Assembly: GCA_965204745.1 (NCBI GenBank)
Contig: OZ242010.1
Coordinates: 1,120,001 to 1,184,000, forward strand
DNA length: 64,000 bases
Direction of reading: 5' to 3'
From: Candidatus Latescibacterota bacterium
GTDB taxonomy: Bacteria > Latescibacterota > UBA2968
The position numbers and the translations under genes were made by a program. The notes below the pieces were generated by a model. That model ran no database searches and had not been told where the DNA came from. It saw nothing but the letters and a program-made list of their open reading frames with translations. Shown piece after piece: positions 1-64,000 of the stretch; position 1 is the first letter of the stretch; every line of letters starts with the position of its first letter.

Positions 1-2
1 AT

Positions 3-707
3 GGGCCGAGTTCGTTGGAGATTCGCAAGGAATACGTCGCGCCCGTGGCCCGCGCCTTTCCCGACTTGGACATGATCCCCTACGTCATTCCCGGCAGGTC
101 GGGCACGAAATTGTTGCCGGAAGACCTCGGCATCTTGTTCTCCGAATACCAAAATGTGAACACCGTGAAAGAGGCCACAGGCGATTTGGACAACATGGCG
201 CGCACCCGCGAATGCTGTGGGGAGGCGTTTTCGATCATGTCCGGGGACGACGACAAGACGTTTGAGATGATGACCCGGGATGCGATCAAGGCCGCGGGCG
301 TGATCAGCGTGGCGTCCAATGTCGCGCCAGGCCCTGTAACGCAGATGGTACACGCCCTCCAGCGCGGCGACCTGGACGAGGCGAATCGGTTGCACGCGGC
401 ATTAAAGCCCTTGTTTGGCATGGTGGGCGTGGTGTCTGAAGAACAGACGCCTTATGGCATCACAGAAGTCAAAGCGCGCAACCCCTTGCCGATGAAGACC
501 TTGATGAATATTTTGGGCATGCCAGCCGGCCCGTGCCGCCAGCCCTTGGGCAAAATGAATCGGGCGGGCTTGGATATCGTGCTGGGCATTGCCCGCGAAG
601 TCCATGCCCAAAACCCGGAGGTGTTCGCGCCCGTGGCTTCGTTTTTCAACGCGGACATCGCGCAACGCCTGAACGACCCGGCGGTGCTGGACGGATTGGC
701 GTATTGA
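3..707 (+). CDS. dapA: 4-hydroxy-tetrahydrodipicolinate synthase (5'-truncated by window edge)
   Basis: Y-x-IPGR-S-G, VKEATG (Schiff-base Lys), SGDD, GVISVASN, NP-x-P-x-K motifs; directly upstream of dapB. Confidence 0.9.
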   Translation, partial: GPSSLEIRKEYVAPVARAFPDLDMIPYVIPGRSGTKLLPEDLGILFSEYQNVNTVKEATGDLDNMARTRECCGEAFSIMSGDDDKTFEMMTRDAIKAAGVISVASNVAPGPVTQMVHALQRGDLDEANRLHAALKPLFGMVGVVSEEQTPYGITEVKARNPLPMKTLMNILGMPAGPCRQPLGKMNRAGLDIVLGIAREVHAQNPEVFAPVASFFNADIAQRLNDPAVLDGLAY

Positions 708-770
708 GCATGAGCGGCTTGCGGGGGATGGGTGGACTGACGACTACTGACAACTGTTTTTGGAGCGCGT

Positions 771-1604
771 ATGATTGGGGTAGGAATTTGCGGTGTTGCC
801 GGGCGGATGGGGCAGCGCATCTCCCATCTGACCTTAGAGGCGGAAAATTTGGATTTGGGCGGCGGAGTCGAGTTTGCAGGCCATCCCGCGATAGGGAAAG
901 ACATCGGCGACGTCATTGGCGTGCCGCATCTCGGCGTGCAAGTGGTGGCTAGCGTGGAAGCGATGGTGCGCGAGGTCGATGTGGTGGTCGCATTTACTGC
1001 GCCGCCCGAGCCCACGGCTGTCGCCGCGGAAATCGCAGGGCGTGCTGGCGTGCCGATGGTGATTGGCACAACTGGGTTGTCTGCGGAACAAGTCGAGGCG
1101 ATGACGGACGCGCTGAAGGATGTGGCCTGCGTGTTTGCCCCCAATTTCAGCGTGGGGGTTACAGTGCTGACGCAGTTGGTGGAAGAGGCCGCGCGCATTT
1201 TGGGCGGTGATTACGACGTGGAAATCGTCGAGGCGCACCACAGGTTTAAGACAGACGCGCCTTCGGGAACGGCTTACGCGCTGGCCGAGGCCGCGGCGCG
1301 TGGCTTGGAGCGCGATTTGCAAGCCGTGGGCATTTATGGGCGCCATGGCGATACGGGCGCGAGAACGCGCGATGAAATTGGGGTCCACGCAGTGCGCGCG
1401 GGCGATATTGTCGGCGAACACACGGTTGTGTTTGGGGGCATTGGCGAGAGCGTGATGCTCGTCCACCGAGCGCAGAGCCGAGACACGTTTGCCTCTGGCG
1501 TGATTCGCGCCATTCCCTTTGCGGTTGACGCGGATCCAGGGATGTACGATATGCGCGATGTGTTGGGGTTGAGGGGAGAGATAAGAGGTAAGATACTCTC
1601 TTAA
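771..1604 (+). CDS. dapB: 4-hydroxy-tetrahydrodipicolinate reductase; last codons and stop lie within the IS110 end
   Basis: GxxGRMG, VIGTTG, APNFSVG, EAHHRFKTDAPSGTA, RAGDIVGEHTV motifs. Confidence 0.95.
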   Translation: MIGVGICGVAGRMGQRISHLTLEAENLDLGGGVEFAGHPAIGKDIGDVIGVPHLGVQVVASVEAMVREVDVVVAFTAPPEPTAVAAEIAGRAGVPMVIGTTGLSAEQVEAMTDALKDVACVFAPNFSVGVTVLTQLVEEAARILGGDYDVEIVEAHHRFKTDAPSGTAYALAEAAARGLERDLQAVGIYGRHGDTGARTRDEIGVHAVRAGDIVGEHTVVFGGIGESVMLVHRAQSRDTFASGVIRAIPFAVDADPGMYDMRDVLGLRGEIRGKILS

Positions 1605-1607
1605 AGG

Positions 1608-2615
1608 TCAAGGGGATTGCGGGGCGATTCGATAGAATTTCTCGCCCTCAAAATCTTGGTCATGCCGCAACATGCCCCAGATTGAATGGAGCAACTTTCG
1701 CATCACCGCAACGATAGCCTGCAAAGGTTTCTTGCCGCGGGCAATGAGTTGGTCATAGAAGGCTTTGACATGGACTTCGTGTCTGATGGCCACCCAGGCA
1801 GGCATATAGAGGGCATGGCGGAGGTACTTATTCCCGGTTTTCGAGATGCGTCTTTGTGGGTTGGCGGTTCCGGATTGTTTGGGTTTGGGATCCAGGCCTG
1901 CATGTGCGACCCACTGGGGCGGTTGCATCTCCTCAGGCAAAAGGGTCAACTCGGCCAAGAGCCGCAAGGCGCTCGTTTGTGCGATGCCAGGCGTCGAGCA
2001 GAGGCGTTGGTAGGCGCGCTTGAGGGTCTCATCGTGCAAAACGAGATCGAGGGCTTGGTCTTCCAAGTATGCAATCCGGCGTTTGAGGTGTCGAATATTC
2101 ACCTGAATATCGCGTGCGATGCGCCGTGTGCTCAGGATGTGGTAGCTTTGCGCGTGGTTGCGGCTCTGTTCACTGATGATCACCTGCTTGAGTTGGTCAA
2201 TGCGTCTGGTGAGGGCTTGCAGTTGAAGCCGTTGCTCACTCGGCGCTTGCCAAGGCACAAACGGCATGCGCTCGGCATAATCCATGATCAACAACGCATC
2301 CTTCGCATCCGTCTTGGCTCGTTGCATGCGGGCTTGACCGTACTTGCTCATCGCTTTGGGATTGACGACCATGACCTTTGTGTGGCGATGCCGATGCAAG
2401 GCCAAGGCCACCCCCAAGCTGTAAAGCCCGGTCGCTTCGAGGCACACAGAGACCATGTGCCCGCCCTTGGTGAGCCACTTCAGCAACCGCTTATGGGCTT
2501 GGGGATCATTGGCAAAGGTCGCTTGCATGACAGCTTGTCCGGGTCTGGACAGGGCAACAGACAACGTGCGGGCACTGACATCAATGCCGGCGAAAGCGGG
2601 TTGAGATTTCGACAT
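1608..2615 (-). CDS. IS110-family DEDD recombinase/transposase (335 aa)
   Basis: GIDVS, CLEATG, KTDAKDA (DEDD RuvC-like tetrad); PGIAQTSA, AGLDP-x-PKQSG (catalytic Ser), GNKYLRHALY, AVMRKLL. Confidence 0.95.
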   Translation of the reverse strand: MSKSQPAFAGIDVSARTLSVALSRPGQAVMQATFANDPQAHKRLLKWLTKGGHMVSVCLEATGLYSLGVALALHRHRHTKVMVVNPKAMSKYGQARMQRAKTDAKDALLIMDYAERMPFVPWQAPSEQRLQLQALTRRIDQLKQVIISEQSRNHAQSYHILSTRRIARDIQVNIRHLKRRIAYLEDQALDLVLHDETLKRAYQRLCSTPGIAQTSALRLLAELTLLPEEMQPPQWVAHAGLDPKPKQSGTANPQRRISKTGNKYLRHALYMPAWVAIRHEVHVKAFYDQLIARGKKPLQAIVAVMRKLLHSIWGMLRHDQDFEGEKFYRIAPQSP

Positions 2616-2679
2616 GGGGGCCTCCTGTGATGAGGGGTTGTAAGGGGTCTGGTGTGCGCTCGAGTTCGATCCCGACCAT

Positions 2680-2865
2680 TGACGCCAAGTCTACCGGTCT
2701 TGTATATGCAGCCTCAAGGGACTTAGATACTCTTCGGCATAGACCCGGCGGTCGGGGGGCCTATCTTACCTACAAGGTCATCGCCTTCAAGAGGGGCCGG
2801 CCTTCCCCGAGCCGGGCATCAAGATGGCTTATCTCGATACGAGGGCGCAACTCCTAATTAACCCT
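2680..2865 (-). ncRNA. Predicted bridge RNA of IS110 copy 1 (ends approximate)
   Basis: Target loop with guides GGCCCCUCU (2790-2798) and AGGUAAG (2765-2771); donor loop with AGAGUAUCU (2725-2733) and AUACAAG (2699-2705); each loop is closed by stems. Confidence 0.8.
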
Positions 2866-2905
2866 TACTTCCAAGATACAAGAGGTAAGATACTCTCTTA
2901 AAAGG

Positions 2906-3913
2906 TCAAGGGGTTTTCGGGGTGATTCGATAGAATTTTTCGCCCTCAAAATCTTGGTCATGGCGCAACATGCCCCAGATCGAATGGAGCAACTTTCGCA
3001 TCACCGCAACGATAGCCTGCAAAGGTTTCTTGCCGCGGGCGATGAGTTGGTCATAGAAGGCTTTGACATGGCCTTCGTGTCTGATGGCCACCCAGGCAGG
3101 CATATAGAGGGCATGGCGGAGGTACTTATTCCCGGTTTTCGAGATGCGTCTTTGTGGATTGGCGGTTCCGGATTGTTTGGGTTTGGGATCCAGGCCTGCA
3201 TGTGCGACCCACTGGGGCGGTTGCATCTCCTCTGGCAAAAGGGTCAACTCGGCCAAGAGCCGCAAGGCACTCGTTTGCGCGATGCCAGGCGTCGAGCAGA
3301 GGCGTTGGTAGGCACGCTTGAGGGGCTCATCGTGCAAAACGAGATCGAGGGCTTGGCTTTCCAAGTATGCAATCCGGCGTTTGAAGTGTCGAATATTCAC
3401 CTGAATATCGCGTGCGATGAGACGTGTGCTGCGGATGTGGTAGCTCTGCGCGTGGTTGCGGCTCTGTTCGCGGATGATCTCCTGCTTGAGTTGGTCAATG
3501 CGTCTGGTGAGGGCTTGCAGTTGAAGCCGTTGCTCGCTCGGCGCTTGCCAAGGCACAAAAGGCATGCGCTCGGCATAGTCGAGGATCAACAACGCATCCT
3601 TCGCATCCGTCTTCGCCCGTTGCATGCAGGCTTGGGCGTACTTGCTCATCGCTTTGGGATTGACGACCATGACCTTTGTGTGGCGATGCCGATGCAAGGC
3701 CAAGGCCACCCCCAAACTGTAAAGCCCGGTCGCTTCGAGGCACACAGAGACCATGTGCCCGCCCTTCGTGAGCCACTTCAGCAACCGCTTATGCGCTTGG
3801 GGATCATTGGCAAAGGTCGCTTGCATGACAGCTTGTCCGGGTCTGGACAGGGCAACGGACAACGTGCGGGCACTGACATCAATGCCGGCAAAAGCGGGGT
3901 GAGATTTCGACAT
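2906..3913 (-). CDS. IS110-family DEDD recombinase/transposase (335 aa from MSKSH)
   Basis: Same motifs as copy 1; RBS CAGGAGG before the ATG at 3913. Confidence 0.95.
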   Translation of the reverse strand: MSKSHPAFAGIDVSARTLSVALSRPGQAVMQATFANDPQAHKRLLKWLTKGGHMVSVCLEATGLYSLGVALALHRHRHTKVMVVNPKAMSKYAQACMQRAKTDAKDALLILDYAERMPFVPWQAPSEQRLQLQALTRRIDQLKQEIIREQSRNHAQSYHIRSTRLIARDIQVNIRHFKRRIAYLESQALDLVLHDEPLKRAYQRLCSTPGIAQTSALRLLAELTLLPEEMQPPQWVAHAGLDPKPKQSGTANPQRRISKTGNKYLRHALYMPAWVAIRHEGHVKAFYDQLIARGKKPLQAIVAVMRKLLHSIWGMLRHDQDFEGEKFYRITPKTP

Positions 3914-3979
3914 GGGGGCCTCCTGTGATGAGGGGGTTGTAAGGGATCTGGTGCGCGCTCGGGGTCGCGTCCCGACCAT

Positions 3980-4165
3980 TGACGCCAAGTCTACCGGTCT
4001 TGTATATGCAGCCTCAAGGGGCTTAGATACTCTTCGGCATAGACCCGGCGGTCGGGGGGCCTATCTTACCTACAAGGTCATCGCCTTCAAGAGGGGCCGG
4101 CCTTCCCCGAGCCGGGCATCAAGATGGCTTATCTCGATACGAGGGCGCAACTCCTAATTAACCCT
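3980..4165 (-). ncRNA. Predicted bridge RNA of IS110 copy 2 (ends approximate)
   Basis: Guides at 4090-4098 (LTG), 4065-4071 (RTG), 4025-4033 (LDG), 3999-4005 (RDG); stems CCCGGC-UCGGGG-GGCC/GGCC-CCCCGA-GCCGGG and GUCUA..CCG/CGG..UAGAC. Confidence 0.8.
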
Positions 4166-4190
4166 TACTTCCAAGATACAAGAGGGGTGG

Positions 4191-4267
4191 TCTTCTCACG
4201 TCTTGCCTCTCACCTTTTTGCGCGATGCCCCCGTGCTCGCCCGAAGATACAAGAGGTAAGATGGAAG
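4191..4267. repeat. Inverted pair of degenerate 7-bp (TCTYRCC-type) repeat arrays next to the IS110 insertion site
   Basis: tctcacg tcttgcc tctcacc ... aagatac aagaggt aagatgg aag. Confidence 0.65.
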
Positions 4268-4382
4268 TTTAGCCACGAGCGGGATACAACTGGCGATAGC
4301 CCGTTCAAAGGCGAGCAGTGTGTGTAGCCGTGCAGTGGGCGGGTTCGGATTTTGATGGATACAACAATTGGAGGAGGCAGTT

Positions 4383-6290
4383 ATGAGTGCGGATGTACAG
4401 GCGGCCTTTGATGCCGGGCAAACGCTCGCGGTGGCTGACCGGGTTTTGATCGCGCCCGAGGTGGGGACGTTGCAGGGCCGCGTGGATGATCTGTTGGGGG
4501 CCATTCAAAACAGCGGGGCGTCGGGCGAGTTGATGTGCAAGACCCTGATTCAGTTGGGCATGAATTTTGTGGGGCGCGATGCCGAGATCGTCGGCTATGG
4601 CGCGGATGAGATCGCCGCCGCGCTCGACCGCGTGTTGGGCGCGCTTGACGCGGTGGAGGGCGCGGTGGCAACGCGCGTGGTGGCTGGCTTTTTGGCGGAT
4701 ATGAAATCCGTGAACTTGTCCGATAGCCTTTCCGGGTTGCTGGCCGAACGCATTGAGATGGGTTTGGACGCGGGCAATCCCGGCAGGTCGTTTTTGACCT
4801 TGCTCAAAGCCGAGATGCGCGGCGGCGTGTATTGGCAGATGATCGGGGAGAATGTCTGTAAGTTCGGCAATGATTTTGCGCGCGGGCTGGAGTATTTGCG
4901 GCACTACGGATTTTGTCAGGTCTCGACGAATCCGGTCTTGGCGGCCAAGGCGTTTGACGAAGATCCGTCGCTGGATGACGATCTCAAGGCCGAGATCGCC
5001 AAGCGCGACGCGTGGAAAGCCGAGCCGGAAAAGCATGCCGATGAAATCGTCATGGCGGCCACGTTGATCGCGCTGTGGCCGAATCTGTCCATTTTCCGGC
5101 CCTTGGCCCTGCACACGGAGTTGAAGGACTACATGGTGAGTTTTCAACTCAACCCCAATATCGCGGACCAGGCCGATGCCAGCATTGAAGATGCGCGCAA
5201 CGCCTACGGGATTGCCGATGCGTATTTGAGGGATTACGACGAGTTGCTGGGCGCGGGCGAGATCGCGCTGGATCCCAATATCGTTTTTAAGGTGGGCGGC
5301 GGGCACGAGGCCGCGCGAAAAATTACGACCGTGCTCAACAGCGAGGGTATTGGCACGAATAACACGGTGGTCTATACCGTGGCGCAAGAGGTGCAACTGG
5401 TCATCGACGCGTTTGGGGGCAAGGCGCGGGCCGCGCAGGCGGGCAAGCCCGTGGTGCGGACTTATGAGACGAACATGGGCGGGCGTTTTGTCAGCCATTT
5501 GCGCGAGGTGGAAGCCGAGAAGTTGTTTGGCGCGTTGATAGAAGATCGCGCCGGCGAATGGCTCGCGGAACTCGCTGCGGATTTGGGCGTGGAGATGCCC
5601 GATGGCACACTGGCCGAGCGTGCGGCTCATGTCTGTTCTTACGCCCATTTGAAGTCGCTGGATCACCCGATTGTCTTAAAAGTTGCCGAGGCCGTGGGGC
5701 AGTCTTCAGAGGCGATGGTGCAACTCGAAGCGGATTTGAAGAAGGCGGGGACCCTGGTCGCTCGGCGCGTGCATTGGATTTTTTACGCGCCTGAAAATAG
5801 GCCCAAGTGGGTGGCCTACTTGTCCAAGACCTACGGGTTGACGGAAGATCGCGCACACTGGATTTTGGCGTCGATGGACGTGTTGCCCGCGTCCAAGCGC
5901 GTTCCCGACGATACGCTTCACGCCTTGGGCAAAAACATGTGCCACACGGAATTTCCCAATCACCAACGCGCGGTGCAACTCGTGTCCGAAGCACCGGATT
6001 TTGATCTGGACGAACTCCGGGGATCCATCGGCGATGAATACGATCCCGGCGTGGCGCAACGGCTTTACGAATTGCCCGATTTTCAAAAGGGCTACGACTT
6101 GACACCCGCGCTGAAGGCGTTTCTCGAGCGCGAGGTCAAAATCGATCTGAGCGGCTGGCAGACGCGGGGCATCGAACCCGGCGATTGGCCCAATTTTGGA
6201 TCGGTGCAAAAAACCAGCAACGAGTTCAAGGCGGCGTACGACGCATTTTTGATCCGCTGCGTCAACTTGGCGAAAGAAGTTGCGGGATAG
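4383..6290 (+). CDS. Large transaldolase-family protein with N-terminal extension
   Basis: VSTNP, VSFQLNP, NIVFKV (Schiff-base Lys), GIGTNNTVVYTVAQ resemble transaldolase motifs; RBS GGAGGAGG before the ATG at 4383. Confidence 0.7.
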   Translation: MSADVQAAFDAGQTLAVADRVLIAPEVGTLQGRVDDLLGAIQNSGASGELMCKTLIQLGMNFVGRDAEIVGYGADEIAAALDRVLGALDAVEGAVATRVVAGFLADMKSVNLSDSLSGLLAERIEMGLDAGNPGRSFLTLLKAEMRGGVYWQMIGENVCKFGNDFARGLEYLRHYGFCQVSTNPVLAAKAFDEDPSLDDDLKAEIAKRDAWKAEPEKHADEIVMAATLIALWPNLSIFRPLALHTELKDYMVSFQLNPNIADQADASIEDARNAYGIADAYLRDYDELLGAGEIALDPNIVFKVGGGHEAARKITTVLNSEGIGTNNTVVYTVAQEVQLVIDAFGGKARAAQAGKPVVRTYETNMGGRFVSHLREVEAEKLFGALIEDRAGEWLAELAADLGVEMPDGTLAERAAHVCSYAHLKSLDHPIVLKVAEAVGQSSEAMVQLEADLKKAGTLVARRVHWIFYAPENRPKWVAYLSKTYGLTEDRAHWILASMDVLPASKRVPDDTLHALGKNMCHTEFPNHQRAVQLVSEAPDFDLDELRGSIGDEYDPGVAQRLYELPDFQKGYDLTPALKAFLEREVKIDLSGWQTRGIEPGDWPNFGSVQKTSNEFKAAYDAFLIRCVNLAKEVAG

Positions 6291-6358
6291 CAGGGCGCAG
6301 GCGAAGGTCGCGAGTTGATCGCCGGGTCGGTTGAGCGTTTCTCACGGTGGATAACCGA

Positions 6359-6736
6359 ATGTCCAATCGCGCGACAGATTGGTTGGCGCAAGCGCGGCGC
6401 GACCTGGAACAGGCTACGGATTCCCGGCGGGCGGGTCGGCACGAGTGGGCGTGTTTCGCCGCGCAACAAGCCGCGGAAAACGCGGTTAAAGCATTGCATC
6501 TGTCTTTGGGGCAGGAGGCCTGGGGCCATGTGGTGGCGCGCCTGCTGAGGGATTTGCCCGAAGGCATCGAGGTGGGAGACGATCTGGTGGATAAGGGGCG
6601 GGTGTTGGACGGGTTTTACATTCCAGCGCGATATCCCAATGGGTTTCCAGAGGGCGCGCCTTTTGAACATTTCGGCCAGTTGCAAAGCGATGAGGCGGTG
6701 CGTTATGCCCGAACGGATATTGCACGGGCGGTGTAG
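6359..6736 (+). CDS. HEPN domain protein with a chimeric C-terminus and no cognate MNT nearby
   Basis: W-x-x-QARRDL, ACFAAQQAAE, WGH, YIPARYPN motifs. Confidence 0.85.
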   Translation: MSNRATDWLAQARRDLEQATDSRRAGRHEWACFAAQQAAENAVKALHLSLGQEAWGHVVARLLRDLPEGIEVGDDLVDKGRVLDGFYIPARYPNGFPEGAPFEHFGQLQSDEAVRYARTDIARAV

Positions 6737-6766
6737 GTGCTGACGTTTTGGATCGGCGGATCGAAT
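6706..6766 (+). repeat. 61-bp direct repeat R1, copy 1 (vapC 3' end)
   Basis: Matches 8168-8228 with one mismatch. Confidence 0.9.
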
Positions 6767-6822
6767 GGAACCACTTTCGAGGCTGGGGCAATGGTGCTGT
6801 GCTGGTGGTCACAAAAAATGGT

Positions 6823-7146
6823 ATGATGGGTATTCTTGAAGGCATCCGCGAAAAGATCCGAAACGGTCAGTTTGAGTTCTCTCAGCATGCCACTGACCAA
6901 AGTATTATGCGTCATATTCGCGTCAGAGAACTGCGTGAAGCGATTGAAAATGGTGAACGGATCGCAGACTATCCCAACGACAAATACGGCCCGAGTTGCC
7001 TGATTCTCGGTTTCACGAAATCTAAGAGACCGCTACATATTCATTGTAGTTATCCATCGAGACCTTTAGTCAAAATCATAACCCTGTACGAACCCGATCC
7101 CGCACGATGGATCAATTTCAAAATAAGGAAAAAACAAAATGTCTGA
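6823..7146 (+). CDS. DUF4258-family putative toxin
   Basis: FSQHA, DYPNDKYGPSCLILG, RPLHI, IITLYEPDP-x-x-W. Confidence 0.85.
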   Translation: MMGILEGIREKIRNGQFEFSQHATDQSIMRHIRVRELREAIENGERIADYPNDKYGPSCLILGFTKSKRPLHIHCSYPSRPLVKIITLYEPDPARWINFKIRKKQNV

Positions 7147-7369
7147 CCTGTGGCGTGAAACATTCGTTGAGAAGCGCGTTCTGTATAGCCTTGAAGTACA
7201 AGGGCGGGTCGTTATCATTGAAGATGTCCCTGCGCGAGTCAATGTCGAGACGGGAGAAAAATTCTTTTCTCCAGAAACTACCGAGCGTTTGCAACAAGCG
7301 GTTTGGAACGAGTGTCAACCCGTTCGCACTATCGAGACCCCTGTGTATGAGTACGCCGAATTAGCCTAA
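7139..7369 (+). CDS. YgiT/MqsA-type zinc-finger-like antitoxin (variant lacking the Cys ligands)
   Basis: IIEDVPARV-x-x-x-TGEKFFSPE; overlaps the DUF4258 gene. Confidence 0.75.
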   Translation: MSDLWRETFVEKRVLYSLEVQGRVVIIEDVPARVNVETGEKFFSPETTERLQQAVWNECQPVRTIETPVYEYAELA

Positions 7370-7387
7370 CAGCACAACTCGGATCGC

Positions 7388-7488
7388 GTCAAGGCGACGC
7401 GGGGTTTGACACGCGGTTCGATTTGAATGGCGAGATTGGGTTCGCCGATTTTCTGATCGGCCGTGCCTTTGGCAACGAGGGATCGTAA
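7388..7488 (+). pseudogene. Orphan 3' fragment of an EF-hand/dockerin-like C-terminal domain
   Basis: Translates RQGDAGFDTRFDLNGEIGFADFLIGRAFGNEGS*; no start codon. Confidence 0.6.
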
Positions 7489-7523
7489 CCGCGCCGCTGT
7501 CTAACCCCAAAAAGGAGCGCGAC

Positions 7524-7817
7524 ATGGCACTGACACTCAAACCGCAAACAGAAGCTCGCATCGCCGATTTAGCCAAGCGGTTGGGCTTTGCCGGTCAGAA
7601 TGCGACGGATCAGGTGCTGAAAATGGCACTGGACGACTTGGACGCCAAGACGCCGCCAGCACGCCGCAAGATGACGCCCGAAGAGATGGAGGCGGAAGTG
7701 GCGTATTGGCGGAAAGTGGCGAAACGAAACCGCATGTTGCATCCCTTTGATGACGAGAACCCACCATCCAAAGTCTGGCAGGAGGAATTGTACGACGAGC
7801 GGGGGCTTCCGAGATGA
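7524..7817 (+). CDS. vapB: VapB-type antitoxin (Rv0623-like)
   Basis: MALTLK..E..IADLA N-terminus; LYDERGLPR C-terminus overlapping the PIN gene start. Confidence 0.75.
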   Translation: MALTLKPQTEARIADLAKRLGFAGQNATDQVLKMALDDLDAKTPPARRKMTPEEMEAEVAYWRKVAKRNRMLHPFDDENPPSKVWQEELYDERGLPR

Positions 7818-8198
7818 TAGTCGCCGACACGTCAGCAATCATGGCGGTACTGACCAACGAACAGGAAGGCCCGGGGTTTTTAGATACAATGGTCAACGAC
7901 GGAGGGGTGCTGATCTCTACCGCTAGTGCGGTTGAACTCATGATTGTTGCGATGGGCAGAGGCGATGATGTCTATCAATCTGCCATCCGGTTTTTCGATA
8001 GTCCTTTTGATTCCATTAGACGAGGAGCAGATGTGGGCCGCTGTTGATGCTTACGAGCGATATGGCAAGGGTCGCGGGCATCCCGCTGGGCTCAATTTTG
8101 GCGATACATTTGCCTACTCACTGGCGGTTGTGCGGCGGTTGCCGTTGCTGTTCAAGGGCGATGATTTTGCCCGAACGGATATTGCGCGGGCGGTGTAG
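7814..8198 (+). pseudogene. vapC: VapC PIN-domain toxin, frameshifted near 8005
   Basis: MIVADTSAIMA in one frame; YGKGRGHPAGLNFGDTFAY..LLFKGDDF in another. Confidence 0.85.
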
Positions 8199-8228
8199 GT
8201 GCTGACGTTTTGGATCGGCGGATCGAAT
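8168..8228 (+). repeat. 61-bp direct repeat R1, copy 2
   Basis: Matches 6706-6766. Confidence 0.9.
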
Positions 8229-8233
8229 CTGGT

Positions 8234-8284
8234 GGGTAATCCGCGCAATCCTTTAATCCACTTAATCCGCGATTCAGACAAATG
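8234..8284 (+). repeat. 51-bp direct repeat R2, copy 1 (AATCC every 9 nt), followed by a GTAG REP-like hairpin
   Basis: Matches 12325-12375 with 2 mismatches. Confidence 0.9.
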
Positions 8285-8334
8285 TAGGGGCGCGGTCCCG
8301 TACCCACCGAAAATAGAAGATAGGCGAGGGGTGA

Positions 8335-11300
8335 ATGGTGTCACAAAAAGCACATAAGCTACAAAATGCGATAAGACAACCACATCTTTCAGATATTGCA
8401 CCGCTAGAAAATGGTATCGCTCTGCGCGAGTGGATCGAAAAAGCGGTTCAGGAGATGTCCTTCAAGACGATCCGTTGTGCGACTTACGCGATCAGCACGC
8501 CAGGCCTTCAGTGGCTCCGCCGCCTGACTCGTGATCGCCAAGCCCACATAAGGTTGCTGTCGGATGGCGAGCAGACCGATCCTCAACTCGTGCGTTCAAT
8601 TACGGCGACAATGGTTGCCAGCGGTGAAATTGAGTGTCGAATCGCACCAGCACGCCCAGGGCCAGTACTAAATGAGAAGGGGCTATTTCATCCGAAGATC
8701 CTTATTTTGGATGAAACAGTAGCAGTTGTCGGATCGGTGAACCTGACCGGCAAAGGGCTAGGATTGGGGATTCCTCCGCACAACATCGAGATGTCGATAG
8801 GACTGTCAGGAACAGCATTGCAACCGACTATCAGGCAACTAGTTGAGATTTTTGACCGCTGGTGGAAAGACAGCCAGTTATTGTGGTCACACCTTGACCA
8901 TGAAAACAAAAAGGAGAGTCAACACATGGCACAGCCAGAATATGTAGTCTTTCGAGACCGACCTATGTGGGGAATAGCCCAAGTGCAGACTGAGGGTAGC
9001 GGCCTCTTTGGACAGGAGCAATGGCTTGCGGTTTCGGATATATCGCCGGTTGATCCAGAGCATCGTCCGGCACGCATCCGGATACCGGATCAGTCTGTCA
9101 ATGCAGTCGAGCCAGAACCATGGGACACCCCTGCCGTTCAGTTTGCCCGTGAGGGCGTTGACGCAGGCTCCAACTCCAAGGAGCACTTTCGTCGCTTGGC
9201 GGCTTACTGGCTTCAAGCTGAGAACCGTCAGGGCCAACTCGATAGCTTGCCCGTTCTCCAACTCCGGCACCAGACAAGTCTCGTTGAGTATCTCAGTGGG
9301 ATTGACGCCCCGCGGCAGATGCTCATTGCAGACGAGGTCGGTCTCGGCAAGACGGTCGAGATGGGGCTACTCTTGGAACGCTTGAAAGCCGCAAAGCCGG
9401 ACTTGCGCGTTCTTTACGTCACTCCGGGGAGTTTGGTCACCAACGTAATAGACGAGTTCAAGAACATGGGCTTGCCGGAGTTCTATGTCTTTGCCAACCG
9501 TTCGTTGGATGAGGAGAAATACCCGCAAGCCAGACTCAGACGAGAGGAGCAGGATCCCCGTGTTGTTGCGTCGCTCCATAGACTCGGATATGGCTCAAAT
9601 TCAGAAAATTACCTTGATAACACTCAATGGGATGTTGTCATCGCTGACGAGTGTCACAGACTCAGGATGTACGGTGCCGGTGATAATCAAAAAGCGCAGA
9701 AATGGTACCGGATAGTTGAACGGATCATCGAAAACCGTCTTGCTAAGGATGGGCGCGTTTACTTTTTATCGGGTACGCCGCATCAAGGTAATAGCGAAGT
9801 ATTTCTAAACTTAATTTCTCTTATGTGCGGTCTTGGACGCAGGGCTTCTCAACAGGAGAAGCAAAAAGCATTGGCTAGGCGAGTTATCTACCGAATCAAG
9901 GAGGATGTGCATGATTGGGACGATCTTCCCGTTTTTCCCAAAAGGAATATCCGAGATCCCAACTTAGCAGACAATCCTCCCGAATACAACACTCTGTTGT
10001 CTGAGATTGCCGAATTTTTTGATTGGGTCCAGTACAATGCCCTTCTTGCCAGTAACAAGAAGCGAGCGATTGGATTTGTGAAGAGCCACGCCCTTCAATA
10101 TGCAGCCAGTTCCCCCAAGGCTGGATTCGCCTTTCTGTTGCGCCGCTACTTGCGCTATTTTGCCGCCGAGACGAAGGAAGAAACACTACTGAAGTGGGTT
10201 TCGTTGCTGATTCCATATCGACAGCGATCTAGAAAGCAAAAACCTGAACAACTTTTAAAAGAACTGTGCAAACCAGTGAAAGAAGCCGAATCTGATTACG
10301 ATGAAGATGATGATCTCGGTGATTCGGTTGGACCTGCCGGCATTGATGAAATGCAACGAGAAGAGAGACAAAGACTATCGCAACTCCTCAGAAAGTATGC
10401 TTCATTTATGCCATTACCGCAGGCGAAGGCAAAATTTGAGGTTCTCACAGAACTTTTGGATGAGGCGGATGAACCTTTTGTCGTCTTTGCTCAGAGTTTG
10501 GACACCGTGTACGAAATAAAACGCCATGTGGAGCAACTCGGTATTCCGTGTTGCTTAATCGTTGGTGGACAAGATCCATCAGAGCGCAGAAAGGCGATAG
10601 ACGATTTCACAAAACCTGGTCGACTTGGTCGCCGAGTTCTCGTGTCGAGTGCTGCTGGCGGCGAGGGGATCAACCTGCAAATTGCGCGACGCCTGATCCA
10701 TTTCGATCTTCCGTGGAACCCAATGGTACTAGAACAACGCATAGGGCGCGTGCATCGTATCGGCACAATCGACACCATCATTGTGGATACAATTTTATTG
10801 GAAGGCTCCCGTGAAGCCGATATATACTGGCGTCTAATGCAACGTCTTTTGACTATTGTTAATGACCTTACGGAGAGCAAAATAAAGAGAGCTGAGTACT
10901 TTCGCCGCATCATAGCGGGCATTCCTTTAGAGATATTGAGGAATCTATTCAGCGGTCAGGTTGATGATGATGAGGCTATTGGGGCAGCCGTTGACGAAGG
11001 CAAGCAACGTGTGGATCAGGTGGACGCAGAACTGCGCCGCCACAGCGTTACCGAACTTCCCGATGAAAAGGGCAGGGCTTCAATGGAACTTCTGGTTGAG
11101 TTGCTCAAAGAGTCGGGCAAGATTTCAAAGCTTAACGCATCAGTGGACTACAACAAGGTAAGATATGATTCCGCCACTGACAGCTTTCGATCCCAAAAAG
11201 GGTATGCCTCTCGCTATCGGATCGATGATGGGCAAAGGAAGGAGAAGTATCCTTGGGTCGTCTTTGACCGCGAGGCGGCTGCGCTATCTCCCGATGTGGA

Positions 11301-11799
11301 TCGAGACAAAAGTGGTGGGATCAACCATCCACTAATCGCCATCGCGCTACAGACGCTACGGACTGCTCGGGATATTGACGACATGCCGAGACTCGCTCTC
11401 GGTCTAGGGACATACGACGACAAGGAATTTTTTGCCTGTTTCTCAGACAAGGCAGACGAACCTGTGGTATTACTCAGCTATCTCGTTGCCCACCTGAGAG
11501 ACGAGCACTTTTTCAATCACGAACTTCGCCTGTTTGCCCTCTCGCCCTCCAATCCGAAACCGGAAGAGCTCAAAAGAACAGAAGATGGAGAACTAGTTGA
11601 AGACATCATCTGGACAAATCTTCGCAAGGACAGTGCGAAACGCTCCTGTCCTGACTTGGATCAGAACTTCCTTAAGGAGATTTCATCTCAAGATGTGCGT
11701 ATCCGAGAAGACCTCGGCAGTGAAGTTAGAGACGAGGATGGCCGTTGGCGAGGAGCAGTATGGCCCTTGGCTGCAACCGTTCTGCTACCTTCGGCATAA
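8335..11799 (+). CDS. PLD-nuclease / SNF2-family helicase fusion (putative defence protein)
   Basis: HPKILILD..GSVNLT (HKD motif); ADEVGLGKT, DECH, SGTPHQ, EGINLQ, DLPWNP, QRIGRVHRIG. Confidence 0.85.
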   Translation: MVSQKAHKLQNAIRQPHLSDIAPLENGIALREWIEKAVQEMSFKTIRCATYAISTPGLQWLRRLTRDRQAHIRLLSDGEQTDPQLVRSITATMVASGEIECRIAPARPGPVLNEKGLFHPKILILDETVAVVGSVNLTGKGLGLGIPPHNIEMSIGLSGTALQPTIRQLVEIFDRWWKDSQLLWSHLDHENKKESQHMAQPEYVVFRDRPMWGIAQVQTEGSGLFGQEQWLAVSDISPVDPEHRPARIRIPDQSVNAVEPEPWDTPAVQFAREGVDAGSNSKEHFRRLAAYWLQAENRQGQLDSLPVLQLRHQTSLVEYLSGIDAPRQMLIADEVGLGKTVEMGLLLERLKAAKPDLRVLYVTPGSLVTNVIDEFKNMGLPEFYVFANRSLDEEKYPQARLRREEQDPRVVASLHRLGYGSNSENYLDNTQWDVVIADECHRLRMYGAGDNQKAQKWYRIVERIIENRLAKDGRVYFLSGTPHQGNSEVFLNLISLMCGLGRRASQQEKQKALARRVIYRIKEDVHDWDDLPVFPKRNIRDPNLADNPPEYNTLLSEIAEFFDWVQYNALLASNKKRAIGFVKSHALQYAASSPKAGFAFLLRRYLRYFAAETKEETLLKWVSLLIPYRQRSRKQKPEQLLKELCKPVKEAESDYDEDDDLGDSVGPAGIDEMQREERQRLSQLLRKYASFMPLPQAKAKFEVLTELLDEADEPFVVFAQSLDTVYEIKRHVEQLGIPCCLIVGGQDPSERRKAIDDFTKPGRLGRRVLVSSAAGGEGINLQIARRLIHFDLPWNPMVLEQRIGRVHRIGTIDTIIVDTILLEGSREADIYWRLMQRLLTIVNDLTESKIKRAEYFRRIIAGIPLEILRNLFSGQVDDDEAIGAAVDEGKQRVDQVDAELRRHSVTELPDEKGRASMELLVELLKESGKISKLNASVDYNKVRYDSATDSFRSQKGYASRYRIDDGQRKEKYPWVVFDREAAALSPDVDRDKSGGINHPLIAIALQTLRTARDIDDMPRLALGLGTYDDKEFFACFSDKADEPVVLLSYLVAHLRDEHFFNHELRLFALSPSNPKPEELKRTEDGELVEDIIWTNLRKDSAKRSCPDLDQNFLKEISSQDVRIREDLGSEVRDEDGRWRGAVWPLAATVLLPSA

Positions 11800-11821
11800 T
11801 TTGGAGTGATCCTTCTGTAAC

Positions 11822-11908
11822 GGAATTGACACGCGGTTCAATTTGGATGGCGATGGCGCAATTGGGTTCGCCGATTTTCTGATCTTTGCCAATAGCTTTG
11901 GCGCTTAG
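11822..11908 (+). pseudogene. Second orphan EF-hand/dockerin-like 3' fragment
   Basis: Translates GIDTRFNLDGDGAIGFADFLIFANSFGA*; homologous to 7388-7488. Confidence 0.6.
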
Positions 11909-11967
11909 ATACATCTAAAATTTTTCACGCTGTTGGTACGAGAAATGATTACATGGGAGCAGTCAAC

Positions 11968-12189
11968 ATGGCACTGACCGCACGAGAAGTCTTCGCAGAA
12001 ACCGTTCGCACTTTATCACCTAATGAGCAGTTTCGCCTTGTAGCACTGATTTTACGGGAACTGTCGCAGGCTGAGGTCGCTGTTGTGGACCGGCGTGATG
12101 CTTGGAGCGAAGAAGACAAAAAAGACTTGACGGCCGCCTCCTTGCAGTACGCCGAGGCACGCTATCCAGAGGAGAAAGCCCTTGTTTAA
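11968..12189 (+). CDS. Small putative antitoxin
   Basis: Overlaps the downstream PemK-like ORF; WSEED..DL motif. Confidence 0.55.
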   Translation: MALTAREVFAETVRTLSPNEQFRLVALILRELSQAEVAVVDRRDAWSEEDKKDLTAASLQYAEARYPEEKALV

Positions 12190-12324
12190 TTCAGGCGATG
12201 TGTCGGTGCTCGACTTCCCCGGTGTGACGGGTGTCAAACGCCGGCCAGTAGCGGTTATTTCCTCTGCAGTTTCGGCCCGATGTGGTCGTCGATCTCATTA
12301 CAAGCCAAGCGGGTGCGGAGGAGG
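12182..12324 (+). pseudogene. Truncated PemK/MazF-family toxin
   Basis: GDV..LDFPGVTGVKRRPVAVISS, then degenerates into repeat R2. Confidence 0.75.
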
Positions 12325-12375
12325 GGGTAATCCGCGCAATCCTTTAATCCGTTTAATCCGCGATTCAGACAAATG
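12325..12375 (+). repeat. 51-bp direct repeat R2, copy 2
   Basis: Matches 8234-8284. Confidence 0.9.
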
Positions 12376-12386
12376 AGCGTTGATCC

Positions 12387-12974
12387 ATGAAATTCCGTTC
12401 CGCTGAATTTGCAATGAGCGTTGGGTTTGTGCGGCAACTGCCACGCGATGGGATGGCTGAAATCGCGTTTGCGGGGCGTTCCAATGTGGGCAAATCGTCG
12501 CTGATCAACCGGTTGTTTAACCGAAAAAATTTGGCGAAGACCAGCAACTCGCCCGGCAAGACGCGCACCCTGAATTTTTACGCGGTGAATCGCAGGTACT
12601 ATTTTGTGGATTTGCCCGGCTATGGGTACGCAAAGCGTAGCCAACGCGAGCGGCAGGCGTGGGGAAAGTTGATCGAGAACTACGTGCGGGATCGCCCCTC
12701 GCTGAAGGGATTTGTGCAACTCATCGACGCGAGGCACGATCCGAGCCGCGAGGATTTGCAGATGATCGACTGGCTGATGAGCGGCGAGAAGCCGTTTTTG
12801 GTGGTCGCCACGAAGGCCGACAAGTTGTCGGGCAACAAACTCAGAAACCGATTGGATCAAACCCGGCGCATACTCGCGTTACGTGGAAATTTTGATCTGC
12901 TGCCGTTTTCCGCCGCGACGGGGCGCGGCAAAGACGCGGTTTGGCACTGGATTGGAGAGGTATTGGATGCGTAA
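12387..12974 (+). CDS. engB: Ribosome biogenesis GTPase YihA/YsxC
   Basis: GRSNVGKSSLIN, TSNSPGKT, DLPGYGYA, TKADK. Confidence 0.95.
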   Translation: MKFRSAEFAMSVGFVRQLPRDGMAEIAFAGRSNVGKSSLINRLFNRKNLAKTSNSPGKTRTLNFYAVNRRYYFVDLPGYGYAKRSQRERQAWGKLIENYVRDRPSLKGFVQLIDARHDPSREDLQMIDWLMSGEKPFLVVATKADKLSGNKLRNRLDQTRRILALRGNFDLLPFSAATGRGKDAVWHWIGEVLDA

Positions 12975-14067
12975 ATATCACGTTAAAAACGCCCGCGAGA
13001 TTCCCACGCCTGCCCTGTTGATCTACAAGGCGGCGGTGGCGCACAACATTCGGGCGATAGGCGAGATGATGGGCGGGTACGCGCGGTTGCGCCCGCATAT
13101 CAAGACGCACAAGATGTCGCAGGTCGCGCGCATGGAACTCGATGCGGGGATCGACAAGTTTAAGTGTGCAACGACGAAAGAGGCGGCACTGCTCGCGGCG
13201 ATAGGCGCGACAGATATTTTGATCTCCTATCACATGGTGGGGGCGAATATCGACCGCGTGGTCGGTTTGAAGCGGCTATATCCCGCTGTGGATCTCAAAA
13301 TCATTGCGGATGATGCCGATAATATCCGAGCACTGTCCAATGCCTGTGCAGCGGCCGAGGTGCGCTTGGGCGCGATGGTGGATGTCAACACCGGGATGAA
13401 TCGCACGGGGGCGTTGCCCGGCGCGGCGTCATTGGCACTGGCACGGCAGATCGCACAATCGCCGGGGTTGCAGTTTGCGGGCTTGCACGCGTACGATGGG
13501 CACGTGGGCGGGGATGATCCGGATGTGCGGCAAAAGACCGCGGTTGAAGCGATAGAAAAGGCGGTTGATACCCGCCGCCTGATCGAGCGGTCCGGGCTTG
13601 AGGTCGAGAAATTGGTCGCCTCTGGATCGCCGGGCTTTGTACATACGCAAGCGGTGGATGAAGTGGATGAGGTGTCGCCCGGGACGTGGATTTTTTGGGA
13701 TACCGGATACGGCGACCTGATGGAGACGCCCTTTCAGTGGGCCGCCTTGGTTTTGTCCAGCGTGATCAGCGCGACGCAGGCGGATTTGATCACCTTGGAC
13801 GCGGGCAGCAAGGCCATTGCCCCGGATACGCCAGAACCCCATTTTCGCGCCTTGGGCTTGCCAGACGAGATTGCGTTTGTGCGGCGCAATGAGGAACACC
13901 AGTTGTTGCAACTGCCCAAGGGCACGCCGCGTCCCCAGGTGGGCGATCAGTTTTACTTGGTGCCGCGCCATGTGTGTACGACCGTGAATTTGTGGGATGA
14001 GGTGTGCGTGATCGATGAGAACGGGATGTTTGCCGAGACCTGGGCCGTAGATGCGAGAGGGCATTGA
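12967..14067 (+). CDS. PLP-dependent D-threonine aldolase/D-serine dehydratase-like (alanine racemase fold)
   Basis: TPAL, RPHIKTHK, GMNRTG, HAYDGH, DAGSKA, EEH, PRHVCTTVN. Confidence 0.85.
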   Translation: MRKYHVKNAREIPTPALLIYKAAVAHNIRAIGEMMGGYARLRPHIKTHKMSQVARMELDAGIDKFKCATTKEAALLAAIGATDILISYHMVGANIDRVVGLKRLYPAVDLKIIADDADNIRALSNACAAAEVRLGAMVDVNTGMNRTGALPGAASLALARQIAQSPGLQFAGLHAYDGHVGGDDPDVRQKTAVEAIEKAVDTRRLIERSGLEVEKLVASGSPGFVHTQAVDEVDEVSPGTWIFWDTGYGDLMETPFQWAALVLSSVISATQADLITLDAGSKAIAPDTPEPHFRALGLPDEIAFVRRNEEHQLLQLPKGTPRPQVGDQFYLVPRHVCTTVNLWDEVCVIDENGMFAETWAVDARGH

Positions 14068-15649
14068 ATTGGAAAGGGTTCTAATCGGCGATTCCCTGGC
14101 CGATGGCTGGCAGGGTGTTTTCGCTGCGTCAGATCTAGAAGCCGATGTGAACGCGGGCTTGTCCGAAGACGAATTGTGTCGCGTGATTGGCGATTACGCC
14201 GGGCTGATCGTGCGGAGCGCAACGCGGGTGACGCAACGGGTGATCGAGGCGGGTGTGAAGCTGCGCGCGATAGGTCGAGCGGGCGCGGGCGTGGATAATA
14301 TCGACTTGGACGCGGCCACGCAGCGGGGGATTGTGGTGATGAACGCGCCGGGCGGCAATACGATTTCTGCCGCCGAATACGCGATGGCGATGATGATGGC
14401 GCTGTCTCGCAATATCCCCCAGGCGACCGCGGCTCTCAAAGCGGGCGAGTGGGCGCGCGGCAAATACACGGGTGTGGAGTTGTACGGCAAGGTGCTGGGC
14501 ATTATTGGCGTGGGCCGCGTGGGGCAACAGGTGGCGCGGCGCGCCCATGCGTTTGGGATGAAGTTGTTGGGTGCAGACCCGTTTTTGTCGGACAACCTGG
14601 CGCATCAGTTGCACATCCGGCAGGCTTCGCACGATGAGATCTTCGCCAAAGCGGATTATATCACCCTGCACGCGGCGCTGACCGATCAAACCCACCATCT
14701 CATTGCCGCGCCCTCGCTTGCAAAGTGCAAAGATGGGGTGCGCCTTATCAACTGCGCGCGGGGTGAACTCGTGGATGAACGCGCCCTCGCCGATGCGATT
14801 GACGCGGGCAAGGTCGCAGGTGTTGCGCTAGATGTGTTTGTCGAAGAACCGCCCGCGGTGGATCATCCATTGCTCGACAAGGCCGAGGTGATCGCCACGC
14901 CGCATCTGGGGGCTTCCACCTTTGAGGCGCAGGAGAAGGTGGCGCGGCAAATTGCTTTGGATTTGCGCGATGCCCTGCACGGCAAACCCGTTCAAAGTGG
15001 CATCAATTTGCCGCCGATAGATCCGGAATATCGCGACGCGATCAGCCCCTATTTGTCGCTGGCCGAAAAGGTGGGGTCCCTGCACGCCCAACTGATGGGC
15101 GGGCATTTGCACAAGGTCATCAACCGATACCAAGGCGTGATTCGGGAATATGCCACGGCGCCGCTTTCGGCCGCGGTGTTGAAAGGCATTTTTGGGCACC
15201 AGTCCGAGGAGCCGGTGACATTGGTCAACGCGCCACTGTGGGCCAAGGCCCGCGGCATTCAAGTTGAAGAATCCAAGAGCAGCCACGAGGATTACAACAA
15301 TTTGATCAGCATCGAGGTCGAGACTTCAGAGGAGCGCACGTCGATTTCCGCGACGGTTTTTGGGCGGCGCGATTTGCGATTGGTTCGCATGGACGATATC
15401 GAAGTGAAGGCCAAACTCGAGGGCAATATGATCGTGTTGGGCAACCGAGACGTGCCCGGCGTGGTGGGTCACATGGGCAATTTGTTCGCTACAAACGGGA
15501 TCAATATTTCCGATATGGCGCTGGGGCGCCGGAGCCCGGGCGGCGAGGCGATTATGGTGTTTAATATCGACGCGCCAGTGTCCGATGTGGTGCTGACCGA
15601 TATCGTGTCTCAAGAATTTGTGAACTGGGTCAAACAAGTGGTGCTCTAA
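14051..15649 (+). CDS. serA: D-3-phosphoglycerate dehydrogenase
   Basis: IVRSAT, GRAGAGVDNID, INCARG, TPHLGAST-x-EAQ, C-terminal ACT domain. Confidence 0.95.
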   Translation: MREGIELERVLIGDSLADGWQGVFAASDLEADVNAGLSEDELCRVIGDYAGLIVRSATRVTQRVIEAGVKLRAIGRAGAGVDNIDLDAATQRGIVVMNAPGGNTISAAEYAMAMMMALSRNIPQATAALKAGEWARGKYTGVELYGKVLGIIGVGRVGQQVARRAHAFGMKLLGADPFLSDNLAHQLHIRQASHDEIFAKADYITLHAALTDQTHHLIAAPSLAKCKDGVRLINCARGELVDERALADAIDAGKVAGVALDVFVEEPPAVDHPLLDKAEVIATPHLGASTFEAQEKVARQIALDLRDALHGKPVQSGINLPPIDPEYRDAISPYLSLAEKVGSLHAQLMGGHLHKVINRYQGVIREYATAPLSAAVLKGIFGHQSEEPVTLVNAPLWAKARGIQVEESKSSHEDYNNLISIEVETSEERTSISATVFGRRDLRLVRMDDIEVKAKLEGNMIVLGNRDVPGVVGHMGNLFATNGINISDMALGRRSPGGEAIMVFNIDAPVSDVVLTDIVSQEFVNWVKQVVL

Positions 15650-15736
15650 GCGATCCGCCCACCGGGCGAATACTCTGCGGCCTAGGGTACAATTGCATAG
15701 CCCTTCATCAAAGCGGTAGATGGGTGGTTGAGTGGC

Positions 15737-15802
15737 CCTCTTACGTCTCACTTCTTCCCTCTTGCGTCTTGCCTCTTACCTCTCCCGTCTCACCTCTTAC
15801 CT
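15737..15802. repeat. Degenerate 7-bp tandem repeat array (TCTYRCC)
   Basis: tcttgcg tcttgcc tcttacc tctcccg tctcacc tcttacc. Confidence 0.8.
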
Positions 15803-15818
15803 TAAAGGATGTCAAGAT

Positions 15819-17099
15819 ATGCCTGTTTCAGCAATTGTAGGCGCGAATTGGGGTGACGAGGGCAAGGGCAAGATGACGGATGTTCTCGCGCAGCACTCGG
15901 ACTTTGTCATTCGGTATCAGGGCGGCAACAATGCCGGGCATACCATTATCAATGCGTATGGCAAATTTGCCCTTCACCTCTTGCCATCGGGCGTGTTTTA
16001 CCCGCATACGACCAATATTCTCGGCCCGGGCATCGCGCTGAATATCTCCTCATTTTTGAGCGAATTGGACGAACTCATCGCCCGCGGCGTGCCAAAGCCA
16101 TCCCTGTACATTTCCGAGCGCGCGCAAGTGGTGCTCCCCTATCACCTGCTTTTGGATGAATACGAGGAGGAGCGGTTGGGGGATCGCAAATACGGTTCGA
16201 CCAAGTCGGGCATCGCGCCGTTTTATTCGGATAAGCATTTGAAAATCGGGGTTCAGGTGGCCGATCTGTTCGACGAGGGCCGGTTGCGCGACCGCGTGGA
16301 ACGCTCGCTGACCGTGAAGAACCTGCTTTTCGAGCATTTGTACCAAAAGCCGATCATGTCTTTGGAACAAATCGTGCCGGCTTTGATGGCGGCGGGGGAT
16401 AAAATCAAACCCTATGTCTGCGACACGTCGACCTTGTTGCACGATGCCCTGAAAGACCAAAAGAAAATTCTCGTCGAGGGACAACTGGGTGCTCTGCGCG
16501 ATCCGGATCACGGCATTTATCCCTATCCCACATCTTCTTCTACGCTGGCCGGGTTTGCAGCCGTGGGCGCGGGCATTCCGCCCCATGCGATTACGCAGGT
16601 CGTCGCGGTGACAAAGGCGTATTCCTCATGCGTGGGTGCCGGGCCTTTTGTTTCCGAGATTTTTGACCGCGAGGCCGAGAATCTCCGCGAGCGCGGGGGC
16701 GATGCCGGGGAGTACGGCGCGACAACGGGGCGGCCGCGCAGGATGGGCTGGTTTGACGCTGTGGCTACGCGCTATGGCTGCCGCATGCAAGGGGCGACCG
16801 CCGTCGCGCTGACCGTGCTCGACGTGTTGGGCTATCTCGACGAGATTCCGGTCTGCACGGCTTACGAGATCGATGGCGAGAAAACCCATCGGTTTCCGGT
16901 GCCCGCGCTTTTGGATAGGGCGACGCCGGTTTTGGAAATGATGCCGGGCTGGCGACGAGATATTTCATCGGTCCGCCGGTTTTCGGATTTGCCGACAAAT
17001 GCACAAAATTACGTCATGCAGATCGAAGCCTGGCTCGAAGTGCCCGTGAAATGGGTTTCCGTTGGCCCGAGACGGGAAGATATTATCGCGTTGCCATGA
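15819..17099 (+). CDS. purA: Adenylosuccinate synthetase
   Basis: GANWGDEGKGK, QGGNNAGHT, EYGATTGRPRRMGWFD, SVGP. Confidence 0.97.
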   Translation: MPVSAIVGANWGDEGKGKMTDVLAQHSDFVIRYQGGNNAGHTIINAYGKFALHLLPSGVFYPHTTNILGPGIALNISSFLSELDELIARGVPKPSLYISERAQVVLPYHLLLDEYEEERLGDRKYGSTKSGIAPFYSDKHLKIGVQVADLFDEGRLRDRVERSLTVKNLLFEHLYQKPIMSLEQIVPALMAAGDKIKPYVCDTSTLLHDALKDQKKILVEGQLGALRDPDHGIYPYPTSSSTLAGFAAVGAGIPPHAITQVVAVTKAYSSCVGAGPFVSEIFDREAENLRERGGDAGEYGATTGRPRRMGWFDAVATRYGCRMQGATAVALTVLDVLGYLDEIPVCTAYEIDGEKTHRFPVPALLDRATPVLEMMPGWRRDISSVRRFSDLPTNAQNYVMQIEAWLEVPVKWVSVGPRREDIIALP

Positions 17100-17198
17100 C
17101 CTGCGACCATCGGATTATGCCACACAAAAACCCCAGACGAAAATCGCCTGGGGTTTGGTTTTGAGAACGGCGTCAATAAAATACAAAAGGAGGCCGCC

Positions 17199-17957
17199 AT
17201 GTCCCTCGCTGCATGTATATGGGCACTGACTTGCCCGCAGGAAATCGCGTTGACGCAACTTGCCGATGCGGGATTTACCCAGATCGACATTCGCCCGAGT
17301 GGGTTGCAAACCCCGGATCTGCAACAACGGGCCAAAGACCTCGGCCTCGGTATCTCGTGCATGGCGGCCTCTGCGGAGATGCCCGCGGGCGCGTCTCTTG
17401 CCGGGGATGATCCACAGGTCGCACGCGATCACGTCTGTCGCGCATTTGAACACGCGGCTTTGCTCGGCGCGACGACCGCGTACCTCGTACCCCAGGGCGA
17501 TGACCCCGACCGCTTTGCCGAATCCATGATCCCGCTCGCGGACAGCGCGCAAGATGCGGGGCTCAAACTCGCTATCGAACACTTTCCCGGCACCTTTTTG
17601 CCCACCGTGCCATTCGCGCTCCACTATGTCGAAAAAATCGGTCACCCCAACTTGTACTTGCTTTTTGACCTCGGCCACGCACAAATCGCCGATGAAAATC
17701 CCGCGGAGATGATCGCCCTTGCAGGCGACCGCCTCGCTTATGTCCACCTCGACGACAACGATGGCAAAAGCGATTTGCACTTGGGCCTGTGCGATGGCGT
17801 GCTGACCCCGAATGTGCTACGCGCCACCTTTGCCGCGCTCCAATCCATTCGCTATACCGGCAACATGAGCCTCGAACTCAAATCGGACATTCCCAACCCC
17901 CTCGCCGCGCTGACAAGAAGCCGTCGCCTTGTGATCGAAAATCAGGGTAGTCAGTAG
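17199..17957 (+). CDS. Sugar phosphate isomerase/epimerase (xylose isomerase-like TIM barrel)
   Basis: LAIEH, FDLGHA, YVHLDDNDG..DLHLG, SLE. Confidence 0.8.
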   Translation: MSLAACIWALTCPQEIALTQLADAGFTQIDIRPSGLQTPDLQQRAKDLGLGISCMAASAEMPAGASLAGDDPQVARDHVCRAFEHAALLGATTAYLVPQGDDPDRFAESMIPLADSAQDAGLKLAIEHFPGTFLPTVPFALHYVEKIGHPNLYLLFDLGHAQIADENPAEMIALAGDRLAYVHLDDNDGKSDLHLGLCDGVLTPNVLRATFAALQSIRYTGNMSLELKSDIPNPLAALTRSRRLVIENQGSQ

Positions 17958-18102
17958 TCAGCGGTCAGTGGTCAGTGGTCAGTCCCCGCTCCGCCCTTCC
18001 GCAAGTGAGAAGTAAGATAAGCCCACACCAAGCCCCAAGTGGTCAGCAGTCAGCCATCGGCTTCTCTCATCTCGCCCCTCACGTCTCCCATCTTTCCCTC
18101 CT
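17948..18102. repeat. 7-bp tandem repeat arrays (YRGTCAG and TCTCRYC types) between convergent genes
   Basis: tagtcag tagtcag cggtcag tggtcag tggtcag; tggtcag cagtcag; tctctca tctcgcc cctcacg tctccca. Confidence 0.75.
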
Positions 18103-18846
18103 TCAAATAGCTGCGACATCGCCGGCCCAAATCTCACGCACCCGACCATCTGTGCCGCGCAACAACAATTGCCCGTGGTCGCCAAAGCCATCGAGTGTTC
18201 CGGTTTTTACATCTGCGCCTTCCCCCACTGAAATCCGTTCGCCCAGATAGACGCAACGGCGTTCCCAAGTTGCGCGGAGGGCAACAAAGCCCGCGTTTTC
18301 CCAGCGGTCGATCCACGGGGCGATAGTCGAGAGGAGTTGCGCGAGTGCGGTTTCGAGCTCGCATTCGCGTCCGGTTTCAAGGCGCATTGAGGTCACGGGG
18401 CGGTCGATGAGGGCCGCGGTGGTCGCATCCATGTTGACGTTGAGGCCAATGCCGATGACGATAGCCGCGCCATCGGGATGTTTCTGATCGCTGCGCTCGA
18501 GGAGCATGCCGCAGATTTTGGCGTCGTTGACCAAGACGTCGTTGGGCCACTTGGTTTGCGCGTTGATGCCATGGATGTCCAGCATATCGGCAACGCCCAG
18601 GGCAATGGCGATGGGTAGCGAGGCCAGTTGGGGAAACGCGGCTTTTGTGATGAGGAGAAAGGAAAACGTGAGGTTCTCATCGGCTCGTGCGATCCATTGA
18701 CGCTGATAACGCCCGCGCCCGGCCATTTGCTCCCGCGCTGCGAGGACATAGCCAGCAGGAATCGCATCGCCGTTGGAGAGGCGTTGGAGAAGGCAGGTGT
18801 TGGTGGAAGGAACTCTGTCGCGCCATTCGGGGGGTAGAAAGGTCAT
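18103..18846 (-). CDS. birA: Biotin-[acetyl-CoA-carboxylase] ligase without an HTH domain
   Basis: STN, Q-x-AGRGR..RQW, KWPNDVL, KICGMLLE, GIGLNVN. Confidence 0.93.
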   Translation of the reverse strand: MTFLPPEWRDRVPSTNTCLLQRLSNGDAIPAGYVLAAREQMAGRGRYQRQWIARADENLTFSFLLITKAAFPQLASLPIAIALGVADMLDIHGINAQTKWPNDVLVNDAKICGMLLERSDQKHPDGAAIVIGIGLNVNMDATTAALIDRPVTSMRLETGRECELETALAQLLSTIAPWIDRWENAGFVALRATWERRCVYLGERISVGEGADVKTGTLDGFGDHGQLLLRGTDGRVREIWAGDVAAI

Positions 18847-18979
18847 GGGAAAGCTATCGCCAAAGGCGGGAGAGGCAAGGAGGTCACACAAGCGATTTCA
18901 GATGGGGTCTTTTTCAGCTTTCAGCCCTCTGTACATCTACCCCACTGGGTGACTGGTGGTTTGTTTCGCCCTGAATACG

Positions 18980-19006
18980 AGGACAGGCACGGGGGCCTGT
19001 CCCTAC
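18980..19006. repeat. GTAG-type REP-like hairpin
   Basis: ggacaggc acggg ggcctgtcc ctac. Confidence 0.6.
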
Positions 19007-19034
19007 GGCTAACTGATGGGGCCGGGGAGACTAC

Positions 19035-19240
19035 CCGCTTTCAGGCCAATTGATCAACGAAGTGCATCGGGTTTTGGGGGTGTTGGGGTGGCCTTCTCCC
19101 CTCTTGCCTCTTACCTCTTACTTGTGGATGGGGTGTTGGGCGGGGACTGACCGCTTTCAGGCCAATTCATCAACGAAGTGCATCGGGTTTTGGGGATGTT
19201 GGGGTGGCCTTCTCCCGTCTCCCCTCTTGCCTCTTACTTG
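19035..19240. repeat. Two-copy tandem duplication (period 116 bp), each copy ending in a 7-bp repeat array
   Basis: ccgctttcaggccaatt..gtgcatcgggttttgggg..ggccttctccc..tcttgcctcttac at 19035 and 19151. Confidence 0.85.
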
Positions 19241-19244
19241 ACGC

Positions 19245-20729
19245 CTATCTCCCCAACCACGCTTCGATTTGTTGCTCGTTCTCGTCTGTCCACGGCGCGA
19301 TGTCTTCGATGCAAACGCGGTCGTAGCCGCTGTACACACGCGCCATCGCGTCTGCGTAAATGCCTTCTTTTCGCGCTTGCTCGCGCCAGGTGACAAAGTG
19401 TTCCCGGTCGTATTGCTTTGCCCGTGCGTCAATGCCTTCGCAGTCAAAATGCTCGCCGAGTAGGCGATCCAATTTCCGGGCGATTTCCGGTTTGTCGTGG
19501 ATGAGGTCAGTCGTTTCGTCGGGATCGTCTTTCAGGTTGAAAAGTTCGGATTCAAATCCCACATGCTCGACGTATTTCCAATCGCCCCGGCGCAACATAA
19601 ACGTGCCCGTGGCACAGCGGTCGCCGTGGTACTCGCACATGGCCCAATCGCGTTTGCGCGGGGCAGACGCGGTCAGTTGGGGCAAGAGGGATTCGCCGTC
19701 GAGGGTGTCGGGATAGGCCGCGTTGCCCGCGTAATCGGCGTAGCGGATGCGCGCCATGTCCATAAATGTGGGGTAGAGATCGACGAGGGAAACGGGCGTA
19801 TCGACCACGCCGCCGCGTTGGACATCGGGGCCGCGGATGATCAGGGGAACGTGGGCAGAGGCTTCGTACATCGTGCGTTTGAGCACTTGGTTTTGATCGC
19901 CGGCCATTTCGCCATGGTCGCTGGAGAAAATGACGTACGTGTCGTCGCGCAATCCCAAGTCGTCAATCGCTTGCAATACCCGCCCGACCATCTCATCTAG
20001 GGCCGCGATCATGGCAAAGTACACATGGCGAATTTCGCGGACCAGGTTCTCGGAGAATTGTTTGTCGCAATTTTTGGTCACGCGCTGATAGGCGATGGCC
20101 GGGTTGTGCGTGGCGTCGAGTGGCATCAGGGTCGGTGGGATGTCGATTTTGTCCGCATCGATCAACGGCATGTGGCGTTTTTCAGCGGTGAATGCGGGAT
20201 GTACCAGGCCCGTGGTGAGATAGAGCCAGAAGGGGCGATCAGTCGCGGCGCAGCGATGAAGCTGATCCATGGCCTGATACGTGCGGTCCCAATCGCGGGC
20301 ATTGGCGTCATCGACGACTTGCGGCAGGGGCGTGCGCGAAATGGGGCGCAGGATATGGGCAGCGCGCGTCCACGAGCCGATGCGGTCGCGGATGGAGTGT
20401 TTGCCATAAGCGTAGTCGACCGGCCCGATGGCAGATGTTTGATAGCCCGCGCTTTCCAAGGCGTCTCGCCATGTGGGCACCTGGTCGCGCAGCCCTTCGT
20501 GGTTGTTCCAGCAGTCGTAATAATGGGGGTATTTGCCGCTCCACATGCTCGCGCGAGACGGGTTGCACACCGGGCTGTTGGTGTACGCGTTGGTGAACAG
20601 GACGCCTTCGCTGGCGAGGCGATCCATGTGCGGCGTGGCGCGTTGCATGGCCGGATGGCCCATACAACCCATTTTGCGCCCGTCCATGCTCTCGGCGTGG
20701 ATGAAGACGATGTTTGGTGGCATTTTCAT
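19245..20729 (-). CDS. Sulfatase (choline-sulfatase-like)
   Basis: CNPSRASMWSG (FGly motif), SSDHGEM, KRTMYE, HVPLII, ELFNLKDDPDE. Confidence 0.9.
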   Translation of the reverse strand: MKMPPNIVFIHAESMDGRKMGCMGHPAMQRATPHMDRLASEGVLFTNAYTNSPVCNPSRASMWSGKYPHYYDCWNNHEGLRDQVPTWRDALESAGYQTSAIGPVDYAYGKHSIRDRIGSWTRAAHILRPISRTPLPQVVDDANARDWDRTYQAMDQLHRCAATDRPFWLYLTTGLVHPAFTAEKRHMPLIDADKIDIPPTLMPLDATHNPAIAYQRVTKNCDKQFSENLVREIRHVYFAMIAALDEMVGRVLQAIDDLGLRDDTYVIFSSDHGEMAGDQNQVLKRTMYEASAHVPLIIRGPDVQRGGVVDTPVSLVDLYPTFMDMARIRYADYAGNAAYPDTLDGESLLPQLTASAPRKRDWAMCEYHGDRCATGTFMLRRGDWKYVEHVGFESELFNLKDDPDETTDLIHDKPEIARKLDRLLGEHFDCEGIDARAKQYDREHFVTWREQARKEGIYADAMARVYSGYDRVCIEDIAPWTDENEQQIEAWLGR

Positions 20730-20737
20730 TCCTCAAA

Positions 20738-21709
20738 TTAACGCGGCACCTCCACCGCGCTTCCGGTTTGTGCGGCTTTGTGCATGGCGAAGACCACGCG
20801 CAGTGCTTGCAGGCCGTCTTCGCTGTGCGGATCGGCGAAGGGCGCGTCGGGCGCGGGGGTGTGGCCCTTGATGGCTTCGATGAAGTGGTCGGATGAATTG
20901 CCGTATTCGGGCGGGGTTGTCATGCGTTGCCAACCGTCTCGCCGCGTGATCGCGTAGAGCCGGTCGCGCTCGAGGCGATAACTCTGTTTGTCCGCGTACA
21001 CCGAGACCTCGTCTTGGTATTCGTCACACGTCTTGATGCACAGCAGGCTGGCGGACAACCCGCCTTCGAGTTCGAGGCGCGTATCCACGAGGGCTTCCTC
21101 GATGTGCTCGGCCTCATTTTCGTACTGAATTTTGCCTTCCACTCGCACGATGCGCCGGCCCGTGATCCACGGCAAAACATCGGTGATGTGAATGGTGCGC
21201 CGATGCAACATGCCCCCGTCTTCTATCCCGCGTTTGACCGGGCTTCGCCGCTGGATGGCGGTGAGCATCTGCGGCGCGACAGCACCCGATGCGATTTGCC
21301 GGCGCACGTATTCGGTGCTCGGCATAAAGTGGCGCGTGAACGCGGTCATGAGGATGCAATTTCGCGCTTTGCTCAACCCCACGAGTTCCTCAGCATCGGC
21401 CACGGTAACGGTGATCGGCTTATCGACAATGGTCGGTATGCCGCGCTCGAGGGCCAGCTTACAGGGGGCGAAATGCGCCCGATTGGGCGTGCTGACAAAC
21501 GCGCCGTCGATCAAATCCGGATCGAGCATGTCGCCATAGTCGGTAAATGGCTGGCTAGCGGCAAGGCGTTTGTCGCGCTTGTCCAGGCAGTCTTGAGAAA
21601 TGTCGCAAACCGCCGCGATTTCCACATCTGGGCGGTTGAGCAAATTGGGGATGTGGTAGCTCGAACAAAACGAGCCGAGGCCGATGATGCCAATTCTCAC
21701 TTTTTCCAT
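20738..21709 (-). CDS. Gfo/Idh/MocA oxidoreductase
   Basis: RIGIIGLG, VSTPN..H, VDKP motif. Confidence 0.85.
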   Translation of the reverse strand: MEKVRIGIIGLGSFCSSYHIPNLLNRPDVEIAAVCDISQDCLDKRDKRLAASQPFTDYGDMLDPDLIDGAFVSTPNRAHFAPCKLALERGIPTIVDKPITVTVADAEELVGLSKARNCILMTAFTRHFMPSTEYVRRQIASGAVAPQMLTAIQRRSPVKRGIEDGGMLHRRTIHITDVLPWITGRRIVRVEGKIQYENEAEHIEEALVDTRLELEGGLSASLLCIKTCDEYQDEVSVYADKQSYRLERDRLYAITRRDGWQRMTTPPEYGNSSDHFIEAIKGHTPAPDAPFADPHSEDGLQALRVVFAMHKAAQTGSAVEVPR

Positions 21710-21710
21710 C

Positions 21711-22775
21711 TCACTCCTTTCCCAGGCGCAACCAACCATCGACATCGGGCGCGAGTGCTCGCCAGTGCCGGGTGATGGCCCGCGCTTCTTCGACGCCCAT
21801 TTTGCTCACGCCCTCGTAAGACGTAGGCGCGCCCGTTTTTTTGAGATAGTCCAAGCAACGCGCCCACATCGCGCTCCACAAATAGGCGTTGTGCAATTCG
21901 GTTTCCGGCGCGGACCGGTTGCGCGCAACAAAGCCCGGAATAAACGGGCGGCCAGAGGGTTGACCCATGGGCAGGTACCGAAAATTATACGCCCAGCGAT
22001 AATCCTCGCGGCTCGTATTGGGCACGGAACTGTGCATGACTTTGTTGTCCAAAAAAACGAGGTCCCCGGGCGCGACGGGCAGCGCGACGCCCTGCGCGTC
22101 GAGGTCTTCTGGATAGGGGCGATATTGCACGCCGTGGTTGTGGCTTTTGGGAATGACCACCAAACAGCCGTTTTCCTCGGTGGCATGCGTAATCGGAATC
22201 CACGCATTGACGATCTGGCTCTCGTGCGAATCCCGCAACCCGGAGATGGCGTCCATGTGCCACCCGGTTCTGCCGACCTGAAATGCGTAAAACCCTTCCT
22301 CCGAGAGATCTGCGCCGACGGACTCGGCCACCTCGTCAGCCAACCCGAGATGATCGGGCGCGAGTTTGAGGTTGAAGTGGTAGATCGGGGACGCGGCGAT
22401 TTCCGGCCCGATGAGGGCTTCCAAGATATCCAAGACTTTTGGATGGCGCATCAGCGCGAACATTTCCGGGATGCGCGCATCGGGCAGGTCTTCGCGCCAT
22501 TGAAAGGTGGGAACAAAGAGATTGAGCACGGGATCGAGATGGTGCAAGACCGTCCCCCTGCTGGCGCCGAGGGACACGGCAAACCGCTCGGGCAAAGACA
22601 TCGCATCGAATCGGCCCAGCGCGTCAGCGGCCCCGGTTTCAACGAGGTAAATGCGCGCCAACGCATCCAAGAGCGCGGTATAGGCTCGTTGCAAGGGATA
22701 AATGTCCCGCTCGGGATCGAGCGCGTTTTTGACGACGACATATCCCTCTCGGTGGAATTGTTCGGCTAGTGACAT
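21711..22775 (-). CDS. Phytanoyl-CoA dioxygenase (PhyH) family
   Basis: F..EGYVVVKN, WHMD, WIPI..ATEENGCL.VIPKSH, H-S-x-PN-x-S...R. Confidence 0.85.
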   Translation of the reverse strand: MSLAEQFHREGYVVVKNALDPERDIYPLQRAYTALLDALARIYLVETGAADALGRFDAMSLPERFAVSLGASRGTVLHHLDPVLNLFVPTFQWREDLPDARIPEMFALMRHPKVLDILEALIGPEIAASPIYHFNLKLAPDHLGLADEVAESVGADLSEEGFYAFQVGRTGWHMDAISGLRDSHESQIVNAWIPITHATEENGCLVVIPKSHNHGVQYRPYPEDLDAQGVALPVAPGDLVFLDNKVMHSSVPNTSREDYRWAYNFRYLPMGQPSGRPFIPGFVARNRSAPETELHNAYLWSAMWARCLDYLKKTGAPTSYEGVSKMGVEEARAITRHWRALAPDVDGWLRLGKE

Positions 22776-23029
22776 GGGGGTCTCCTGTTGTTCAAGGCGT
22801 GCGGCGTAGAGCCTATCGCGTGTCCTGTGGCGCGATTCGCCCACGTTCAGATTAAACGCCTGTTAAGGGACGGATACTGCATGTATTTTCGGCTTTTTTG
22901 CCAACTCGGTACGCAATGCACGGGACTGGTAGAACGCCAACCGCTCTTCTATCGTTCTGTCCTTCAACCCGTTTTGGTATTCGGGTTGGGGGATTTTTAT
23001 CGGTGCCCAAAAAGTAACCTACACACCTA

Positions 23030-23515
23030 AGATACACAAACACACAAGGCAACACGGCTTGCCGGCTTGCCTTGCGATACCGCTGAAGCCTTGTCTTGCT
23101 TGCCTATCGACATATCGAGAGACACGCCATAGCCTTGCTACAAGGCTTCTAAGGCGTCATCTGGTATGGTGGTGCTCCTGTGGATAACCTTCTGTCACCG
23201 GCAAGGGTCAGCACAACCGCTTCGAGACAGGCCTTCTGTTCCTCTTCGGTGGCAACACTGATTTTCCCAGAATTGGTAAATCGCATCAGAAAGTTGACCA
23301 TGAGGGCATTCCTTTTTAGGGGACAGTAAGAGGTCTTTTGTAAGTAGGGGCGAATAATTATTCTCCCCTACTCAATGTGAAGCATGACCACACAGAGAGC
23401 GGTTGATCATATCCTGCGTGAACCTGTCGCTATGATCTGCGAAATGAGTCAGGGTATCGTTGAGCGGACTGCTAAGCAAATACTGGCAGTAATCTAGGCG
23501 CGTTGGTTTCTCCAT
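23030..23515 (-). pseudogene. Degraded IS701-family transposase remnant
   Basis: MEKPTRLDYCQYLLSS..LTHFADH..DMINR (ATG at 23515) and a later YCPLKRN fragment; stops and deletions; left boundary approximate. Confidence 0.75.
23344..23371. repeat. GTAG REP-like palindrome inside the IS701 remnant
   Basis: gtaggggcgaataattattctcccctac. Confidence 0.7.
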
Positions 23516-23672
23516 ACAGACCTCCAAAGTGAGGATTGGTTTTCGATCCAGTTCTTTTTTCTGTAAGTCCTACTATGAAAAAGGTTGGGGGCGCAAGCGA
23601 ATCCCGCGCCTGTGTGGTTTGCTAATCGGTGCAAAGGTCAATCTCTATCCCAAACACATTCAATGTCTCTCT

Positions 23673-24752
23673 TCATTTGCTATTATTGGGATTGTGAATG
23701 ATTAGGTCGAGATGCCACAACATAAACGCAACTTTGAGAGCACCTTGATCTTTCTTTGCGGGTTCTTCACATAGTTCACAGCGAATGCGTTCTTGTATCT
23801 TAGACCACAACTCGGATCGAAGAATATCGGGCTTTTTTTTTAAGTATTCCAATGCCAGAATCGCATAGGTTCCATTCTTTGAATAGTCCCATATATCTCT
23901 CAATCCTGGATTTCGAAAGGGAAGCCCACTGCCCTTAATTCTTCCCAATCGATATAGAACCTCTGTGCCCTTCATAGGACAATTCTTTGTTCCGCTGTCT
24001 TTACTTTTACCTCCTAGACTACGATATGTCTCATACCAAGCGGAGTGCCAATCGGCACCGCCTTCTACTTTCTTGATAGTCCCTAGTACCCAGTCTTTCA
24101 AGTTAATTTTGTATAAATTTCTAAGCATAATTTGATTGTCAACGACCCTCTTAACATCTTTAAACACATCCTTGATAGACCGCGTGCCATCCACCCGAAA
24201 AATGCGATTGGGTTCCGATTCATACACCTCTGCAAAACCCTTTTGAACTCGAAAAAAAAAATCTTTATCTGCTTTATCTTTTGACTCGATGCGATCTGAG
24301 AAAAGTGGCAGATCTCGTTTTTGGATCGCCTGCGAATCGACATCCAACCAGACGGTGATAGCTGGCTTCAAACCATCCGTGACCATATCTTGAATCTTTT
24401 TTATTTTTTTCAGATCCGATTCGCGACCATAGCCCTGATAGGCCAGTGTAGAATCAATATAACGATCCGAAATCACCACTTTGCCCTTATCCAGAGCTGG
24501 TCGAATCAATTCGTTGACATGCTGTGCGCGATCCGCGGCAAACAAAAACATCTCGGCAACTACACAGATCTCCTCTTTGGTTTTCGTGTTGAGCACTAAG
24601 GGCCGAATTTTCTTCCCGAGTTCTGTACCGCCCGGCTCATAAGTAGCCACAACATCATACCCGAGCCTCTGTAGATACTCAACCAGCAACTTGGCCTGGG
24701 TGCTTTTCCCGCTTTTATCAATGCCTTCAAATGATATGAAAAGACCAGCCAT
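23673..24752 (-). CDS. tmk: Thymidylate kinase fused to a C-terminal DUF6979-like domain
   Basis: FISFEGIDKSGKSTQ, EPGGT, LFAADRAQH, DRYIDSTLAYQG; extra ~140 aa with K-x-CP, SKN..YA, LW, V...LW. Confidence 0.85.
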   Translation of the reverse strand: MAGLFISFEGIDKSGKSTQAKLLVEYLQRLGYDVVATYEPGGTELGKKIRPLVLNTKTKEEICVVAEMFLFAADRAQHVNELIRPALDKGKVVISDRYIDSTLAYQGYGRESDLKKIKKIQDMVTDGLKPAITVWLDVDSQAIQKRDLPLFSDRIESKDKADKDFFFRVQKGFAEVYESEPNRIFRVDGTRSIKDVFKDVKRVVDNQIMLRNLYKINLKDWVLGTIKKVEGGADWHSAWYETYRSLGGKSKDSGTKNCPMKGTEVLYRLGRIKGSGLPFRNPGLRDIWDYSKNGTYAILALEYLKKKPDILRSELWSKIQERIRCELCEEPAKKDQGALKVAFMLWHLDLIIHNPNNSK

Positions 24753-24832
24753 TTTGTTCCCAATTTTCGACAATAAAAAAAAGAACCCGGCGATACCCCC
24801 GGGTTTTGTCATCCTGTACTCGACAAACAGGC

Positions 24833-25459
24833 TTATGATTTTGTCAGCTTTCGAAAGTGAATGACGCGCTCCATCGCGGTAAAATTTCCCAACAGAGCAA
24901 TTGCCCACACCACCACGATCAAACCAATATCCCCGATCAAGGGCACGATCAGCCCACCGACGCCAATGGCGATAATGCGCTCGGGCCGCTGCATAAACCC
25001 CACCTTGCACTCGGCCCCAAGACCCTCGACGCGCGCACGCACATAACTCACCATGAGAGACCCTGCCAGTGCAAAAAAGACCGCCGAACTCGTCCAGAGA
25101 TCATCAGCCCGTATAAAACTGATCGCAATGCCAAACCAAATCAAAATTTCGGAATATCGATCAACAGTCGAATCGAGAAGCGCGCCAAATTTGGATTCCG
25201 TATTGCCCTTGCGCGCCACCTGTCCGTCGAGCAAATCAAAAACACCCGCGACGAGCACTGTCAATCCGGCCCAAAGATACAATCCAAAGCCGAAGAGCAC
25301 AGCCGCACCCACATTGAAAACAAACCCGATCATGGTCAACAAATCGGGCGTAAAGCGCTTTTCGACGAGATATTCCGTAGAGGGGGCCAAAATCTCGGCG
25401 ACATCATCTTTGACTTTTTCGATCACGGTTGAAACCCCACAGAAGAGTGAAGTTTGCAT
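24833..25459 (-). CDS. CDP-alcohol phosphatidyltransferase (PgsA/PI-synthase-like)
   Basis: D..DGQVAR....S.FGALLDSTVDR, SYVRAR.EGLG, QRPER. Confidence 0.9.
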   Translation of the reverse strand: MQTSLFCGVSTVIEKVKDDVAEILAPSTEYLVEKRFTPDLLTMIGFVFNVGAAVLFGFGLYLWAGLTVLVAGVFDLLDGQVARKGNTESKFGALLDSTVDRYSEILIWFGIAISFIRADDLWTSSAVFFALAGSLMVSYVRARVEGLGAECKVGFMQRPERIIAIGVGGLIVPLIGDIGLIVVVWAIALLGNFTAMERVIHFRKLTKS

Positions 25460-25583
25460 TCTCTAACCAAATTCAAATATAGACCAATTTTAGAGGTGTT
25501 GCAAGCGAAATTTCCCATAGACGCGGGCTAAAAAAACAGCGTGAAAAGCCCGAATCTCATGGTGCAAAACGCGAGTGACTAAA

Positions 25584-25705
25584 TGTGGAAAACCTGTTGA
25601 TAACTCTCATAATGTCACGCTACTTATTGTCCATACTCCTTAAAAAATCAACTACTTAATGATGTTGATAACGTCATCCACTTTTCCACAATCACTGTTG
25701 AAAAC
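25584..25705. promoter_or_regulatory. Cluster of DnaA-box-like nonamers
   Basis: TGTGGAAAA 25584, TGTTGATAA 25595 and 25663, TTTTCCACA 25682, TGTTGAAAA 25697, plus weaker boxes. Confidence 0.6.
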
Positions 25706-25712
25706 TATTCAC

Positions 25713-26396
25713 TTAGCGAAACACATCTATTCGCTCAATCACCACCGGTTTTACTGGTTGATCTCTGAGGGCGGTTTCAACTGTTGCAATTCTGTTGACC
25801 ACGTCCATCCCGCTCGTCACTTCGCCAAAAGCAGTATATTGATTGTCTAAACGAGGCGAGGTTCCATGCATAATGAAAAATTGCGACCCAGCACCAGCCG
25901 ACACATCTGAAATGCGTGCCGTAGAAAGAATCCCCGGCACATGTTTTATTTCATTAAATTCATGAGGGATATGCACGAGTGGTCCCCCCATCCCATCATC
26001 AGACGGGTCGGCGTCCTTTGAATTGGGATCGCCGCCCTGAATCATGAAATTTTTAATGACGCGATGGAACTTGGTATTGTTGTAAAACCCGCTCTCTGCT
26101 CTGATGATAAAAGTCAGACAGTGAATGGGGGCCTTTTCAGGATGGAACTTCAATTCAATAGTGCCCATATTCGTCACGATACGCGCCTTCACATTCCGAA
26201 TCTGATCGACCAGAAACACCATTCGGTTGCCGACCTCGCCGGCTCGCTTGACCTGATTTTGTGCCTTGCTCAAAGAGCTTTTCAACGACCGATTCTCATT
26301 GTTCAACTTCTCATTGGCTTGTTTCAACTCTTCTACCGCGCTACCACCACATCCCGCCATCAAAAGGCACAGACTCCAAAAAACAAATCGTTTCAT
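25713..26396 (-). CDS. Cyclophilin-type peptidyl-prolyl isomerase, lipoprotein
   Basis: Lipobox LMAGC; FHRVIKNFMIQGGDP, SAGSQFFI, YTAFGEV. Confidence 0.9.
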   Translation of the reverse strand: MKRFVFWSLCLLMAGCGGSAVEELKQANEKLNNENRSLKSSLSKAQNQVKRAGEVGNRMVFLVDQIRNVKARIVTNMGTIELKFHPEKAPIHCLTFIIRAESGFYNNTKFHRVIKNFMIQGGDPNSKDADPSDDGMGGPLVHIPHEFNEIKHVPGILSTARISDVSAGAGSQFFIMHGTSPRLDNQYTAFGEVTSGMDVVNRIATVETALRDQPVKPVVIERIDVFR

Positions 26397-26545
26397 CGAC
26401 ATTTCCTCCTCAATGCGATACATGAAATCTACCACAACAGGAAAAAACAACACCATTCAAATCTCCCTTGACAGTGGTTCTTATCCAGACTTTATTGCTA
26501 CTAAGCAGAACAACACAAACCCTCACACCCAAGGACAACATCGTT

Positions 26546-27406
26546 ATGCGACTCGTAACATTTACACACCAAGGCCAGCGGCGGCTCGGTGCTCGATCAG
26601 GCAATTCGATCATTGACCTCAATGCTACTGATCCGTCAATTCCCTCCACCATGAGGGAATTTCTTGAAGCGGGTGGTGACGCCCTTTCCAAGGCCCACGC
26701 GGCGATTGATAAAGGGGCACAGGCCATTCCCGCAACAGATGTCACCATTCAGGCTCCCATTGACGATCCAGAAAAAATTATTTGCATAGGTCTCAACTAT
26801 GCCGACCATGCGGCCGAAAGCGGTATGCCCATTCCCGACGAACCCATTGTCTTTTCCAAATATGCTTCATCCATCATCGGCCCCAATGCAAATATTGTGT
26901 CTCCCAGCGCGAGTTCCCAAGTTGACTACGAAGTCGAACTTGTGGTCGTTATTGGCAAACGTGGTCGCAACATCTCTGAAGAGGACGCCCTCAACTACGT
27001 TGCAGGCTACATGGTTGGTCACGATGTGAGTGCTCGCGATTACCAACTTGAAAAACCAGGCGCGCAATGGATGATGGGCAAAACCTTTGACACATTCGCC
27101 CCAATCGGACCGGATCTGGTCACAACTGACGACGTTTCCGATCCTCACAATTTGGGCATTCGTTGTATTCTCAATGGCGAGACTGTACAGGATTCCAACA
27201 CGTCTCAACTGATTTTTGGCGTACCCCAACTCATTGCGTATCTCACCCATGTATTCACGATCACTCCCGGAGACTTGATTTTTACCGGCACACCGCCCGG
27301 TGTGGGCATGGGGCGTAATCCTCAACTTTGGCTCAAACACGGCGATCATGTGATCTGTGAAATTGATGGCTTGGGACGACTTGAGAATCCTGTTATTTCG
27401 GATTGA
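26546..27406 (+). CDS. Fumarylacetoacetate hydrolase family protein
   Basis: KIICIGLNYADH, DYEVEL, DVSARD, GKTFDTFAP, TGTPPGVG. Confidence 0.92.
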   Translation: MRLVTFTHQGQRRLGARSGNSIIDLNATDPSIPSTMREFLEAGGDALSKAHAAIDKGAQAIPATDVTIQAPIDDPEKIICIGLNYADHAAESGMPIPDEPIVFSKYASSIIGPNANIVSPSASSQVDYEVELVVVIGKRGRNISEEDALNYVAGYMVGHDVSARDYQLEKPGAQWMMGKTFDTFAPIGPDLVTTDDVSDPHNLGIRCILNGETVQDSNTSQLIFGVPQLIAYLTHVFTITPGDLIFTGTPPGVGMGRNPQLWLKHGDHVICEIDGLGRLENPVISD

Positions 27407-27417
27407 TACATGAATAT

Positions 27418-27450
27418 AAACCCCCTGGAAAGCTACTTCCAAGGGGGTTT
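27418..27450. terminator. Bidirectional intrinsic terminator
   Basis: aaaccccctggaa agctac ttccaaggggg ttt between convergent genes. Confidence 0.7.
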
Positions 27451-27479
27451 ATGTTGAGTAACCAGTCGGGAATATCAAA

Positions 27480-27830
27480 CTAAGCTGCGGGCAAACGGCT
27501 CCGCAATTCTGCCAACTCGCGTTCAAGATGATCCAGTCTGATCGAAACTTCACGCTCGTGCAACAACCGATCAGCAGTGTCCATACCATCGTGAATGATA
27601 GAAAGCCTACGCTTGAGCTGTTCGCAGATATGACTGATTTCTGATAAATCAGCCTCAACCTGAGCTTGGCGTGTGCTTACTTTGCGAATCGCATCTTGCA
27701 CATTTTGAATATCAGATCGGATTTCGACAAACTGCCTTGCGACCATTTGAGCGAAATTTTCTTGTGAAGTCTCAATGGCATCGCGAATGGTTTCTCGAAT
27801 GAGATCCAGTTCACCAGTTTCAAGGGCCAT
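27480..27830 (-). CDS. Small coiled-coil hypothetical protein
   Basis: Open heptad-rich ORF with RBS CAGGA before the ATG. Confidence 0.55.
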   Translation of the reverse strand: MALETGELDLIRETIRDAIETSQENFAQMVARQFVEIRSDIQNVQDAIRKVSTRQAQVEADLSEISHICEQLKRRLSIIHDGMDTADRLLHEREVSIRLDHLERELAELRSRLPAA

Positions 27831-28096
27831 GGACAAATTCCTGTGAAAGACAATAGGGAAGAAAAAAAGAAAGAGGAAATGGGGAAGATAAACCTGACGA
27901 TCAGGGGAGAAAGGGGAATCAGAGCCAAGATCGGTTTATCCTCCCCATCCGATAAAGAGAGACTTAAATTCAGAAAAAATAAAATTCAACTGAATATCGT
28001 TTCCCTTTATTTTTTAGGACTTTACGTCCTGCATATACACAAACAAGTGTGTATGTGTTGCTCTCTGTGTGGGGAGTAACAGATTGCAACTGCCAA

Positions 28097-28125
28097 AATA
28101 TACGCTGTCAAGTGTGTATTGTCAA
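28097..28125 (-). promoter_or_regulatory. Sigma70-type promoter overlapped by a pseudo-palindromic operator
   Basis: TTGACA-N17-TATATT; operator ATATACRC-N3-CAAGTGTGTAT at 28098-28119 and 28033-28054. Confidence 0.7.
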
Positions 28126-28286
28126 GGGGAAATATATTACAGGATGATTGTTTTGTTTGCTCAAACTTCTATGCAAAGGTCTCTCTGCTTCTAAAGAATT
28201 TAACTTGCCACGCGGCACATTTCCGTTCATATTGTGCCCTCAAATCCTCAAAATTCTAAACGCGACTGATCTTTTGGGAGGGGTGT

Positions 28287-28790
28287 ATGAGGTTTGGTAA
28301 AATAATTAAACATGCTCGCAATGGACGATTTAGCCAGAGGGCTTTGGGTAAAAGTATTGGCGTATGGGATACTTACATTGGGCAAATAGAAAAAGGTGAA
28401 CGCATACCTTCTGATGACCGGTGCCAACTCCTTGCAAAAGCACTTGACCTTGACCCCCAAAGGCTTCTCTTTTCGGCTTACAAAGAACGCGCTCAGAAAA
28501 CCCCCGAAGGCCGTAAACTTTTTACACAGATGGAAAAACTGATGACGGATCCTGTTATCAGCCAAGTGATTGCCAATCCCCGAATGCTCAACGCAGGCAT
28601 TGTCAAGGCACTCCAGAGTCCTGATATTCGCAAGGTGCTTAAGAACAAGCAATGGTGTGAAGCCCTAAAAGCGAGTGCTTCAACTACGGATCGAGATATT
28701 CCAGAACTCATTAAGATCATTACCCATATCCCTCCCCAGCAATGGCAAGCATTGCTCGGCACGGCAAAAGCTTTTGCTGGAATAACCTGA
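28287..28790 (+). CDS. XRE-family HTH transcriptional regulator
   Basis: FG..IK.AR..SQRALG..IGV...YIGQIEKGERIPS...LAKAL. Confidence 0.85.
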   Translation: MRFGKIIKHARNGRFSQRALGKSIGVWDTYIGQIEKGERIPSDDRCQLLAKALDLDPQRLLFSAYKERAQKTPEGRKLFTQMEKLMTDPVISQVIANPRMLNAGIVKALQSPDIRKVLKNKQWCEALKASASTTDRDIPELIKIITHIPPQQWQALLGTAKAFAGIT

Positions 28791-28817
28791 TCTATTCTTA
28801 ATTCGCCTTAAATTAGA

Positions 28818-28861
28818 AAATCCCCTTTCTCTTAGTGAGAAAGGGGATTTCTTATTTTTTT
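28818..28861 (+). terminator. Intrinsic terminator
   Basis: aaatcccctttctc ttagt gagaaaggggattt followed by a T-run. Confidence 0.75.
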
Positions 28862-28973
28862 CTTTGTGTGACCTTTAACAAGAACGAATCAATCTCAAAC
28901 TACATAAAAACAATATGTTAAACAAATCAAGTTCCCGATTACGATGTGACGAATTCCGTCTGATAGTCCACAA

Positions 28974-28989
28974 TGTTTCATGTGAAACA
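28974..28989. promoter_or_regulatory. parS site (1 mismatch), overlapping the rsmG stop codon
   Basis: TGTTTCATGTGAAACA. Confidence 0.85.
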
Positions 28990-29622
28990 TCTTTGAAGAA
29001 AGACAAATGATCGTATTCGTCGGGTAAATGGCATCGTCAAAGTGGTTTCTGTGGCGCAAAGGTAATCGGGAACTCCATGCACAAATTCGTTTAGGGCGTT
29101 TGGGCCTTTCATTGAAATAAGCACACCGTTAGACGCAAGAAGGGGTTCAATCCAATCCCAAACCTGGGGAAGCCGCGCAACAGCACGGGCTGTACCAATC
29201 TGAAATTTCCCTGATAAGGAAGAATTGCCAGCAAGCGTTTCAGCACGGGCCCTAATAGCGAAAGTGTTTGCAAGACCGAGCACTGTAATAGTTTCAGAAA
29301 GAAAGAGACTTTTCATACGGGCAGGTTCAAGGAGATAAACTTCAAGGTCGGGCCTCATAATTTTGATAATAATACCCGGCAGGCCAGCACCTGAACCCAA
29401 ATCAAGGAGAGGGCCATCTTTAGGAAGATACGGCACAAACGAAAGGCAATCGAGAACGTGACGCTCCCAAATGAAATCGCGGTCATTGCGAGAGATCAAT
29501 CGAACACGCGCCGACCAATCGGTAAGCAAATTGACGTATTGCTTGAGCAAAGAGACCTGTTCATCCAAAAAAGAAAGCCTAAAGGATTTCTCCGCAATAC
29601 TGATGACTTCATTGGGTAACAT
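28978..29622 (-). CDS. rsmG: 16S rRNA m7G527 methyltransferase
   Basis: RHVLDCL, DLGSGAGLPGI, RAE, ARAVA, MKG; downstream of mnmE. Confidence 0.92.
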   Translation of the reverse strand: MLPNEVISIAEKSFRLSFLDEQVSLLKQYVNLLTDWSARVRLISRNDRDFIWERHVLDCLSFVPYLPKDGPLLDLGSGAGLPGIIIKIMRPDLEVYLLEPARMKSLFLSETITVLGLANTFAIRARAETLAGNSSLSGKFQIGTARAVARLPQVWDWIEPLLASNGVLISMKGPNALNEFVHGVPDYLCATETTLTMPFTRRIRSFVFLQRCFT

Positions 29623-29708
29623 AAGGGAGACCTGCAGATTTGTAAGACTTGATGTTCAACGGCGGGATCACTAGCAAACGAAAAAGCGAAAATATGATGC
29701 ACCTCAAC

Positions 29709-29724
29709 TGTTTCACGTGAAACA
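29709..29724. promoter_or_regulatory. parS site (perfect consensus)
   Basis: TGTTTCACGTGAAACA. Confidence 0.92.
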
Positions 29725-31071
29725 CTATTTGCCAATACAGAAAGTTTTGAAAATTTGATCAAGAATATCATCTGAGGTGGTCTGTCCAATAATGGAGGCA
29801 AGCGCGTCAAGTGCGAGTCGAAGATCCATGGCAATAATTTCACCCGGATTACCCAATTCAAGACTTTGGAGAGCTTGGAACAATCCCGATGCGGCCTGTT
29901 GAAGTGCGAGAAGGTGCCGTTCTTTAGTAATCATTTCGGTAGGCAGGCCACTCTTTCCAAGGAGAGTTTCACGGAGGTAGTCACGCAGGGAGGAAATGCC
30001 ATCGCCTGTTTTGGCCGAAAGCGCGATCTGGGGCTGACAGGATTGAACAGATTGCCATTCCTTACAAAGCCCCAAGTCGCTCTTATTGAGAATTAGAAAA
30101 GCGCGATCAACGAGACGAATATTATCCAACTCTTGGGAAGAGGGTGGAAGGGATCCATCTACAACATAGAGAACAATGGCGGCGCGGTCTATGAATTGTT
30201 GAGACCGACGATTCCCTTCTCTTTCCACAGGGTCATCGGTTTCTCGGATGCCAGCGGTATCAACCAATGTAACCGCAATCCCATTGAGATCGATCTGCTC
30301 TTCTATCGTATCTCTGGTTGTACCTGGTATATCTGTAACAATCGCACGATCTTCTTCAAGAAGCCGGTTAAGCAGGCTGGATTTTCCCACATTGGGTTGT
30401 CCGGCTATGGTGACAACAGCACCTTCATGAATAATTTTCCCGCGTTCATAAGAAAAAATGAGGGATTCAACGTCCTCTAAAGCCTGAGATATGGATGATT
30501 TCACCATCCCGAAGTCAATTTCTACATCCTCAGAAAAGTCCAAACCTGCCTCAAGAAGCACGACAGCCTGCCGAATAGATTTAGCTATCTTTTTGAAACG
30601 GCGATGAAGTCCACCTCGAAGTTGAAAAAAAGCAGATTGGAGACTCAGGTCAGTTTTGGCAGTGATCATATCGGCAACTGCTTCGGCCTGTGAGAGGTCT
30701 ATTTTACCGTTGAGAAAAGCCCGCTTGGTAAACTCACCGGGAGCGGCTGGTCGAGCACCTTCTTGAAAAATCGCTTCCAAGATCCGTCTGAGTAGGAACG
30801 GCCCTCCATGACAGTTAAACTCCACCGTATCTTCGCCGGTAAAGGAATTGGGCGCACGCATGACAGAGACCAGAACTTTGTCAAAATCCCGGCCGTGAAT
30901 GCAGAGATGACCAAAAAAAAGTTGTCGTGGGGAAAGGTGACGGAGAGGAATTTTACCTCTGAAGAAATGCTCGCCAATTGAGATCGCCTGTGGTCCGCTG
31001 AGCCTGATGATGCCAATTGCACCTTCACCGGGGGCAGTGGCGATTGCGGCTATGGTGTCTTGGTCGGACAT
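29725..31071 (-). CDS. mnmE: tRNA modification GTPase
   Basis: DTIAAIATAPG, GEFTKRAFLNGK, GQPNVGKSSL, PGTTRD, FCIGK. Confidence 0.97.
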   Translation of the reverse strand: MSDQDTIAAIATAPGEGAIGIIRLSGPQAISIGEHFFRGKIPLRHLSPRQLFFGHLCIHGRDFDKVLVSVMRAPNSFTGEDTVEFNCHGGPFLLRRILEAIFQEGARPAAPGEFTKRAFLNGKIDLSQAEAVADMITAKTDLSLQSAFFQLRGGLHRRFKKIAKSIRQAVVLLEAGLDFSEDVEIDFGMVKSSISQALEDVESLIFSYERGKIIHEGAVVTIAGQPNVGKSSLLNRLLEEDRAIVTDIPGTTRDTIEEQIDLNGIAVTLVDTAGIRETDDPVEREGNRRSQQFIDRAAIVLYVVDGSLPPSSQELDNIRLVDRAFLILNKSDLGLCKEWQSVQSCQPQIALSAKTGDGISSLRDYLRETLLGKSGLPTEMITKERHLLALQQAASGLFQALQSLELGNPGEIIAMDLRLALDALASIIGQTTSDDILDQIFKTFCIGK

Positions 31072-31084
31072 ACGAGCAAACTCG

Positions 31085-32800
31085 TCAGGAGGTGCCCAGT
31101 ATGGATTTGGTTTTTTCCATAATAATCTGCTGGGCGAGAGTCAGGACATTGTAGAGTGTGTAATAAAAGACGAGGCCAGAGGACATATCCCAAAAAATAT
31201 AGGTGAGAAAAACGGGCATGATGTACACGAGAACAGCCTGTTTGGGATCCTTCATCATCATCTTTTGCTGAATAAACATCGACACGCCCATCAAAAGAGG
31301 CAAGATGTGCAGACCAAAATCACCAATGAAAATGGTGTCGGGTTTGGAAAGATCGTCAATCCAAAAAGCGAATCCAGCCTGTCGAAGTTCAATGGTACCT
31401 CGAAACAGAGAAAAGAGGGAAAAGAGAATGGGCATCTGCAAGAGCATGGGTAAACATCCACCGATGGGGTTGATCTTTTCCTCTCGGTAGAGTTTCATCA
31501 TCGCCTCGTTCATTTTTTGCTGATCTTTGGAATAACGCTCGCGGATTTCGGCAATTTTAGGCTGGAGAGTCTGCATCTTTGCTGTGGATTCCAGACTCTT
31601 GTGTGTGAGTGGAAAAACAACGACCTTGACGAGAATGGAAAACAGGATGATGACGACGCCATAATTTGGAACCAGAGCATGCATGGCGAGAAAGGCTTTG
31701 AGAATTAAAATTGTCACCGGCTTGAGAATAGAGCGAACAAAATAAGGGCCGTAATCGACAAATTCGTCGAGATTCAACTCGCGTTCAAATCCATTGAGAT
31801 CGCGGTTTTGAGCACGCAAAATGTCATAAGAAATTGGTCCGATGTAAGCGGTGTAATTGATGGCGTTGAGACCAGAATCAGCACGCATCTCAAAAGCAAA
31901 ATCACGGTAGGAAAAGCCAAGTGCATCGATCTTGGTATCGCCGTAAAGGGCAAGGTCGTAGCGACCATCGTCGGGAATGAGCGCGGCGAGAAAGTATTTA
32001 TTTCTGACGCCAATCCATGTTAGCTGACCACTCGGGGGAGCCTCTTTATCTTGAAGCCGGTCTGTATCCCATGTTTCAACTTCGCCACCTAAATACGTGA
32101 CTATTTGCTCGTAAGCACCTTCATAAAAACTCTCTGACGTACCGCGCTTATTTTCCGTATCGGCGAGACCGCCGTTCCAAGTGATGCCCAATTTATCATC
32201 TCGGGGAAGGCCCTCGGCTATGACCGAAACGTGAACGCGGTACCGATTGCCCTGAAATCGAAAACGTTTCTCAACCGGACCGCGAGGACCTTGAGTGCGA
32301 AACACGATTAAGTCTTGCGTATCACCTGAAATTTCAAGCCGATATCGATCAGGGACAAATTCGAGATCATCAAGGGAGGTACCTGCAATCGCAACACCGA
32401 GTCCTTTGCCACTGGGGGCGATCAATTCGAGCCAATTGCCGTTGCGATCAAAATAGGTCTTGAGTTGCCAACTGGTAATTACGCCACCACGAGTGGAGAT
32501 GGTAGCACGATAAAGATCGGCATCTATAACAACATCCCGTTCTTGAAAGTTTGTTGACGAAACTGAACTTGCGGTGTCATTGACCGGCTGTTGGGTTTTG
32601 GATTGTGGTAGGAATTTTGGTTCGGGAGGTGTATCGACAGTTTGGGGGGCTTCTGTCTGGCGAGGAGTAGATTCTTCTACGGGAAGAGGGCGATCACCAG
32701 CGGGTTGCGGTCTGTCACCTTGGACAAGTTGCATATAGTACGGCATTAGGATCAGGATCAGGCCGATCAACGCAAAGGCAAGTACCGTGCGTCTATCCAT
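31085..32800 (-). CDS. yidC: Membrane protein insertase
   Basis: NYGVVIIL, LQPKI, INPIGGCLPMLLQMPI, WIDDLS.PD. Confidence 0.95.
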   Translation of the reverse strand: MDRRTVLAFALIGLILILMPYYMQLVQGDRPQPAGDRPLPVEESTPRQTEAPQTVDTPPEPKFLPQSKTQQPVNDTASSVSSTNFQERDVVIDADLYRATISTRGGVITSWQLKTYFDRNGNWLELIAPSGKGLGVAIAGTSLDDLEFVPDRYRLEISGDTQDLIVFRTQGPRGPVEKRFRFQGNRYRVHVSVIAEGLPRDDKLGITWNGGLADTENKRGTSESFYEGAYEQIVTYLGGEVETWDTDRLQDKEAPPSGQLTWIGVRNKYFLAALIPDDGRYDLALYGDTKIDALGFSYRDFAFEMRADSGLNAINYTAYIGPISYDILRAQNRDLNGFERELNLDEFVDYGPYFVRSILKPVTILILKAFLAMHALVPNYGVVIILFSILVKVVVFPLTHKSLESTAKMQTLQPKIAEIRERYSKDQQKMNEAMMKLYREEKINPIGGCLPMLLQMPILFSLFSLFRGTIELRQAGFAFWIDDLSKPDTIFIGDFGLHILPLLMGVSMFIQQKMMMKDPKQAVLVYIMPVFLTYIFWDMSSGLVFYYTLYNVLTLAQQIIMEKTKSILGTS

Positions 32801-32863
32801 AGATTACGTCCTTCTATATTTTTATAATAATTGAAGAGAGGGGAAGGGATTGCAAAAAGGGGA

Positions 32864-33193
32864 TCAAGGGTTGATGAGACCGAGATTTTGAAATGCTCGG
32901 TGCAGTTCGAGACGGAGTTGGGCATAAGAGACACCGCAAGCATGATCTCCTATGGAGATAAGTAACAGATGGTGAGGATGTCCCAGAGGTATCAGTTGGG
33001 AACATATTGCACGTACCTGCCGGCGGATACGGTTGCGCCGAACTGCGTTGCCAAATTTCTTCCGAATTGAAATGAGCGTTAGATCCAAGTCGGATGTGCC
33101 TATCCGAACATGAACCCAACGCCCACGAAAGATCTGACCGTGCTGTCGAATTTTCGCAATCTCGCCTCGGATGTGCCGGTTGGGAGCTCCCAT
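32864..33193 (-). CDS. rnpA: Ribonuclease P protein component
   Basis: ISIRKKFGNAVRRNRIRR (RNR motif); synteny with rpmH and yidC. Confidence 0.85.
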   Translation of the reverse strand: MGAPNRHIRGEIAKIRQHGQIFRGRWVHVRIGTSDLDLTLISIRKKFGNAVRRNRIRRQVRAICSQLIPLGHPHHLLLISIGDHACGVSYAQLRLELHRAFQNLGLINP

Positions 33194-33208
33194 AAAAACA
33201 CCTACATA

Positions 33209-33343
33209 TCAGTGCGACAGGTGCTTGCGACCCTTTCGACGCCGGCGGTTCAGCACATGGCGACCACCGGGAGAGCTCATACGAGCGCGAAAACCATGTT
33301 TGTTTTTGCGCTTGCGATTGTGTGGTTGAAATGTGCGTTTCAT
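33209..33343 (-). CDS. rpmH: 50S ribosomal protein L34 (not in the ORF track)
   Basis: Translates [44 protein letters not shown]. Confidence 0.97.
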
Positions 33344-33398
33344 CAAAACACCTCGTATCTGTAAAAATTTCAATTATCTATATCGGCAAAGACTTTGG

Positions 33399-33427
33399 AA
33401 TATAGAGGAGCGTATCTCCTTTGTCAA
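33399..33427 (-). promoter_or_regulatory. rpmH sigma70 promoter
   Basis: TTGACA-N17-TATATT. Confidence 0.7.
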
Positions 33428-33568
33428 GCGATTTCACTTTAAGGGCGTTTGAGATGAATACACCACAATATAAAGTGTACATTTTTTTTGTACACTTTAT
33501 ATTGATTATATGATACTATTTTATTATTTTTCAAATACTTATCTTCAATTTTTTTGATCAAAACCCGC

Positions 33569-33597
33569 TTGACATCCATTATTTCCTTAATTAGCTT
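33569..33597 (+). promoter_or_regulatory. dnaA sigma70 promoter
   Basis: TTGACA-N17-TAGCTT. Confidence 0.6.
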
Positions 33598-33860
33598 TCA
33601 AGCACTTCAACTTCTGAAGTACATTCCCCCGCGGTTGTCTGTGGTTAAGAATAACCGGACTGTTTCGATTTCAAAGTTTCAGAGTACTTTCAATTCTCTT
33701 CCCACGATTGAAAGTCATCTCCCACCCTACTGAAACGAAATCGACCTCCCTAATGTTCGGATTTCTCAGACAACAATTTCCAAATGCTTAAAACAACTAC
33801 TTACTATTCCCCATCGTTGGCCTGTGTTTGCCAGCATTGGCACAGACGGATCTTTGTCTT

Positions 33861-35243
33861 ATGGATGAACGCTCTTCTGGCTCATGGAGTCAGTGTCTCC
33901 ACGCCATCCAACAGAAAATACAAGGTCAGAGCTTTGAAACTTGGTTTGCTCCCATTACGGTGCGCCAGTTTACCCCTGAAGAAGCCGTTTTGGGGGTGCC
34001 CGATAGTTTTTTTGCCGATTGGCTTGAAGAAAATTACATCGGGTTGATCAAAGCGACCATTCATGAAGTTTTCACCTGGAATCCACGCATTACGTTTGCC
34101 ATTGATGCGACTCCTCCTGTGAAACCCGCACCCTCGTTCATAAACGAGGTATCATCCCATTCTGCATCTGATACGCCACCTACTCGTGCTTTTTCCTCTG
34201 AACTCGAACCCGTTCAACCAGTATTTCCGCTCAATCCGCGCTACCGCTTTGACAATTTTGTTATCGGTGAAAGCAATGAGGTGTCGTTCTCTGCAGCAAT
34301 GGCTACAGCAGAGTCGCCAGGACAAACAGCTTTTAACCCTCTTGTACTTTATGGTGGTGTTGGTCTGGGAAAAACTCATCTGTTGCAGGCCATCGGTGCA
34401 TATTGTATCGAAATGGGGACAGCGCAACGAGTGGTTTACGTTACCGCAGAGAAATTTCTCACTGATTATTTAGAAGGGATCAATCGCGGGACAACCGCTA
34501 ATTTCTATCAAACCTATCGCCAAGCGGATGTGTTGCTGGTTGATGATATTCAGTTTTATGTGAAAACCGAAGGTTGCCAAAGAGAATTTATCCATACATT
34601 CAACGCGCTATATCAAGCCGATAAACAGATTATCATTAGTTCAGATCGCCCGCCATCCCACCTCAAGGGATTTGAAGATCGATTGATTTCTCGATTTCAA
34701 TGGGGTTTGGTTACAAATATTGAAGCCCCTGACGTTTCCACACGTATGGAAATTTTAATGCAAAAAGCAGAAGAAATGGGTATTTCACTGTTCCAAGAAA
34801 TTGCCAGTTTTTTGGCTGAACAGATCAATACCAATATCCGAGAACTTGAAGGCGCGCTAAAACGCCTCGTGGCCTTTACCAAATTACAAGGCTATCCACT
34901 CACCATTGAGACAGTGCGAAAGACGCTGTTGAGTCCGCCTCAAAGGACCAAACCGACTATCAGTATTGAAAGTATCCAAAAAGCAACAGCCAACTTTTTT
35001 GAGATACCTTTAGAGAAACTGGTTGGTGCAACGCGAAAGCAAGATGTGGCAACGGCCCGTCATGTGAGCATGTATTTGAGCAAATCCCTTACAGGAGCAC
35101 CCCTCAAGACAATCGGTTTGCAATTTGGAAATCGCGATCACAGCACAGTCATTCACTCCTGTCGGAAAGTAGAAAGCAAAATATCAACAGATCCGGCGTT
35201 TGAACATCTCGTCAGTCAACTACAAGATCATATCGTAGGTTAG
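33861..35243 (+). CDS. dnaA: Chromosomal replication initiator
   Basis: Y.FDNFV.G.SN, NPLVLYGGVGLGKTHL, DDIQF, SSDRPP, RELEGAL, RDHSTVIH. Confidence 0.98.
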   Translation: MDERSSGSWSQCLHAIQQKIQGQSFETWFAPITVRQFTPEEAVLGVPDSFFADWLEENYIGLIKATIHEVFTWNPRITFAIDATPPVKPAPSFINEVSSHSASDTPPTRAFSSELEPVQPVFPLNPRYRFDNFVIGESNEVSFSAAMATAESPGQTAFNPLVLYGGVGLGKTHLLQAIGAYCIEMGTAQRVVYVTAEKFLTDYLEGINRGTTANFYQTYRQADVLLVDDIQFYVKTEGCQREFIHTFNALYQADKQIIISSDRPPSHLKGFEDRLISRFQWGLVTNIEAPDVSTRMEILMQKAEEMGISLFQEIASFLAEQINTNIRELEGALKRLVAFTKLQGYPLTIETVRKTLLSPPQRTKPTISIESIQKATANFFEIPLEKLVGATRKQDVATARHVSMYLSKSLTGAPLKTIGLQFGNRDHSTVIHSCRKVESKISTDPAFEHLVSQLQDHIVG

Positions 35244-36116
35244 TGCAAAACTCTATGTAGAAACTTATGCGTCGTGTCGATCTATGAGATGCGTTAAATG
35301 ATTTGCTAGATCAATCATCCTGTTCAAGTACTGAAGTATATAACCCCAAGCTTCTATGGAAGTTTGGGGATTTCTTTTTCCCAATAAAACGATCTCCCGG
35401 TAGAGGTTGTTCACATTACATCTACATTTTATTTTAAGTTGTGACTCATATAGTTTTGGAGTAATAATGATAACAGTGTGGATTCTGTGGAAAATGGATT
35501 TATTCGCTCAATCAAAGGCAAAAAATAGAGAGAAAGAAGCCATCTGTCAATCTGACATTGTGTATTTTTGTGTGTAGAAAATGTGAAAAACAGTGTGGTT
35601 TTCCACATTTAGAGATGTGGATTTGTTTTTTACACATAGAATCCACAATATATCAAGATTATTTTTCACATACAAAAACCTGTGCACAACTCTGTGCACA
35701 AACCTTATTTGTCCTTAAAAATCAATAAGTTTCTATTTTCGTGTTTAATTGGTCCAAGTCGAGTTATCCACATCGGGTAGATTTGTTGTTGATTGAAAAT
35801 TAGAACTGCTCTCGCATTAGCAAACCAACGATGATCTAATGGCTTGACCGACGATTTGAGACCTGATGGATGCCCTATCCTTATGATTACAGGCCAACCA
35901 ATTCACGTCATTTTCTATCGAAATAGACTGTCTGGAGACCAAATAGAGAAGGTTTTAGAAGACAAAAAGTAGGTTGACAAAATCGTTAAAATTCAGTAAA
36001 TTGCGGTGTTGTAATTGAGCAAAAATCAATCATTTTTAGAAAAAAATGAAGTCCTACGTTCAATGGGATAAAACACCATTCACAAAGGGCTTGACACGCT
36101 CGGGAGAACCACATTT
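35244..36116. other. Probable oriC (dnaA-dnaN intergenic region)
   Basis: AT-rich 870 bp; perfect TTATCCACA at 35764 and many near boxes (TGTGGAAAA, TTTTCCACA, TGTGGATT, CTGTGCACA) in 35476-35772. Confidence 0.8.
35974..36002 (+). promoter_or_regulatory. dnaN sigma70 promoter
   Basis: TTGACA-N17-TAAATT. Confidence 0.6.
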
Positions 36117-37286
36117 ATGAAAGTTTCAATCGAAAAAGAGGAACTCCTCAAAGGTATCCAAGCTGTGATTGATATCGTGCCTTCTAAAACCGCCTTGCCA
36201 GTGTTGTCCAATATCCTGATTGATGCCAGCAATGGTCAAGGTGTGTGTTTGAGTGCTACGGATCTCGATATATCAATCACCTGCAAACTTTCAGCGACCA
36301 TTGAAGATGCTGGGTCAACCACTGTGCCGGCACGCAAGTTCTCAGAAATTGTGCGCGAGTTGCCCGAAGAATCTCTATCCCTCATAGCGGAAGAAGGACG
36401 GGTGATGCTCCAACGCCAAAGTGGTGCCCAAGGAACCTATGCCCTGATGTCGGTGCCAGCCGACGATTTTCCCGAACTGCCTACGGAGATTGACGGTACT
36501 GAAATCGCGTTTGCAGATGGGGAAGAAGACAGGCCCGATAGCAATGCACTCAATGAAATGGTCTTCAAAACGATTTTTGCCGTGTCCCGCGATGAAACCC
36601 GCCCGGTGCTCAATGGGGTACTTTGGCAGGTCGGCGATGGTCGCATGACGATGGTCGCAACGGACGGGCATCGCTTGGTCAAATATTCGCGGATTCAGCA
36701 AGGATTACCCGAAAACAACACAGAAGCCATTGTCCCGCCTCGTGCTTTGAATCATGTGGTCAAGCTCATGAACGGGGGGATAAGCCTTCAAAAAGCACAA
36801 TTTGGGCAAAGCCATGTGTTGTTTGCTTTAGGCGATGAAGACGATGAAGATGCCATTCAGATTTTCTCTCGCGTGATTGAAGGCCCCTATATTGGTTACG
36901 AACAGGTGATTCCTCAAAACAATGGCAAGCGACTTCGGGTTTCGAATAGTCACTTGTTGCCTGCTGTGCGTCGCGTCTCTATCCTTGCCAGTACTCAGAC
37001 ACACCAATTGCGGCTCGCAATCAAAAAGAATGAACTTGAATTGTCGGCTACCAGTCAGGAAATAGGGGGCGAAGCTCGAGAGCATCTCGATGTCGATTAC
37101 GATGCCGAGGAAATGATTATCGGATATAATTCCACCTATCTACAAGAGGTGCTCAGGCGCATTACCTGTGACGAGGTGCTCTTTGAACTCGACAGTGCTG
37201 TTGCCGCAGGTATCATCAGGCCCGGCGAACAACTCGAAGGTGAAGACTATCTTTGCCTGCTTATGCCCCTGCGGCTCAATGAATGA
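36117..37286 (+). CDS. dnaN: DNA polymerase III beta clamp
   Basis: ATDL, DETRPVLNG, VATDGHRL, Y.QVIP, LLMPLR. Confidence 0.97.
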   Translation: MKVSIEKEELLKGIQAVIDIVPSKTALPVLSNILIDASNGQGVCLSATDLDISITCKLSATIEDAGSTTVPARKFSEIVRELPEESLSLIAEEGRVMLQRQSGAQGTYALMSVPADDFPELPTEIDGTEIAFADGEEDRPDSNALNEMVFKTIFAVSRDETRPVLNGVLWQVGDGRMTMVATDGHRLVKYSRIQQGLPENNTEAIVPPRALNHVVKLMNGGISLQKAQFGQSHVLFALGDEDDEDAIQIFSRVIEGPYIGYEQVIPQNNGKRLRVSNSHLLPAVRRVSILASTQTHQLRLAIKKNELELSATSQEIGGEAREHLDVDYDAEEMIIGYNSTYLQEVLRRITCDEVLFELDSAVAAGIIRPGEQLEGEDYLCLLMPLRLNE

Positions 37287-38371
37287 TGTATGTTTCATCA
37301 CTTAAACTCACCAATTTCCGAAACTTCGATCAGGCCGAGTTTGCGTTTGATAAAGCAAAAACGGCGATTTGGGCAGATAATGCCCGCGGCAAATCAAATG
37401 TTTTAGAAGCGTTGTATTTTTTGGCACTGGCGAAATCGGGTCGCGGTGCCAGAGATCGAGATGTGCTCAAGTGGGGTGCGGATTATTTCGTGATTGAAGC
37501 CCATATTGAGCGCGAAGATCATCCCCTTTCCATTCGCATTGCCTACGATCCCCGCGTTGGTAAGAAACAAGCCTTTCTCGCAGAAACTCCTCTCTCCCGC
37601 CTCGCAGATCTCATCGGCGCATTCAACGCTGTTCTGTTCTCTCCTGAAGATGTTGACCTCGTACTACGCGAACCCGCTCAGCGCCGTCGCATTTTAGATA
37701 TTCTCGTTTCGCAATCAAGCGCGTCCTATTTGGCTGATTTAGAAGGGTATCAGCGCGTTTTGGCACAACGCAATCGGTTGTTGAAAGATCGCAGTTCCGC
37801 GTTGCTATCGCATCCAGAACAAGTTGAACCCTGGAATGAACAGTTGGCCGAGTTAGGGGCGCGCATCGTTTCTCGGCGTCTCGAAGCACTCGATGATATT
37901 CAGCCTCTTTTGGCCGAATATTATCAGGCCATTGCCCCCATGTCGGAAAAAATGCAAGCGAGTTATCGCAGTCCCATATCTATGGAAACACGGGACCGGG
38001 GTCGAGATATTCTCTTTGAAGCATTGACGACTCGGTTGCCACAAGAAGTTGAACTGCGATATACGCTTACAGGGCCACATCGCGACAATTTGATTTTCGC
38101 TCTCGACGGCAAGGCCGCACATCAATTCGCGTCTAAAGGGCAACTGAAGACGGTTCTGCTTTCTTGGAAGTTGTCTGAAGCCACTTTTTTGGAGCGACAG
38201 ACCGGGTGGCGTCCCGTGTTGCTGATGGACGATGTGTTTTCAGAACTCGATCCAAAACGCGCACGAGCGGTGTTGAATATGATTCCCGATTTTGGGCAGG
38301 TGGTGGTGACTTCAGCTCGCGATCCGGATTTGGATTTTGAAGCGCACGGGTTTCGGATGTTGGGGTTGTGA
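37283..38371 (+). CDS. recF: DNA replication/repair protein RecF
   Basis: NFRN, N..GKSN.LEA, FSPED, GPHRD, SKGQ, LLMDDVFSELD. Confidence 0.95.
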   Translation: MMYVSSLKLTNFRNFDQAEFAFDKAKTAIWADNARGKSNVLEALYFLALAKSGRGARDRDVLKWGADYFVIEAHIEREDHPLSIRIAYDPRVGKKQAFLAETPLSRLADLIGAFNAVLFSPEDVDLVLREPAQRRRILDILVSQSSASYLADLEGYQRVLAQRNRLLKDRSSALLSHPEQVEPWNEQLAELGARIVSRRLEALDDIQPLLAEYYQAIAPMSEKMQASYRSPISMETRDRGRDILFEALTTRLPQEVELRYTLTGPHRDNLIFALDGKAAHQFASKGQLKTVLLSWKLSEATFLERQTGWRPVLLMDDVFSELDPKRARAVLNMIPDFGQVVVTSARDPDLDFEAHGFRMLGL

Positions 38372-38445
38372 TGGTTTGCATTCATTCTTTGTCGTTGCGA
38401 TTGACGTCGAGAAAAGCCAGTTTTGCCGGCGAGTGAGAGATTGCT

Positions 38446-38826
38446 ATGGATGCTGAGACGGATAGGCGAAAGAGTGGCGTTTATAGGCATCGGACGAGAG
38501 GTGCGGCATCCGGTCCCATTTCCGTTGGGAATGCCATTCGCCAAGTGGTGGATAGCTTGGGGATGACAGGACGGTTGAGAGAACAAAGGGTGTTGTCGTT
38601 GTGGGAAGAGGTCGTGGGTGAAGAGGTTGCCGCTGTCACCCAAGTTGAGGGTTTTTACTACGGATCGCCTCGAAATCGGCAATACAAAATTCCTCGGGGG
38701 CAATTGGTCGTTTCGGTAAAAAATTCCACATGGCGGCATTGGTTGAGCTTTCAACGAGAGACCATAAGGCAGAATTTGAACCGCGCAGTTGGAGGCGAGG
38801 TCGTCCAAATGATCAGGTTGCGGTAG
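38446..38826 (+). CDS. DUF721/DciA family protein
   Basis: W..VVG..VA..T, L.V.V.NSTW...L; lies between recF and gyrB. Confidence 0.8.
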   Translation: MDAETDRRKSGVYRHRTRGAASGPISVGNAIRQVVDSLGMTGRLREQRVLSLWEEVVGEEVAAVTQVEGFYYGSPRNRQYKIPRGQLVVSVKNSTWRHWLSFQRETIRQNLNRAVGGEVVQMIRLR

Positions 38827-38905
38827 CAAAACCAAGACCCGTGCGAAAAATGGTTTAAGTCAGTCGTTCCCCTATCAATCCCCTCAGATCATTTCGTTCA
38901 AATAG

Positions 38906-40849
<1,944 letters not shown>

Positions 40850-40874
40850 TAAATGCAATGGAGAAGATGAGACG

Positions 40875-43388
40875 ATGATGGAACGTTCGCGGGTGATTCC
40901 GGTCGAGATCGGCGATGAGTTGAAGAAGTCGATGCTCGATTATTCGATGAGTACGTTGGTCAATCGCGCCTTGCCAGATGTGCGCGATGGTATGAAGCCA
41001 TCGCAAAGACGCATTTTGGTGGCGATGAATGACCTCGGCTTGGGGGCCAACCGGCAACATCGAAAATGCGCGCATATCGCCGGGCATACCTCGGGCAATT
41101 ATCATCCGCACGGCGAAGATATCGTCTATCCGACGCTGGTGCATTTGGCGCAGGATTTTAAGTTGCGCTATCCGCTCGTGGATGGGCAGGGCAATTTTGG
41201 GTCTATTGACGGCTATCCCCCTGCGGCGATGCGTTATACAGAAGCGCGTATGGCAGGGCCTGGGCAGGAGATGTTGAACGATATCGACAAGGAGACCGTG
41301 GATTACCGGCCCAATTACGACGAGCGGTTGCAAGAACCCGTGTTTTTGCCCTCTGCGTTTCCCAATATGGTTTGCAATGGCGCGGTGGGGATTGCGACGA
41401 CGATGGCGACTGCGATTCCGCCGCACAATTTGCGCGAGGTTGTCGACGCGCTCGTGGCGTTGATCGACAATTCCGAGTTGGATGTTGACGGGCTGATGGC
41501 CTATATCAAGGCACCGGATTTTCCAACCGGCGGCATTATCTACGGTTTGAGTGGTGTTTTGGACGCCTATCGCACCGGGCGCGGGCATCTGCGGATTCGC
41601 GCAAAAGCCGCTGTCGAAGAAGACAAAGGCGGGCGGGAGACCATTATCATCACCGAAATTCCCTATATGGTGAACAAGACCACGATGTTGGAGAAGATGG
41701 CGGATATGGTGCGCGAAAAGCGCATTGAGGGGATTTCGAATATCCAGGACGAATCTGACCGCGATGGGCTACGCATTGTGGTGGAACTCAAGCGCGATGC
41801 CGTGGGCGATGTGGTTTTGAATCAACTGTACAAAAACACGCAGTTGGAATCGACTTTTGCGGCCAATATGGTCGCGCTGGTCAATGGCCGGCCGCAGCAG
41901 GTGAACCTGAAGCAGATGTTGCGGTGTTATGTGGATCATCGCCACGAGGTGGTGAAGCGGCGCACGGAATACGAACTTCGGGTGGCTGAAGACCGCGCCC
42001 ATATCTTGGCGGGGTTGAAGGTCGCGCTGGACAATATCGCCGAGGTGGTCCTGATTATCCGAGGGTCGCGCGATCCCAATAACGCGCGTCGCCTGTTGCG
42101 GACGCAACTCGATTTGTCTGACCGCCAAGCACGAGCCATTTTGGCGATGACGTTGCAGCGGTTGACCAACCTGGAGCAACAAAAGATAGAAGACGAGTAT
42201 GCCGCGCTGATGAAAGAGATCGACCGGTTGCGCGGGATTTTGGACAGCCGCGAATGGCGGATGAAGATCGTCAAGGAAGAACTGGGCGTGATGCGCGAAA
42301 AGTACGGCGATGACCGGCGATCCGAAACCGTGATGTCCGCCCATGAGTTCAATATTGAGGATTTGATCGCCGAAGAAGATATGGTGATTACGATTTCGCA
42401 CAGCGGGTATATCAAGCGCATGCCGGTTTCGACCTATCGGGCGCAAAACCGGGGTGGCCGCGGAATTACGGGGATGCGAACAAAGGATGAAGATTTTGTC
42501 GAAAGTTTGTTCGTGGCTTCCACGCACAGTTATGTCCTCGTGTTGACAGATCGGGGGCATTGCGTGTGGTTAAAGGTGCATGAGATTCCGCAAGGCACGC
42601 GGCAGGCGCGCGGTCGGCCCATCGTCAATGTGGTGGAGATTCCCGAAGGGCACAAGGTGGCCGAGGTGGTGCCGGTGCGCGAGTTTGACGAAGATCACTA
42701 TTTGTTGTCCGCAACCCAAAAGGGTCAGGTTAAAAAGACCGCCCTGTCGGCTTATGGTCGCCCGCGCAAGGGGGGCATTATTGCGATGAATGTGCAGGAA
42801 GACGATCAGTTGATCAAGGCCGCGATTACATCGGGTAATGACGAAGTGATCATCGCCACAAAGCGCGGACAGGCCGTGCGCTTTGAAGAGAACAAGGTGC
42901 GGGCGATGGGGCGCAACTCGCGGGGTGTGCGCGGGGTGTCTCTGCAAGGAGATGATGTGGTTGTGGGGATGGTGGTGGTTCAGGCCGAGGAGGTTTTGTT
43001 GACGGTGTGCGCCCATGGGTATGGCAAGCGCACGCCGGTTTCGGATTATCGCCTGACGAACCGAGGCGGCAAAGGCGTGATCAATATCAAGACCACGGAC
43101 CGCAATGGCCCCGTGGTTTCGGTGATGTGTGTGAAGGCCGATGACGATGTGGTGATCGTGACGCAGAACGGCATCTTGATCCGGCAGGAGGTCAAGGGCG
43201 TGAGCGTGATCGGACGCAATACCCAAGGCGTGCGTTTGATCAATTTGGATGAGGGCGATCAGGTGATCGGCGTTGCACTGGTGGTCAACCAAGATGAAGA
43301 GGAAAAGGATCAAGCGGACGATGAAACAGCGATAGATGAACGCACACCCTCAACAGTAAGTGGCAATGGACGTCATGACTTGGCGTAG
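40875..43388 (+). CDS. gyrA: DNA gyrase subunit A
   Basis: RALPDVRDG, YHPHG, AAMRYTEAR, GyrA-box QNRGGRG, C-terminal beta-pinwheel repeats. Confidence 0.97.
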   Translation: MMERSRVIPVEIGDELKKSMLDYSMSTLVNRALPDVRDGMKPSQRRILVAMNDLGLGANRQHRKCAHIAGHTSGNYHPHGEDIVYPTLVHLAQDFKLRYPLVDGQGNFGSIDGYPPAAMRYTEARMAGPGQEMLNDIDKETVDYRPNYDERLQEPVFLPSAFPNMVCNGAVGIATTMATAIPPHNLREVVDALVALIDNSELDVDGLMAYIKAPDFPTGGIIYGLSGVLDAYRTGRGHLRIRAKAAVEEDKGGRETIIITEIPYMVNKTTMLEKMADMVREKRIEGISNIQDESDRDGLRIVVELKRDAVGDVVLNQLYKNTQLESTFAANMVALVNGRPQQVNLKQMLRCYVDHRHEVVKRRTEYELRVAEDRAHILAGLKVALDNIAEVVLIIRGSRDPNNARRLLRTQLDLSDRQARAILAMTLQRLTNLEQQKIEDEYAALMKEIDRLRGILDSREWRMKIVKEELGVMREKYGDDRRSETVMSAHEFNIEDLIAEEDMVITISHSGYIKRMPVSTYRAQNRGGRGITGMRTKDEDFVESLFVASTHSYVLVLTDRGHCVWLKVHEIPQGTRQARGRPIVNVVEIPEGHKVAEVVPVREFDEDHYLLSATQKGQVKKTALSAYGRPRKGGIIAMNVQEDDQLIKAAITSGNDEVIIATKRGQAVRFEENKVRAMGRNSRGVRGVSLQGDDVVVGMVVVQAEEVLLTVCAHGYGKRTPVSDYRLTNRGGKGVINIKTTDRNGPVVSVMCVKADDDVVIVTQNGILIRQEVKGVSVIGRNTQGVRLINLDEGDQVIGVALVVNQDEEEKDQADDETAIDERTPSTVSGNGRHDLA

Positions 43389-43569
43389 GTTTTTAAGCTC
43401 AAATTGTCAGTTGATTGAGAAGCGTTTTCAAGAACAAACTACCGGCGGTGCGATTCTCGCCGAATATATTCCCGCATTTGAGGAGATGCCACAGAACATT
43501 GCCGAAGATAGAATCTCTTCGGCAATGTATTTGCAACTTAATCCGTTTGGTCTTTCTTAGGAGGAGAAC

Positions 43570-43650
43570 ATGGCGAAGGAGAAGTTTGAATGGGACAAAT
43601 CCCATGTCAATATCAGCATCCTCAAGGGGGTTGCCAATCGCATGAAGTGA
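43570..43650 (+). pseudogene. EF-Tu N-terminus-like micro-ORF or relic
   Basis: GAGGAG RBS then MAKEKFEWDKSHVNISILKGVANRMK*, compared with EF-Tu MAKEKFER.KPHVNIG. Confidence 0.6.
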
Positions 43651-43746
43651 ATCCCCAGATGTAGAAAATGTCGATGAACTTGCAATATCCATCCCGTTAT
43701 TACGAATGAACTGCTAGCGCAGTTGCACACCACTTGGAGGCGTCCC

Positions 43747-45666
43747 ATGTTTGGAGCAAAATTCCGAAGAAGATTTGCCATTTTTACAACTTTAGTTGGC
43801 GTTTTGAGCGTGTATCTCGTGCTCGATTCCCAGTTGGTGACCGGCGAAGATGCGTATGCACAATTGGGCCGGGGGTTTGATGAGATCAAAGAAGCGTACG
43901 GCCTGCTCTACAACGAGTATGTCAATGAGCTTAAGCCAGAGGATTTGAGCAAGGCGGCCATTTCCGGCATGTTGTGGGATTTGGATCCCTATACCACTTT
44001 GTTCGACCGCAGAGATCTCGATCAGCTTCGGATTGATACGCAGGGCAAGTTTGGCGGGCTGGGCATTACCATCAGCAAGCGCGGAAAGGACAATGGCCCC
44101 CCGGTCGTGATGAGTGTGATTGAAGGCACGCCCGCGGATACTTCGGGTCTGGTTGTGGGAGACCGAATCATCGGCATTGATGGAGATCCCACGTTTGACA
44201 AGAAACTGACCGAAATCGTCGGTGTTTTGCGAGGGGATGAAGGTGCGGGTGTAACCATTCAAATTGAACGGCCGGGCATGGCAGAACCATTTGACCAACC
44301 GATTATCCGGGCGCGCATCGACATACCCAGCGTGCAAATCCCGGGCGAAGTCGATCCGGATATCGGTTATATCTCCCTGTCGTGGCTCAACCAGTCCAGA
44401 TTTACCGAACGCACAGAGAGCGAGTTGGCGCGGGCATTGGTCGCCTTGCTCGATGACGGGGCCACGGGGATCGTCGTCGATTTGCGCGGCAATCCGGGTG
44501 GGTTGCTCAAATCAGCCGTCGATGTGGTCGATAAGTTTTTGCCGCCCGATCTGCTGGTCGTGTCAACCAAAGGTCGGCAGTCGGATCAAAATCGCAGTCA
44601 CAAAACCCGGCGAGAGCCCGTGTTGCCCGCGGATATACCATTGGTGATTTTGGTGGATGAGCGCAGTGCAAGTGCCTCGGAGATCGTCGCGGGCGCGATT
44701 CAGGATTGGGACAGGGGGTTGATCGTAGGCGCGCAAACATTTGGAAAGGGGTCAGTCCAAACCGTGCGCCAACTGGGTCAGCAGGCCCAGAAGGCGTTGA
44801 AGTTGACGACAGCGGCTTATTACACGCCGAGCGGGCGCAGTATTCACAATGCGGAAAAACGCCGGTATCGCGGCGGTCCCATCGAACTTACTGTGGGCGA
44901 TTCCATACGGGTTTCGGCTTATGAATTGTTGAGCATTATCGGTCAGGCCGACCGGCGCGAAGATGCGGTTACGGAGCTCATCAACCGATTTGATCTGGAT
45001 GCGGATTTGACCGATGAAGTGCTCGAGATGCGGTTGGAACGATTGCTGGGGTTGGCTTCCAAAGAACACGATGGGCCTGGAGATGCGGATACCTCAAAGG
45101 TCTTTACGACGCTCCTGAACAAGCGCAAGGTTTATGGCGGCGGCGGGATTAAGCCCGATGTGGTGGTCGAGCAAGAGCGCAAGCCACGACTGGTGGTGGA
45201 GGTGTTACGCAAGGGGTTGGTGTTTGATTTTGCGGTCGATTTTGCAACGATGCAATCATTCCCCAACCGGTTTGAAGACTACGCATTGCCCAAAGATATC
45301 GTCGATCAATTCTGGACGTTTGTAGCAGATTCGGCTAATGCCAATGGCTTTGCGTACAAAACAAGCACGGAGATTCAGGTGCAAGAACTCAAACAATCCC
45401 TCAAAGAGAAAGATGTGTTGACAGACGACGATACCGCGGCCCTCGGTCAGTTGTCGCAGGTTGCAGAGCGCGAGCGCGTCGCCGATTACAACAAGGCCGA
45501 GCCGTATATCCGGCTGGAGATCGAACGGGCATTGGCAAATCGGGTGTGGGGTACCAAGGGCAAAATTTTGGCGGCTCTGAAGGGGGACAAGCAGTTTCAG
45601 GAGGCCGTGCGTCTGTTAAAGGATCGGGCGGTCTATGATCGCAAATTGGCGTTGGTGGAAGAGTGA
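43747..45666 (+). CDS. S41 C-terminal processing peptidase (CtpA/Prc)
   Basis: LDPYT, GLGI (PDZ), DLRGNPGGLL, SASASEIVAGA.QD, TFGKGSVQ, GGGIKPD. Confidence 0.93.
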   Translation: MFGAKFRRRFAIFTTLVGVLSVYLVLDSQLVTGEDAYAQLGRGFDEIKEAYGLLYNEYVNELKPEDLSKAAISGMLWDLDPYTTLFDRRDLDQLRIDTQGKFGGLGITISKRGKDNGPPVVMSVIEGTPADTSGLVVGDRIIGIDGDPTFDKKLTEIVGVLRGDEGAGVTIQIERPGMAEPFDQPIIRARIDIPSVQIPGEVDPDIGYISLSWLNQSRFTERTESELARALVALLDDGATGIVVDLRGNPGGLLKSAVDVVDKFLPPDLLVVSTKGRQSDQNRSHKTRREPVLPADIPLVILVDERSASASEIVAGAIQDWDRGLIVGAQTFGKGSVQTVRQLGQQAQKALKLTTAAYYTPSGRSIHNAEKRRYRGGPIELTVGDSIRVSAYELLSIIGQADRREDAVTELINRFDLDADLTDEVLEMRLERLLGLASKEHDGPGDADTSKVFTTLLNKRKVYGGGGIKPDVVVEQERKPRLVVEVLRKGLVFDFAVDFATMQSFPNRFEDYALPKDIVDQFWTFVADSANANGFAYKTSTEIQVQELKQSLKEKDVLTDDDTAALGQLSQVAERERVADYNKAEPYIRLEIERALANRVWGTKGKILAALKGDKQFQEAVRLLKDRAVYDRKLALVEE

Positions 45667-45850
45667 CACAAAATGGTTGATTGTTGTACTTTGCTGTTTC
45701 ATCCCAGGCTGTGGCCCGGTGGGATGTGTGATCCCAGCATTGGGTTGGGGAGCAGGAACAAGTATTACCAAAGCCATTATTGGCGCACTTATTACGCTAG
45801 CGGGTGTCTTCGAATTGGGACGCTGGACAAAAAAGTAAGGGAAATTTTTG

Positions 45851-47143
45851 ATGCCTTCTCCTAATATCATCTTTATTCTGTGTGACGATATCGGCTATGG
45901 CGATCTGGGGTGTTATGGGCAACAGGTTATCCCCACGCCCCGATTGGATCAACTCGCATCCGAGTCGATGCGGTTCACGCAGTGTTATACCGGGTCTTCA
46001 ATTTGCGCGCCTTCTCGGTCCGTGTTGATGACGGGGTTGCACAGTGGGCACACGAGGGTGCGCGACAATTTTGGCATTGTGGGCGGGGTGGGCGATCAGA
46101 AACGGGTGCCGCTCGAGCCGGAAGATTTTACGGTTGCGGAGATGCTCAAGGAGGTGGGCTATGCCACGGGCATAACCGGCAAATGGGGGTTGGGTGAACC
46201 CGATACAACGGGTATTCCCACGCGCAAGGGGTTTGATGAATGGTTTGGCTATCTCAACCAGCGCAACGCGCATACGTACTATCCGCCTTATTTGTGGCAC
46301 AATGAGGAGAAGGTCGTGCTCGAAGGCAATCGGGATGGGCGGCAGGGCGATTATTCCCACGATATGATTTTTGACTTTGCCTGCGACTTTATTCGCAAAA
46401 ACAGCGATGGGCCGTTCTTTTTGTATTTGCCGTGGACATTGCCGCATGGTCGATACGAGATTCCCGACGCCAGTGCATGGGATGAGAAGCCTTGGACGGA
46501 TGACGAGAAAGTCTATGCGGCGATGATTACAAAAATTGATACGCAGGTCGGGCAAATTGTCGATTTGTTGCGCGAATTGGCGATTGCGGATCAGACGCTT
46601 TTGTTTTTTGGCTCGGACCACGGTGCGGCCCGCCGATGGGCGGCGTTTGATAGTTGTGGTGATTTGCGCGGGCAAAAGGGGACGATGTACGAGGGCGGGT
46701 TGCGTACTCCGATGATCGCGCATTGGCCCGGTCGCATTCCCGCAGGCACGGTGAGCGATGCGGTGTGGTATTACGCGGATTTTTTGCCTACGGTTGCAGA
46801 GGTGGTCGGCGTGGATGCGCCGGATGATGTGGATGGGGTGAGCATTCTGCCGGTGCTTTTGGGTGAATCGCGGGATGTCGGCGAACGCTTTTTGTACTGG
46901 GAGCGTTTTGGCGGGGGCTTCAAACAAGCCGTGCGCTGGAAGAATTGGAAGGCGGTACGCAATTCGTCGCCCAAGTTGCTCGACGAACCGCTCGAGTTAT
47001 ACGATTTGGACAACGATATAGGCGAGGAAAACGATGTCGCCAAGGCATACCCAGATGTGATCGCCGAGATTGAACACTTTATGAAAGATGCACGCACGGA
47101 TTCCCATAACTGGCCTATCGGCGTGAAGGGATCTCATGCGTGA
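45851..47143 (+). CDS. Arylsulfatase family protein
   Basis: PNIIFILCDDIGYGD, CAPSRSVLMTG, GKWGLG, KGTMYEGG.R.P. Confidence 0.92.
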   Translation: MPSPNIIFILCDDIGYGDLGCYGQQVIPTPRLDQLASESMRFTQCYTGSSICAPSRSVLMTGLHSGHTRVRDNFGIVGGVGDQKRVPLEPEDFTVAEMLKEVGYATGITGKWGLGEPDTTGIPTRKGFDEWFGYLNQRNAHTYYPPYLWHNEEKVVLEGNRDGRQGDYSHDMIFDFACDFIRKNSDGPFFLYLPWTLPHGRYEIPDASAWDEKPWTDDEKVYAAMITKIDTQVGQIVDLLRELAIADQTLLFFGSDHGAARRWAAFDSCGDLRGQKGTMYEGGLRTPMIAHWPGRIPAGTVSDAVWYYADFLPTVAEVVGVDAPDDVDGVSILPVLLGESRDVGERFLYWERFGGGFKQAVRWKNWKAVRNSSPKLLDEPLELYDLDNDIGEENDVAKAYPDVIAEIEHFMKDARTDSHNWPIGVKGSHA

Positions 47144-47165
47144 TTTCTTTCATCTTTATGCACTG

Positions 47166-47198
47166 AAAGGGCGAGTCGAAAAGGCTCGCCCTTTTTTT
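47166..47198. terminator. Bidirectional intrinsic terminator
   Basis: aaagggcgag..ctcgcccttttttt between convergent genes. Confidence 0.75.
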
Positions 47199-48429
47199 AT
47201 AGTAAAATGCCAGCGACGCAAGCGGTCATCATCATGGCGAGGGTGCCGCCGATCATGGCGCGCATGCCGAGGAGGGCCAATTCCGCACGGCGTTCTGGGG
47301 CAATGCCGCCGATGCCGCCGATTTGAATGCCCACGCTGCCGAAGTTGGCAAAGCCGCACAGGGCGTAGGTCAATATCAAGGTGCTGCGCTCGGTCAAGAC
47401 CACCCCGGAATCGGGTTGCGCCCATGCCATCATTTGCGCGTACGCGATAAATTCGTTGAGCACCATTTTTTTTCCAAGCAATTCGCCGGCATACAGGCAA
47501 TCGGCCCAGGGGATGCCGAGTAGATAGGCAAATGGCGCGAAGACATAGCCGAAAATTGCGGACAAAGACCAGGTCCAGTTGTAGCCAAGAAGCGCGCCGA
47601 TCCACTCGCCAATCAGGCCCAGGGTGGCGTCAATCAGCGCGACGAGGCCGAGAAAGGCGATGAGCATCGCGACGACATTTAAGGTCAATTTCATGCCGTC
47701 TAAGGCCCCGCCCGTTGCAGCATCTACGATGTTGCTGTGTTTTTCCTCAACCGCCAATTCCACCTGTCCCAGGGTCATGGATTGCTCGGTTTCGGGTATC
47801 ATCAGTTTGGAAATCAGTAATGCCGCGGGGGCAGAGATGACCGATGCAGATAGCAGATGCCCCGCGTCAATGCCCATGCTGGCATAGGCGGCTAGGACCC
47901 CGCCGGCAATGGTCGCAAAGCCCCCGACCATCAAGGCCATGAGTTCCGATTTTGTCATGTTGCTGATGTACGGGCGCACCATCAGCGGGGCTTCGGTTTG
48001 GCCGACAAAGATATTGGCTACTGCGGAGAGGGTTTCGGATCCCGACGTTCCCAATGTGCGTTGCATGACCCAGGCAAATGCTTCGACGACTTTTTGAACG
48101 ATGCCCAGGTAGTAGAGAATGGACATCAAGGACGAGAAAAAGATGATGGTGGGCAAGACTTTGAACGCGAAGAAATGGTGGACGTATTCTTCGCCGAAAA
48201 CCAGACTCGTGCCCGCATCGACAAATCCCAAAATAGCAGTGAAAAAGTCGCCGATGCTTTGAAATATCGCCGTGCCAATAGAGGTTTTCAAAATGAATAC
48301 CGCGAGGATGAATTGCAACAACAGGCCGCCCCAGACCACGCGGAAGCGCACCTGTTTTTTGTGCTGGCTCATCGCCCATGCCAACCCCATCATGACCACC
48401 AGCCCCACCAGACTGATTGCGCGCTCCAT
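47197..48429 (-). CDS. NupC-family concentrative nucleoside transporter
   Basis: VLPTIIFFS, NIFVGQTEAP, GFATIAG, NEFIAY, LCGFANFGS. Confidence 0.93.
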   Translation of the reverse strand: MERAISLVGLVVMMGLAWAMSQHKKQVRFRVVWGGLLLQFILAVFILKTSIGTAIFQSIGDFFTAILGFVDAGTSLVFGEEYVHHFFAFKVLPTIIFFSSLMSILYYLGIVQKVVEAFAWVMQRTLGTSGSETLSAVANIFVGQTEAPLMVRPYISNMTKSELMALMVGGFATIAGGVLAAYASMGIDAGHLLSASVISAPAALLISKLMIPETEQSMTLGQVELAVEEKHSNIVDAATGGALDGMKLTLNVVAMLIAFLGLVALIDATLGLIGEWIGALLGYNWTWSLSAIFGYVFAPFAYLLGIPWADCLYAGELLGKKMVLNEFIAYAQMMAWAQPDSGVVLTERSTLILTYALCGFANFGSVGIQIGGIGGIAPERRAELALLGMRAMIGGTLAMMMTACVAGILL

Positions 48430-48541
48430 AGATCCTCCCTTAACGGTTGCGAATAGTTGTCAATGCTCGTAGATTGGTTCAAATCATCGCGGCAGAATAT
48501 ACAATAATAACCCTTTGGGAACACAAAAGTTTGGACATAAC

Positions 48542-49201
48542 ATGAAACCCGTGTATCTCACGTTTGATTGTTATGGCACGCTTATCGACTGGAAATCCGG
48601 CGTTTTAAGCGCGCTTCGGGATTATCCGACTGTCGATCCGGATGAGTTTTTTGAGACGTGGTGGCAGGTGGATCGACGGCTGACATGCGATACGGCCTAT
48701 CGGCGGTATCGAGAGGTTCTCGCGCTGGATTTTGCGGAGGCGTTTCAATCCGTTGGCATTGCAATTACCCGCAAAAAAGCCGAATGTCTGGCGGATGGGT
48801 TGGGCGATTGGTCGCCTTTTCCGGATGCACCGGCCGCGCTTGCGGCGTTTAGGCGATTGGGTTTTAAGTTGGGGATTTTGTCGAATATCGACAATGAGTT
48901 GCTCGACCGAAGCGTCGAGCAACTCGGCGTGGATATCGAGGTGCGTATCACGGCGGAAAATATCCGCGCCTACAAACCCGAGACGCGCCACTTTGAAGCC
49001 CTTTTGGAAAGGACGGGACTTCAACCCGCGCAGGTGCTACACATTGCGGCGTCGCGTTTTGTGGATATCGCGCCTGCATCGAGACTCGGGTTTCGCACGA
49101 TGTACGTGCAACGGGCCGAACCGGATGCCGATCACGAGGTCACGCCTGAGTTTACCGTTGAGACGCTGACAGATGCGATTCCAATTCTCGAAAATCTGTG
49201 A
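48542..49201 (+). CDS. HAD-superfamily hydrolase (haloacid dehalogenase type II-like)
   Basis: TFDCYGTLIDW, LSNID, YKP, H.A.S..VDI.PA. Confidence 0.88.
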   Translation: MKPVYLTFDCYGTLIDWKSGVLSALRDYPTVDPDEFFETWWQVDRRLTCDTAYRRYREVLALDFAEAFQSVGIAITRKKAECLADGLGDWSPFPDAPAALAAFRRLGFKLGILSNIDNELLDRSVEQLGVDIEVRITAENIRAYKPETRHFEALLERTGLQPAQVLHIAASRFVDIAPASRLGFRTMYVQRAEPDADHEVTPEFTVETLTDAIPILENL

Positions 49202-49223
49202 ACTTTTGCGAAAGGATGGTGCG

Positions 49224-50096
49224 ATGGGTATTGAAGTCATTCGAGACGAGATGGCCGAATTGGTCGATCCCTCGGCAGAACCCGAATTGGTCGCAGATGG
49301 GTTTCGGTTTACCGAGGGGCCTGTCTGGGATCCTGCGCGAGGGTGTTTGTTTTTTTCCGACATTCCGGCGAATACCATTTTTAGGTGGTCGCCGGAGGCG
49401 GGGGTGGTCGCATATCGCCAGCCGAGTTATCATTCCAATGGGTTGGCGTTGGATGGACAAGGGCGACTGCTTTCGTGCGAACACTCTGGGCGGCGGGTGA
49501 GCATCGAGGTGGATGGCGCGTTGCAGACCTTGGTGGATTCTCATCAGGAGAAAAAGCTCAATTCGCCCAACGATCTCATCGTTTGCCAAAATGGGGATGT
49601 CATTTTTACGGATCCCCCTTATGGTTTGTCGAACAGGCATGGCGTGGCCGCGGAACAGGAGTTGGATTTTTTTGGGGTGTTTCGTCTGCCTGCGGGCGAG
49701 TCAGAACCCATTTTGTTGATCGACGATTTTGAACGCCCCAATGGTTTGGCTCTCACGCCGGATGGGAAGACGCTGTATGTCGATGATACTGCGCGGGGGC
49801 ATATTCGCGCTTTTGAGGTGCGGGCGGATGGTTCTCTGGCACATGGCGCGGTGTTTGCCGAACTGAAAGGCGATGGGGAAGGCGCGCCCGATGGGATGGC
49901 ATTGGATAGCCATGGCAATATTTATTGCACGGGTCCGGGTGCTGTGTGGGTGTTTAACCCTCGGGGCGATCTGCTCGGGAAAATCCAACTGCCTCTTGCC
50001 GCGGCGAATTTGAATTGGGGGGGTGAAGATCGAAAGACGTTGTTTTTTACCGCGCGAACCGATGTTTATCGCGTGCAGTGCAAAGTGGGAGGCTAA
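49224..50096 (+). CDS. SMP-30/gluconolactonase family protein
   Basis: FTEGPVW, FSDIP, LNSPND, FTDPPYG, PNGLA, PDGMALD. Confidence 0.92.
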   Translation: MGIEVIRDEMAELVDPSAEPELVADGFRFTEGPVWDPARGCLFFSDIPANTIFRWSPEAGVVAYRQPSYHSNGLALDGQGRLLSCEHSGRRVSIEVDGALQTLVDSHQEKKLNSPNDLIVCQNGDVIFTDPPYGLSNRHGVAAEQELDFFGVFRLPAGESEPILLIDDFERPNGLALTPDGKTLYVDDTARGHIRAFEVRADGSLAHGAVFAELKGDGEGAPDGMALDSHGNIYCTGPGAVWVFNPRGDLLGKIQLPLAAANLNWGGEDRKTLFFTARTDVYRVQCKVGG

Positions 50097-51242
50097 ATGA
50101 AGATCGTGGCAATCAAGACGTTTATGGCGAGCATGGGACGGCGATCTCGTGCGCTGGTCAAGGTCGAGACCGACGAGGGTGTTTATGGCTGGGGCGAGTG
50201 TTATAGCCCCGGTCCTGATTTGGCTATCGGCCCGACGATGGATTATATTTTTGAACTGGTTAAAGGCGAGGACCCGCGGCGGATCGAGTTTATCATGCTC
50301 AAGCTGTTTCAGCAGTTTCGGTTTCCGCCCGGGGCGGTTGGTCTTTCGGCGATGTCGGGATTGGACCACGCGCTGTGGGATATCAGTGGCAAAGCCGCGG
50401 GCTTGCCGGTTTATATGTTGCTCGGCGGGGCTGTGCGCGACCGCGTTCAGGTTTATCGGAGCATCGGCGGCAAAGATGGCGCAGAAGCCGCGGATGTTGC
50501 GTGCGAGTTGAATGAGGATCACGGCATTACGGCGTTTAAGACGTCGCCGTTCCGCTTGGATCCCAGTGCGAGTCGATGGGGCCGCGTGTGTGCGACTGCG
50601 GCGGATTATTTCGAGGCGTTGCGAAAGCATTCGGACGACAACTGGGAATTTGCGTTTGATCCGCACGCCAAAATTTTTGAACCCATTCGCGCCTTGCAAC
50701 TGGCAAATGCGCTGGCCCCTTACGATCCGCTTTTTTACGAAGAACCCCTCCGCCCCGAGAACAGCGATGCGTGGGCGCGCTTGCGTTCCCAAATGCGGGT
50801 TCCGCTGGCGACGGGTGAATCCCTGTACACGAAGTTTGAATTTTTGGATTTGCTGTCGAAGCACGGGGCGGATATCATCCAGCCAGATGTTTGTATCTGC
50901 GGGGGATTGTTGGAGATGCGAAAGATCGCTGCGATAGCACAAGCCCATTACGTGACGGTGGCGCCGCACAACCCGATGGGCCCGTTGGCGACAGCGGTCA
51001 ATGTTCATTTTGCCGCCGCGACCCCCAATTTCAAAATTTTGGAATATCACCTGCCCGATGAAACCAATGCCCTGAATTGGTTGGATGAACCCTATTGGCC
51101 GGTGGATGGGTATTTGGCGTTGCGCCCAGATCGTCCCGGCCTGGGCGTGGAGGTGAATGAAGACGTCATCAAAGCCGGAGCGTACGTCCACTGGGAACGG
51201 GGAAGTACCAAAGCCCCGGATGGTTCGACAAATTACATCTGA
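50097..51242 (+). CDS. Mandelate racemase/DgoD-like enolase-superfamily dehydratase
   Basis: GWGE, ALWDI.GK....PVY.LLGG, FYEEP, ATGE, QPD, APHN. Confidence 0.9.
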   Translation: MKIVAIKTFMASMGRRSRALVKVETDEGVYGWGECYSPGPDLAIGPTMDYIFELVKGEDPRRIEFIMLKLFQQFRFPPGAVGLSAMSGLDHALWDISGKAAGLPVYMLLGGAVRDRVQVYRSIGGKDGAEAADVACELNEDHGITAFKTSPFRLDPSASRWGRVCATAADYFEALRKHSDDNWEFAFDPHAKIFEPIRALQLANALAPYDPLFYEEPLRPENSDAWARLRSQMRVPLATGESLYTKFEFLDLLSKHGADIIQPDVCICGGLLEMRKIAAIAQAHYVTVAPHNPMGPLATAVNVHFAAATPNFKILEYHLPDETNALNWLDEPYWPVDGYLALRPDRPGLGVEVNEDVIKAGAYVHWERGSTKAPDGSTNYI

Positions 51243-51301
51243 GGCACTGGGGCGGCTTTGCGGCGGAATGCGGGACTCGTCACTTTTGACAGGAGGGGAT
51301 T

Positions 51302-52087
51302 ATGACACCCGAGGAGAAATTTCTGTTCGATCTCGAAGGTTATTTGATCGTCAAAAATGTGTTGACGAAGGAGGAAGTGGATCGGTTGAACGCTGTGTCG
51401 GATGAAAAATTTGTGCGCGATTACAGCGATCCGAGCCAAGACTTGAGGGGGCGAAAAGGCCGCCGGCAAACGGGTCGCGTTTCCGCATGGTCGCCCGAAA
51501 CGCAAGCGTTGATCAATCACCCGCGCATTGTGCCCTATCTGATTGAATTGCTCGGCCCGGCATTTCGCCTCGATCACGACTATTGCATTTTTATGGTGCC
51601 AGGTGCGGCATGTGGCAATTTGCACGGCGCGCCGGGTGGGCACAGAGGTAGCCAGCGCAAGTATCTGTTTTTGGAAGGTGAGATGCTGAATGGGTTGAGT
51701 GTGGTGACATTTTTTTTGGCCGATGCCAAGGCGGGAGATGGCGGCTTTGCGTGCATTCCCGGCAGTCACAAAACGAATTTTGGGCAATGCGTTCCGCCCG
51801 AGGTGCGCCGGTTTGAGCGCGTGCCCGATTATATGGTGCAACCCGAAGTCGAGGCGGGGGACGCGCTGATTTTTACGGAAGCGCTGATGCACGGCACGAT
51901 GCCGTGGAAAGCGCGCCATGAACGGCGGGCATTTTTGTATAAGTACGCACCGGGCAATCTGGCATTTTCCAATCATTTTTACAATGCTGAGGATTATACC
52001 GATCCGTCAGATCAACTGCAGCGCATTCTCACGCCGCCATCGGCGGGGAGACGCCCGCCCGTTGTGCAATGTGCATCCGAGGAATGA
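51302..52087 (+). CDS. Phytanoyl-CoA dioxygenase family
   Basis: FLFDLEGYL, RLDHDY, LHG, IPGSHK, EALMHGT.PW. Confidence 0.85.
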   Translation: MTPEEKFLFDLEGYLIVKNVLTKEEVDRLNAVSDEKFVRDYSDPSQDLRGRKGRRQTGRVSAWSPETQALINHPRIVPYLIELLGPAFRLDHDYCIFMVPGAACGNLHGAPGGHRGSQRKYLFLEGEMLNGLSVVTFFLADAKAGDGGFACIPGSHKTNFGQCVPPEVRRFERVPDYMVQPEVEAGDALIFTEALMHGTMPWKARHERRAFLYKYAPGNLAFSNHFYNAEDYTDPSDQLQRILTPPSAGRRPPVVQCASEE

Positions 52088-52090
52088 GAA

Positions 52091-52119
52091 AAGGGTCACG
52101 GTATCGCACCGTGACCCTT
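52091..52119. terminator. Hairpin after the PhyH gene, probable terminator
   Basis: aagggtcacggt atcgc accgtgaccctt. Confidence 0.6.
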
Positions 52120-52320
52120 GCAGACTTTTGCATCGGTGAGAGTGGCATCTGGTTTTATTTGCCGATGTGGGAAAGAAGGGCTTTGTACTCCGGAGGGAAG
52201 ACCGCCCAACAAAGCGGTTTTCCTTTTTTTGTACATATCGTATAATTGGGCGGTACCGGTCAACTGACACGGCTTTTTGAACAAGGTCGCCATGGACCTC
52301 ATAGCTATTGGGAGGAAGGT

Positions 52321-53343
52321 ATGAACCGCCCCAAAACAAAATTGCAGGGCATTCAGGATTCGACGAATACAAGCACCCTTGGTAGCAATATTCCCGGACA
52401 TGCGTTGAAAACGGTTTCTCTTTTTACCGGATGCGGGGGTTCCGATAAAGGGCTGATTGACGCAGGTTGCGAGATTCTGATGGCAAACGATATTCTGGCC
52501 TATGCCAAAGAGGTCTATGAGGCCAATCTCCCCGAGACCGATTTCAAAACCGATAGCATTGAACAAATCAAAGCCTTTCCGTCAGCAGATGTTTTGGCGG
52601 GATGCTATCCTTGCCAAGGCTATTGTCAAGGCGGAGCACGCGATGCCGGGCGCAAAGTCAATAGACTTTACCGCGAATTTGATCGCGCTCTGCGAAAGAT
52701 CCGTCCCAAAGTCTTTATTGTAGAAAACGTACCTGGCATGGCGAGAAGTAACAATCGACATTTTTTGAAAGCACAACTCGTCCGTTTCCGTTTCGCTGGA
52801 TACCGCGTCAACTGGGACTTCATCAATGCCGCACAGTACGGTCTCGCACAAGAAAGACAACGGATTTTTATCGTGGGCATTCGCTCAGATTTCGGCATAA
52901 AATACGAGTTTCCAAAACCCACACACGGACCGGGATTGCAACCGGTGAAAACACAGCGAGATTTCTTAGGAGACTTAATGGAAGAATGGCCTGAAGGCGA
53001 ATTTTGCGATCAGGATTTTCATTGGTACTATCTTTCCCGTGACCGCTACCGCGGATGGGATGAACCAAGCAAAACAATACTCGCAAACGCACGCCACATG
53101 CCGTTGCACCCCATGAGTCCGCCGCTCAAAAAAATAGGAAAAGATAAATGGGTTTTCCAAGGAGACCCCCAAAAAGCCCGCAGGCTTTCGTACAAAGAAG
53201 CAGCGGCTCTTCAAGACCTCGTCGACTGGACGTTTCCAGATACGACGGGATTGATGAATAAATACAAGGTCATTGGCAATGCCGTGCCGCCGATGATCTT
53301 TCGACAAATTTTTGAAGCCCTACCGGGAGAGGTGTTCTCATGA
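52321..53343 (+). CDS. DNA (cytosine-5)-methyltransferase
   Basis: SLFTGCGG (motif I), YPCQG (IV), ENV (VI), Q.R.RIFIVG (VIII), IGNAVPP (X). Confidence 0.93.
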   Translation: MNRPKTKLQGIQDSTNTSTLGSNIPGHALKTVSLFTGCGGSDKGLIDAGCEILMANDILAYAKEVYEANLPETDFKTDSIEQIKAFPSADVLAGCYPCQGYCQGGARDAGRKVNRLYREFDRALRKIRPKVFIVENVPGMARSNNRHFLKAQLVRFRFAGYRVNWDFINAAQYGLAQERQRIFIVGIRSDFGIKYEFPKPTHGPGLQPVKTQRDFLGDLMEEWPEGEFCDQDFHWYYLSRDRYRGWDEPSKTILANARHMPLHPMSPPLKKIGKDKWVFQGDPQKARRLSYKEAAALQDLVDWTFPDTTGLMNKYKVIGNAVPPMIFRQIFEALPGEVFS

Positions 53344-54431
53344 AATTTAATACACTCAATATTGACGAGCTCGAATTTGACAAGCAAAATCCGCGTCTGC
53401 CGACTACGGTAGGTACTAAAGAAAGCGAAATTATCAAGTATTTGGCGGCAAAAACCGGCATTGAGGACTTGATGATCTCTATCGGAGAGAACGGGTTTTT
53501 CCCAGGCGAAGCCATCGTCGTAACTCCTGCTGAAGGCGACAAATACACAGTCTTGGAGGGCAATCGCAGACTGGCAGCATTGAAACTGTTGCAAGACCCG
53601 GACTTGGCGGGTAACCGCCGCAGCATTACAAGAGCGTCAGAAGATAGAAAAAATAAGCCAACCGATATTCCAGCATATATCGTCAACTCAAGGGATGATG
53701 CCCTGCAATATCTGGGTTTTCGCCATATTTCTGGGGTCCAACGATGGGATCCTTTGGCAAAGGCACGATACTTGAAATTGTTGTTCAAGCAAGCATCGGG
53801 TGAACCGGAAAAACGCTGTATCGAAGTTGCCCGTGAAATTGGTAGTAGGCGCGATGCAGTCAGGCGTAGTCTGGATGCTTTGGCGGCGTACGAAGCCATT
53901 GAGGAACGCGACTTTTTTGATATTGACGATCTAAACGAAGGAAGTTTTCGGTTTGGCACGTTCTATACGGCTATCGCAAACGTGGAAATCGCGTCATTTG
54001 TTGGCGTCAGAGAGGAAGACGGTAGCGCGACACACCCCATTGCCAATCCAAAATCCTTAAAGGAAGAACCTCTTGAAGAACTCACGGAGTGGATGTTCAA
54101 AAAAGATAGTCAGGGTTCCACACGCCTCGGCGAGTCTCGAAATATTCCCAAATTAAGTGCTGTTATAGAAAATTCTAACGCACTGGAAAAGTTCCGGCAA
54201 GGTGTGTCATTAGATAGTGCTTTTAGTGCTACAATAGATAACAGGGAGGTATTTTTACAAGATATAACCTTAGCCATAGATCATCTTGAGCAAGCAAAAG
54301 ATCATCTTAAACAAGCAAACTTGAATCTATACTCCCTATCGTCTGATGACCAAGAGGCAGTGGAGAGTGTCCAAGAAGCAATGAACATGCTTGATGACGC
54401 AATCAACCGCTTAAAGGTGGATTCACAATGA
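53340..54431 (+). CDS. ParB/Srx-like N-terminal domain protein
   Basis: D..NPRL, SI.ENGF, VLEGNRRLAALKLL, RH.SG...W. Confidence 0.8.
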   Translation: MKFNTLNIDELEFDKQNPRLPTTVGTKESEIIKYLAAKTGIEDLMISIGENGFFPGEAIVVTPAEGDKYTVLEGNRRLAALKLLQDPDLAGNRRSITRASEDRKNKPTDIPAYIVNSRDDALQYLGFRHISGVQRWDPLAKARYLKLLFKQASGEPEKRCIEVAREIGSRRDAVRRSLDALAAYEAIEERDFFDIDDLNEGSFRFGTFYTAIANVEIASFVGVREEDGSATHPIANPKSLKEEPLEELTEWMFKKDSQGSTRLGESRNIPKLSAVIENSNALEKFRQGVSLDSAFSATIDNREVFLQDITLAIDHLEQAKDHLKQANLNLYSLSSDDQEAVESVQEAMNMLDDAINRLKVDSQ

Positions 54432-55407
54432 TTGATTTTCGTTGGAGTCAAGAAATAATTGAAGATGTCGTTGATTTAGCCGACTGCATTGAGTTAGTCG
54501 TCGCATTGAAGAATGACGACTACGACGGCTACGACGGTTGTTTCACACGCGCACATTTTAACGCAGTTCAAAGTGAAATTTTTGGTGAGGATGACAATTT
54601 TTTGCAAGGCGAGGAAGTCGATGATTTTAATCGCTACTTTGAAGATGCGATGAATCTTATCAAAAACCGCGCCTTATGGTTGGGGAAAACTTATCCCTTC
54701 AGGCAAGATGATGACGAAGTGCAGTTTGCACCTCAAACGTCCAAGAAACACTATTTGTCGTATCTGTTCTTGCTAGTCTGTTCATGTCACAATCGATAAC
54801 TCGGATTCCCTCTTTGCAGTATAAGTTGAGGATAGAGTTTGAAACTCTATGCAAAGAGGCGATGCGGGCATTGTTTCCCAAGTGGGCAGAGGTTTTTCTG
54901 TTCAGTCAAAACAGCGAGGAAAGAAAAAATCTTGGGCGGTCCGTACGCAAGGCCATTCCGGCCTTGGCGAAAAAATTAAACGCCAAAGCGTACCAAAAGG
55001 AAATAGATAAACTGCCCGACACGCAACGCGAGTGTGGCATTGATTTAATTGCCATTTGTTCTTTTGATGACGAATTAGAGTATCCATTTTTCGCCTTCGC
55101 TCAATGCACAGTAAAAAAAGAAGAGTGGTGGACCAAAAAACATGAAGCCCAAAGTCGTCAGGCCTTATCGGGGTTCGTGCGGTTAGATACAGATCATACA
55201 AATTTTTTGTTGATTCCTCATTTCCCGCGCATCAACCTCACAGAATGGCGGGAAGATCGGTCACGTACCGTCAACTGCATTCTCTGTGACCGATACAGAA
55301 TATGTCGGTTGCTGGAGAAATCTAAACCATTGACATGCCAAGTTCTGCCGCGTGGTATGTATGATATTTTCCAAGAGATTCAAAAACACCTGCCAGAGCA
55401 TCACTGA
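54428..55407 (+). pseudogene. Putative PD-(D/E)XK-type nuclease split by a frameshift near 54790 (ORFs 54428-54799 and 54784-55407)
   Basis: YPF, Y.FLL.CS, then FE.LC, GIDLIA, AQC...W..K in the next frame; translationally coupled to the ParB-like gene. Confidence 0.55.
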
Positions 55408-55436
55408 CTGCTCAACTCTCCCACTCGGCTTTTAGC

Positions 55437-57965
55437 CTATTCCCCCTCCCCCCACACCCGCCCCACCGCATCGCATATCTTCTTCTCGAATCGCTCGATC
55501 AATTCCCTGCTGCCATCCACCAACACCTGCTCCGCCTCGATCTCGGCGATGATGGCTTGTTGCGTTTTAAGGGATGGAATCGGGATTTTGTAATTTTCTA
55601 TCACTGACCTCGGAACCCGTTGCAATCCGCCCGTTCCGGTCATTTTGGGCGTCGCCCATGCACGGAAGGTGGGCGTGGCTATGCACAGGAAAATCCATTC
55701 GGGAAGCGCGGTCTCCGATGGCCTCAAAACATAGAACTCGCTTGAGCCGAAGCCGATTCCATTATATAGCCCTTTAGCAATACCAGCTTTGCCGTTTTCA
55801 AAGCACGGCGTCACCTTTGCAATCAGCACATCGTCGTTCTTGAAATATGTATAACTCGTGCCGACTTCCTCTAAACGCTTACTGTCTTTGGGCGAAAAGA
55901 ACATTGTGTTTTCTCCCATATCTGACATAGGTACGAATGAAACGGTCGTTGCCTTATCAAGTTCGGCGAGTTCTGATTTTCGCGGATTTACAGTACAGGC
56001 TTTGCCTATCTCCACCACCGGCCACGTCGGGTCTATCTCAATATGCGGTCGATAGTTCTCCACAACCGCCCGCGCTCCGTCTATCACCTTCTGATAGCCC
56101 TCAATTTCCGCTACGATTTCTCGCTGTACTTCCAGCGGCGGAATAGGAAATTGGAATGAGGAGTATTGCTTGGCGTTGATGTTTGTAAGTGTGCCAGTCT
56201 TGGAATTGCTAAATATCCATTCACGCCAAGAGTCCGATTTGGTAACGTGATACACATACTCGGGAATCGCTTTGGCGGGATTGACACGGAAGCGAATCAA
56301 ATACCCAGCGTATTGATAAGTGCCCGGTAGCGTTTTGTGAATATAGGTACGACCGACCGATCCAGAGCGTGCGATGAGTAGATCGCCCGGTTCAAGAAAT
56401 CGGTCTGGTTCGACTGTCGATGGCGACACAATATCTCCTGCTTTTAGTTCTCCCTGATCTGAAATGTCAGTAATTCGCACATAGCGCACTTTGCCATCGT
56501 ATAGAACTTTGCGTGCGCCAGAACCGTATTGCGGTTTGCCTAAAATGACCTCGCCGAGCGTGATCCAATCATATTTCGTATGCCCCGTTTTGATCTCTCG
56601 ATACCGCTCCCCGCTCAAATTGTACTCCCCACCCTCCGCGATCCGCTCCTTTCCAACGACCAACCCGCGTGCTGTTGTGTACTGTATGCCTTGCTCTGCG
56701 ACTTGGGAGGCGTCCACCGGTTTGCCCGTCCGCAAACGGCTCAGGTATTCGGCGAGTTCGGCTTGCACTTGTGGCAGGTCGTTCTCTGCGATGGGGCGGC
56801 GTTGCGCGCCCAAGTCGAAGCCGTCGTTTGCCACTTTGAAAAACGCGAGGTGATCGGTCTGTCTGGCGAGAGATTTGTCCAAAATCAGGATGGAAGTCTT
56901 GACGCCGGAATAGGGTTGGAATACACCTGCCGGTAGCGAGACCACCGCCACGAGATACTCGTCAACTAGCATCTTTCGCAACTGCTTATGCGCGTTCTGG
57001 CTTTGGAAAATGATCCCCTCGGGCACGATGATGCCCGCCCGCCCATTGGCCATCAGATGCTCGGCGATGTAATCCACGAACAGCACCTCGCTGCGTTTGG
57101 ATTGCACCGAAAAACGACTGTGCGGGCGAATGCCCCCCTTCGGCGACATAAACGGCGGATTGGCGAGAATCACATCGGCGCGCTCAGCCCAACGCGCCTC
57201 GCTCGTCAGCGTATCGTATTCATGAATCTGCGGCGCGACAAAGCCGTGCAAATACATGTTCACCAGCGACAGGCGCACCATATCCGGCGAGATGTCATAC
57301 CCCTTGAAATTGACCGCGAGTGCCCCCTTGTCGTCGGGGGTCAGCGTACTGTTGCCCTTGTCGTCAGTATTGGTCTTGAGAATGTGCTTGTAGGATGAAA
57401 TCAGAAAACCAGCCGTGCCACAGGCCGGATCGAGCACGGTCTCATCCTTCTTTGGATCGAGAATGGCGACCATGAAATCGATGATATGGCGCGGGGTGCG
57501 GAACTGCCCGGCATCGCCTTGCGAACCGAGCACAGACAGCAGATACTCAAACGCATCGCCCAACCGCTCGGAGTGATCGTATTCAAACTCGTCGATCACC
57601 TTGAGGAAGGCGCGCAGGGTCTCCGGATCTCGATACGGCAAAAAGGCATTGTTGAAAATGCTACGGAACAACTGTGGAATGCCGGGATTCTCGGGCATTG
57701 TCGCAATGGCCTCTGCGTATCGGTTGAGCATATCGTAACCGCCAAGGCCGCCACGCATCAGTTTTGCCCAGCCATAATGGGCGAACTCGCCGGCGAAAAA
57801 CCCGCGCTTCCCACCCAACGCCTCGCTCTGCGCGTCGATGTCGTCCATGAACTTGTAGATCAGCGCGATAGTAATTTGCTCCACCTGACTTTTGGGATCG
57901 GGCACCTTACCGACCAAAATATCGCGCGCCGTATCAATCCTGCGCTTCGTCTCTGCGTCCAACAT
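55437..57965 (-). CDS. Type I-like N6 methyltransferase fused to a specificity subunit (HsdM-HsdS)
   Basis: GQFRTP, DPACGTAGFL, ANPPF; two TRDs each followed by IP.P.L..Q..I.AEIE. Confidence 0.9.
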   Translation of the reverse strand: MLDAETKRRIDTARDILVGKVPDPKSQVEQITIALIYKFMDDIDAQSEALGGKRGFFAGEFAHYGWAKLMRGGLGGYDMLNRYAEAIATMPENPGIPQLFRSIFNNAFLPYRDPETLRAFLKVIDEFEYDHSERLGDAFEYLLSVLGSQGDAGQFRTPRHIIDFMVAILDPKKDETVLDPACGTAGFLISSYKHILKTNTDDKGNSTLTPDDKGALAVNFKGYDISPDMVRLSLVNMYLHGFVAPQIHEYDTLTSEARWAERADVILANPPFMSPKGGIRPHSRFSVQSKRSEVLFVDYIAEHLMANGRAGIIVPEGIIFQSQNAHKQLRKMLVDEYLVAVVSLPAGVFQPYSGVKTSILILDKSLARQTDHLAFFKVANDGFDLGAQRRPIAENDLPQVQAELAEYLSRLRTGKPVDASQVAEQGIQYTTARGLVVGKERIAEGGEYNLSGERYREIKTGHTKYDWITLGEVILGKPQYGSGARKVLYDGKVRYVRITDISDQGELKAGDIVSPSTVEPDRFLEPGDLLIARSGSVGRTYIHKTLPGTYQYAGYLIRFRVNPAKAIPEYVYHVTKSDSWREWIFSNSKTGTLTNINAKQYSSFQFPIPPLEVQREIVAEIEGYQKVIDGARAVVENYRPHIEIDPTWPVVEIGKACTVNPRKSELAELDKATTVSFVPMSDMGENTMFFSPKDSKRLEEVGTSYTYFKNDDVLIAKVTPCFENGKAGIAKGLYNGIGFGSSEFYVLRPSETALPEWIFLCIATPTFRAWATPKMTGTGGLQRVPRSVIENYKIPIPSLKTQQAIIAEIEAEQVLVDGSRELIERFEKKICDAVGRVWGEGE

Positions 57966-57980
57966 AGCCTTTCCTTTTTG

Positions 57981-58497
57981 AGCCACAAAAAGCACGAGCG
58001 GGGTACAACTGGCGATAGCCAGTTCAAAGGCACAGAATGGATTTTGCCCCTTTTTGTGTTTCTGTGCCTTTTGTGGCAATTCTTCGTCTTGCGCCCTGCT
58101 CTATTCATGAGCCACGAAAAGCACGGAAAACACAGCATGAACGGGTTTTGCCCCTTTTTGTGTTTCTGTGCCTTTTGTGGCAATTCTTCGTCTTGCATCC
58201 TGCTCTATTCAGGAGTCACGAAAAGCACAGAAGGCACAGCATGAACGGGTTTTGCCCCTTTTTGTGTTTCTGTGCCTTTTGTGGCAATTTTTCGTCTTGC
58301 GCCCTGCTCTATTCATGAGCCACAAAAAGCATGGAAAACACAGCATGAACGGGTTTTGCCCCTTTTTGTGTTTCTGTGCCTTTTGTGGCAATTTTTCATC
58401 CTGCGTCCTGCTCTATTCATGAGCCACGAAAAGCATGGAAAACACAGCATGAACGGGCTTTGCCCCTTTTTGTGTTTCTGTGTCTCTTGTGGCAATT
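57981..58497. repeat. Five tandem ~104-bp imperfect-palindrome units with 9-nt internal periodicity
   Basis: Units start at 57981, 58110, 58214, 58318 and 58422: agccac.aaaagca.ggaaaacacag ... tttttgtgtttctgtgccttttgtggc. Confidence 0.92.
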
Positions 58498-58504
58498 TTG
58501 CAAG

Positions 58505-58882
58505 TCACAAAACGAGTTTTTTGACTTGGAGTTTTAACCCTCCGAAGTTGATGAGCATAGCATCGCGTTGACGAGATGCGCGGATATAGCCCAGGGTTTG
58601 CGCGATATGTTCTGGAGCCAATGTCCTGACAGCCTTAAGTTCAAGAATAAGGCAGTTTTCCACAAACAAATCGGCGAAGTAGTTGCCGAGGAGCGTACCG
58701 TCTTCATCATATACCTTGAGAGATTTTTGTTGCTCAACAGCCAAGCCAATTTTTCTCAAACGGTGGGCCATCCCATTCTCATACACCTTCTCGAGATGCC
58801 CGTTTCGAAGATAGGTATGCAATTCAAAGGCTGTTTGGCGAATCCTGTCGCATAAAGCCAGAATGCGCTCTTCATCTCTCAT
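58505..58882 (-). CDS. GxxExxY protein (PD-(D/E)XK superfamily)
   Basis: GHLEKVYE, ADLFVE..LILELKAV, H.AQ..GY, LINFG. Confidence 0.92.
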   Translation of the reverse strand: MRDEERILALCDRIRQTAFELHTYLRNGHLEKVYENGMAHRLRKIGLAVEQQKSLKVYDEDGTLLGNYFADLFVENCLILELKAVRTLAPEHIAQTLGYIRASRQRDAMLINFGGLKLQVKKLVL

Positions 58883-58946
58883 CGTTTCTCCTTTGTGTTT
58901 TGAACTGGCTATCGCCAGTGTACTTTGTGGCGTGCTTTCCTTTTTC

Positions 58947-59019
58947 AGCCACAAAAAGCATGGAAAACACAGAATGAACGGGTTTTGCCCCTTTTTGTGT
59001 TTCTGTGCCTTTTGTGGCT
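58947..59019. repeat. Sixth copy of the palindromic core on the other side of GxxExxY
   Basis: agccacaaaaagcatggaaaacacag..ggttttgcccctttttgtgtttctgtgccttttgtggct. Confidence 0.9.
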
Positions 59020-59026
59020 ATTGACT

Positions 59027-61555
59027 TCAAGTACTAAACTGATTCAACGACACGTAGTCCTTGATATAATCCGGTACCGTAGCATGAAACGCCTGCGGCA
59101 CGGCGCGATAGTCGTTCAGGGAAAACGCCGCGTTGGTCGCCAACTCTGGGAAGCGTCGCTCGTCGATGATGTCCCGCGTGCCTCCGTTGGTGAGGTATGC
59201 TTTGAAGTAGGACTTGACCGCGAGAAGGGCCTCGGGGTCTTCCAACTTTTGATCCGCGAGGAACTTGTCGAACTCCTCGTCTAACAACTCGTCTTTGGAC
59301 TTGAAGCGCGGGATGAGGCCCAAGGCTTTTTCCAGAATTTCGCGCAGGGTCAAGCGGCGATCCACATCCGCGGCGCGGCGCAGCTTGTCCAATGTGTAAT
59401 ACTCCTCTGGCTTGTTGAAAACCTCGCGGGTGACGTAGTCGGCAACGCGCTCCCACTGACCCGCTTCAACCGCCTGCACGACGGTCTCGTCCGCGCGCAC
59501 CGTGTCCGCAAACCGGTCGAAAAACATGCGGTCGATCCGCATGCCCTCTGGCCCGATGCGTTCCTCCCGAACCTCTGCGAGTGCGTCCGGCCCCAAATGT
59601 TGATAGGCACCGAGATAGGCAGTCCGCTCATCAACGCCTTCTCGGGCTTGGGCATCGCCGGGTAGTCGGGGCAATTCCAACACCTCGTCGTAATTGAACT
59701 CGGTCTCGAAGTATTCGCAGTTGGCAAAAAAGTCAAACAGCTTAAACGCGGTCTTCTGTGGCTCGGCAACATCGTCTTTCAACGCGTCGTCGAAAAGCAG
59801 GTCGAGAAAATTGTGTTGCCGAGTGCCGCGGCCCTTGATCTGGATAAAGTCCGTCGGCGAGAAAATGGGGCGAAACAGGCCCAGGTTGAGAATGTCCGGG
59901 CAGTCGTACCCCGTGGTCATCATCCCGACTGTCACGCAGACGCGGGCCTTGCCCGTGCGGTATTCGGACAGGAAATTGCCCGCGCCGAGCAACTTGTTAT
60001 TGGCGAAATTTTTGGTGAACTGTTGCGCGCGTTGCACCTGTGACGTGACTTGCACCGCGAAATCCGACCGATACTTGCCGGGAAACATGCGATAGGCGAT
60101 TTCATTGAGGAGATTGGTCAACCGCGCCGCGTGGTTCTGGCTGACCGCAAAAATGATGGACTTGCCGATCTCGTTGCTGACCGGATCGTGCAGCGCGTTC
60201 GCCATAAACGTCTTGCAAAAAAGCGCGTTGGTCTCATCCGAGAAAAACGTCCTCTCAAACGTGCGTTGCTTATAGGTCGCCTCTTGATCCTCGCCCGTGT
60301 CGTCGGTGAACACAACCATAAACCCTTGCTCAGAAAGGAGTTGTGCGGTCACGTCCGTGCGCGCATCCACCACCGTCGGGTTGATGAGCACCCCATCTTT
60401 CACCCCGTCCAAGAGGGAATAGCGGAACGTCGGATCTCCGCTCTCGCAACCAAACGTGCGGTACGTGTCGCGCAACAACCTGCGCTCTGTCTCCCGAGGA
60501 TCAGCCGCATCGGCATGGGCAACGCCTTTCAGATAATCGCGCGGCGTTGCGGTCAGCCCCAACTTGTAACCGACAAAATAATCGAACACGGCCCGCGCAT
60601 TGCCGCCAATGGAACGGTGCGCCTCGTCTGAAATCACCAAATCAAAATCCGTCGGCGAGAAAAGCGACTGGTACTTGTTGTCGAACAGCAGGGATTGCAC
60701 CGTGCTGACCACGATCTCCGCGCCGCGCCAATCCTCCCGTCGTTCCTTGTAAATCACCGTGTCAAAATCATTGGCGAGCAAGCCCCCAAACACCCCGGCG
60801 GCTTGGGTTTCCAATTCCAGCCGATCCACCAAAAACAGCACCCGCCGCGCATTGCCAGTGCGGAGAAACAACTTGATAACCGCAGCCGAGACGAGCGTCT
60901 TGCCCGTGCCAGTCGCCATTTCAAAGAGAAAGCGATCCGCGCCCTCCCTCACTGCGCGTTGCAAGGCGTGAACGGCCCGCGTCTGATACGGGCGCAAAAA
61001 GCGCAACTCGTGCGCCTTAACAAAGTCCTCGCGCTCGTGTTCATTTCGCCACGCCGCTTCTGCCGCATAATTGGGCCGTTGCGTCAGCGCGATATAATCA
61101 GCCCCAACCCGCTCGGCAACCAACCCCTGCGGATTGGGTTCGACCTTTAGGTACCGGCCCACCGAATCCGGCGTGGGGAACGCCGTGATGATGTGCGGAT
61201 TGCCCCGGTCCAAATCCCAAAAGTAGTGCAGGTTGCCGTTGGACATGATAACGAACCGGCAGTTCAGGGAACGTGCGTACCGGCGCGCCTGCTCCTTGCC
61301 GACGAGCGGGGACTTGTCCTCGGACTTGGCTTCCAACACGACCAACGGAAAGCCCCGGTCATCCAACAACAGAAAATCGACAAACCCCTTCCCCGCCTTC
61401 TCGAAATCATCCCCCATGCCGTCGAGATCAGCCGCCGCAATCGCCACGCTGAGTTCCAACCGGATATTGGCGGGCGTACCCCCTTCATCAAAAAACCGCC
61501 ACCCCGCCGCCTCGAGCAACCGATTGATTTTTATCCGCGCTGTCGCTTCATTCAT
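59027..61555 (-). CDS. hsdR: Type I restriction enzyme R subunit (EcoAI/EcoEI-like)
   Basis: E..AR.KI...L..AGW, D...VLEAK, QA..YA, MATGTGKT, DEAHRSI, GLTATP, TTGYD, QIKGRGTR. Confidence 0.9.
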   Translation of the reverse strand: MNEATARIKINRLLEAAGWRFFDEGGTPANIRLELSVAIAAADLDGMGDDFEKAGKGFVDFLLLDDRGFPLVVLEAKSEDKSPLVGKEQARRYARSLNCRFVIMSNGNLHYFWDLDRGNPHIITAFPTPDSVGRYLKVEPNPQGLVAERVGADYIALTQRPNYAAEAAWRNEHEREDFVKAHELRFLRPYQTRAVHALQRAVREGADRFLFEMATGTGKTLVSAAVIKLFLRTGNARRVLFLVDRLELETQAAGVFGGLLANDFDTVIYKERREDWRGAEIVVSTVQSLLFDNKYQSLFSPTDFDLVISDEAHRSIGGNARAVFDYFVGYKLGLTATPRDYLKGVAHADAADPRETERRLLRDTYRTFGCESGDPTFRYSLLDGVKDGVLINPTVVDARTDVTAQLLSEQGFMVVFTDDTGEDQEATYKQRTFERTFFSDETNALFCKTFMANALHDPVSNEIGKSIIFAVSQNHAARLTNLLNEIAYRMFPGKYRSDFAVQVTSQVQRAQQFTKNFANNKLLGAGNFLSEYRTGKARVCVTVGMMTTGYDCPDILNLGLFRPIFSPTDFIQIKGRGTRQHNFLDLLFDDALKDDVAEPQKTAFKLFDFFANCEYFETEFNYDEVLELPRLPGDAQAREGVDERTAYLGAYQHLGPDALAEVREERIGPEGMRIDRMFFDRFADTVRADETVVQAVEAGQWERVADYVTREVFNKPEEYYTLDKLRRAADVDRRLTLREILEKALGLIPRFKSKDELLDEEFDKFLADQKLEDPEALLAVKSYFKAYLTNGGTRDIIDERRFPELATNAAFSLNDYRAVPQAFHATVPDYIKDYVSLNQFST

Positions 61556-61666
61556 ACCGCGCCCTCTCAAATTGTTTTTTGATGTGTTTTTGCATAGATT
61601 ATATTTTACCAAAGAGCCATCTCAAAACAACGCCATCTCGCCGAGGAGCCAAACAAGGAGGTTTTT

Positions 61667-63106
61667 ATGAATGTCATTCTCGTCATCATCGACACGATGC
61701 GCTACGACTATATCGGTGCGAACGGAAATGATTGGATCGAAACGCCCAATCTCGACCGGTTGGCCGCGCAATCATGGTGCTTTGACCGCGCTTTTGCGGC
61801 CAGCTTTCCCACGATTCCCTATCGCACGGATGTCATGACGGGCAAGTACGGCAGTCCCTTCCACACTTGGAAACCCCTGCCTTTTGACACGCGCAGCCTT
61901 CCCTCTGTGTTGGTCGAAGCGGGATACGCCACGCAACTCATCCACGATACGCCCCACTTGGTCAACGGTGGACACGCCTTTGATTATCCCTTTCACACCT
62001 GGACGTTTATTCGCGGCGCAGAAGTTGACCGCGCCTGGATGGACGACGAAGCGCGATGGCCGAGCAACTGGTGCAAAGATCCGCTCTTTGACAGCTTGGG
62101 CGAAGATGCGGACCTGACAAAACACAACCTCACGTATGCCCGCACCAACCGGGGGCGGAAAAATTTAGACGACTGGAATTGCGCCAAGTTGTTCAATACC
62201 GTAGCCCAGTTCTTGCGGGACAATGCGCGGCGGGAAAACTTCTTCTTGTGGATCGACTGTTTCGATCCCCACGAACCCTGGGATGTGCCCCCGGCTTTTA
62301 TGCTCAAGTACGACCAAACCCCCGGTTACGATGGTCGCCTCGATCCCCGCGCTTTTCAGGGGGCGCGCAACAATCCCAATTTGCCCGACGAAGCAAAAGC
62401 CCGCATCAGGGCTAGCTATGCGGCCAAAGTCACTTGGATGGACCACTGCTTTGGGCGATTTCTCGAAGCCTTTGACGCCGCGGGGCTGGGCAAAAACACC
62501 GCGATTATCGTCGCAGGCGATCACGGCACCAACGTGGGCGAGCGCGGGCGCTTTGGCAAATACGCGCCCGTGTACGAACAGGAAATCCACATCCCGCTTT
62601 TCATCAAAACACCCGAAGGCGATGCGGGCCGCAGTACGGCCATTTTCCAACCCCAGGACTTTTTCGCCACTGTCGCCAACTTGGTCGGTGCGCCCATTCC
62701 TGGGGGGTTGGACAGCCACGACATCCTCACCGCGGCGCGGCAAGGCCGGGCAGGTGCGCGAAAACTCGCCCTCGCTGGCACGGCCAGAGGGTGGTCGGAA
62801 CAGCGCGGATTTTTCACTGTTTTTGACGGTGATGGGTACTTGGAGTGGAAGCCCGCGGGCGAAGACTGCATGCTCACGGCCTACGGCTCGCTGGACGATA
62901 TCGCCGCTGAACGTGCTGATCGCGTTCAGAACCTGCACGCCGCTGGCCTTGCCGAACTCGAATGCCGAGGGGCGGATCCCATTCTCATCGACTGGCTCAA
63001 AAACGGCGCGAAAGGCGAGGTGCCCGACGATTGCCGGCTGTTTGATGGCTGGCCCGGTCCAAAGGGATTTCAGACCTATTTCGCCAGGGCCTATGGCGGT
63101 GTTTGA
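61667..63106 (+). CDS. Sulfatase-like alkaline-phosphatase-superfamily hydrolase with a TxPxR motif
   Basis: NVILVIIDT.RYD, TPNLD, PTIPYRTD.MTG, FDPHEPW, DHG. Confidence 0.8.
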   Translation: MNVILVIIDTMRYDYIGANGNDWIETPNLDRLAAQSWCFDRAFAASFPTIPYRTDVMTGKYGSPFHTWKPLPFDTRSLPSVLVEAGYATQLIHDTPHLVNGGHAFDYPFHTWTFIRGAEVDRAWMDDEARWPSNWCKDPLFDSLGEDADLTKHNLTYARTNRGRKNLDDWNCAKLFNTVAQFLRDNARRENFFLWIDCFDPHEPWDVPPAFMLKYDQTPGYDGRLDPRAFQGARNNPNLPDEAKARIRASYAAKVTWMDHCFGRFLEAFDAAGLGKNTAIIVAGDHGTNVGERGRFGKYAPVYEQEIHIPLFIKTPEGDAGRSTAIFQPQDFFATVANLVGAPIPGGLDSHDILTAARQGRAGARKLALAGTARGWSEQRGFFTVFDGDGYLEWKPAGEDCMLTAYGSLDDIAAERADRVQNLHAAGLAELECRGADPILIDWLKNGAKGEVPDDCRLFDGWPGPKGFQTYFARAYGGV

Positions 63107-63176
63107 TCGGCGGGCAGTGGCGAATACCAACTCGCTCTCTCGCCTCACATCGGGCCAACGGCAATTCAATTTGGTA

Positions 63177-64000
63177 TTATTTCCCAATCGCGACCCAAAT
63201 ATCCTTTGTCATTGCGGGGTTCCCTGGGCGGTTCAGGTCGGTTACGGTTGCGACAATCGCGAGTTTTTGGCCCGGTTTTGCCGCCACGTTGAGGGCGACG
63301 TACACGGGCTCGGTTTCCGAAGTGCCCCGGTGTTCATAAGAAATCTGCACGCCTTCTCGTTTTTCCGAGATGCCCAACAATGTGCCGATGCCCTTTAACA
63401 AGCGGGCACCGGCATTTTTGCTACCGCGCACGGCGTAGTCCACGCGGTAATGCGTTTGGCCCGTGTCGTCGCGCAGGAGGTTGTACACCTCATAGTACAG
63501 ATAGACCGGCTGTTTGGGGGCAAAGGTGTGCGATGGCAGGGGGATCACTTCGAGGTCGGCCCGAATGAATTTGCCTGTCGTGTGCGTTTCCAAGGCGGCA
63601 ATATCGCCGGCGACGACGAGGTCGCTCAGCATCAAGGTCGGGGCATCGTAGGATTCCACCTCGACGAGTTGCCGATAAATTTGCAATCGCCCCGAAGCCG
63701 GATCGGTCACGCGCACGGCCATAAAGTAGGGCCCTGGCGCGACTTGTGTCGTCACTTGGTCCACCCATAGAACCCCGGGGTTGTCAGTGACTTCGCGTTG
63801 CGTTGTCGATGTTTCCAGAGTGTCGCGGGCGATTTCGGTTCCCGTTGCGTCAAACAAGACCCATACGCGCTTTACCGAAGCGGATACAAGTGACCCTCGC
63901 TTTCTGGTGGTTAGGGATGTCCACGGCACGCCGATAAAGGCATCCAAGCGCGTATCGCGTCCGTGCCCTCTGAAATCTGCTATGGACAAATGCAGGGGCA
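63177..64000 (-). CDS. C-terminal part of a GWxTD-type protein (5' end beyond the window)
   Basis: PG.Y...V.VTD, L.LSDL, P.P...F.....VYLYYEVYNL pattern. Confidence 0.55.
   Translation of the reverse strand, partial: PLHLSIADFRGHGRDTRLDAFIGVPWTSLTTRKRGSLVSASVKRVWVLFDATGTEIARDTLETSTTQREVTDNPGVLWVDQVTTQVAPGPYFMAVRVTDPASGRLQIYRQLVEVESYDAPTLMLSDLVVAGDIAALETHTTGKFIRADLEVIPLPSHTFAPKQPVYLYYEVYNLLRDDTGQTHYRVDYAVRGSKNAGARLLKGIGTLLGISEKREGVQISYEHRGTSETEPVYVALNVAAKPGQKLAIVATVTDLNRPGNPAMTKDIWVAIGK

Follow-up and report, generated by a model that had tools for sequence, protein, structure and literature searches.

The window, that is the whole 64,000-nucleotide stretch of Candidatus Latescibacterota DNA analysed here, carries two tandem IS110-family elements on its minus strand between positions 1591 and 4182, each with a recombinase gene and a left end, and the question posed by this locus is whether the left ends encode an RNA that guides the element to its target. 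Our reading, to which we give a probability of roughly 0.9, is that of an IS110-group insertion sequence acting like IS621, with a two-loop bridge RNA that reads both the element's own ends and the target CCCCT-CT-TACCT. The tandem arrangement and every motif described in the initial annotation of this locus were recovered in place on the minus strand (Table 1).

Each element is about 1.29 kb long, and the two copies are 96.1% identical and spaced by the pentamer TACCT plus cores. Copy 1 has the class B variant of the left end, which is common to 8 genomic copies with 96.14% identity to copy 2 and whose guides are those of class A. The non-coding DNA is distributed unevenly, with 267 nt 5' of the gene in each copy versus 16 nt 3' of it. 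Throughout the genome the left end reads CT-TGTAT and the right end AGAGTAT-CT in 52 of 52 full-length copies, all 52 having CT at both junctions and flanks that differ between the two sides (LT versus RT). Excision of both window copies restores an array, CCCCT-CT-TACCT-CT-TACCT-CT-TATCT-CT-CCCCT, as had been predicted.

Table 1 Features of the two tandem elements and of their targets in the window
Feature	Position	Strand	Remarks
IS copy 2, class A	2888-4182	-	CT cores 4182-4181 and 2889-2888 included; element proper 2890-4180
IS copy 1, class B	1591-2882	-	Both CT cores included; element proper 1593-2880
Recombinase gene, copy 2	2906-3913	-	335 aa; GGAGG 5' of ATG
Recombinase gene, copy 1	1608-2615	-	335 aa; ORF intact, catalytic motif strings found
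Predicted bridge-RNA core, copy 2	3981-4115	-	Target loop then donor loop; from fold, consensus structure and covariance model R1
Predicted 5' stem-loop of RNA, copy 2	about 4116-4145	-	
Left target guide, copy 2	4090-4098	-	GG (unused), CCCCU, core CU
Right target guide AGGUA-AG with predicted handshake AU, copy 2	4063-4071	-	AGGTA-AG motif 4071-4065
Left donor guide AGAGUAU-CU, copy 2	4025-4033	-	Same as right end with core, 52 of 52 copies
Right donor guide AUACA-AG with predicted handshake AC, copy 2	3997-4005	-	ATACA-AG motif 4005-3999
Predicted bridge-RNA core, copy 1	2681-2815	-	Guides 2790-2798, 2763-2771, 2725-2733, 2697-2705; same four motifs 2798-2790, 2771-2765, 2733-2725, 2705-2699
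CCCCT, left target half, copy 2	4183-4187	-	
TACCT, serving copy 2 as right and copy 1 as left target half	2883-2887	-	
Remaining heptamer array TACCT-CT-TATCT-CT-CCCCT, 3' of copy 1	1572-1590	-	Overlaps dapB 3' end
-35-like TTGACC, right end	2904-2909	-	Copy 1 equivalent 1606-1611
Solitary CT-TGTAT-CT-T (first 8 nt of left end plus core)	4244-4253	-	Followed by host hairpin repeat; lies 62 nt 5' of copy 2
Free wobble target CCCCT-CT-TGCCT	19098-19109	+	Second one 19221-19232

The recombinase of each copy is a 335 aa protein of the DEDD/Ser type. Both copies match Pfam PF01548 (DEDD_Tnp_IS110; E 1.2e-24 in copy 2 and 4.6e-23 in copy 1) and PF02371 (Transposase_20; E 4.8e-20 in copy 2), and this single element family accounts for every one of the genome's 57 PF01548 matches. 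D12, the E of LEATG and the two D of KTDAKDA align with D11, E60, D102 and D105 of IS621, while RISKTGN, present in 51 of the 52 copies, aligns with the IS621 motif RMSKAGH that holds S241. Among solved structures the best match is the ISCro4 transposase (9t56; E 7.6e-40 over residues 7-326), which has the same domain order in a comparison that concerns the protein only, and IS621 (8wt6) matches with E 5.8e-36. The suggestion that this is a candidate new programmable recombinase is fair as far as candidacy goes, but the protein is not special in this respect as 3553 database proteins match it at E <= 0.001.

The predicted fold of the 267-nt left end has two loops, one for target and one for donor binding. 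This two-loop fold was recovered by minimum free energy prediction, by RNAalifold and by a covariance model on orthologues, with a minimum free energy of -81.2 kcal/mol and a modest z-score of -2.16, only 2.2 standard deviations better than shuffled sequences. In 17 close relatives 97.8% of cells are paired in the consensus structure and stem covariation is weak, with compensatory changes in 2 of 38 pairs, no better than in shuffles. Among orthologues (46-65% protein identity), compensatory changes were seen in 27 of 33 pairs of an alignment that was itself fitted to the model; shuffles gave 14.2 +/- 1.8 such pairs and slid controls 8-12. The covariance model R1 identified 59 loci in the genome, and in 71 of 81 orthologue loci it placed the RNA on the strand of the ORF and upstream of it. 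No Rfam family matches the bridge-RNA region.

Both loops can be decoded, and both obey the strand rule defined by Durrant et al. (PMC11208160), the 5' arm having the top-strand sense and the 3' arm being its reverse complement. The right donor guide is the reverse complement of CT-TGTAT at the left end and, as the terminal sequences are constant in all 52 copies, the donor loop matches the joined ends at 14 of 14 positions, in agreement with the initial annotation. Donor guides equal the element ends in 47 of the 47 copies in which our search pattern detected the loop; the pattern left out 5 class C copies, and in three aligned class C rows AGAGTATCT and ATACAAG are unchanged. The right target guide is complementary at 10 of 10 positions to the right junction TAT-CT-TACCT, and the predicted AU handshake that follows it pairs with donor positions 6-7 (AT), a pairing reported for IS621 (PMC11208160, PMC11208158). 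In the donor loop the predicted handshake AC pairs with target position 7 only; T7 occurs in both target and donor, so that cognate pairing is possible too. Of the target that had been predicted, (GG)CCCCT-CT-TACCT, the part CCCCT-CT-TACCT holds genome-wide but the GG finds no match at any of the 45 copies that carry this guide pair. Copy 2 is flanked by acCACCCCT-CT[IS]TACCT, which fits the predicted 14-mer at 12 of 14 positions with both misses in the leading GG, which lies outside the guide, so recognition follows a 5+2+5 and not a 7+2+5 scheme.

The flanks of all copies in this closed genome were mapped. It contains 52 full-length copies, 51 of them with an intact 335 aa ORF and 30 identical to window copy 2 (100% over 1295 bp), and 7 truncated copies in addition. 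With wobble allowed, guides and flanks pair fully in 43 of the 52 copies and true mismatches occur in 9. The left half is CCCCT in 41 of the 45 class A/B copies, and the right half is TACCT in 24 and TGCCT, read by G:U, in 17. Over 5+5 nt, 20 of these copies are perfect, 17 carry a single G:U at RT position 2 and one carries a single G:T; the others comprise four copies at TACCT-CT-TACCT with two left-half mismatches (window copy 1 included), two at CCCCT-CT-CCCGT with three right-half mismatches and one at TGCCC. Thirty-seven of the 45 are inserted at CCCCT-CT-T(A/G)CCT, the 12-mer CCCCTCTTRCCT, for which an iid model expects 1.8 occurrences per genome. In the genome minus all element copies (656 arrays, 3125 junctions) this 12-mer makes up 90 of the 3125 intra-array junctions (2.9%), giving a binomial P of 1.7e-49 for 37 of 45, and a match of guides and flanks by chance is excluded. 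Occupancy follows the quality of pairing, with 20 of 25 perfect sites filled (80%) compared with 17 of 82 G:U-wobble sites (21%; Fisher P 1.2e-7) and 4 of 87 half-matched TACCT-CT-TACCT sites (about 5%).

The arrays are built from a 7-bp unit, CT plus 5 nt, so that every unit boundary is a candidate core between two pentamers, and this period fits the 5+2+5 geometry of the guides. They are intergenic, often inverted around GGTGGCC and set in a mosaic of hairpin repeats, and for these reasons they are REP-like. The view that the element is directed at a tandem repeat rather than at classical REPs therefore stands as regards the 7-bp target array, but not as regards a genomic context that recalls REPs.

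Further evidence comes from guides that have changed. Variable columns account for 9 of 10 guide positions versus 58 of 165 positions elsewhere, with the left donor guide varying in 1 of 9, and at least 6 target-guide combinations exist in the genome when truncated copies are counted. Sub-families with altered guides occupy correspondingly altered sites, with one exception. The copy at 1297034, with guides TCCCU and AGGUG, lies at TCCCT-CT-CACCT (10/10), the copy at 216675 (UGCCU / AAGUA) is fully paired with one wobble, and of four copies with class C guides CGCCU / AAGUA two are perfect, one has one wobble and one has one mismatch. The exception is the copy at 602780, whose guides fit TGCCT-CT-TACTT and whose site is TCCCT-CT-CACCT, with 3 mismatches. 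Relatives in two Latescibacteria MAGs have the targets TCCYC-CT-TTTCT in one, with RT exact at 5 of 7 loci, and CGCCT-CT-CCC in the other, likewise within heptamer arrays. Across orthologues the right target guide predicts on average 6.44 of the 7 positions of core and RT (16 loci) against 3.81 +/- 0.29 in permuted pairings, and the mean left-guide suffix match is 4.94 against 3.22 +/- 0.14 (48 loci).

This co-variation bears on whether the protein, or the DNA structure of the arrays, selects the site and the identity of loops and flanks is incidental, for example because the left end acquired array-like sequence by recombination. The donor ends do resemble heptamer units (GTAT-CT-TGTAT-CT), arrays often lie beside inverted arrays such that hairpins are conceivable, and a structural layer of target recognition, a target-side stem-loop that adds specificity, has been reported for ISPpu10 (10.64898/2026.03.19.712850). 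We nevertheless consider this scarcely credible, given that guides and sites co-vary among sub-families of one genome that have >88% of the element in common and do so again in the two further genomes and among metagenomic orthologues when set against permuted controls, that Watson-Crick sites are preferred over G:U sites as RNA pairing predicts, and that the strand rule is obeyed in both loops. It is also very unlikely that the copies spread by duplication of larger segments consisting of the IS and its flanks, which would make the 45 sites non-independent. The genome is rich in dispersed repeats and the five class C copies are alike over about 30 nt of flank, but the 30-nt flanks of class A/B copies diverge widely on both sides outside the 12-bp site, and array lengths and unit orders vary from site to site with both orientations present.

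An RNA-guided mechanism as in IS621 would then run as follows. The donor-binding loop (AGAGUAU-CU / AUACA-AG) would recognise the right-left junction of an excised circle, the target-binding loop (CCCCU-CU / AGGUA-AG) would read CCCCT-CT-TACCT, and the 335-aa recombinase would swap strands at the common CT core, giving the product LT-CT-[TGTAT...AGAGTAT]-CT-RT in which the core alone is duplicated. The boundary picked by the element would be that of CCCCT with TACCT, the latter being replaced more rarely by a TGCCT unit read by way of G:U pairing. We infer transcription of the RNA, a circular intermediate with a promoter at its junction, and catalysis; for the promoter, TATCTT in the left end (4173-4178) would yield TTGACC-18-TATCTT only with right and left ends joined, and the 9 of 12 consensus matches found on scanning the joined sequence are a consensus match alone.

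We take this to be a real bridge-RNA insertion sequence, and the identical copies suggest that it has probably been active recently; together with the intact ORFs they point to recent spread. One may ask instead whether we are looking at recent relics, in which the match records past transposition and the window copies or the whole family are now immobile, perhaps because chromosomal copies do not make the RNA or because the host silences the copies. The RE-LE junction AGAGTATCTTGTAT occurs 0 times in the assembly, and the contigs of four runs contain no circle junction or empty-site joint, but contigs cannot reveal rare junctions. The filling of 80% of perfect sites means that few good targets are left, and for IS621 it is reported that the bridge RNA is weakly expressed from chromosomal loci and that excision is inefficient (PMC13626964). 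Thirty identical copies of 1295 bp and 51 of 52 ORFs intact with catalytic motifs would be unexpected after long inactivity, and we regard immobility as unlikely.

At the level of sequence, then, the domains, the position of the RNA, the strand rule, the core and the guide-target match all agree with what an IS621-type system, as proposed in the initial annotation, would predict. IS621 as described from E. coli (PMC11208160, PMC11208158) has the same two domains, with catalytic D/E/D/D and Ser aligned, a left-end RNA whose target loop precedes its donor loop, as predicted here, a CT core, a 5' arm pairing with the bottom and a 3' arm with the top strand in each loop, G:U tolerated at natural targets, a handshake AU facing donor AT, and targets that are dispersed intergenic repeats. 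The two are distant in sequence as judged by E-values, the left target guide is 5+2 nt here and an 8-9 nt stretch in the IS621 descriptions, and the target here is the boundary of two 7-bp tandem units whereas that described for IS621 is a REP stem; the present system comprises 52 copies and several guide classes in one genome. ISPpu10 and ISPpu9 of Pseudomonas putida are described as IS110 elements that likewise insert into multi-copy conserved intergenic repeats, the targets here differing in being tandem heptamers. The IS1111 group with its seekRNA (Siddiquee et al. 2024, PMC11187229) combines a DEDD transposase with RNA-guided target choice, as here, and is reported to have sub-terminal inverted repeats. 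The present element differs in having no convincing sub-terminal inverted repeat and in the position of its long non-coding region 5' of the gene; in a search for terminal or sub-terminal repeats joining both ends, the best of 14 comparable pairs spanned 10 nt at 90%.

As a new instance of a mechanism first reported in 2024, the element is clear-cut but comes as no surprise, and it leaves the understanding of that mechanism unchanged. Its value lies in the size of the natural sample, unusual for something mainly known from a single E. coli element, with occupancy counts that permit a quantitative view of mismatch and wobble tolerance in nature and a concrete case of guide re-programming during expansion. 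It also offers a compact candidate orthologue (335 aa, RNA core about 135 nt) with donor and target defined for bench work.

More tentatively, the genome might be seen as a natural experiment in how bridge RNAs evolve, in which the element helped to shape the host repeats, re-programmed sub-families colonise other heptamer junctions once a guide class has nearly filled its perfect sites (20 of 25) and the loss of a copy can leave a TGTATCT scar, a possible though on balance doubtful picture. TGTATCT corresponds to nucleotides 1-7 of the left end, and this 7-bp sequence would stay behind if the element were lost by deletion from one of its terminal GTATCT repeats to the other. Such a possible scar bears on how IS110 elements leave a site, for which recent preprints reportedly favour copy-out or single-strand excision with the donor site left intact; if it is real, some IS110 elements do leave a trace, and genomes could be read for sites that were once occupied.

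Evidence for the possible scar is provided by a host repeat whose paralogous sites were seen in three states, namely empty, with IS ends, and with TGTATCT exactly at the CT core. In addition, TGTATCT heads 53-61 of the 97 copies of a host hairpin repeat, and the related genome examined has it at the head of that hairpin repeat too.

Two copies of one insertion sequence of the IS110 type lie head-to-tail on the minus strand at window positions 1591-4182, and these (copy 1 and copy 2) are 96.1% identical and separated by a pentamer TACCT with the CT cores and nothing more. The recombinase gene is flanked by non-coding DNA of 267 nt on its 5' side and just 16 nt on its 3' side. Among solved structures the recombinase is closest to two bridge recombinases, ISCro4 (E 7.6e-40) and IS621 (E 5.8e-36), and its D, E, D, D and S residues align with D11, E60, D102, D105 and S241, which are named as the catalytic residues of IS621 (PMC11208158). 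Either of the two copies may have arrived first.

Coordinates of the tandem elements, their flanking genes and associated repeats in the window
Feature	Position	Strand	Remarks
Copy 2, element proper	2890-4180	-	CT cores 4182-4181 and 2889-2888
Copy 1, element proper	1593-2880	-	CT cores 2882-2881 and 1592-1591
Recombinase ORF of copy 2, 335 aa	2906-3913	-	Pfam DEDD_Tnp_IS110 and Transposase_20
Recombinase ORF of copy 1, 335 aa	1608-2615	-	Pfam DEDD_Tnp_IS110 and Transposase_20
dapB	771-1604		Flanking gene; final codons extend into array and IS end
Transaldolase-like gene	4368-6290		Other flanking gene
Heptamer array	1572-1592		Intergenic
Heptamer array	4195-4215		Intergenic
Heptamer array	15740-15802		Intergenic
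Heptamer array	19096-19123		Intergenic
Heptamer array	19212-19239		Intergenic
Solitary left-end heptamer	4244-4253	-	Window example; same seen genome-wide in G000 (the window's genome), G001 and G002

Under the rule of Durrant et al. each loop has a 5' arm that binds the bottom strand, and so has the sequence of the top strand, and a 3' arm that binds the top strand, and so has its reverse complement, with the core present in both arms; the donor loop and the target loop both follow this strand rule. All four guide strings proposed in the initial annotation were found in place, and the donor loop does spell out the element's own joined ends as it had claimed, AGAGUAU-CU and AUACA-AG giving AGAGTAT-CT-TGTAT. 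The predicted target stood in part: CCCCU-CU and AGGUA-AG specify CCCCT-CT-TACCT, whilst the leading GG of the proposed 14-mer was matched in 0/45 copies with these guides and recognition is therefore 5+2+5. Excising both copies in silico restores the expected heptamer array (CCCCT-CT-TACCT-CT-TACCT-CT-TATCT-CT-CCCCT), and the two-loop fold was likewise recovered. In the minimum free energy structure, which beats shuffles by 2.2 sd only, a hairpin at the 5' end precedes two units that each consist of a stem, an internal loop and a hairpin, and the guides lie inside the internal loops. An Rfam search of window 1-8000 (E <= 1) returned no match, which is uninformative as no bridge-RNA family was noticed in Rfam. 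The AU directly after the right target guide could pair with donor positions 6-7 (AT), corresponding to the 'handshake' guides described by Hiraizumi et al. (PMC11208158), and the 10/10 complementarity that this gives between 4062-4071 and the right junction 2883-2892 was found independently by a repeat finder; the handshake AC of the donor loop pairs with target T7 only. The donor-loop 3' arm and its following bases (AUACAAGACCGGU, 3993-4005) are also complementary at 11/13 positions to the left junction of copy 2, ACCCCT-CT-TGTAT (4176-4188), the last pair resting on copy 2's own flank, and judged from this complementarity the pairing of the donor loop may extend past the two-base handshake.

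A search of the window's genome, a single contig of 5.48 Mb, identified 52 full-length copies, 51 with an intact ORF, and about 20 more fragments. Most of the full copies (37/52) are 99-100% identical to copy 2, 30 of them being identical, with 8 like copy 1, 2 at ~95% and 5 at ~89%. Once all copies are removed in silico the genome contains 656 heptamer arrays, composed of CT and YRCST pentamers, with 3125 unit boundaries, compared with 0-2 arrays in shuffled genomes. As CCCCT-CT-TRCCT makes up 2.9% of these boundaries, the placing of 37 of the 45 insertions with the window's guides at this sequence has a P of 1.7e-49. Occupancy drops as the quality of pairing drops, from 20/25 perfect sites to 17/82 wobble sites (P 1.2e-7) and 4/87 sites of the form TACCT-CT-TACCT; the natural occupancy of CCCCT-CT-CCCGT is 20%. 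The half-matched insertions of this family are similar to off-targets of IS621 that have been called 'half-match' (10.64898/2026.08.31.748434). The idea that the arrays were made by the insertion sequence itself was rejected, since bridge recombination adds no bases and the arrays far outnumber the copies.

Target guides and occupied sites of full copies in the window's genome
Copies	Target guides	Site	Pairing
20/45 with the window's guides	CCCCU / AGGUA	CCCCT-CT-TACCT	Perfect
17/45 with the window's guides	CCCCU / AGGUA	CCCCT-CT-TGCCT	G opposite guide U
1/45 with the window's guides	CCCCU / AGGUA	CCCCT-CT-TACTT	One G:T pair
4/45 with the window's guides, copy 1 among them	CCCCU / AGGUA	TACCT-CT-TACCT	Left half mismatched
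2/45 with the window's guides	CCCCU / AGGUA	CCCCT-CT-CCCGT	Right half mismatched
1/45 with the window's guides	CCCCU / AGGUA	CCCCT-CT-TGCCC	One wobble and one mismatch
1297034	TCCCU-CU / AGGUG-AG	TCCCT-CT-CACCT	10/10
Class C (sub-family), four copies	CGCCU / AAGUA	CGCCT-CT-TACTT (2), CGCCT-CT-TACCT (1), CACCT-CT-TACTT (1)	Two perfect, one mismatch, one G:T
216675	UGCCU / AAGUA	TACCT-CT-TACTT	One G:T
602780 (G000:C1:602780-604074)	UGCCU / AAGUA, as 216675	TCCCT-CT-CACCT, as 1297034	3 mismatches

Other copies, named by their genome position or sub-family, carry naturally re-programmed guides, and in an alignment of 17 left-end variants the variable columns comprise 9/10 positions of the target guide, 1/9 of the left donor guide and 58/165 of the others. 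One full copy, 602780, has target guides that do not fit its own site, which suits the guides of 1297034; insertion by another copy's RNA acting in trans and later conversion of the loop are both possible explanations.

The nearest homologues are found in two closed Latescibacteria MAGs with 76-84% protein identity. One carries the guides TCCYC / AGAAA, for which the right-side TTTCT is exact in 5/7 loci and the left half is looser; the other carries CGCCU / (U)AGGG at sites with a left half of CRCCT or YGCCT and a right half of CCC.., also within heptamer arrays. Stem covariation among 17 close relatives alone was too weak to count and metagenomic orthologues were therefore added. A covariance model built on the 135-nt RNA core, an approach suggested in the initial annotation, matched on the ORF strand upstream of the ORF in 71/81 further loci with protein identities of 46-65%. 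Compensatory changes were observed in 27/33 pairs of the orthologue alignment against 14.2 +/- 1.8 in shuffles and 8-12 in slid controls, although this alignment was fitted to the model and so favours the structure. At the 16 loci with a right end within reach the right target guide agreed with the core and right target half at a mean of 6.44/7 (9 exact), compared with 3.81 +/- 0.29 when permuted. The left-guide suffix in common with the true flank averaged 4.94 against a permuted 3.22 +/- 0.14 over 48 distinct flank/loop pairs, taken from the 71 loci by requiring that the left-end boundary lie 36-70 nt upstream and that the flank measure at least 10 nt, and by removing duplicates. Within the window's genome the model matches 59 loci, corresponding to the 52 full copies and 7 truncated ones that retain the bridge-RNA core (G000: 1433083, 2972727, 2860837, 845339, 921837, 1263552, 2846852). 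Two of these seven bear further guide classes, CCCCC-CT / CAGGA-AG and CCCCT-CT / ACGGG-AG, the latter predicting CCCGT, and such truncated copies might act in trans.

Published work already covers the mechanism and the decoding rule, targets of the REP type, tolerance of wobble pairs, half-match insertions and IS110 copies in tandem. A search of titles and abstracts returned no IS110 element that sits on heptamer arrays, occurs in Latescibacteria or leaves a scar, and the supplementary lists of bridge-RNA papers may already include the family or the RNA predicted for it. We regard it as a useful natural data set with one open side observation, a possible 7-bp scar.

This observation concerns CTTGTATCTT, the core with the first 8 nt of the left end, which occurs 166 times outside full copies where ~6 would be expected under an iid model (hand estimate) and which heads two host repeats, the TCCTCGYAGGCACAGGCGTAGCC repeat and a hairpin repeat. 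At target sites of the IS type the left end's first 7 nt, TGTATCT, are present on their own as a heptamer placed exactly at the CT core. Among 115 copies of the TCCTCGYAGGCACAGGCGTAGCC repeat, 99 are empty (..CCCC-CT-TCCTCG...), 15 have the heptamer (..CCCC-CT-TGTAT-CT-TCCTCG...) and one carries the right end of the insertion sequence at that same CT; ~11 of the 15 have one longer flank in common, so that few independent events are represented, with about five flank types. The upstream flanks of these sites also occur joined to truncated left ends, and the guides of truncated copy 1433083, CCCCC-CT / CAGGA-AG, suit the TCCTCGYAGGCACAGGCGTAGCC site except for one base per side. Deletion between two GTATCT direct repeats, one formed by nt 2-7 of the left end and the other by the core with the four right-end nt next to it, would leave exactly TGTATCT, and the solitary heptamers may be scars of IS loss, which might arise either by slippage or by a side reaction of the recombinase.

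The hairpin repeat has the heptamer in 53-61/97 copies, and 85 sites of this kind occur in a related MAG; the heptamer may instead have long belonged to this repeat, in which case the IS end would only look like it. Two other origins of the CTTGTATCTT-headed repeats were rejected. A second IS110 family that would supply them as its left ends was dismissed because the 57 PF01548 matches all belong to this one family. Non-autonomous elements with both IS ends were dismissed because, full copies aside, AGAGTATCT has only 13 occurrences, 8 of them falling by eye in IS fragments.

Joining of the right and left ends would form TTGACC-18-TATCTT, a consensus match only, whose spacing would be disrupted by the additional 7 bp in the tandem pair. 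Scanning the linear locus for promoters and terminators gave only one weak site, within the ORF, which was discarded as a promoter of the RNA. The element is present on contigs of sponge and marine metagenomes (four of 24 runs examined), where contigs break at the IS ends and neither the circle junction nor the empty-site joint was seen. A joint of 2885 to 4258 at low depth (2.7, side 26) in these contigs is attributed to the short repeat AGGTAAG.

Elsewhere in the genome the arrays reach 48 units. By eye, many of the arrays inspected have CCCCT as their first unit, preceded by GGTGGCC, and some of them adjoin an inverted array. Being intergenic and embedded in a mosaic of further dispersed repeats they are REP-like in context, not in form. 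Such a mosaic of host repeats adjoins copy 2 (4183-4340, minus strand) and includes a ~45-nt module (GCTCGCCTTTGAAC...GTGGC) with ~310 genomic matches and a hairpin module (GGGCGA-loop-TCGCCC) with ~160; its summed depth in sponge-metagenome contigs is 5-10x that of the insertion sequence. Further tandem repeats of this genome, for example beside arrays and at window ~740-760, comprise the 9-mer CCTTTTGTG and the heptamers CTGACCA/CTGACTA and ACTGACA, which resemble the TAACTGA intergenic direct repeats of Beggiatoaceae and Cyanobacteria (PMC4679880). The array at 15740-15802 (plus strand) has nine CT-YRCST units and stops ~17 nt short of the following gene's start codon. Array units such as CACCTCT look similar to the anti-Shine-Dalgarno end of 16S rRNA, so that translation might be influenced where arrays lie in 5' leaders. 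At 19020-19240 (plus strand) two tandem ~120-bp units each end in GGGGTGGCCTTCT and a short array holding one unoccupied CCCCT-CT-TGCCT target (19098, 19221).
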